DNA of 31,313 bases from Promethearchaeota archaeon. GTDB lineage: Archaea; Asgardarchaeota; Lokiarchaeia; Sigyniarchaeales; SOKP01. Positions 1-31,313 of this stretch are shown in pieces (positions within the stretch are counted from its first letter, which is position 1; each line of letters starts with the position of its first letter). The stretch lies in NCBI GenBank assembly GCA_048938005.1, contig JBHLMQ010000032.1, forward strand, positions 3,912 to 35,224, read 5' to 3'. The translations under genes and the position numbers were made by a program. The notes beneath the pieces were generated by a model, which was not told the origin of the DNA, did no database searches, and saw nothing but the letters and a program-made list of their open reading frames with translations.

Positions 1-2
1 TA

Positions 3-821
3 GTATGCCCTACATGTGGAAAAATGAAAAATATTAATATTCCTGAAGCTGTATTTTCTCAAAAAAAATTTGGTACCGTTAAAATTCAAATACCAATAAA
101 TGCTGTATGTCCTGAGCACCAATTTATTGTTTTCGTGGATACTAAAGGAAAAATAAGGGGATATGAGAAAATAGATCTTCAAATGGCTACTATTTCACCT
201 GAGGCTGAAAGGGAAGTTCCAGGAAGAATAAATCTCAGAAACTTAATTCAAACTTTTGGAGTATATGGAATTTTTAATTTAATACATGCAAAGATATTTA
301 ATTATCCTGCTTACATTTTAAAAGATGACAACTTCAAATATAATGAGGATTTATTAAATAGAATTGGAGATAATATATTACCAGAGGGATATAAAGGAAG
401 TAAATCGATCTATTTACTTGAAGAAACAGATATTAATAAAATTAAAGTTAAGGATAAAAATGCATTTATAATGGATACACACCAACATATTTTTCAAACA
501 CCGTGGACAACTAAACTTAAATTTGAAGAAGAAATCGTTAAACGCGCTTTAGAAATCATTGATGAAAAAGAACAACTCAAACTTTTACAACAAGATATTG
601 CTAATCTTACAAGGGAGGTTAGTTATGCAATCTCAATTCTTCATGATGTTGACGGAATTTATGAAGATGAATTAATTGAAAAAATATCAAAAGCTCTAAG
701 TTTAAAAAAAATTAGCAATTATCGCTTGAATTTGATTAAAGAGTTTATAAGGCGTCATATTTCAAAAAAAGTTGCTTTAAAAATCAAGAATAGAGTTGCA
801 GAATTCTTGAAAATTATTTAA
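3..821 (+). CDS. Hypothetical CxxC...CxxH metal-binding protein, 5'-truncated by the window edge; paralogue of 30317..30856
   Basis: The frame is open upstream of the ATG at 24: nt 3-23 read VCPTCGK. CPTC..VCPEHQFIVFVDTKGKIRGYEKIDL aligns with CPIC..ICPHHFQFFMDNNFQIRGYQKVDL in the 30317 ORF. Confidence 0.8.
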   Translation, partial: VCPTCGKMKNINIPEAVFSQKKFGTVKIQIPINAVCPEHQFIVFVDTKGKIRGYEKIDLQMATISPEAEREVPGRINLRNLIQTFGVYGIFNLIHAKIFNYPAYILKDDNFKYNEDLLNRIGDNILPEGYKGSKSIYLLEETDINKIKVKDKNAFIMDTHQHIFQTPWTTKLKFEEEIVKRALEIIDEKEQLKLLQQDIANLTREVSYAISILHDVDGIYEDELIEKISKALSLKKISNYRLNLIKEFIRRHISKKVALKIKNRVAEFLKII

Positions 822-936
822 TTATTTTTTATTAGCTCTAACTATTTGTTTTTATAGAAAAAATAAAATAGAGATCATTAATTTATTTAAAAAGCAATTT
901 TAAATTATATTCAAAATATTAAAAAGGGAATAAAAA

Positions 937-1731
937 ATGGTTGTAGTAGGTGACTGGGGGTTTCAGAACCGCTTTAATAGGATTATAAAGCCAAAGAGTG
1001 GGCGGTGTGTTATGTTAGCAATTGACCATGGATATTTTGGAAACGTTCCTGGTCAACTGAAATGCTTTACAGATATGAAACCATTATTTGAATATGCTGA
1101 TGCTCTTATGTTGACAAGAGGGATGCTTAGAAATTGTGTACCTTCTGAAATTGATGTACCTATTGTCTTAAGAGTATCCGCGGGAGCATCAATGTTAAAG
1201 GAACTCTCTAATGAAGAAATAAATGTTGCTATTGATGATGCGATAAGATTAAATGTCTCGGCTATTACTTGCTCTATTTTTGTAGGAGGAGAATATGAGA
1301 AACAAACTTTAATGAATCTTTCAAAATTAGTAAATTGGGGTCAAGAATATGGCATTCCTACATTAGCAGTCACTGCCGTAGGAAGAGAAATGGTGAGAGA
1401 TGCACGATATCTTGGAATGGCAAGTAGAATGGCTGCAGAAATGGGTGCTACTTTTGTAAAGACATACTATTGTGAGAACTTTGAGGAAGTCACAAGCATT
1501 TGTCCAGCTCCAATTGTAATTGCTGGAGGAAAAAAAATTGAAGAAAGAGATGCATTGAAGATGTCAAAGAATGCAGTTGATAAAGGTGCAAGGGGAGTAG
1601 ATATGGGGCGCAATATTTTTCAAAGCGATTCTCCTATTGGAATGATTAAAGCAGTTCGGGCTATTGTTCACGAAAATGCTTCAGTAGATGAAGCTTATGA
1701 AATTTATAATCAAGGCCCTAAGGGTTTATAA
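937..1731 (+). CDS. lsrF: LsrF-like 3-hydroxy-5-phosphonooxypentane-2,4-dione thiolase (DhnA-type class I aldolase family)
   Basis: DWG..NR..RI, VMLAIDHGYF, AAEMGA.FVKTYY (catalytic Lys), PIVIAGGKK and GVDMGRNIFQS are collinear with E. coli LsrF as I recall it. Confidence 0.88.
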   Translation: MVVVGDWGFQNRFNRIIKPKSGRCVMLAIDHGYFGNVPGQLKCFTDMKPLFEYADALMLTRGMLRNCVPSEIDVPIVLRVSAGASMLKELSNEEINVAIDDAIRLNVSAITCSIFVGGEYEKQTLMNLSKLVNWGQEYGIPTLAVTAVGREMVRDARYLGMASRMAAEMGATFVKTYYCENFEEVTSICPAPIVIAGGKKIEERDALKMSKNAVDKGARGVDMGRNIFQSDSPIGMIKAVRAIVHENASVDEAYEIYNQGPKGL

Positions 1732-1759
1732 TTTTATTTTTATTTTCTTTTTTTTTTTT
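1732..1759 (+). terminator. Oligo-T archaeal-type terminator after lsrF
   Basis: T-rich run ending in 12 consecutive T (1748-1759) directly after the stop codon. Confidence 0.5.
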
Positions 1760-1880
1760 GCATTTATATTTAATTTTAATATTGAACCTGCTATTATCGA
1801 GAGTTCTACATTTATATATTAGGAAATATATGCATGCAAAATAATTTTAAAAAAAAAATTAAAAAAAGTGTTGAAAAAAA

Positions 1881-2285
1881 ATGGCTGAGGAAATTCTAAA
1901 ATTCACAAAATTGACTTTTATAATCCATTTTGTAATTTCACTTATTTTTACAATATTATTTTTTCTTCCGGATATCACTGTTCCGTTGTTTGGAATACCT
2001 TTTAATATATACACCCAGGCTATGTGTTTGACTATTGCCTCTCTTTTTGCAGGATTTATGGTGAGTTCTTTTTGCAGTGTATTCGCAAAAGAATGGAAAC
2101 AAGTTAAAATTGTGGTAATTTTTGAAGTTGTATGGTTAGTTGCCAATTTGATAACAATGATTATTAGTTTCATTGTTTTGGATGTATTAATGGCTACATT
2201 AACACTTATAATTACGATTGTTTTGCTAGTGCTTTTTATACTAACATTACTACAACAAGAAGATAAAATGAAAGCATTATTTTAG
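1881..2285 (+). CDS. Hypothetical membrane protein (about 4 TM helices)
   Basis: 134 aa with four hydrophobic segments and an ATG start. Confidence 0.75.
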   Translation: MAEEILKFTKLTFIIHFVISLIFTILFFLPDITVPLFGIPFNIYTQAMCLTIASLFAGFMVSSFCSVFAKEWKQVKIVVIFEVVWLVANLITMIISFIVLDVLMATLTLIITIVLLVLFILTLLQQEDKMKALF

Positions 2286-2452
2286 CGAAAAATTGAAAAA
2301 CTCTAAAATCTAATTATTTTTTTTTTATTCACACCTAATAATTTTTAGAGACTATGGAATATTAGAAACTTAACTTTTATTAAAGTCATCTTATTAAAGT
2401 TTCATTTATTTTTTATTGCAATTGGGTTAATTTATCAATATTATTTAATTCC

Positions 2453-3418
2453 ATGTCTCTTCCAAAAATAGATAATCTTGAAATCAGAGATGTAACAGAA
2501 AATATTTTACTAATCCATCAAAAAAGAACACCCTTCTTATTTTCTTGCTGTGATGGCCTTCTAGTTTTACCTAAAGAAGGTAGGAATAAATTTACAATAG
2601 CACTTGATTTAAACATTGAGCCTAAATATATTAAAGCTATAAATAATATATACGGACCAGTCTCAAATTATGTATGTACTCACGCACATGTAGATCACAC
2701 TTGCCATGTATATGCTTGGGAAAAGAGTGGAGCTATTATTCACGCTCCAAATCCTGAAGCAAGTTATTTACTAGATCTTCACAATTTTTACAGAGGTTTT
2801 GGCTTTGATGAAGCGATGGATTATTCGTCGGTTGAAAAATTTGGAGAATTAAATGGATTTCATGAGTGTAAAGATGTAAATCCATTTAAACCAGGAGATT
2901 CTTTAAAATTTGAAGACTTCAATATAAAGACTATTTCATTACCCGGACATTCAAAAGCACATATTGGCTTTTTATTGCCTACTGAAAAAATATTACATAT
3001 CAGTTGCTTAGGATTCGATAAACCAAAACCAGAAATAGACGGTTTTGGTCCTTGGTATGGATTTAAACAAGCCTCAATTGAACAATATATTGAAGATATT
3101 AATCGTGCAGAAGCTATTTTTTTGAATGATGCTAAATTCTTAACTACAAGTCATTCCTATATTGTTAAAAACCCAGATACATATCCGTTTGAATATATGA
3201 GAACTAAGATTGATAATAACCAAAACCAAGTTGATCGAGCTTTAAAAGCATCAGATTCTTTGAAAAAATCTGAAGATGATGCAGTCAAGCAATTACTTAA
3301 AATGGATATTTTTTTCCCAAAAAAGAAATTAAAAGGTTTTTTACTCGAAATATATACATTGTGGGAATCTTGGATAATTCGGAAGCATATCCAGAGAAGT
3401 AAATATATCAGAAAGTAG
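2453..3418 (+). CDS. Metallo-beta-lactamase-fold hydrolase
   Basis: THAHVDH (HxHxDH), PGHS..H and a late TSH motif. Confidence 0.85.
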   Translation: MSLPKIDNLEIRDVTENILLIHQKRTPFLFSCCDGLLVLPKEGRNKFTIALDLNIEPKYIKAINNIYGPVSNYVCTHAHVDHTCHVYAWEKSGAIIHAPNPEASYLLDLHNFYRGFGFDEAMDYSSVEKFGELNGFHECKDVNPFKPGDSLKFEDFNIKTISLPGHSKAHIGFLLPTEKILHISCLGFDKPKPEIDGFGPWYGFKQASIEQYIEDINRAEAIFLNDAKFLTTSHSYIVKNPDTYPFEYMRTKIDNNQNQVDRALKASDSLKKSEDDAVKQLLKMDIFFPKKKLKGFLLEIYTLWESWIIRKHIQRSKYIRK

Positions 3419-3427
3419 AATTTATAA

Positions 3428-4477
3428 TCAATTTTCTTCTGGTTCCAATATAACTTTGATAGATTCACCGGCTTCACATACTACTTTAAAAGCTTCACCA
3501 GCTTTGCTGAGTGGGAATCTATGAGTAATTAAATCTACAACATTGATTCTCTTAGAAAGGATCCAATTATATGCTTCATCAAGATCTTCAGGAGCGGCTC
3601 CATAAGAAGTCATAATAGTAATCTCGTTTCTCCAATACTTATTTATAGGAACATTAAGGTAAACCCATGGTTCTGGAACCGCAAAAAAAATGATTTTACT
3701 TCCGGGGGACGCACATTCTAAAGCTTGGTTTGCTGCTGATATGGCTCCAGTACATACTATAACAATATCAGCTAATCTGTATTTGTTGATCTTCTTTATT
3801 TCTTCTGGTAAATCTTCATTCGCATGAAAAATGGCATCAGCTCCAAATTCTTTGGCTTTTTGTAGACGGAATTCATTAATGTCAGTTGCTATGACTTTTT
3901 TCGCTCCACGAAGTTTTGCTAATTGAATATGTAATAACCCAGACGCCCCACATCCTAAAATTAATACAGTAAATCCCTTTTTAACATTTGCTAATCTTTG
4001 AGCACGACAGACACACCCTAATGGCTCTATGAAAACTGCTTCTTCATAAGATACATTTTTATCTAAAACATACACTCCTTTCTTTTCTATATTGATTTGT
4101 GGGACTCTCACATATTCAGCAAAACCTCCAGGATCAAAATTAGTATTATGAAGTAGATTACATGCAGTATGATGCCCTTGCTTACAATAATGACATTCAA
4201 AACACGGAACATGGTGTGATACAAATACACGATCTCCAATTTTAAGATGCTTGATAGTTTCACTTTTCTCTACTATATCTCCTGCGATTTCATGACCCAA
4301 AATTAAAGAATTAACTCCTAATTTTTTCATTTTTGCTTTTCTATAATATTCTAAAATGTCAGATCCACAAATTCCAGATTTTTTTACCTTAACCAAGAAC
4401 TCTCCTGGACCAATTATTGGTTTAAGCATCTCATCTTCTCTTATATCGTTATTACTATAATACCTTGCAACTTTCAT
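3428..4477 (-). CDS. Zn-dependent medium-chain alcohol/polyol dehydrogenase (L-iditol/threonine dehydrogenase-like)
   Basis: GICGSD, LGHE, structural Zn site CFECHYC..C, EPL.C and GCGASG nucleotide-binding loop. Confidence 0.92.
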   Translation of the reverse strand: MKVARYYSNNDIREDEMLKPIIGPGEFLVKVKKSGICGSDILEYYRKAKMKKLGVNSLILGHEIAGDIVEKSETIKHLKIGDRVFVSHHVPCFECHYCKQGHHTACNLLHNTNFDPGGFAEYVRVPQINIEKKGVYVLDKNVSYEEAVFIEPLGCVCRAQRLANVKKGFTVLILGCGASGLLHIQLAKLRGAKKVIATDINEFRLQKAKEFGADAIFHANEDLPEEIKKINKYRLADIVIVCTGAISAANQALECASPGSKIIFFAVPEPWVYLNVPINKYWRNEITIMTSYGAAPEDLDEAYNWILSKRINVVDLITHRFPLSKAGEAFKVVCEAGESIKVILEPEEN

Positions 4478-4644
4478 GATTCATTCATTAAAAAGCAATT
4501 ATAGATATATAATTTATGTGTGATTATTTATAATTTTTGAATTCAATTCTTTTTATTGATAGAGGCATCGATCTAAGTGAAAAACAATTCATTTCAATGT
4601 TAAAAAATGAAATAAAAAAAGTAAAAATAATAATAAGAAGTTAA

Positions 4645-5283
4645 TTATTTCGCTTTTCTCCGTCGTAATAGTTTAAAGGCAATATCCGTCCCCATTCCTT
4701 GCTTATAAGCTAGTTCAATCCAAAGCATTCCCAAAGGTTCAATAAGTCTAGCATTTGTGAGTGGTCCAGCATCAATAACATCAAAACCGAGATCGAGTCC
4801 TAATTGCTTCAATTTTGATTTTGCGTCTAAATCATCTCCACAAATAAATAAACTTGCTTGTACGGAGCCAAATTGTAATTTATTTAAACTTTCTACTCCA
4901 ACAGTATGAACTGCTTTTATCACTTTAGCCCCTTCTGCCCATTTTGCGATTTTTTCTGCTGCGGATGGAATTATTTCTATTAAAGGCCCTCCCAAATGGG
5001 GCGCAGCAGTAGTAGTAGAATCTACAATAATCTTACCATCTAAATTTCCTGCCATTTTGATTGATTCTTTTGCTGTTGACCATGGAACTGCTAGAATGGC
5101 AACATCACTAAATTGTGCTGCTTCTTCATATGTTCCACCATTTGCATTAGATCCAATTGAAATTGCTAACTTTTTTGCTTTCTGAGGATCCCGAGAGCCA
5201 AACATAATCACATGACCCTTTTCTGCCCAAATTTTTCCTAGAGCAGTTCCTAATCTTCCAGTGCCAATTATTCCAAGCTTCAA
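4645..5283 (-). CDS. NADPH-dependent F420 reductase family oxidoreductase (TTG start)
   Basis: GIIGTGRLG, GSRDP, ILAVPW, ICGDD..AK and DAGPL.NAR.IEP; AGGAG upstream. Confidence 0.85.
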   Translation of the reverse strand: MKLGIIGTGRLGTALGKIWAEKGHVIMFGSRDPQKAKKLAISIGSNANGGTYEEAAQFSDVAILAVPWSTAKESIKMAGNLDGKIIVDSTTTAAPHLGGPLIEIIPSAAEKIAKWAEGAKVIKAVHTVGVESLNKLQFGSVQASLFICGDDLDAKSKLKQLGLDLGFDVIDAGPLTNARLIEPLGMLWIELAYKQGMGTDIAFKLLRRRKAK

Positions 5284-5368
5284 TTTTTTTCTGAACTCCT
5301 TTTTTTTTAATTGAAAATAAATCAGTTGACTATTTATATCTTGAGTTGTCTTTTAGTTATATTAAAAA

Positions 5369-5962
5369 TTAAGAAAATTCTTCAACTATTATATTAAGTA
5401 TCTGCACAGCTCTTGAGAGATTGAAAATTCCACAAACACATGGTTTTTTTAATTTCTTTGCTGCGTTTTCTACCGAGATTTTTCCATCTTTAATCAATTG
5501 CACATAATACTCGACAGATTGTGGTGAGATACAATGATGTCCACACATAGTTGTAATTTCTAAAAACTTTTCAGAAGGTAATAACTCTTTTTTCCCAAAT
5601 ATACCTAAAGAAAGATGGATAGTATGTAAGTCTAAACCAACCTTGGTTGTTATATTTTGAATTTCAGTAATTAATCCACTTACAACAATTGAAATCCCAA
5701 AATCTTCCTTTTTAAGAGTTTTTATAACTTTTTCCACAATTTTAATATCTGAATAGGTTGCTGTGATAATAGGAGAAATTTTCCAAGCAGCTTCTGGCAT
5801 TATATTTATAGGGTTATGTTGCTTTAAAATTTCACCAATCTTTATTAAATTTTTACGTGAATCCTGATGTTTATCATTTATACCTGCTGCAAACATAGCT
5901 AGCACTACATAATCTCCCCTTAAGTTTTTAACATTTCCTCTCCTATGCAACGAATGAGTCAA
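5369..5962 (-). CDS. Conserved hypothetical protein with Cys motifs, probable partner of the upstream 4Fe-4S protein (TTG start)
   Basis: MTHSLHRRG N-terminus, TMCGHHCIS and PCVCGIFN; 19 nt downstream of the 4Fe-4S gene, with GAGGT upstream. Confidence 0.75.
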   Translation of the reverse strand: MTHSLHRRGNVKNLRGDYVVLAMFAAGINDKHQDSRKNLIKIGEILKQHNPINIMPEAAWKISPIITATYSDIKIVEKVIKTLKKEDFGISIVVSGLITEIQNITTKVGLDLHTIHLSLGIFGKKELLPSEKFLEITTMCGHHCISPQSVEYYVQLIKDGKISVENAAKKLKKPCVCGIFNLSRAVQILNIIVEEFS

Positions 5963-5981
5963 TTTCTTACTTACCTCTTTT

Positions 5982-6683
5982 TTACGGTTTTCCTAATCCA
6001 ATGTTAATTTTAGCATTTGGTCTTGTTTCAAAACTCTGTTTCGATAATACATTAATGAGAGGTTCAATATTGTTTTCTATTACTCTTGAAATTATACCAA
6101 CAGAAAAAACCGTGTCAATTTCTTCTTCTACCTCTCTAATTATTTGTAATACTTGATTCAATTTTTCCTTAGAAATCTTAAATTCAATGATCGCAGAGAG
6201 AACAAATTCATCTTTAATTTCTTCTTTTATATGCCCTTTATCATCGATAATAATCGCTGTTACTGGGCTTTTTTTTTCATATTCTACACCAATTTTTGAA
6301 AGCTTTGTAGTGAATAGTTCAATATTTCTAAGATGTGACCCTACACCAGGGCGTCCTATTTCAATTGAAATTCCAATTTCATCAATCTCAAAACGATTTG
6401 TTACATCATTAGTTTTCATTTCTTCAGTGCCTCTTCCAGGAATTCCTGTAATTTTATGTGTAGCAATTACATTACTGAAAGGGCTCCGAATTATTCTTGG
6501 CCATTTTAATCTGCTAGATTTAATTGCCTGAACCGGACATTCGGCGTATCGATAACAAACAGCACATTCAACACACTGATCCTTATTAATAAATGCTTTT
6601 TTTTCTACTAAAAAAATTGCCTGAACTGGACAAATGACAATACATTGTCCACATCCATTACATATTTCTGTTTTTATATCCAT
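5982..6683 (-). CDS. 4Fe-4S dicluster domain protein with uncharacterised C-terminal domain
   Basis: CNGCGQCIVICP and CVECAVC....ECP, followed by GRGTEEMKTNDVT. Confidence 0.85.
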   Translation of the reverse strand: MDIKTEICNGCGQCIVICPVQAIFLVEKKAFINKDQCVECAVCYRYAECPVQAIKSSRLKWPRIIRSPFSNVIATHKITGIPGRGTEEMKTNDVTNRFEIDEIGISIEIGRPGVGSHLRNIELFTTKLSKIGVEYEKKSPVTAIIIDDKGHIKEEIKDEFVLSAIIEFKISKEKLNQVLQIIREVEEEIDTVFSVGIISRVIENNIEPLINVLSKQSFETRPNAKINIGLGKP

Positions 6684-6684
6684 A

Positions 6685-7956
6685 TTAAATTTGCCCAGAT
6701 TTAATATTATCTATGTCTTTAGGTAATGATTTAATAATTGGAATAAGGATACTAGTACAAATTAAAGCCATAATTGATAAGATAAGGTAACCCGGACTAT
6801 AAAGATTGTTGAAAACTACAAAGAATTGCCCTAGTAGTAGTAAACTTATACTCCTGCCAAATGTGTAGGCTAGATAATTAAGACTATAAATTGTTGATCT
6901 GATTTGTGGAGGATTAATTCCGAGAGTTGCTTGAGTTAGAGGATCAATACCTCCAAATAGAAAAGCACCTAATAAAGCAAAAATAATGAATATAATTAGA
7001 ATTGGTAATTCATTTGATATAAAGAATAAAGAATAGGCTATAATATAGAGGATTGATCCACTTACTAGACATATCAATACAACTTTCATTCTTCCATTTT
7101 TATCAGTTTCGTATTTTTTATCTCCAAGTTTCCCGAATATGGGCCCTGCTGGAATCTGTGATCCAAAAATTGTTATTAAAATTACTGTTGCAATAGTAGA
7201 GCTAATCCATGGATAATCATTTTTAAGCATTGAAATAAAGAAAGAGGATATTGCACCGATAGATATAAACATAGCAAAATTCAAAAGTAATATCCATAAA
7301 GTTGATTTAATTTTCCAAATTTGCCTAAGATCATCAAATTTAATCTTATATCCTACTCCAAGAGTATCTTCATCAATAACTTTATAAATGTCATCTTTGC
7401 CTCCTCTTAATGGTTCCTCGATTGAAAATAGTGATCCTGTACAAAGAAATCCAGTCATAGAAATGATTAAGAGTGGTATTTGCCATGAATAATAGTCAAT
7501 TAAGAATCCTGAAAGAATTTGTCCAAGACCATTACCTAAAACATATATGGCACTTAAAGTTCCAAAGCGCTTGCCCCGATTTTTGGACTCAACCAAATCA
7601 ACTGTTAATGAGAAGATTAAGGGTAAGGCTGCTCCAAAACCTATTGCTGTTATCAATTGAAATACTAATAAGGAAAGAAAATTAGTTGAGAAAATTGTTA
7701 AATACGTAAATATTGACCATTCGAGAGTTGAAATGATTAGCAAAATTCTTCGTGAGAATTTATCTCCTAATATTGCCCAAATAAGAGAACTTACAGCACC
7801 AACCATTAAAAATATTGAATTAATAAACGTCACTTGATTTTCATCAAAACCCAAAGCTGAAGAGATTTCTTCTGCCATTGGAGTTATAATGCTAAAAAGA
7901 GCAGATGAAAAAAGTGTTAATAATATCAATACTTGGGTAGATTTCAATTTCTTCAT
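6685..7956 (-). CDS. MFS transporter
   Basis: About 12 hydrophobic segments; motif A-like LGDKFSRR; stop codon 1 nt from the next start. Confidence 0.9.
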   Translation of the reverse strand: MKKLKSTQVLILLTLFSSALFSIITPMAEEISSALGFDENQVTFINSIFLMVGAVSSLIWAILGDKFSRRILLIISTLEWSIFTYLTIFSTNFLSLLVFQLITAIGFGAALPLIFSLTVDLVESKNRGKRFGTLSAIYVLGNGLGQILSGFLIDYYSWQIPLLIISMTGFLCTGSLFSIEEPLRGGKDDIYKVIDEDTLGVGYKIKFDDLRQIWKIKSTLWILLLNFAMFISIGAISSFFISMLKNDYPWISSTIATVILITIFGSQIPAGPIFGKLGDKKYETDKNGRMKVVLICLVSGSILYIIAYSLFFISNELPILIIFIIFALLGAFLFGGIDPLTQATLGINPPQIRSTIYSLNYLAYTFGRSISLLLLGQFFVVFNNLYSPGYLILSIMALICTSILIPIIKSLPKDIDNIKSGQI

Positions 7957-8111
7957 AATGTATCGATTTCTTAAAATTATAATTTATAACTTAAATTATG
8001 TCTTTTTTCTATTTAATAATTTAAATAATGGATGGTGTTAATCCAATTTCCTAAATTTAAAGATAAAAATATTTATCTCATCCAAATAAAAATGAATAAA
8101 AAAGAGTTTTA

Positions 8112-8324
8112 TTAATTCTTATTATTTAATTTGCTTCTAATAAGCATTTTAAAGCTATCGTCGTCGAGATCTTTATACATTTTCAATTCTTTTTTTAAGA
8201 AATCATGCAAAGCGATTCTTATCGCCTCGCTCCTAGAAGGATAGACTCCCATATCATTTAAAATTTGAATCGCTTGTAAATATTTTTCAGGTAAATTTAT
8301 TGTAATAATCTTCATTTTAGACAA
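8112..8324 (-). CDS. Ribbon-helix-helix (CopG-like) transcriptional regulator
   Basis: KIITINLPEKYL beta strand and G.YPSRSEAIR.AL motif. Confidence 0.85.
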   Translation of the reverse strand: MSKMKIITINLPEKYLQAIQILNDMGVYPSRSEAIRIALHDFLKKELKMYKDLDDDSFKMLIRSKLNNKN

Positions 8325-8543
8325 CCCTTTTGAGAAAAAATTTAAAAATCCACTATTTGCTAAATTCTATACTTTATATATTTCGTCGGATGTTTTATAA
8401 ATTGATTATATTAATCCTTTAATGGTATTAATCTCTTAATTGCTGACGAATATAATTCTATCAATAACCTAATAAATACAATAATAATATTAATGCAATA
8501 ACATACTTTTTTTTGAAACAAATTTATAAAAAAGATTGATGTA

Positions 8544-9305
8544 TTACCCAGGTTTTGAAAATGATTTTACATGCAATACTAATGAGAACGCCGATTTATA
8601 CAACTCTGCATGACCTACTTCTTTAATGTCCCGCAAATAATTTATTGTGTAATTCTCTTCCCGTTTTAAATATGTTTTATTTCTCGTTTTATGATCCTTG
8701 TCCAAGAATACATCAATTTTTAAAACTTTTTGATCCAAACGGCTTGGTATCTCTGGCATCATGTTAAATGTGAAAATTAAATCTGGGTCTAATTCACTTG
8801 TAGCACCTACAACAAAGAGTAGATTTGGTTCAGCAACGGCTAGGAAACTTTCTAGAGAATGGAATAAATCATCAATTTTTACCGTTAAATTTGAATCTCC
8901 ATCAACATTAAAAGTACTACAATCACTAATTTTAGGGAGAATAAATTTTTCCTTACCATGAAAGGCAAGACTCATTTCATTAGAGTTCAGGAAGTTTTTA
9001 ATAATTGGATCATCTTTTTCTATAACAAATTTATCAGTAATTGGTTCATTTTTAATGTAAATAACTAATGATCCTGCTGAAATCAAATTAATCTTTTGAT
9101 AATAAATCTTGAAAACTGGATTATAGGGCAAAGTAATAACTTCTTTGGTACCGCCTAAACCTATTTGAGCTAAAATATTAGTTGGGACTTGGCTGGTTAG
9201 AGTAAATAATAAAAAAGATCTAAAATCACTCAATTCAATAAAGTTAGAAAAGTTTTCAAAGTATTTATAAATAGTATTTACATTTTGCTTTAATTCATCA
9301 GACAT
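8544..9305 (-). CDS. Hypothetical protein
   Basis: 253-aa ORF with ATG start, co-oriented with its neighbours; no motif recognised. Confidence 0.75.
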   Translation of the reverse strand: MSDELKQNVNTIYKYFENFSNFIELSDFRSFLLFTLTSQVPTNILAQIGLGGTKEVITLPYNPVFKIYYQKINLISAGSLVIYIKNEPITDKFVIEKDDPIIKNFLNSNEMSLAFHGKEKFILPKISDCSTFNVDGDSNLTVKIDDLFHSLESFLAVAEPNLLFVVGATSELDPDLIFTFNMMPEIPSRLDQKVLKIDVFLDKDHKTRNKTYLKREENYTINYLRDIKEVGHAELYKSAFSLVLHVKSFSKPG

Positions 9306-9370
9306 TTTTATTACTTTTGAGAAAATAGTGTAAGTTAGTTATATCTATGAATTAAAGATTATAATTAAAT

Positions 9371-9793
9371 CTAATTATCTAAATATTTTGAAAGAAATTC
9401 TTCTAATGAAGCTTTGACATCTCGAGTAATGTGATGCTCTATTTCACAAGATAGATTTTCGATAATTTCTTCATCTTCCATTTGTAATACTTTTGCGAAA
9501 AATTGGTAAAGTAGAGAGTGTATTTCGTTTAATTGTTTAGCAATTCTTTTTCCTTCTTCAGTTAACCTTATGGACTTTCTAGGTTCCCATTTAATTAATC
9601 CTTTTTTTTTTAATTTTTCTAACATACCTGACACGGAAGCAGGTTCAACTTGAAGGCTTTCTGCTATCTCTTTATTTGTAACCCAACCACCTTTCTTAGT
9701 CCGTGAGATTGAGTAAATTTCATCTAAGTATCTCTGATAGCTTTCTGGAATATCTGAGATCGTAGAAATTTCTTTATAACTTTTTTTCGCCAT
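9371..9793 (-). CDS. DtxR/MntR-family metal-dependent transcriptional regulator
   Basis: YL.EIY, wHTH EIAESLQVEPASVSGMLEKL, LTEEG and CEIEH metal site. Confidence 0.92.
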   Translation of the reverse strand: MAKKSYKEISTISDIPESYQRYLDEIYSISRTKKGGWVTNKEIAESLQVEPASVSGMLEKLKKKGLIKWEPRKSIRLTEEGKRIAKQLNEIHSLLYQFFAKVLQMEDEEIIENLSCEIEHHITRDVKASLEEFLSKYLDN

Positions 9794-9978
9794 CGCTGAA
9801 TTATATAGTTTGAGTAATTTGATATAAAAATTTAATTTTTTTTTCCAAGATTGTTAACAAAAAATATTCTTAAAAGTCTTTCTGATTTAATTTATTTTTA
9901 CTTTTTTCTTATAGATTTTATATTATAAATGTTCTTAATATGAATATAATTTATTAAAATTTTTAATTTGTTGAATAA

Positions 9979-10563
9979 ATGGTTAAAAAATTTCCTGGTA
10001 CATTATTTTTGATTGTAGGTAACTCTGGATCTGGAAAAGATTCTATCATTTCGGGATTAGCTAAAAAATATCCTTCAAACTTGATACAAATTTATGTTCC
10101 AAAAAGATATATTACGAGATTTCCATCTGAGTTTGAGAAAAATATTTCAATAACTACTCGTGAATTCAGAGAAATGGATAAAAATGGAATGTTTGCATTA
10201 AAATGGCATATTTATGAATTAGACTATGGAATTCCTATAGAAATAGAGAATTATCTTAAAAATGGACACCCTGTTATAATAAATGTTAGCCGTACAATAG
10301 TAAAGGAAGCAAGAGAAAAATATAAGAATATTAAAGTGATTTTTATTGAGGTTCCATTTGAAATCACTTATAAAAGAATAAAGGATCGAAAAAGAGAAAG
10401 TGAAGTTTTGTTAAAAGAAAGAATTGAACGGGCGAGATCACACCAAAAATTTCCTGAAGCTGATTTTATAGTTGATAATTCCGGACATTTGGATGATGCT
10501 ATTAATCAATGTCTAAACTATCTATTAAAAGTTATAAATGAGAAAGAAAAAGCGAAAATTTAA
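9979..10563 (+). CDS. phnN: PhnN-like ribose 1,5-bisphosphokinase / guanylate kinase-like P-loop kinase
   Basis: VGNSGSGKDS, RYITR, FALKW..Y...YGIP and INVSR are the PhnN pattern. Confidence 0.75.
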   Translation: MVKKFPGTLFLIVGNSGSGKDSIISGLAKKYPSNLIQIYVPKRYITRFPSEFEKNISITTREFREMDKNGMFALKWHIYELDYGIPIEIENYLKNGHPVIINVSRTIVKEAREKYKNIKVIFIEVPFEITYKRIKDRKRESEVLLKERIERARSHQKFPEADFIVDNSGHLDDAINQCLNYLLKVINEKEKAKI

Positions 10564-10615
10564 ATAAAATTTTTTTAGAATTAAACATTAAAATTTAATA
10601 TTAAAAAGTATTTAT

Positions 10616-10714
10616 GGCTCGGTTCGTATAGTGGTTAGTATTGGGGACATTTCTATTTGTTATAGAGACCCTAATGTGAATCCCTAGAGACGGGTTCAAT
10701 TCCCGTACCGAGCC
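10616..10714 (+). tRNA. tRNA-His(GUG) with genome-encoded G-1 and a 26-nt intron at position 32/33
   Basis: 8-bp acceptor GGCTCGGT/ACCGAGCC (G-1:C73 His identity), D-loop AGTGGTTA, anticodon stem GGGGA/TCCCT, T-arm ACGGG-TTCAATT-CCCGT. Removing 10649..10674 gives the loop CU-GUG-AA. CCA is not encoded. Confidence 0.9.
10649..10674 (+). other. tRNA intron with relaxed BHB motif
   Basis: Central helix GGGG(10643-46)/CCCT(10669-72), bulges AC|A and AA|T, inner stem TTTCTAT/ATAGAGA; outer helix is weak. Confidence 0.85.
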
Positions 10715-10768
10715 CTCTTATTATAATCATATTAGATTATTACAAATAATAGAACATATGAAATAACT

Positions 10769-11221
10769 TTGAATTTAGATAGAGATAAACTGAGAGACCT
10801 TCCCGGTTGGGAAAAAATTGCACCAATACCAATATGTATGGGAGGAGATTATCGTGCTTTAACCTTTTGTTGTAAGCCTGGCTACTCTTTAACATTTATT
10901 TTCAAATGTAGAAGAGATGAAAAATTAAATGAGTTAGGGCTTAGTCCTGAGGAATTTATCCAAATCAAGGAGGAATTTTCGAAAGAAAATAATTGGGATT
11001 CTGAATTCGTTTGTTTCGGATCTCTCTCTTATTGTTGCATGAGAAGAAATGGCTGTTCAAGAAGAGATATTGCGTTATTAGAAAGATATCCAAACATGGA
11101 TTTAGAGGATATTATGAGAATTTATTTTCAAAAAAAAAAAGAATTATCCAAGAAAATATTAGAATGTATTAAAAACGATGATGCTAAAAAGAAGGTTAAA
11201 CCATATTTAGACTTATTTTAA
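10769..11221 (+). CDS. Methanogenesis marker 9-like Cys-rich domain protein
   Basis: W...AP..IC.GGD.RAL.FCC.P and CFGSL.YCC....C..RD match the marker-9 pattern as I recall it. Confidence 0.75.
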   Translation: MNLDRDKLRDLPGWEKIAPIPICMGGDYRALTFCCKPGYSLTFIFKCRRDEKLNELGLSPEEFIQIKEEFSKENNWDSEFVCFGSLSYCCMRRNGCSRRDIALLERYPNMDLEDIMRIYFQKKKELSKKILECIKNDDAKKKVKPYLDLF

Positions 11222-11277
11222 CAATTGTTTATTAATAAGGTTTTTTATCGACTCTTATATAAAAGTATTTATAGAAT

Positions 11278-12231
11278 ATGATAGTATCTATTACTCATGA
11301 ATTAGATCTTGATGGATTAGGCTCTCAAGCGATAATTAAAAGATATTTTTATCATTTTCTTAAAAAAAATGAGAGTGAAATTATCCTTTATTATGCTCAT
11401 TACTCTAATTTTATAGAAAAAATAAAAGAAATTCTAACAGTTAATACACTTCCAGATCAACTAATTATTTCAGATATTGGTTTTAATGATGATTTTAAAA
11501 AACTCTTTGTACTTTTTAAGCAATATAAAGAGAAATCTCATAAGATCCTCTGGTTTGACCATCATTTAGTAGACAGAGATAATGTAGAAGAATTGAAGAA
11601 AATATTTGATTTATATGTAAATGATCCAAATAGATGTAGCGCCGAAATAATCAAAGATTATTACTTACCAGATGATTCTATTGCTAAAAAAATAGCACTA
11701 TATTCAAGAGATATAGATTTTCATACAAAAAAATACTCCGTTGCATCTAATCTTCAATCTATTATTGCTTACAACAGAGGATATAAATTAAATAAGGTTA
11801 AAACAAAAGTTGTTGGTTTAATGTCTAATGGGATTTTTGAAAATGATTGGTACAATGAACAATTATTAAATATAAAAAAATGGGAAAAAAAGCAGTCGGA
11901 TTTTGCATTAGATCATACAAAATTAATAGAAATTGAGGAAGTCGGAACAATGGCAATTACTTTTGCAAAAATAGGTGGTGGAAAATTAACATCTATTCTT
12001 GAAGAAAATTATCCTGCTGCAAAATTATTCATTGGAATTGATGCTAGATATAATGAAATAACTTTACATAGCGAATATATTAATTGTAGAGAATTAGCTA
12101 GGTATTTTAAAGGGGGAGGTCACAAAAATAGAGCTGGATTTAAATATGAAAACATTTTTATAAAAGAGAATAAAATAGATCAAATTTTTATTCAAGCATT
12201 AAAAGAGAATATTCTAAAATATCGAATTTAA
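11278..12231 (+). CDS. DHH/DHHA1 phosphoesterase (nanoRNase NrnB-like)
   Basis: THELDLDG, ISD, WFDHH and GGGHKNRAG. Confidence 0.88.
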   Translation: MIVSITHELDLDGLGSQAIIKRYFYHFLKKNESEIILYYAHYSNFIEKIKEILTVNTLPDQLIISDIGFNDDFKKLFVLFKQYKEKSHKILWFDHHLVDRDNVEELKKIFDLYVNDPNRCSAEIIKDYYLPDDSIAKKIALYSRDIDFHTKKYSVASNLQSIIAYNRGYKLNKVKTKVVGLMSNGIFENDWYNEQLLNIKKWEKKQSDFALDHTKLIEIEEVGTMAITFAKIGGGKLTSILEENYPAAKLFIGIDARYNEITLHSEYINCRELARYFKGGGHKNRAGFKYENIFIKENKIDQIFIQALKENILKYRI

Positions 12232-12355
12232 AACAAATATTCCTTATATCGTAAACATTTTGTAAAAAAAAGTAAAACTATTGATATTTGTTTTTGTCGT
12301 GTGAAAAATAGGAAATTTTATAAAGCAATATTTTTTTCCTTTAAATAAGATTAAG

Positions 12356-12514
12356 ATGATTCTTGTAAAAGTTATGAGCCATCCTAATAGGGATGATATT
12401 TATATTAATGAAATAATAACACCTCACAATGAGATTACACAAAGCGACAAACAAATGGTAAATCGGATTCTTCTTAAAGAAGTCGCTAGAACAGAGGTAG
12501 ATATATCAAATTAG
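12356..12514 (+). CDS. Possible small protein (52 aa), not in the ORF track
   Basis: MILVKVMSHPNRDDIYINEIITPHNEITQSDKQMVNRILLKEVARTEVDISN occupies an otherwise empty intergenic gap. Confidence 0.4.
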   Translation: MILVKVMSHPNRDDIYINEIITPHNEITQSDKQMVNRILLKEVARTEVDISN

Positions 12515-12569
12515 AACTTAAATTTTTATACAGGATATTAAAATAAAAAAAATAATTATTATTATAGTT

Positions 12570-13586
12570 TTAACTAATTTTTGTACAAATTAATGGAACT
12601 ACATAACCTAAAATAAAGGTTGCGAATGCATATCGTGCAAATCTATAAATAACACTATCGATTTTTATTAGATATTCAAACGGTAAGTAAGCAATCATCA
12701 AAATTACTATGCCAAGTATTATATTTATCAATTTCTTTTTATTGGTTAGTTGTGAGGGATTATATTTGACATACTCTTGCTCCAATAGATATCCTAAACC
12801 AAAACCTAATAGTGCACCTCCAACTTGAGCAAAAGCTCCAGCATCTCTATAAAAAAGGGGAGGTGTAACTAATCCTAAGCCAGCATTGGGAAATAATAAG
12901 GTTCCAATCAGAAATAATAAAATTGAAATTATCACTGTAAATATTATTTTGGTTATTAAGTTTAATTTATTGAACTGTCCAGAGAAAAATGGTTCTAAAT
13001 ATATATACAATAATAGAATTCCAATACCTATTAAAAACCCTCCCACCACATCTTGTAAATCATGGACTCCGATTATCATCCTTGAAATAGCAACAAGAAA
13101 AACTATAGCAGAGAGAATAATTGGAACAATTGGAACTTGTTTATATTTATATTTGTCCTTAAACTCAGTAGCTAAATATTCATAAGAACAAAAGCTGTTT
13201 TGAGTGTGACCTGATGGAAACCCATATTTAGGTTCAATGAATCCATATTCTTCTGTGGGATCAATATTAGTTGATGGTCGTGTATCCTGAAATATCCCTT
13301 TAAGTGTTTGATTAAGATATTGGGAAATTAACAAAATCACAACTGCTCTTTTTGCTAAGTTCTTATTATATCCTAAATATAGAATGGCTCCGATTATTAT
13401 ATAAGTAACGGGCTCACCTAAATATGTTATAACTTTAAATATGGCTCTAACAGTAGAGCTTTCCCCATAAAATTTTTCATTGAAGCCTGTGAAATATAAA
13501 GTTATTCCAATTATTATTACAGCTAAAGAAGTAGTTCCTAGAATCAATAAAGCTCTATTTGATAAAAATTCCTTTTTTTCAGACAT
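12570..13586 (-). CDS. PAP2-family membrane phosphatase
   Basis: K.....RP, FPSGH and SR...GVH...D motifs with many TM segments; likely start is the ATG at 13586 (MSEKKEF) rather than 13652. Confidence 0.9.
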   Translation of the reverse strand: MSEKKEFLSNRALLILGTTSLAVIIIGITLYFTGFNEKFYGESSTVRAIFKVITYLGEPVTYIIIGAILYLGYNKNLAKRAVVILLISQYLNQTLKGIFQDTRPSTNIDPTEEYGFIEPKYGFPSGHTQNSFCSYEYLATEFKDKYKYKQVPIVPIILSAIVFLVAISRMIIGVHDLQDVVGGFLIGIGILLLYIYLEPFFSGQFNKLNLITKIIFTVIISILLFLIGTLLFPNAGLGLVTPPLFYRDAGAFAQVGGALLGFGLGYLLEQEYVKYNPSQLTNKKKLINIILGIVILMIAYLPFEYLIKIDSVIYRFARYAFATFILGYVVPLICTKIS

Positions 13587-13733
13587 TTTTAAAACCAATA
13601 TAAAATTAATTAAAATCTTATGTGTTAAAGAAACTAATAAAGATTTGTACAAAATTATTAAAATTGATATAAATTATTCTTAAATAGAGGAAACTTACAT
13701 TAGTGAGGAAAAATTATACTAAAAAAGATTTAT

Positions 13734-14411
13734 TTAATCAATTTTAATATCTGTTTGTTTCTCATCAATTTTTTTTAGTTTTACTTCCAAAATACCATTA
13801 GTATACCTAGCTCTCGCATAATCTGAATTTATTGCTGATGGTAATTCAACCTCTTTATAATAATTCCTCCCTTTGTCCTTAAATTTTGTTGAAATAGTTA
13901 ATGAATTTGTAGTTGCTTTTAGTTCGATTTCTTCTCTCGTAACTCCGGGCATTTCACAAATAACGATTATCTGATCACCTTCTTCATTAACTTCAGTCAT
14001 TGGTTCTCTGACTTTTTTAACTTCTGGTTCTCCAGAATATGGTTTTGCTTTAATATTGCCGAAGGAATCTATAGTTGGTTTACCATCTTTACCAATATTT
14101 ATATTAAATCCATACATGAAGGGAAATCCGAACTTAGATTTATTCTTCATGAATTCTTTGGTAATATCTTCAGGCGAGAGATTTTGAAATTCAGAGGGTA
14201 GATTATTCCTGATTTTTTCAAAAATTTCTTTAAATAGACGTCGAAAATCTTTAGATCTTAATAATTTATTTGGATCTATTAAAAATTTATTAGGATCACT
14301 AAAAAATTTATTAGGATCATCAAAATATTTAAAAAAATCATAAGGGTCTCCTTTTTCCTCATCTTCATCTTCTTCGTCATCTTTATTTTTTTTAGGCATT
14401 TTTGTTTTCAT
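13734..14411 (-). CDS. hsp20: Archaeal small heat-shock protein Hsp20
   Basis: YGF.I.IG.DGKP.I..FGN, REP..EV, EMPGV and A.Y.NGILEV.L.K alpha-crystallin motifs. Confidence 0.92.
   Translation of the reverse strand: MKTKMPKKNKDDEEDEDEEKGDPYDFFKYFDDPNKFFSDPNKFLIDPNKLLRSKDFRRLFKEIFEKIRNNLPSEFQNLSPEDITKEFMKNKSKFGFPFMYGFNINIGKDGKPTIDSFGNIKAKPYSGEPEVKKVREPMTEVNEEGDQIIVICEMPGVTREEIELKATTNSLTISTKFKDKGRNYYKEVELPSAINSDYARARYTNGILEVKLKKIDEKQTDIKID
14263..14318. repeat. Three-copy 21-nt-period coding tandem repeat inside hsp20 (DPNKxxx)
   Basis: aatttattWggatc at 14263, 14284 and 14305. Confidence 0.8.
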
Positions 14412-14588
14412 CTAAAATGTTTTTGAATTCTAAGATATCAATTAAATTTAATAAGCCAAATTTTTAATTAATTATTATAGTAGCTAAAAACTAAATAGCT
14501 TATATTCTAGAAAAAATTGTTTAGATTAATAAATCTATTCCCATTAAAAACTTAGTTATCAAAAAGTAAAAACTGGAGAGGAAATTAA

Positions 14589-16415
14589 ATGTATTCTGAA
14601 TTAAGTGATGATGATAAAAATATGTATTTAGATGTGTTGCGAGAGGCCCCAATACTACCCTTTTCTAATTTTGTAAGCCGTGGCGATATTCCTGATAAAG
14701 TAGATATCTCACGTCCTCGTGCTTATATAGATAGAGAAGTTTATAGACTCGTGCAACAAACTCATAGGGATAGATCTAGTAGATTAATTCCAATATTAGG
14801 ATCTGCCGGAACTGGAAAAACTCATGCTTATCACTCATTCAAGGATAAAGAACGTGAAAATAGAAGAAAACTTGAAGGCACTGATGAGTCATTAGAAATT
14901 GATGCAAGTAAAATAGCTACTTCTGCTGATTGGACTATTGTTTATGTCCCCAGCCCTCCCGCAAGTATCCGTGTTCTTCTTCATGTTTATACATGTATCA
15001 TTGAAGAACTTGGTGCAGAATTACTTGATATCGTTTCTGAGAAGTTAATTAAAAAGTGGGGTGGAATAAAGAAGGGACTTTTTCAAAAACCTAAAATTGA
15101 TGAAGTTATTCAAAAAGGTATTAGAGAATTTCCAGGAGTATTTGCTGATTGTGTAAAAGCATTAGTTACTTATCAACTAGAAAAGAATAAAAAAGCTCTA
15201 GCAGAACGTTGGCTTCTAGGGGAGGATTTAGAAGATGAGGAATTAGCCGAATTAGGGATTAATTCAGTCCTCGAAGAAGATGATGTTTGTCTTGCAATGA
15301 TTAAAATAATAACAGAGAATTTGGATAAGGTCCTTATCCTTTATTTCGATGAACTTGAATCACCTTATAGAATGTTGGGTGAAGCTGCTGAAAGGAAGTT
15401 TCTCGAAATTTTAAAAAGATTATATAATGAAGTTAAAGGATTAGTAATCTCAATTGCAGTGTTAAAAGAAATTTGGCCAAGGATCATCGAAATTGCAGAT
15501 GCTCCATTAAGATCCAGAATGGAGCCTGAACAAGATTTGAAACCGTTTAGCTTAAATGATCTTAAAATCTTTTTCTCAAAATCGATGGAAACGTTTTGGG
15601 ATGATAATAATTTAAATCCTCCTTTATATCCGCTTTTTCCATTAAATGAGAAATTAATTGAAATGATATATGAGAAAACAAAAGGAAATCCTAGAAATTC
15701 TATTAAACTTTGTAGAAGATTCATTGACAAAGTAGTTATGGATGAAATGAGCGTTGATGAATTATTGAAAGTTGGAGCAGAAATTGTTGCAACTGCTAGA
15801 CCCAAAGCAGAAATTGAAGCAGAAGAAATGATTGATTTCTCCAAACCAAGAGAAGTTATCAAGAAGACAATTGAGGATATTTTAGCAGAGGAAGAATATT
15901 CAATTGATGTAAATCCTCAATCTGTTGCTGGTGCCACATTAAAATGCATAAATATGGTAGGAGAAGAAAAGAGAAAAAAATTCAAAACCCAAATGGAATT
16001 TAAATTCAAGCTTGGGAAAAGAGCGCAAACTCTAGCTGCGTTAATTGAAACTGAAGGTAAAAAATGGGGTTTAGAGATTCCGTCGATTAAAACTTTTGAA
16101 AGAAGTGCAGGAGTTGCGGGGTATTATGCTGCTAAACGACTAAAAGATGCGATTACTGAAAAAGCTATTAATGCGGGGATTCTAATTGTGCCAGAAGGAA
16201 GTAGTGGAGCTAAATTCGAATCAATCTTACAAAATACACCTGAAATTCATAAAGTAGAAATAAATAATGAGATGGGAGAAAAATTAATTTCGAATGCTTT
16301 GCGTTGTCCAACCTTAGAAGGCTGGAATATTGCTAAAATACTATTTCCTGATATTGGTGAATATCAACCTCCTATAGTTGAAGAACCTCCATCTAATGAA
16401 GATAATACAGAATAA
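14589..16415 (+). CDS. AAA+-type P-loop ATPase (BrxD/DUF2791-like features) with extra C-terminal alpha/beta domain
   Basis: Walker A GSAGTGKT, Walker B LYFDELE, Arg-finger PLRSR, sensor-2 GNPR and A.RWL.GE.L. Confidence 0.75.
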   Translation: MYSELSDDDKNMYLDVLREAPILPFSNFVSRGDIPDKVDISRPRAYIDREVYRLVQQTHRDRSSRLIPILGSAGTGKTHAYHSFKDKERENRRKLEGTDESLEIDASKIATSADWTIVYVPSPPASIRVLLHVYTCIIEELGAELLDIVSEKLIKKWGGIKKGLFQKPKIDEVIQKGIREFPGVFADCVKALVTYQLEKNKKALAERWLLGEDLEDEELAELGINSVLEEDDVCLAMIKIITENLDKVLILYFDELESPYRMLGEAAERKFLEILKRLYNEVKGLVISIAVLKEIWPRIIEIADAPLRSRMEPEQDLKPFSLNDLKIFFSKSMETFWDDNNLNPPLYPLFPLNEKLIEMIYEKTKGNPRNSIKLCRRFIDKVVMDEMSVDELLKVGAEIVATARPKAEIEAEEMIDFSKPREVIKKTIEDILAEEEYSIDVNPQSVAGATLKCINMVGEEKRKKFKTQMEFKFKLGKRAQTLAALIETEGKKWGLEIPSIKTFERSAGVAGYYAAKRLKDAITEKAINAGILIVPEGSSGAKFESILQNTPEIHKVEINNEMGEKLISNALRCPTLEGWNIAKILFPDIGEYQPPIVEEPPSNEDNTE

Positions 16416-16425
16416 GATCAAAAAT

Positions 16426-17349
16426 TTAAATTTTTTTTATAAGTTCTCTTATCTTATCATTTAAATCATTTAGCTCTTTTGTTAGTCGAGAAGCTCTTTG
16501 AGTATAATTTTTTAATTTCGTTAATATATCAATTAGTCCATGATCTTCAAATGCATGCGATATTTCGATCAATCTATCTATTGGTTCAATGAAATTATTG
16601 TATAAAAATAATTGAGCATTATCCAAATCATTAGAAATTTTTCCTACTTGACTGTAAAGACTCTCACGTTCTTTTATTAAATCAGGAAAGAAACCTACTT
16701 GTTCTCCTTTGTTTTCTAAAAATGAAGCAATTTCATCTTCTTGTACAATCCCGGCTAATTCGGCTGCTTTTAAAAAACTTTTTTTTGCTTTTCTATATAA
16801 CTTTTTATTTAACAATTGCTCTGCAAGTTTTACTTCAGCTGCTAATTTTTTAGGAATATCTTCTCCTAAATCTATCAATTCACGCGCTTCAGATAGTTTT
16901 CCATCGTCAAGCATTTTTTTAGTTCTTTCATTAATAGTCTCTTTTATAATTTTTGGTTCTTTTAGTTTCTGTAATAGGCTTAAAATTGAATTTAATGCAT
17001 CCTGTAACAATTTATTCATCTTGTTTTTATCATCAGTAAAATTTTGAATAATCTTTGCTTCAATATTTTCAAAAATACTTTTTAAAGAGACTAGATCTTC
17101 TCCTTCTTGTAAAATAAAGCTTAGATATAGATTATCTTTGTTTATCGATTCAGCACTAATTTTTTTTGAAAAATATCGATTATCTCCTTTACGGACTGTT
17201 ATTTCTAATAATTCTTTTTTAACATGTTTTTCAGAAAATTCCTTTAAAATATCTTGTGGAATTTTTTCATCTTGTTTTAGATAATATTCAGCTAAGATGT
17301 TTGGTCCAAATGATTTATCAATTTCATATAAAATAATTGCTCTAGGCAT
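16426..17349 (-). CDS. Hypothetical protein with putative uDENN/longin-like N-terminus and helical-repeat C-terminus
   Basis: AIILYEIDKSFGPNILAEYY resembles the hhhhxFD...GP.h...Y start of uDENN/longin domains; the rest is amphipathic helical. Confidence 0.6.
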   Translation of the reverse strand: MPRAIILYEIDKSFGPNILAEYYLKQDEKIPQDILKEFSEKHVKKELLEITVRKGDNRYFSKKISAESINKDNLYLSFILQEGEDLVSLKSIFENIEAKIIQNFTDDKNKMNKLLQDALNSILSLLQKLKEPKIIKETINERTKKMLDDGKLSEARELIDLGEDIPKKLAAEVKLAEQLLNKKLYRKAKKSFLKAAELAGIVQEDEIASFLENKGEQVGFFPDLIKERESLYSQVGKISNDLDNAQLFLYNNFIEPIDRLIEISHAFEDHGLIDILTKLKNYTQRASRLTKELNDLNDKIRELIKKI

Positions 17350-17576
17350 AGTATTAAATCTCTGATAATTTGTATTTTCTACTTATTTTAATATTATAGA
17401 TTTAATAAGCTTTCGATTTTAAATTTTTATTTGATTTAAATAATTAAAGTAGTATTAAATAAAAATTTCTGGGATAAATTGTGGAGGAAAAATAGGTAAC
17501 TAGAAAACTTATTACTAGAATTACGATTAAAAGAAAGAAGTTTTTCTGGAATCTCTTTATTTATTCTTTTTTTATT

Positions 17577-18257
17577 TTATTTATGCAGGGATAACGGTTC
17601 TTTTTTCATAGGTTTGATGGGACGTTGCCATGAATTATTATACCACTTTGGATATTTTTCTGTGAATATTTGATCAATCTTTTTTAAAGGCACATCTGAA
17701 TAAGCACCCCAGTCTCCTATATATTCCACAAATAGATTCCCTTCTGTGTCATATGGTGCGAATAAAGCATCTTTTTCACCATCAAATTCAACCATAGGAA
17801 AAAAACCTCCCTTAATACAGGTTTTTTTATCAAAGATTGGTGCTGCTTTTATCCATTTTCCGTTTAAATATAACTCACTATAGGCATGGCAATGAAAAGC
17901 CTTTGTACCCATTAAATCAACAAGCCTTTGAGATATTTTATGATTGATAATGTCAACCATATGAATACGAGCAGGAATACCTATAGCTCGTGCTAAAGTT
18001 GATAACAATGTAGATTTAGACATACAAAACCCATACTTTCTTCGTAGTGTGACTGAGGCTTTAAGATTTGCTTTAATTTTTGGATAATATGAAAATGCAT
18101 TATACTTTATGTTATCTCTAACCCAATAAAATAGAGCTATTGCTTTTTCTTTATCTGTTTTTAAATCTTTAGTAATTTCAAAAGCTTTTCTACTCACGAA
18201 TTTTTTATTAAAATTAAAAAATTCCGTTGGTTTTAGATAAATACTAAAATCCTCCAT
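17577..18257 (-). CDS. Transglutaminase-like family protein (copy 2)
   Basis: LFYWVRD.IKY, GFCMSKS, LARAIGIPAR, HAYSELYL.GKW. Confidence 0.9.
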   Translation of the reverse strand: MEDFSIYLKPTEFFNFNKKFVSRKAFEITKDLKTDKEKAIALFYWVRDNIKYNAFSYYPKIKANLKASVTLRRKYGFCMSKSTLLSTLARAIGIPARIHMVDIINHKISQRLVDLMGTKAFHCHAYSELYLNGKWIKAAPIFDKKTCIKGGFFPMVEFDGEKDALFAPYDTEGNLFVEYIGDWGAYSDVPLKKIDQIFTEKYPKWYNNSWQRPIKPMKKEPLSLHK

Positions 18258-18315
18258 AAATAGTAAAAAAAAAGGGAATTCTTAAAGATTATTTTAATTG
18301 ATTATAATTACAAAA

Positions 18316-18966
18316 CTACTTATTATTAACAGTTTTAATTCCTTTTTCTAATACATGTTTATAGTATTTCTTTCTTATAATTAGATCCATTTCATTATAA
18401 GGAAGTTCAACAAATACTCCTCTATCTTTAACATATTCAACAAAAAGATTACCCTCAGGGTCATATTTTGAAAGGATACCATTGTTTATTCCATCAAATT
18501 CGACAAGAGGCAAAAAACCAGCTCTAGAAGCCGTGACTTTATCGAATACTGGTGTTGCTTTTATCCATTTTTTATCAATATAGATTTCGCTATAACCATG
18601 ATAATAAAATATGTCTGTTCCTAATAAGTCAATTGTTTCTTGTGGCACTTTATTGTTTCTAATATCTGCTAAATGAACTTGGGCAGGAATTCCGACAGCT
18701 CTCGCAAAAGAAGATAATAAAACGGCCTTTGAAACACAAAATCCATAACCTCGACGCAAAGTAACACTAGCTTTGAAATTTGCCTTAATCATGTAAAAAG
18801 CACTCATATTATACTTTATTTCATCTCTTACCCAATAAAATAGTGCAATAGCTTTTTCTTTTTCAGTTTTTAAACCATTAGTAATCTCAAAAGCTTTTCT
18901 GTTTACTGATTTTTTATTAAAATCTAAAAATTCAGTTGGTTGTAGATAAATATTCATATCTTCCAT
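18316..18966 (-). CDS. Transglutaminase-like family protein (copy 1)
   Basis: LFYWVRD.IKY, GFCVSKA, RAVGIPA, HGYSEIYI..KWIKATP.FD. Confidence 0.9.
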   Translation of the reverse strand: MEDMNIYLQPTEFLDFNKKSVNRKAFEITNGLKTEKEKAIALFYWVRDEIKYNMSAFYMIKANFKASVTLRRGYGFCVSKAVLLSSFARAVGIPAQVHLADIRNNKVPQETIDLLGTDIFYYHGYSEIYIDKKWIKATPVFDKVTASRAGFLPLVEFDGINNGILSKYDPEGNLFVEYVKDRGVFVELPYNEMDLIIRKKYYKHVLEKGIKTVNNK

Positions 18967-19088
18967 GATTAAAAAAAAAATTAATTATTTTAGAAGATTT
19001 CCCTTTAATTTACTTAAAAAATAATTTATTTGAACCTAAAGAAAAGAAAAAAGCTAAAGAAAAGAACAAAACTATGGTTTATTGGATT

Positions 19089-20330
19089 TTATTGTTTTAT
19101 TCTTGAGGCTATCAAATCGATTATATCAATCAGTTTTATTTTTTCTTGAACTTCTGAACCAACTTCTTCGTAAGCATCTGAGAAGTTTCCAATGCAAAAT
19201 GGGCAACTAGTTGTTAAAATATCAGCCCCAGATTCTACTGCTTCTCTAATTCTTTCTTTTGAAATCTCTATTGCTAATTCGGGAAATTGGCTTTTTACAC
19301 CACCACCCGCTCCACAACACCATGCATTTTTTTTGTTTCTTTTCATCTCAATAAGTTCAATTCCTGGGATTTTAGAGATTACTTGGCGAGGAATTTCATA
19401 GAGATCCATATGCCGCCCGAGATGGCAAGGATCATGATATGTTACCTTTACTTTCTCACCTTCTTCTTGCTTAAACGGAATTTCGTTATTATTTAACATT
19501 TCTATTAAAATTTCAGTAATATGCTTTACTTCAAAAGGTAATTCTTCACCTAATAATTCAGGATAATCTTTTTTCCAAGTTCGATAACATCCCGCACATG
19601 CCGTAAATAACGTTTTTGCTCCTTTATTCTTAAATTCTACAATGTTATGTTTAATAATCTCAGTTAAAGATTTTTCATCGCCAATACGTAAGGCAATAGA
19701 TCCACAGCACCATTCTTCTTTTGTCATGGCTATTTCTTTATCCGCTACTTTTAAAATCTTCATCATACTTCTTAAAGTATCCACTTGTCTTAGAGGCATT
19801 GTACAACCACCAAAAAACATTAAATCACCTTGATCCTTGATCTCAGGAAATTCCCTCACCCATTCAAATTTTTTAGCTTTTTCTTCCCCGTATGGATTTT
19901 TTATTTTATCTTCATTTATATAATCTATTAAATTTCCATGTCTTTCAAGTGGAGCAATACCAGCTTCAATTAAATCCTTTCTTAATGCTTCCCATACCTT
20001 AACGTGATCGATCCAATTACATGTAGGAAGGATAATATTTTCGTTATGAGTCATATGACATACTTCGGTACAATTACCGCATTCAGAGCATTGATATACC
20101 CATTCAGCTAGTTTTTTACTTAAAGGGATTTTACCTATTAAAATACTTTTCAAAACATTCATACGTCCACGTGGAAAGTAAATTTCAAAACCTTCTCCCC
20201 CTTTAGCTTCTTTAACTGGGCAAGTTAAAAATCTATTTACCGCAGGTCTAATAGCATAACCACAATCACCACATCCCATACAACTCATTATAGCTTCCCA
20301 TTCTTTTTTCAGATGTTTCAATTCAATCAA
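19089..20330 (-). CDS. Fe-S oxidoreductase, GlcF/HdrD-like (4Fe-4S plus two CCG domains), TTG start
   Basis: CMGCGDC...CP, CSECGNCTEVC, WCCG, TACAGC, YHDPCHLGR, WCCGAGGG and TSCPFC. Confidence 0.92.
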   Translation of the reverse strand: MIELKHLKKEWEAIMSCMGCGDCGYAIRPAVNRFLTCPVKEAKGGEGFEIYFPRGRMNVLKSILIGKIPLSKKLAEWVYQCSECGNCTEVCHMTHNENIILPTCNWIDHVKVWEALRKDLIEAGIAPLERHGNLIDYINEDKIKNPYGEEKAKKFEWVREFPEIKDQGDLMFFGGCTMPLRQVDTLRSMMKILKVADKEIAMTKEEWCCGSIALRIGDEKSLTEIIKHNIVEFKNKGAKTLFTACAGCYRTWKKDYPELLGEELPFEVKHITEILIEMLNNNEIPFKQEEGEKVKVTYHDPCHLGRHMDLYEIPRQVISKIPGIELIEMKRNKKNAWCCGAGGGVKSQFPELAIEISKERIREAVESGADILTTSCPFCIGNFSDAYEEVGSEVQEKIKLIDIIDLIASRIKQ

Positions 20331-20335
20331 TTTTT

Positions 20336-21850
20336 TTATTCACCCCAAAAATTGAATTTTCCTCTGCTTAAAATCATATTAGGATCAAGAGTTTCTTTAA
20401 TCTCCTTCATTAAATTATAATAATCTTCTGAATATGCCCCTATTTCAACCATCAAACGCGACATAAATTCCCCCATCATATAATATTGAAGACCATGCTT
20501 GATAAGCCTTTTTAATAATGATTTCCATAACTTTAAATTTGTTTCACGGATAACCTCATGAATTTGCCCATCAAAATATCTCCAGAAGCTAACAAAACCA
20601 GCAGTAACTTCTACATTATTCCCATCAACTAATGGGATGGGACCAGTACCTGAAATTGGACGAATTTTAGTAATATTAAAAATTTTACGCATATCCTCCT
20701 CATGTTCGATATCCCATTGATCAACGTCTCGTATAATTTCAGGAAATTTATTAATTGGACAAAAACATTCCGCTGAGAGTGGTTGCATGGAAGGAAACAT
20801 TCCCCACAGATTATGATAAAATTGCCAATGTCCTTGTTCTGTATAGAACCATCTAGCAATATTCCCATCAGAAATTTCTGAACCAAGATATTCGGATTTT
20901 TTACTCATAATGATATCATCCAACTTTTTAACATTTTCTTTCAATTCCGCTTCTGAATTTGCTTCAATTATATAAAAAAGCATTCCTCTTTTCTTTTTAA
21001 TATGCTCCCATAATGGAAAAAAACCCTGTTCTGATCCAACGGCAACTACCACATCTGGTATAAATATTATATCATAAACATCTATCCCCTTTCTTCTAAT
21101 TTCCATCATAATTTGAGCAGCAGATTCGGCAGGTTTACGAGGCATTAAAAATGTTTTGTAATCTGCAAATTCTGGTTTCGGGAAAATTTTTAGGGAAACT
21201 TTTGTTTTTATTCCAAAAACACCATTATCTCCGCAAAATAGTCCTGTTAAATCCGGACCATTACCAAATCTGTTAAATGGAAGTTTTGAATATTTATTTG
21301 CTTGAGATCCCGTTTCAACGATCTCTCCAGTTGGTAAAACAACTTCTAGCGAAACTAATTGATTAGTACAAGCCCCATATTTAGCGCACCCTCCTCCACC
21401 AACTGAATGATGGGATATACCCCCTCCTATCGATGCTGATAATCCAGATCCTGGACCCATACATCCTGTATAAAGACCATAATGACAAAGATATTCATTT
21501 AATTTTCCCCAAGAAATTCCTGCTTCAACAGTAACGATAAGATTATCTTCATCTAAGTAAAGAATATCGTCCATTCTTTTCAAATCCAATACAATTCCGT
21601 TATCACCAATAGGTTTACTCCCTCCAAACTCACAAATTCCAGCTCCTCGAGGGATAACAGGAATATTTTCTTCGTTTGCTACTTTGAGAATTTCGGAAAT
21701 TTCTTGAGCGTCTTTAGGCCTTATTACTATATCAGGAACACCTTGTAATACAATATCCACATTTCGTGAATAAGCGTGGCGTATATAAATATCATCAGAA
21801 AGATATTTATCAGAAACAATCATCTCTAATTTCTTATATAAATCTGACAT
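20336..21850 (-). CDS. FAD-binding oxidoreductase, GlcD/D-lactate dehydrogenase family
   Basis: PDIVIRP, PRGAG, VEAG, ASIGG, LEVVLPTGEI, GPDL.GLF.G..G.FGI and K..LDP..IL; 5 nt upstream of the Fe-S partner. Confidence 0.92.
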   Translation of the reverse strand: MSDLYKKLEMIVSDKYLSDDIYIRHAYSRNVDIVLQGVPDIVIRPKDAQEISEILKVANEENIPVIPRGAGICEFGGSKPIGDNGIVLDLKRMDDILYLDEDNLIVTVEAGISWGKLNEYLCHYGLYTGCMGPGSGLSASIGGGISHHSVGGGGCAKYGACTNQLVSLEVVLPTGEIVETGSQANKYSKLPFNRFGNGPDLTGLFCGDNGVFGIKTKVSLKIFPKPEFADYKTFLMPRKPAESAAQIMMEIRRKGIDVYDIIFIPDVVVAVGSEQGFFPLWEHIKKKRGMLFYIIEANSEAELKENVKKLDDIIMSKKSEYLGSEISDGNIARWFYTEQGHWQFYHNLWGMFPSMQPLSAECFCPINKFPEIIRDVDQWDIEHEEDMRKIFNITKIRPISGTGPIPLVDGNNVEVTAGFVSFWRYFDGQIHEVIRETNLKLWKSLLKRLIKHGLQYYMMGEFMSRLMVEIGAYSEDYYNLMKEIKETLDPNMILSRGKFNFWGE

Positions 21851-21994
21851 ATCTGTAATATCTCCACATTTTTTTAATAGAACAATTTATAATAGAAACA
21901 TTAAATTACTTAAATATATTCCAATTTAAAGTAAAGTTAGATATTCAAAAGGAAAACGTAAATCTAAACAATTATGGAGCTAAAGGTGTAAGAA

Positions 21995-22279
21995 ATCTAT
22001 TATCGAGGATATATCTTAATTCGCCTAAAAGCAATCGGTACAGAATGGAAAGTTGTTGAAAAATTAACTAATTTAAAATCTACTGAACCAGATGAGGATT
22101 GGAAAATTACCTATGCTACTCCAATTTATGGAGGTTGGGATGTAATGGTTGAATGTTCTTTCTCTAAGTTAAGAGATATCGACAAAATTGTTACTTTTTG
22201 TAGAATGGATGAAGAATTATCTCAGTGGGTAGAGGAAACAACCACACTTATGGGCTCAAAAAACGATTACCCTGGTTAA
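21995..22279 (+). CDS. Stand-alone Lrp/AsnC ligand-binding-like domain protein, missed by the ORF track; start codon unresolved
   Basis: 94 open codons IYYRGYILIRLKAIGTEWKVVEKL...PIYGGWDVMVE...VEETTTL, fitting the YILI / hYG.WDhhhE / ETTTL pattern of AsnC C-terminal domains. An in-frame TAA (21989) separates it from the ATG at 21974. Confidence 0.7.
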   Translation: MYYRGYILIRLKAIGTEWKVVEKLTNLKSTEPDEDWKITYATPIYGGWDVMVECSFSKLRDIDKIVTFCRMDEELSQWVEETTTLMGSKNDYPG

Positions 22280-22322
22280 TTTCATTTTTTATAGATTTTG
22301 ATAAAATTTGGTTTAATTCATT

Positions 22323-22928
22323 TTGATTAAAGTAAGAAAGTACATTATTCTTAGCATTTTATTAATTATTTTAACCCTTCCAATCTTCTTTGGAGTATAT
22401 CTCGAATATTTCACAATAAGAGAAATAAATTGGTTTGTAATTCTAATTTTTTTAATTGGTATATCAATACTTTTAATTTTGGGTAAAATTATAGAAATTT
22501 ACGGCTATAATGATAAGATTGTCGAAGCTATTAGAAAACAAGATGTTATCAATGCTTTTATTAATAGAAATGATAGAATAATCATTTGGCTTTTCTTTCC
22601 AATAATTATAATAATAGAAGAATTGGTTTTTAGGTATTATAATATTGGAGTTTTAATTCACATATTAGAGATGGAATCAGCCGTAGCTATATTCATTTCA
22701 AGCTTGGTTTTTTCTTCATATCATATTCACATTTGGTTTCGTTATAAGAATTTAAAGATTCTTTTAATAAACCTCGGATATTCTTTTTTAATAGGATTAT
22801 ATAATGGCTACATATTTTTACAATTAGGGATTATACCTTGCATATTAATTCATTATTCAATAGTTCTTTTTTTATATTATAACATTTACAGAAGATATTT
22901 TAAAAAAAAAAGAATAAAAAATATTTGA
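22323..22928 (+). CDS. CPBP (Abi/Rce1-like) intramembrane glutamic endopeptidase
   Basis: EELVFR, FSSYH and ILIH motifs within TM segments. Confidence 0.85.
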   Translation: MIKVRKYIILSILLIILTLPIFFGVYLEYFTIREINWFVILIFLIGISILLILGKIIEIYGYNDKIVEAIRKQDVINAFINRNDRIIIWLFFPIIIIIEELVFRYYNIGVLIHILEMESAVAIFISSLVFSSYHIHIWFRYKNLKILLINLGYSFLIGLYNGYIFLQLGIIPCILIHYSIVLFLYYNIYRRYFKKKRIKNI

Positions 22929-22946
22929 AAATAAAAAAAGAATTCA

Positions 22947-24683
22947 TTATTTTCTTAAAGCTTTTTTATCTACTTTACCTATTGACGTTAACGGTAATTC
23001 CTTGAGAATTTCAATAAATTTTGGTAATTTATATTTGGCTAAGTTCTCTTGAGCAAATTTAAGTATATCTGCTTTAATTTCTTCAGATGCTTCATATCCA
23101 TCTTTTAATAACACATATAATTTAACCAATTCGGAACCAGGACGATCAGGATCAGGAATACCTACCGATGAACACAGCTCAATTGCAGGATGTTTATTCA
23201 TTTTATCATCTACTTCAACACTGAAAACTTTATAGCCACTAACGTTTATCATATCTTTTGTACGATCAACTATAGTAATATAGCCATCCTCATCCATTAC
23301 ACCCACATCTCCTGAATAAAACCATCCATTTTGAAGTGCATGTTCAGTTTCTTTAGGCTTATTCCAATATCCCTTAAATATTTGGGGGCCTCTAATCGCA
23401 ATTTCACCTGGTTCTCCTAAAGGAACCTCTTTACTTCTGTCTGAAACGTCAACTATTTTTACCTCAGTATTAGGGAATGGAACACCTACAGTTCCTATTT
23501 TTTTCTTTCCAAGATATGGATTCATTGAAACTCCTGGAGATGCTTCTGTCATTCCATAACCTTCCACAACCTTTTGTTTTCCAACTACGTTCTCAAACTC
23601 ATTTATACTTTCTGTAGGAAAAGGTGCTGCCCCAGAAATATAAGCGTTAATAGAACTTAAGTTTAATTTATTAAATCTTCTATTTTTTAAAAGCATAAGA
23701 TATAGGGTTGGAACATTATAGAAAAGAGATAATTTTCCTTCATATTCTTTAATTTTGCTAACCATATAATTTGTATCTCTTGGATTTGGAACTAAAATCT
23801 GCATAGCACCTTGAGAAACTGTTTGTATGCAAAATTGCAGCCCAGCTAAGTGAAAGAAAGGGAATCCAGAAATATAAACATCATTACCTGGATTGGTACC
23901 AGGTTCAAACCAATGATTAACAATTTGAATCATTGAGATTAAATTCCCATGTGTCAATATTGCTCCTTTTGGAGGACCCGTTGTTCCACCTGTATATTGA
24001 AGTAATAATAGATCATCAGGTTCTATTTTAACATCAGGAGATTTATCACTTGCATATTTTTCAATTATTTCCTTATATGTAAAATATTTTAATCCTGTGA
24101 CTGGTTCAACTTTACCGACTGGAATTTTTCCGATTTTAATTAACTGTTCTTTCATATCTGGTTCCAAATCTAAAACATTGGCAACATTTGTCGTTATTAC
24201 AATTTCAACATTACTGTCTCCGATTTCAAGAGCTTCTCTAACTTTTTCTTCGTAAAATGAATCTAGAGTTATTAAAGCTTTAGCACCGCAATCTTTTAAT
24301 TGATATATTATTTCTTTAGGTTGTAAAAGAAAATTCATTCCTGAAACAGCACATCCTGCATAAAAGGTTCCAAATAATGCTACAATAAACTGAGGAAGGT
24401 TTGGCAGATTTATTACAACTCGATCACCTTTTTTTAACCCATTTTTAACAAGAAAGTTAGCAAAACTGTTAACATATTCTTCAGTCTCCTTAAATGTTGC
24501 CCGAGAACCTTGAAAATCGAAACAAAGACTTTTTGGATATTTTTTAACAGTTCTTCTCATCATTTCTGCTATTGAATATATTTCTATATCTATCTCTGGT
24601 TTTGCATGAGGATCATAGGATTTCAACCATATCTTATCTGAATATGGGCTGCTTTGAATCATTTTTTCTGTCATTTTTACCAA
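22947..24683 (-). CDS. Long-chain fatty acid-CoA ligase (FadD-like AMP-binding enzyme)
   Basis: YTGGTTGPPKG, EGYGMTE, YSGD, DRTKD and TSIGKVDK; alternative ATG at 24674. Confidence 0.93.
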   Translation of the reverse strand: MVKMTEKMIQSSPYSDKIWLKSYDPHAKPEIDIEIYSIAEMMRRTVKKYPKSLCFDFQGSRATFKETEEYVNSFANFLVKNGLKKGDRVVINLPNLPQFIVALFGTFYAGCAVSGMNFLLQPKEIIYQLKDCGAKALITLDSFYEEKVREALEIGDSNVEIVITTNVANVLDLEPDMKEQLIKIGKIPVGKVEPVTGLKYFTYKEIIEKYASDKSPDVKIEPDDLLLLQYTGGTTGPPKGAILTHGNLISMIQIVNHWFEPGTNPGNDVYISGFPFFHLAGLQFCIQTVSQGAMQILVPNPRDTNYMVSKIKEYEGKLSLFYNVPTLYLMLLKNRRFNKLNLSSINAYISGAAPFPTESINEFENVVGKQKVVEGYGMTEASPGVSMNPYLGKKKIGTVGVPFPNTEVKIVDVSDRSKEVPLGEPGEIAIRGPQIFKGYWNKPKETEHALQNGWFYSGDVGVMDEDGYITIVDRTKDMINVSGYKVFSVEVDDKMNKHPAIELCSSVGIPDPDRPGSELVKLYVLLKDGYEASEEIKADILKFAQENLAKYKLPKFIEILKELPLTSIGKVDKKALRK

Positions 24684-24851
24684 TTTTATAAATTTTTGTT
24701 ATAGATATAACTATTTTTAATAGTATTCTTATTGAAAGATCGATATTTAAAATTAATCGTATGATTATGATTAGGTTTTTAAAAAAAGTATATTTTTTAA
24801 TGGTATAAAATTTAAAAAATTTCATTGATCAGAGGTTCTGAAAGAATTAGC

Positions 24852-25721
24852 ATGAAAGTTTATTTCCGCGAATTAACACCTGAAGACATTCCAGCAGTTA
24901 AAGATATTAGTAAAGACATTTGGGAAGGAGATGATTATATTCCCTATGTGATCCAAGAATGGCTCCAAGAGAAAAGTTGTATGAATTATGGAACTTTTAA
25001 AGATGAAGATAAAACTGAATTAATTGGATTTGGAAGAGTTAAGTTATATAATAAGGATATAGCTTGGTTAGAAGGAGGAAGAATAAAAGTTTCGTATCAA
25101 GGTCAAGGTATTGGCAAATTACAGCTTAATTACGCGATAGAATATGCTAAAAAAGTAGGTGTTAAAGTAGCTCAATATGATACTTCATCAAAAAATTTTG
25201 CATCAATTTCACTTGCTAATTATTTTGGGTTTAAACGTAAAAAATGTATGGATCTTGTTATTGCGAGTTCTGATTATATTAATATTACTAAGAGAATTAA
25301 AACTAAAGTCGAAGAATTTACTGTAAAAGAAGCAAAAGAGCTCTATAATGAATTTGATATTGGTCCTGGAGATGAGGTTTGTATTGGCTGGTCATATGTT
25401 CCATTAAAATATTTAACGGATGAACATGGCCCATGGATCTATAATAAAAATGCAATTTTACAAAAAGTAGAGTTTAGAAGATCTCAGAATTACGAACTTC
25501 CATCAGAACAAGAAGTTTGGATAATAGTTTATGGAAAACCAAAAGCAGCAAGGGATTTAATTCAATTTACAATTCAAAAAGAACTTGAAACTAAAGAATC
25601 TAAACTTTATAAAGTTTTTTGCAAACCAGAAGTAGTAGATCTCATAAAAGAAATGGGATTTAAGTACCGTGAAGATAAACGTTTTGGAGTCATGCTATTT
25701 GAAAAAATATTAAAAGAATAA
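24852..25721 (+). CDS. GNAT-family N-acetyltransferase
   Basis: IWEG.DY, WLEGGRI and QGQGIG acetyl-CoA motif; ATG at 24852 preferred over TTG at 24825. Confidence 0.85.
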   Translation: MKVYFRELTPEDIPAVKDISKDIWEGDDYIPYVIQEWLQEKSCMNYGTFKDEDKTELIGFGRVKLYNKDIAWLEGGRIKVSYQGQGIGKLQLNYAIEYAKKVGVKVAQYDTSSKNFASISLANYFGFKRKKCMDLVIASSDYINITKRIKTKVEEFTVKEAKELYNEFDIGPGDEVCIGWSYVPLKYLTDEHGPWIYNKNAILQKVEFRRSQNYELPSEQEVWIIVYGKPKAARDLIQFTIQKELETKESKLYKVFCKPEVVDLIKEMGFKYREDKRFGVMLFEKILKE

Positions 25722-25759
25722 AGAATAGATTATTTTTAATTGAGAAAATCACTTTAGAG

Positions 25760-26833
25760 TTGAATGTAATGTCTGATGATGCTTATATAAAACTAAGAGA
25801 GTTTTTGGATCAGTTCCCTTTAGGATACCCCAAATCTCCATCTGGTATTGAATTAAAGATCTTGAAGCGGCTTTTTACGTGGGAAGAAGCTAAAATCGCA
25901 ATACATTTAACTCCGATTCCCGAAGAAGCTACTAAAATTGCAAAAAAAATAGGAATGGATGAGAAAAAAATAGAAGAAATTTTAGAATCAATGGCTAAAA
26001 AAGGATTAATTTTCCGAACTCAACGTGATAATAAAACAACGTTTAATTCTGTGCCATTTATGATTGGATTGTATGAATATTCTGTTAAAAAAATCGATAA
26101 AGAACTCGCCAAATATTATAAAGAATATTATGATACTGCCTATCAGAACGAAATGGGAGCTAGTAATGTTCCAGGATTCAAAGTAATTCCAATTGAAGAG
26201 ACTATCGAAACTGATACTATCCTATATCCATATCATAAGTTAAAGGAAAGCATAAAGAATGCTAGGGTAATTGCTGTATATGATTGTATTTGCCGTAAAG
26301 AAGCCAGATTAAATGGAGAAGGATGTGATCATCCAATTGAGACATGTTTAAGTTTCGGAATTGCAGCTGAATATTATATTGAAAATGGTTTCGGACGGGA
26401 AATATCTGCTGATGAAGCAATTAGAATAATTGAAGAAGCAGACAGGTCTGGTTTGGTACATGCAGGAGCTAATTCCAAGCATCTTTCGAATATATGTAAT
26501 TGTTGTCCTTGTTGCTGTGCCTCGATGAAGGGGATTACACAAAAAGGACTTGATAAACATAAATTCATGAATGCAATGTTTGAATCTATTATTGATGAAG
26601 AGATTTGCATTGGATGTGGAACTTGTGTTGAGAGGTGTCCAGTAGGAGCAATAACCTTAGAAGATATTGCTACTGTATCAAGAGATAAATGTTTGGGATG
26701 TGGATTATGTGCTAGTGTGTGTTCTGAGGATGCCATAACCATGCATTTAAGAGAAGATGGTGAGGAACCTTTTAATAGGGTAAACGAGATGTTAAGGGCG
26801 ATTTCGGATGGTAAAAGAAAGAGTTCTAAATGA
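25760..26833 (+). CDS. 4Fe-4S binding protein with N-terminal HTH-like region and Cys-rich middle domain
   Basis: CICR, C.HP.ETC, ICNCCPCCC and two CxxCxxCxxxC motifs; alternative ATG at 25769. Confidence 0.88.
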   Translation: MNVMSDDAYIKLREFLDQFPLGYPKSPSGIELKILKRLFTWEEAKIAIHLTPIPEEATKIAKKIGMDEKKIEEILESMAKKGLIFRTQRDNKTTFNSVPFMIGLYEYSVKKIDKELAKYYKEYYDTAYQNEMGASNVPGFKVIPIEETIETDTILYPYHKLKESIKNARVIAVYDCICRKEARLNGEGCDHPIETCLSFGIAAEYYIENGFGREISADEAIRIIEEADRSGLVHAGANSKHLSNICNCCPCCCASMKGITQKGLDKHKFMNAMFESIIDEEICIGCGTCVERCPVGAITLEDIATVSRDKCLGCGLCASVCSEDAITMHLREDGEEPFNRVNEMLRAISDGKRKSSK

Positions 26834-26943
26834 GATTTTTGCATTCTAAATTTTTTCAAAAATTAAAAATTTCATTGTATCTCTTATTTAAAAAAATACA
26901 ATTCACTTCTTATTTTAAGATAAAGCGCTTTTAATTTAAAGCA

Positions 26944-28077
26944 ATGAGTAAAATAGGCATAGCAACGCTTCCTTTACATAGTAGTAGAGCACCACAATGG
27001 CTATTGAAGCGAATGATATTATTAGGCAAACCAATTTTTAAAATAATATATGATTTGGAAGGATCAGATGGTATAATCAGAAGACTATCTGATACATACT
27101 GGTTTCAAGGATTAGCTTGTATTTTAGGATTTGATTGGCATTCAAGTGGTTGTACTACAGTTTTAGGTGGTGTATTAAAGCAAATTATTAATCCTCAAGA
27201 CCATGGTTTAATAGTAGCTGGAGGAAAAGGTAAAAATTCTACAAAAGTGAAAGAACATCTACAACAAAGAGCAAATGAATTAGATTTTAGCGATGATAAT
27301 ATTAAATCTTTAGTGGAAACTAGTCGTTTAGTGGCAAAAATTGATAATGCGGCAATTCAAGATGGATTTGATTTATATCATCATTTAATGATCGTTTCTG
27401 AAAATAATTGGGGAATTATTCAGCAAGGTCTTGATGGAAAAATTAGGAAAGCACGACGATATCATTGGCTTTCTGAAGGGATGACTAGTTATCTTGATGA
27501 TCCTCATAATGATATAAGTACTGAAGTTGTTAAAGATAATGTATTAGATATGGCGTCGAGTGAAAGTAAGGAGTGTAGAAAAGTATCATTAGATCTCATT
27601 CAAGAAGGCTCAAATAGAATAAAACGATACCTTAGTAAATTAAAAGATAAGAATCAGACAAATCTAGATGATTTTATTAATCCAAAAGAATCAATAGAAT
27701 TAATAGAAATTCCACATTTGGATATGCCAATTCCATTTACTTTAAAATGGGAAAGCATTAAAATGGCGCGCGAGCTAGCCGTAAATGATTATACTGAGTT
27801 GTTAAAGATTCAAGGATTAGGTCCAGGGATGATAAGAGCTTTAGCACTAATATCCGAATTCATTTGGGGCGAACCTCCAAGTTGGAAAGATCCTGCGAAA
27901 TATGCTTATACTGTTGGAGGTAAAGACGGAATTCCATATCCGGTAAATCTTCAAAGAATAGAAAAATGTGCGGAGATTTTAGATCATGTTATTGATCAGG
28001 CTCACCTAAATAATAAGGAAAAAATTAACGCTTTAAAAAGATTATATAAATACATACAGAGAAAGGCTCTCATATAA
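26944..28077 (+). CDS. DUF763 domain protein
   Basis: LPLH...AP.WL, GFDWHSSG.TT, SRLVAKIDN.A.QDG, QQG, ARRYHW and GGKDG.PYPV. Confidence 0.9.
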   Translation: MSKIGIATLPLHSSRAPQWLLKRMILLGKPIFKIIYDLEGSDGIIRRLSDTYWFQGLACILGFDWHSSGCTTVLGGVLKQIINPQDHGLIVAGGKGKNSTKVKEHLQQRANELDFSDDNIKSLVETSRLVAKIDNAAIQDGFDLYHHLMIVSENNWGIIQQGLDGKIRKARRYHWLSEGMTSYLDDPHNDISTEVVKDNVLDMASSESKECRKVSLDLIQEGSNRIKRYLSKLKDKNQTNLDDFINPKESIELIEIPHLDMPIPFTLKWESIKMARELAVNDYTELLKIQGLGPGMIRALALISEFIWGEPPSWKDPAKYAYTVGGKDGIPYPVNLQRIEKCAEILDHVIDQAHLNNKEKINALKRLYKYIQRKALI

Positions 28078-28098
28078 TTAAAAAAAGAAGAAAAAAAA

Positions 28099-28620
28099 TT
28101 ATTGACTTTCAATACTCATTTGATGTTCTTGAGTTTTCTTGTGACCACAGTGTACACAATAAGCAATTCCTATATTTGATAACGTTTGAAGCATAGAATC
28201 TGTAAATCTATTACCACATTCACTACAATAAGCTACTTCAGGTCGGACAATTTGTTCGCTTGTCTGAATTGGAACAATTGGTTCCTCCTCTTGTATCACC
28301 TGAGCAGGCACTTGTTGTTCTGTTGTGAGATTAGATTGAGGTTTCTGCTTCCCTGAAATCAAGTAATACAAGCCTTCGAACGCTTTATAAAATAGAAGAC
28401 CAATCCCTTTCAAAAGATAATATACTCCTTTTAATAAATAGTAAACTAGATAAGCAACTCCTTTTAGAATGTAATATGCGAGAATTACAGCAAGTGTTAG
28501 TACAGCAAAAACACCTATCAAGACAAGAACTTGTGCATAAATTGGTTGGGCTAAAAACCATTCAACAATCGCTTGCCATGTGAGACCAAAAATATATACT
28601 TCCATCATTTTTTTAATCAC
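28099..28620 (-). CDS. Membrane-anchored zinc-ribbon protein
   Basis: N-terminal hydrophobic helix, YYxLKG repeats, Q/E/P-rich linker and CSECG...CVHCG. Confidence 0.75.
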   Translation of the reverse strand: MIKKMMEVYIFGLTWQAIVEWFLAQPIYAQVLVLIGVFAVLTLAVILAYYILKGVAYLVYYLLKGVYYLLKGIGLLFYKAFEGLYYLISGKQKPQSNLTTEQQVPAQVIQEEEPIVPIQTSEQIVRPEVAYCSECGNRFTDSMLQTLSNIGIAYCVHCGHKKTQEHQMSIESQ

Positions 28621-28749
28621 TCCAAAATAGTTTATTTTTACTTGATTAAATGAAGATTTTAATATAATTAAAAAAATTTGGAGTCCAATTTTTAAAATTC
28701 AACCTTAAAGATACAAGAAGAAGATCCTAAATTTTAAATCAGAGTAGAG

Positions 28750-30153
28750 TTAATCTAATTGTTTCAGTTTTTTAAACTCACACATCATTTTAAACGCTTT
28801 AATAACATGTTTTATTCTACTCATTATTGGAATCTTAACTTCTGAATTAGATGAAGATGCCGCTTTTCTAAGAAAGTTAAATGTCCACCCAGAACCAAAG
28901 CATACGCATACGCATGGTTTTTTAAATTTCTTTGTTAATTCTTTAATGAGATTAAAGTGTTGAACTGCCCATTCTGACGCCATTGAACCCATCATTTGAA
29001 GTGGCCACCTAGGAACTGAAAAAATATATAAAATAGAATCTACATTCTTATCTTCAAAAATAGCTCTGGTAGAGGGCACGAATGTTTGAAATATAGAAGG
29101 ACCTAAATCGATAGTTCCTCTAATTGATACCCAATTAGGAATTACTGATTTAATGGAAGATATTGTATTTTCACTTAAATTTGCTAGATTTAGCCCTTGT
29201 TTTTCAATCTCATCGCAAGCTAAAGCACCTAGACTTCCCGAACCAGTAATTATAGCAACATTCTTTCCTTTTGGTAAGGGTTGGGTAGCAAAAATGTGTG
29301 CAACATTAAACATTTCATAAAAGTTATTAACTCTAAAGATTCCAGAATTTTGATTAATAACAGCGTCATAAATCTTGTCATTCCCAGCTATTGAGCCTGT
29401 GTGACTATTAACTGCTTTTGAACCAATTTCAGTTCTTCCGTTTTTCAGAATTAATACAGGTTTTTCCATGTTTTTGAGTGCTTCTATAAAATCTTTCCCT
29501 CGTTTTGTACCTTCTAAATAAAGAGTAATAACTTCAGTTTCAGAATCATTATTCAAATATCTGAGTAGATCAACTTCATCAACATCTACCTTGTTTCCAA
29601 TTGTAATAGTTTTGGAAAAACCAATTCCTTTATCAAGTGCCCAATCAATAAAGATATTTCCAAGCACTCCAGATTGAGCAATAACTGCAACTTTTCCCTT
29701 AATAGCTTGATCAAAAGCCATATCTGCAGTTGTAAACTGGTTATTAAAATCAGTTACTCCAATACAATTTGGACCTATAATCCGGATTTGTGAATTTCTG
29801 GCAATTTTTGCTATTTCATTTTGAATTTGAATGTATTCTTCTACTCCTGTCTCAGCAAAACCTGCTGTTTCTATAATTATACCTTTTACACCTTTTTCAA
29901 CACAATCCTTTATCGCTTGAAGTACATATTCATTTCCAACGAGCATTATTGCTAATTCGATTTCTTCAGGAATATCTTTAATATTTTTAAATGCTTTATG
30001 TCCATGAATTTCTTGTTTTTTTATATTAACTGGGTAAGTTTTAAATTCTGAATCTAACAAATATTTTGTGGTATTATAACCGAATTTCATACTATCTGAC
30101 GCTCCAATTATCGCGATTGACTTTGGGTGAAAAAAAACATCCAATTCTGACAT
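28750..30153 (-). CDS. Acetate/acyl-CoA ligase (ADP-forming) alpha-subunit-like CoA-binding protein
   Basis: PKSIAIIGAS, AGFAE, GPNCIG, QSG, GNK.DV, LYLEG and SHTGSIAG (phospho-His). Confidence 0.9.
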   Translation of the reverse strand: MSELDVFFHPKSIAIIGASDSMKFGYNTTKYLLDSEFKTYPVNIKKQEIHGHKAFKNIKDIPEEIELAIMLVGNEYVLQAIKDCVEKGVKGIIIETAGFAETGVEEYIQIQNEIAKIARNSQIRIIGPNCIGVTDFNNQFTTADMAFDQAIKGKVAVIAQSGVLGNIFIDWALDKGIGFSKTITIGNKVDVDEVDLLRYLNNDSETEVITLYLEGTKRGKDFIEALKNMEKPVLILKNGRTEIGSKAVNSHTGSIAGNDKIYDAVINQNSGIFRVNNFYEMFNVAHIFATQPLPKGKNVAIITGSGSLGALACDEIEKQGLNLANLSENTISSIKSVIPNWVSIRGTIDLGPSIFQTFVPSTRAIFEDKNVDSILYIFSVPRWPLQMMGSMASEWAVQHFNLIKELTKKFKKPCVCVCFGSGWTFNFLRKAASSSNSEVKIPIMSRIKHVIKAFKMMCEFKKLKQLD

Positions 30154-30316
30154 GTGATCAACCTTTATTAAATTCGAATTAAAAATAGCATATAATTGGA
30201 GAAATTAATTATAGAACTTAAAGATTCAGTAATATTCTACAAAAAAGCTAAGTTTAAATATCAAATTTTAGAAAATTATGTAATAGTTGGTTTTAGTTTT
30301 ATAATGTGAGATTCTA

Positions 30317-30856
30317 ATGATTATTTCTAACAAAACAAATAAGATTCAAGTAATATGCCCTATATGTAAAACAAGAGACATAATTGGCATTCTCGGATCA
30401 AGATTAAATAAAACCTCTCAATTAACAACAATTTCAATTCATAAAGGGCTGATTTGCCCACATCATTTTCAATTCTTCATGGACAACAATTTTCAAATTC
30501 GAGGATATCAGAAGGTTGATTTAGAATTAGATCAAAAAAATTCTGAAACCTTAAGAAATGGTGTAAAAGCATTTAGACTAATTGAAAATAAAAATAAGAA
30601 TCTCTTTAAAAAGTTAACGCTTGAGGGCGATACAGTTAAATATTCACCTTTAAATAGCGATAAAGAGATGGAAAAACGTAATCCAAACCAAAAGGTTAAA
30701 TTAAAAAGTAGAAAAATGTCATTGAAAGAAATTTATGAAGAGTTTTGGGAATTTATTAACATAGATAATGAAAACTTTCTTGAGTTCATTAATCAAGATA
30801 AGAGACGTAAGAAATCTTCAATGCTTTCTCATAAAAGTGAATGTTTAATCACATAA
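30317..30856 (+). CDS. Hypothetical CxxC...CxH metal-binding protein; paralogue of 3..821
   Basis: CPIC...ICPHHFQFFMD.NF.IRGYQKVD N-terminal domain. Confidence 0.8.
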   Translation: MIISNKTNKIQVICPICKTRDIIGILGSRLNKTSQLTTISIHKGLICPHHFQFFMDNNFQIRGYQKVDLELDQKNSETLRNGVKAFRLIENKNKNLFKKLTLEGDTVKYSPLNSDKEMEKRNPNQKVKLKSRKMSLKEIYEEFWEFINIDNENFLEFINQDKRRKKSSMLSHKSECLIT

Positions 30857-31078
30857 AAAAAAATTACGGGTAAATTTAAGACCAATTTTTTAACTTTTAC
30901 CTCTTCTTTAAAATCTATATTAACTTTTAGAAATAAAACATCATTTTTATAAGAAAAAATCATAGTCTGCTTGAAAAAGATATAAGAAAATTTAAAATTC
31001 AGTACTTAATTTTCCAAAATAATAATTTTAATTATAAATAAAACAAAAATTTAAAGAGTAATTAATAGGTTAGGAAAT

Positions 31079-31313
31079 ATGAGCTATAAGTTACCGAATG
31101 AAAAAGATCTTGAAGCTATGATTGGTATTGTCGGTAAACAATACGCAACAAATAACAAAGCGATTACAGCATCTTACTTGGCGAAATCAGTGATGGGTTT
31201 AGAAATCTCTTATCCCAAAGCGGATAATGACTAAATAGCCAAATCCCTGATATCGTCGTTCGACCAAAATATGTTGAGGAAATTCGAAAAATTCTTGTAT
31301 ATTGTACTCAAGA
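31079..31313 (+). CDS. GlcD-family FAD-binding oxidoreductase, 3'-truncated by the window edge and split by a 32-nt putative intron (exon 1 31079..31204, exon 2 31237..>31313)
   Basis: The joined translation MSYKLPNEKDLEAMIGIVGKQYATNNKAITASYLAKSVMGLE|SQIPDIVVRPKYVEEIRKILVYCTQ aligns with the N-terminus of 20336..21850 (IVSDKY...AY...GVPDIVIRPKDAQEISEIL). Confidence 0.8.
31205..31236 (+). other. Putative BHB-type intron in a protein-coding gene
   Basis: Outer helix GGT/GCC, central 4-bp helix TTAG/CTAA, 3-nt bulges AA|A and AT|A, inner stem TC..TTATCC/GGATAA.GA. It contains an in-frame TAA, and excision restores the frame. Confidence 0.8.

What the first reader, a model, noticed from the sequence alone, without database searches (positions are those of the whole stretch)
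31079..31313. Candidate bulge-helix-bulge (tRNA-endonuclease-type) intron in a metabolic protein-coding gene
Seen in sequence: an ORF from ATG 31079 encodes a GlcD-type N-terminus and stops at TAA 31232. The conserved continuation SQIPDIVVRPK..EEI.KIL resumes in another frame at 31237. The intervening 32 nt (ATCTCTTATCCCAAAGCGGATAATGACTAAAT, 31205..31236) and flanks fold into a complete BHB: outer helix GGU(31196-98)/GCC(31238-40), central 4-bp helix UUAG(31199-202)/CUAA(31231-34), 3-nt bulges AAA(31203-05) and AUA(31235-37), and inner stem UC/GA plus UUAUCC/GGAUAA closing a 6-nt loop. Established knowledge: archaeal splicing endonuclease (EndA) cuts after the second nucleotide of each 3-nt bulge and RtcB ligates the exons. 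Applying that rule gives TTA GAA|AGC CAA, exactly in frame. The spacing from the conserved Tyr to PD is then 12 aa, versus 11 aa in the uninterrupted paralogue at 20336..21850. The well-known archaeal mRNA intron of this type is in crenarchaeal cbf5. Inference: this probable Asgard archaeon splices a metabolic mRNA with tRNA-splicing machinery. Such genes would be annotated as pseudogenes or fragments, splicing could gate expression, and it may bear on intron origins in the eukaryote-related lineage. I cannot confirm novelty without a literature search.
Basis: partly seen in the sequence, partly recalled or inferred. Interest (0 to 1): 0.95.

Follow-up and report, generated by a model that had tools for sequence, protein, structure and literature searches.

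The report
Short tRNA-type intron in Lokiarchaeal enzyme gene
A 32-base insert that breaks an enzyme gene of an Asgard (Loki-type) archaeon has the exact shape cut by the tRNA-splicing enzyme, and relatives carry similar mini-introns at ten other places in the same gene, so these archaea very probably splice messenger RNA.

Summary
ATG 31079 opens a frame that stops at TAA 31232-31234, and the conserved protein resumes at 31237 in another frame. The 32 nt at 31205-31236 and their flanks form a canonical bulge-helix-bulge (BHB).

- In 20 aligned loci of the genus, 6 carry the insert. The other 14 lack exactly these 32 nt and read GLESQIPD uninterrupted, which is what the BHB cut rule predicts.
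- Intron-bearing orthologues keep a 451-452 aa open exon 2. Median dN/dS is 0.066.
- Independent DNA assemblies contain the insert.
- The genome encodes two EndA paralogues and RtcB.

Orthologues of this FAD-linked oxidase in other Lokiarchaeia carry 29-34 nt BHB inserts at ten further positions, up to two per allele. A neighbouring Fe-S gene has one in one congener.

No RNA data were available, so splicing is inferred. Within-family covariation is not significant. A genome-wide scan of this genome found no excess of such introns.

In the papers I could search, the known precedents are the crenarchaeal cbf5 intron and a Haloferax 5'UTR BHB. I found no report for Asgard protein-coding genes.

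Verdict: real and very probably spliced. It is a new variant of a known kind, of high interest.

The parts
31079..31204 (+). Exon 1 of an FAD-linked (FAD_binding_4, GlcD-like) oxidase gene: 42 codons, ending ..GLE.
   Evidence: Conserved in all 20 aligned loci. The intronless orthologue P0001 hits Pfam PF01565 (1.2e-23).
31205..31236 (+). 32-nt BHB intron. If unspliced, the frame ends at TAA 31232-31234.
   Evidence: Present in 6 of 20 aligned congeneric loci and absent as one exact 32-nt block in 14. Held in independent DNA contigs.
31237..31313 (+). Start of exon 2 (SQIPDIVVRPK...), cut off by the contig end.
   Evidence: In relatives L002-L006 the same frame runs 451-452 aa to the stop.
31199..31202 (+). 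Central 4-bp helix H, 5' strand (exon 1). Pairs with 31231-31234.
   Evidence: All 10 intron-bearing sequences are paired in all 4 pairs, with one A-U to G-U change.
31231..31234 (+). Central helix H', 3' strand (intron).
31203..31205 (+). 5' three-nt bulge (AAA). Predicted cut after 31204.
   Evidence: The cut rule (between the 2nd and 3rd bulge residues) is stated in PMC2738675 (passages).
31235..31237 (+). 3' three-nt bulge (AUA). Predicted cut after 31236.
   Evidence: The resulting join GAA|AGC equals the orthologues' E-S.
31196..31198 (+). Outer helix h, 5' strand. Pairs with 31238-31240.
31238..31240 (+). Outer helix h, 3' strand (exon 2).
31206..31230 (+). Intron hairpin h': pairs 31206/31230 and 31207/31229, a 6-bp stem 31210-31215 with 31222-31227, and the loop 31216-31221.
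   Evidence: (present in the MFE fold).
31187..31194 (+). Possible exonic extension of the outer helix: 31187-31190 with 31247-31250, and 31192-31194 with 31243-31245.
   Evidence: Present in the MFE fold. Nearly invariant in the 10 intron-bearing sequences, although dS between their genes is 0.2-3.2.
31243..31250 (+). 3' partner of the possible outer-helix extension (exon 2).
20336..21850 (-). Uninterrupted paralogue (504 aa) used as a comparator. It is not part of the intron.
   Evidence: No insert was seen in its orthologues in 29 syntenic loci.
19089..20330 (-). Fe-S (CGDCG-motif) gene next to the paralogue, uninterrupted here. Its orthologue in congener G002 (L125) carries a 30-nt BHB insert with stops at codon 18.
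   Evidence: The canonical cut restores ..SCM|GCGDC.. as in 10 intronless orthologues.

Best explanation
The 32 nt at 31205-31236 are an archaeal bulge-helix-bulge intron inside the coding sequence of an FAD-linked oxidase gene of a Lokiarchaeial (Asgard) archaeon.

Proposed mechanism:
- In the pre-mRNA the last 9 nt of exon 1, the intron and the first 4 nt of exon 2 fold into helix-bulge-helix-bulge-helix.
- The splicing endonuclease cuts after the second nucleotide of each 3-nt bulge. The genome has two EndA paralogues, as expected for a hetero-oligomeric, broad-specificity enzyme.
- RtcB joins the exons to ..GAA|AGC.. and probably circularises the intron.
- The mature mRNA encodes a ~494-aa enzyme. 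Unspliced mRNA would give a 51-aa peptide.

Shown here: the DNA insert, its BHB geometry, the exact match of the cut sites to intronless orthologues, purifying selection on intron-bearing genes, and the presence of the enzyme genes.

Inferred: the cleavage and ligation themselves, and any regulatory role.

The same gene is a hot spot. Across Lokiarchaeia, 29-34 nt BHB inserts occupy at least 11 positions in it, most of them in one to three alleles. This points to repeated recent gain, or lateral spread, and precise loss.
For: Exact match to intronless orthologues. Of 20 aligned congeneric loci, 6 carry the insert and 14 lack exactly 32 nt and read GLESQIPD. The canonical cut gives the same peptide.

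The gene stays functional.
- Exon 2 is open for 451-452 aa in 5 of 5 other intron-bearing loci.
- Across 36 pairs of 9 intron-bearing genes, dN/dS is 0.04-0.11 (median 0.066) while dS is 0.2-3.2. The gene has therefore stayed functional for a long time with the insert.
- There is no ATG, GTG or TTG in the 25 exon-2 codons held here (read). Separate expression of exon 2 is thus unlikely.

The structure is better than chance.
- Strict geometry occurs at 70 of 400,000 random places.
- A BHB score at 13 insert sites, compared with random places in the same loci, gives Fisher p = 2.8e-12.

The insert is real DNA. Logan contigs of X1 and X7 bridge it, X4 and X5 cover it, and no 32-nt skip was reported.

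The machinery is encoded. There are two EndA hits over the Pfam cut-off, in 205- and 219-aa frames, and RtcB at 568 bits. Aragorn finds only 16 tRNAs, 12 of them with introns, which fits an intron-rich lineage (bioRxiv 10.64898/2026.10.13.758758, passages).

The pattern recurs independently.
- BHB inserts lie after codons 14, 47, 233, 371, 374, ~397, 402, 423, 424 and 455 of orthologues.
- One more lies in another gene.
- In every case the canonical cut restores the orthologous reading.
- The first intron nucleotide is A in 14 of the 15 instances I listed.
- L077 has a 31-nt version with a different 5-bp inner stem and a G-U in the central helix.
Against: - No RNA evidence of any kind: no RNA run holds the locus.
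- There is no significant covariation within the site-42 family. 96.8% of cells are paired, but no pair changes on both sides, and 95 of 500 shuffles reach that pairing. The ten sequences are 95% identical.
- With my crude windowed BHB score the window's own site is unremarkable (p = 0.21). Its support comes from the exact-geometry test and from the orthologues.
- Five of the other sites have only 3 of 4 central pairs, so they are relaxed BHBs.
- A genome-wide scan of G000 for strict BHBs that hand one ORF over to another found no excess over frame-shifted controls: 2776 against 2700 and 2740. With paralogue support the counts were 43 against 43 and 47. Such introns are therefore not shown to be common in this genome.
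- The rest of the gene is missing from this assembly.
Confidence: 0.87

Rival explanations
1. The insert is removed from the RNA, but not by EndA/RtcB at the BHB. Some other nuclease or ligase, or an unknown editing activity, does it.
For: Cleavage was not observed. Five of the other sites have imperfect central helices.
Against: All 15 listed instances share BHB geometry. The canonical EndA cut rule restores the frame each time. EndA and RtcB are encoded. The mechanism has a precedent in cbf5 (PMC2738675, passages).
Confidence: 0.05
2. The gene is a pseudogene or is being lost. The 32 nt are a neutral or disabling insertion and no full-length protein is made.
For: Read literally, the frame is broken. 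The remainder of the gene is not in this assembly.
Against: - Thirteen genomes of 109 that hold the locus keep the insert.
- dN/dS is about 0.07 over saturating dS.
- Exon 2 is intact in 5 of 5 loci.
- Exon 1 is conserved at the amino-acid level.
- The insert has BHB geometry at exactly the right register.
Confidence: 0.04
3. The ribosome deals with the insert, either by translational bypassing (as recalled for phage T4 gene 60) or by a programmed frameshift.
For: A stop codon and a hairpin lie just after the break, as in known bypass sites. The comparison with gene 60 is recalled, not read.
Against: - There is no matched take-off and landing codon: GAA at 31202-31204 against AAT at 31234-31236.
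- A frameshift could occur only between the exon-2-frame stop TGA 31228-31230 and TAA 31232-31234. It would add about 9 residues that orthologues lack.
- Neither mechanism explains the in-frame, stop-free inserts after codons 402, 424 and 455, nor the shared BHB geometry.
Confidence: 0.03
4. The insert is an assembly or binning artefact near a contig end.
For: The feature lies 77 nt from the contig end. Unitigs of other runs break at about 31198-31201.
Against: The same insert is in 12 other genome assemblies. Contigs of X1 and X7 bridge it with at least 31 nt on both sides and no gaps.
Confidence: 0.01

Closest known systems
cbf5 pre-mRNA intron of Crenarchaeota (Desulfurococcales, Sulfolobales)
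   Same: It is a BHB or relaxed-BHB intron inside a protein-coding frame. It is cut between the 2nd and 3rd bulge residues by a hetero-oligomeric EndA, and it shows gain and loss among relatives (PMC2738675, passages).
   Different: The cbf5 case is one gene (an RNA pseudouridine synthase) with one position, at the catalytic Asp codon, in thermophilic Crenarchaeota, and it is confirmed by cDNA. Here the host is a metabolic FAD-linked oxidase in Asgard archaea, with at least 11 positions in one gene and up to two per allele. The introns are polymorphic within a genus, and there are no RNA data. G000's own cbf5 homologue lies in one uninterrupted 342-aa frame.
BHB introns of archaeal tRNA genes, including the heavily interrupted tRNA genes of Asgard archaea
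   Same: The motif, the predicted enzymes and the short length are the same. In Asgard genomes, repeated and apparently independent gains are reported, and two EndA paralogues are found in most genomes (bioRxiv 10.64898/2026.10.13.758758, passages; PMC5829648, passages).
   Different: The host RNA here is an mRNA. The constraint is the reading frame rather than the cloverleaf. The exon halves of the motif are coding sequence.
BHB element in the 5'UTR of Haloferax volcanii HVO_1309 mRNA
   Same: An mRNA is processed by the splicing endonuclease (PMC7714728, passages).
   Different: That element lies in the untranslated leader, not in the coding frame. Only a single case is known.
HAC1/XBP1 unconventional mRNA splicing in eukaryotes
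   Same: A short intron is excised from a coding mRNA by an endonuclease acting at stem-loops. RtcB-type ligation follows, changing the reading frame. RtcB's role in XBP1 is mentioned in the abstract listing of PMC8718801; the rest is recalled.
   Different: The nuclease is IRE1, not EndA/TSEN. The reaction is stress-regulated and eukaryotic.

Membership tests
Archaeal BHB (EndA-type) intron | [quoted passage not shown] | tested here: met
   Bulges at 31203-05 and 31235-37. Helix 31199-202 with 31231-34, 4 of 4 Watson-Crick pairs. Conserved in 10 of 10 intron-bearing sequences.
Archaeal BHB (EndA-type) intron | Flanking helices h (exon-exon) and h' (intron). | tested here: met
   h has 3 bp (one G-U), with a possible 7-bp extension. 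h' has 2 + 6 bp.
Archaeal BHB (EndA-type) intron | Cuts after the 2nd nucleotide of each bulge give the functional RNA. | tested here: met
   The predicted join GAA|AGC gives ..LE|SQ.., identical to 14 of 14 intronless congeneric loci. The rule is taken from PMC2738675.
Archaeal BHB (EndA-type) intron | The host encodes a splicing endonuclease and an RtcB ligase. | tested here: met
   Two PF01974 hits (104.7 and 73.8 bits) and one PF01139 hit (568 bits) in G000. Catalytic residues and the L1 loop were not examined.
Archaeal BHB (EndA-type) intron | Spliced RNA and an excised (circular) intron exist. | not testable with these tools
   No RNA run lists the locus.
Archaeal BHB (EndA-type) intron | Compensatory changes keep the helices. 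| tested here: inconclusive
   Four one-sided G-U-compatible changes, no two-sided change, and 95 of 500 shuffles as good. L077 uses a different inner stem register.
cbf5-type pre-mRNA intron | Lies in the cbf5 gene at the catalytic Asp codon. | tested here: not met
   The host gene is an FAD_binding_4 oxidase. G000's cbf5 homologue is uninterrupted. The intron works like the cbf5 intron but is not a member of that family.
Translational bypass / programmed frameshift site | Matched take-off and landing codons, or a slippery site in the overlap of the two frames. | tested here: not met
   GAA against AAT. The overlap of the two open frames is about 1-4 nt and has no slippery heptamer.
Group I / group II intron or another Rfam RNA | Match to a curated covariance model. 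| tested here: not met
   The only hit is a chance-level isrJ match (17.6 bits against a gathering score of 37, E = 0.94). 32 nt is far too short.
Glycolate oxidase subunit GlcD (host gene) | Reaches NCBIfam's equivalog cut-off. | tested here: not met
   TIGR00387 scores 98.3 bits against a cut-off of 567.9. Only the FAD_binding_4 domain is secure (83.8 bits against 26.4). It should be called an FAD-linked oxidase, GlcD-like.

The most novel reading that the evidence does not exclude
Lokiarchaeia, close prokaryotic relatives of eukaryotes, may maintain an active population of about 30-nt BHB mini-introns in protein-coding genes. These would be gained repeatedly, spread by recombination between lineages and lost precisely, with certain genes as hot spots: 11 positions in one 495-codon oxidase gene.

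Inserts that are a multiple of 3 nt and free of stops (after codons 402, 424 and 455) could be translated either spliced or unspliced. That would be a simple form of alternative splicing in an archaeon.

If so, mRNA splicing that must precede translation existed on the archaeal side of eukaryogenesis, independently of group II or spliceosomal introns.
Probability: 0.4. Interest if true: 0.93.

Novelty: new variant of a known kind. Interest (0 to 1): 0.85.

Why it matters
As far as I could read, archaeal introns inside protein-coding frames are known from a single gene. In 2020 the cbf5 mRNA was still cited as the only further BHB intron, beside a Haloferax 5'UTR element found in that study (PMC7714728, passages).

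This locus shows the same chemistry in an Asgard archaeon, in an ordinary metabolic gene. The introns sit at many positions that differ between close relatives. Three consequences follow.

- **Annotation.** Gene callers will report such genes as fragments or pseudogenes, and metabolic reconstructions of Asgard MAGs will miss them.
- **A natural experiment.** Presence/absence pairs at 11 sites offer a way to study how BHB introns are gained and lost.
- **Eukaryogenesis.** The locus makes one question testable: do archaea with coupled transcription and translation tolerate, or exploit, introns in mRNAs? This bears on ideas that link introns to the separation of splicing from translation.

Tried and rejected
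**Genome-wide scan of G000.** I looked for strict BHBs of 12-130 nt whose canonical cut hands one open frame to another. The scan gave 2776 hits, against 2700 and 2740 with the 3' cut shifted by 1 or 2 nt. No stricter helix setting gave an excess. Adjacent genes on one strand swamp the signal, and the window's own site is not scored because exon 2 is cut to 25 codons.

**Paralogue support.** Junction peptides were compared with the rest of the genome. 43 loci had an ungapped paralogue match across the junction, against 43 and 47 in the controls.

**Two leads from that list.** The GTPase on contig C9 has its own start codon, so it is a false hit. Contig C24 has a GTPase-like frame that begins near the WDTGGQE motif without a P-loop, behind an ORF that ends about 60 nt upstream. 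This remains unresolved.

**Covariation in the site-42 family.** No support.

**RNA evidence.** No RNA holder is listed.

**Other copies of the intron in G000.** blastn-short of the last 235 nt gave nothing longer than 22 nt at 91% identity or 15 nt exact. The intron is not a multicopy element in this genome.

**The rest of the gene in G000.** Not in the assembly. Contigs C9 and C31 hold other FAD-oxidase paralogues, not the continuation.

**Rfam.** Nothing.

**cbf5 in G000.** Uninterrupted.

**Flanking genes.**
- No supported insert event was seen in the flanks (at most 1.5 kb a side) of L021-L100.
- In 173 pairs of window ORF and syntenic locus there was one event, in L125.

**One origin for the site-42 intron.** The gene tree needs 5 changes. 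The AU test rejects a single clade (p = 1.8e-6). I did not resolve loss against lateral transfer.

**Literature.** Seven full-text searches found no report of BHB introns in Asgard protein-coding genes. Subscription journals and supplements were not searchable, so this is not proof of novelty.

Full report
**1. The observation**

The window is G000:C55:3912-35224, and the contig ends at the window's last base. ATG 31079 opens a 51-codon frame that stops at TAA 31232-31234. From 31237 another frame reads SQIPDIVVRPKYVEEIRKILVYCTQ to the end.
- Outer helix 31196-98 with 31238-40.
- Central helix 31199-202 with 31231-34.
- Bulges 31203-05 and 31235-37.
- Inner pairs 31206-07 with 31229-30.
- Stem 31210-15 with 31222-27.
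- Loop 31216-21.

The order h-H-bulge-h'...h'-H'-bulge-h is the canonical BHB arrangement. Cutting after the second bulge nucleotide removes 31205-31236 and joins GAA|AGC in frame. That rule is stated for archaeal pre-mRNA in PMC2738675 (passages).

The full structure has -14.8 kcal/mol, against an MFE of -17.0. Strict BHB geometry at a fixed place and spacing occurs at 70 of 400,000 random places in this genome.

**2. Organism and gene**

Relatives' records are titled Promethearchaeota/Promethearchaeia MAGs. More distant orthologues include *Promethearchaeum syntrophicum* and Ca. *Lokiarchaeum ossiferum*. The organism is therefore a Lokiarchaeial Asgard archaeon.

An intronless orthologue (P0001, 495 aa, from L008) carries Pfam FAD_binding_4 at residues 46-188 (1.2e-23). 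It resembles GlcD only far below the equivalog cut-off.

**3. Orthologues**

A DNA search of 41 related genomes found the locus in 21, all in one genus. I aligned 20 loci.
- Six carry the insert: the window, and L002-L006.
- Fourteen lack exactly 32 nt and read ..GGN TTR GAR TCN/AGY CAR ATH CCN GAY.., that is GLESQIPD. This is the peptide the BHB cut predicts.
- In the five other intron-bearing loci exon 2 is open for 451-452 aa, so the spliced total is 493-494 aa. Thirteen of the 14 intronless loci have 493-495 aa. The 14th, L014, is broken elsewhere.

Among 9 full-length intron-bearing genes, all 36 pairs have dN/dS of 0.04-0.11 (median 0.066), with dS of 0.2-3.2.

A family-wide search covered 135 genomes, of which 109 had a match. 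Thirteen show an uninterrupted match across the insert: 12 in the window's genus including G000, and G077 in another genus with a 31-nt version. The rest lack 32 nt or stop matching at the exon-1 end.

**4. Not an artefact**

No RNA run lists the locus. Logan DNA contigs from runs of four studies were laid on 30700-31313.
- X1 record 1 and X7 record 25 bridge the insert with at least 31 letters on each side and no gaps.
- X4 and X5 records cover it with 26-27 letters on the left.
- No 32-nt skip was reported.
- One X5 contig carries a variant intron, including 31214 C>T, which keeps a G-U pair.

**5. Machinery**

G000 has two tRNA_int_endo hits over the cut-off, in 205- and 219-aa frames, and one RtcB. 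Published work reports an (alpha-beta)2 EndA with the broad-specificity L1 loop in Asgard archaea (PMC5829648, passages). Most Asgard genomes have two EndA paralogues and heavily interrupted tRNA genes (bioRxiv 10.64898/2026.10.13.758758, passages). Consistent with that, aragorn finds only 16 tRNAs in this 95%-complete genome, 12 of them with introns.

**6. The same gene holds many such introns elsewhere**

In 80 loci from named genomes, plus the congeners, comparison with P0001 and a BHB search revealed further inserts.

| Insert lies after P0001 codon | Loci | Length | Notes |
|---|---|---|---|
| 14 | L099; L134 = G100 | 31 nt | |
| 42 | the window's site | 32 nt | 31 nt in L077 |
| 47 | L134 | 32 nt | central helix CCCG/CGGG |
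| 233 | L099, L014 | 29 nt | |
| 371 | L092; L090 | 34 nt; 31 nt | the two intron sequences are unrelated |
| 374 | L063 | 30 nt | contains TAA |
| ~397 | L079 | 34 nt | |
| 402 | L067, L072 | 30 nt | no stop |
| 423 | L079 | 32 nt | |
| 424 | L070, L071 | 33 nt | no stop |
| 455 | L072 | 30 nt | no stop |

- In every case the canonical cut restores the orthologous peptide.
- Five sites (233, 371 in L090, ~397, 424, 455) have 3 of 4 central pairs.
- A simple BHB score at 13 sites, compared with 3000 random places per locus, gives Fisher p = 2.8e-12. The sites are not all independent, and the window's own site alone gives p = 0.21 with this crude score.
- The first intron nucleotide is A in 14 of the 15 instances I listed, and the 5' bulge reads AUA in 9 (read).
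- L134's exons translate as expected. Its first intron region folds with z = -4.5.

**7. Another gene**

I compared 17 window ORFs with 29 syntenic loci of congeners, giving 173 ORF-locus pairs. One further event appeared. The orthologue of the Fe-S gene 19089-20330(-) in L125 (G002) has a 30-nt insert with two stops. A BHB there (TTGT/GCAA) restores ..SCM|GCGDC...

No supported event was seen in the flanks of the 80 named loci. The oxidase gene is therefore a hot spot.

**8. History**

On a gene tree of 81 alleles the site-42 intron needs 5 changes. A single clade is rejected (AU p = 1.8e-6). L017 is intronless and sits beside L002. The loop variants of the intron do not follow the gene tree. 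This points to precise loss, transfer by recombination, or both.

The other sites occur in one to three alleles each, which favours recent gains.

Intron and flanking exon bases are 95% identical among ten sequences whose genes are near saturation at synonymous sites. That fits either a structural constraint or recent spread.

**9. Results against the reading, and limits**

- No RNA data are available.
- Covariation is not significant.
- A genome-wide strict-BHB scan of G000 shows no excess over controls.
- The G000 gene is incomplete.
- G000's cbf5 homologue has no intron.
- Rfam finds nothing.

**10. Comparison and novelty**

The mechanism is that of the crenarchaeal cbf5 intron. A 2009 paper says no pre-mRNA splicing other than cbf5 had been confirmed (PMC2738675). 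A 2020 paper still cites the cbf5 mRNA as the only further BHB intron reported, beside the Haloferax 5'UTR element found in that study (PMC7714728).

Seven searches of the held library found no report for Asgard protein-coding genes. The 2026 Asgard tRNA-intron preprint does not mention mRNA in the passages found. Subscription papers and supplements were out of reach.

I rate this a new variant of a known kind. The chemistry is the same, but the lineage and the class of gene are new, and the pattern of many polymorphic mini-introns in one gene is unprecedented as far as I could read.

Noticed in passing
L021-L100, L014, L134 (orthologues of the gene at window 31079-31313): Ten further BHB mini-intron positions (29-34 nt) in the same oxidase gene, with up to two per allele (L072, L079, L099, L134). 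Three are a multiple of 3 nt long and free of stops, so they could be read through.
   Followed up: yes
L125 (G002), orthologue of window 19089-20330 (-): A 30-nt BHB insert with two stops at codon 18 of the Fe-S (CGDCG) subunit gene beside the GlcD-like paralogue. The window's own copy is uninterrupted.
   Followed up: yes
G000 whole genome: Aragorn finds only 16 tRNA genes in a 95%-complete genome, 12 of them with introns. Many tRNA genes are probably hidden by non-canonical introns.
   Followed up: no
window 31185-31256 and the same stretch of L002-L006, L065, L074, L076, L077: Exon bases flanking the intron are nearly invariant, even at synonymous sites, although the genes differ by dS 0.2-3.2. 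Intron loop variants do not follow the gene tree. This suggests an extended helix, co-conversion, or both.
   Followed up: partly
window 31198-31201 (Logan unitigs of X4, X5, X7): Several unitigs end at 31198-31201, just before the intron. This is as expected if strains with and without the intron, or with variant introns, coexist in those samples.
   Followed up: no
G000 contig C24, about 98,880-99,010 (- strand): A GTPase-like frame begins near the WDTGGQE motif without a P-loop, behind a 230-aa ORF that ends about 60 nt upstream. Several weak BHB candidates lie there, none convincing.
   Followed up: partly
L028, L038, L041, L045, L048, L095 and others (titles): Contigs that carry a Lokiarchaeial-type copy of this gene (82-88% identical to P0001) are titled Nanopelagicaceae bacterium, or Hod-, Odin-, Thor- or Hermodarchaeota. 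They are probably mis-binned or mislabelled records.
   Followed up: no
L014 (G021), about 720-800 nt into the gene: Besides the 29-nt insert after codon 233, the locus has a run of N and a further frame change just downstream. I could not interpret it.
   Followed up: no
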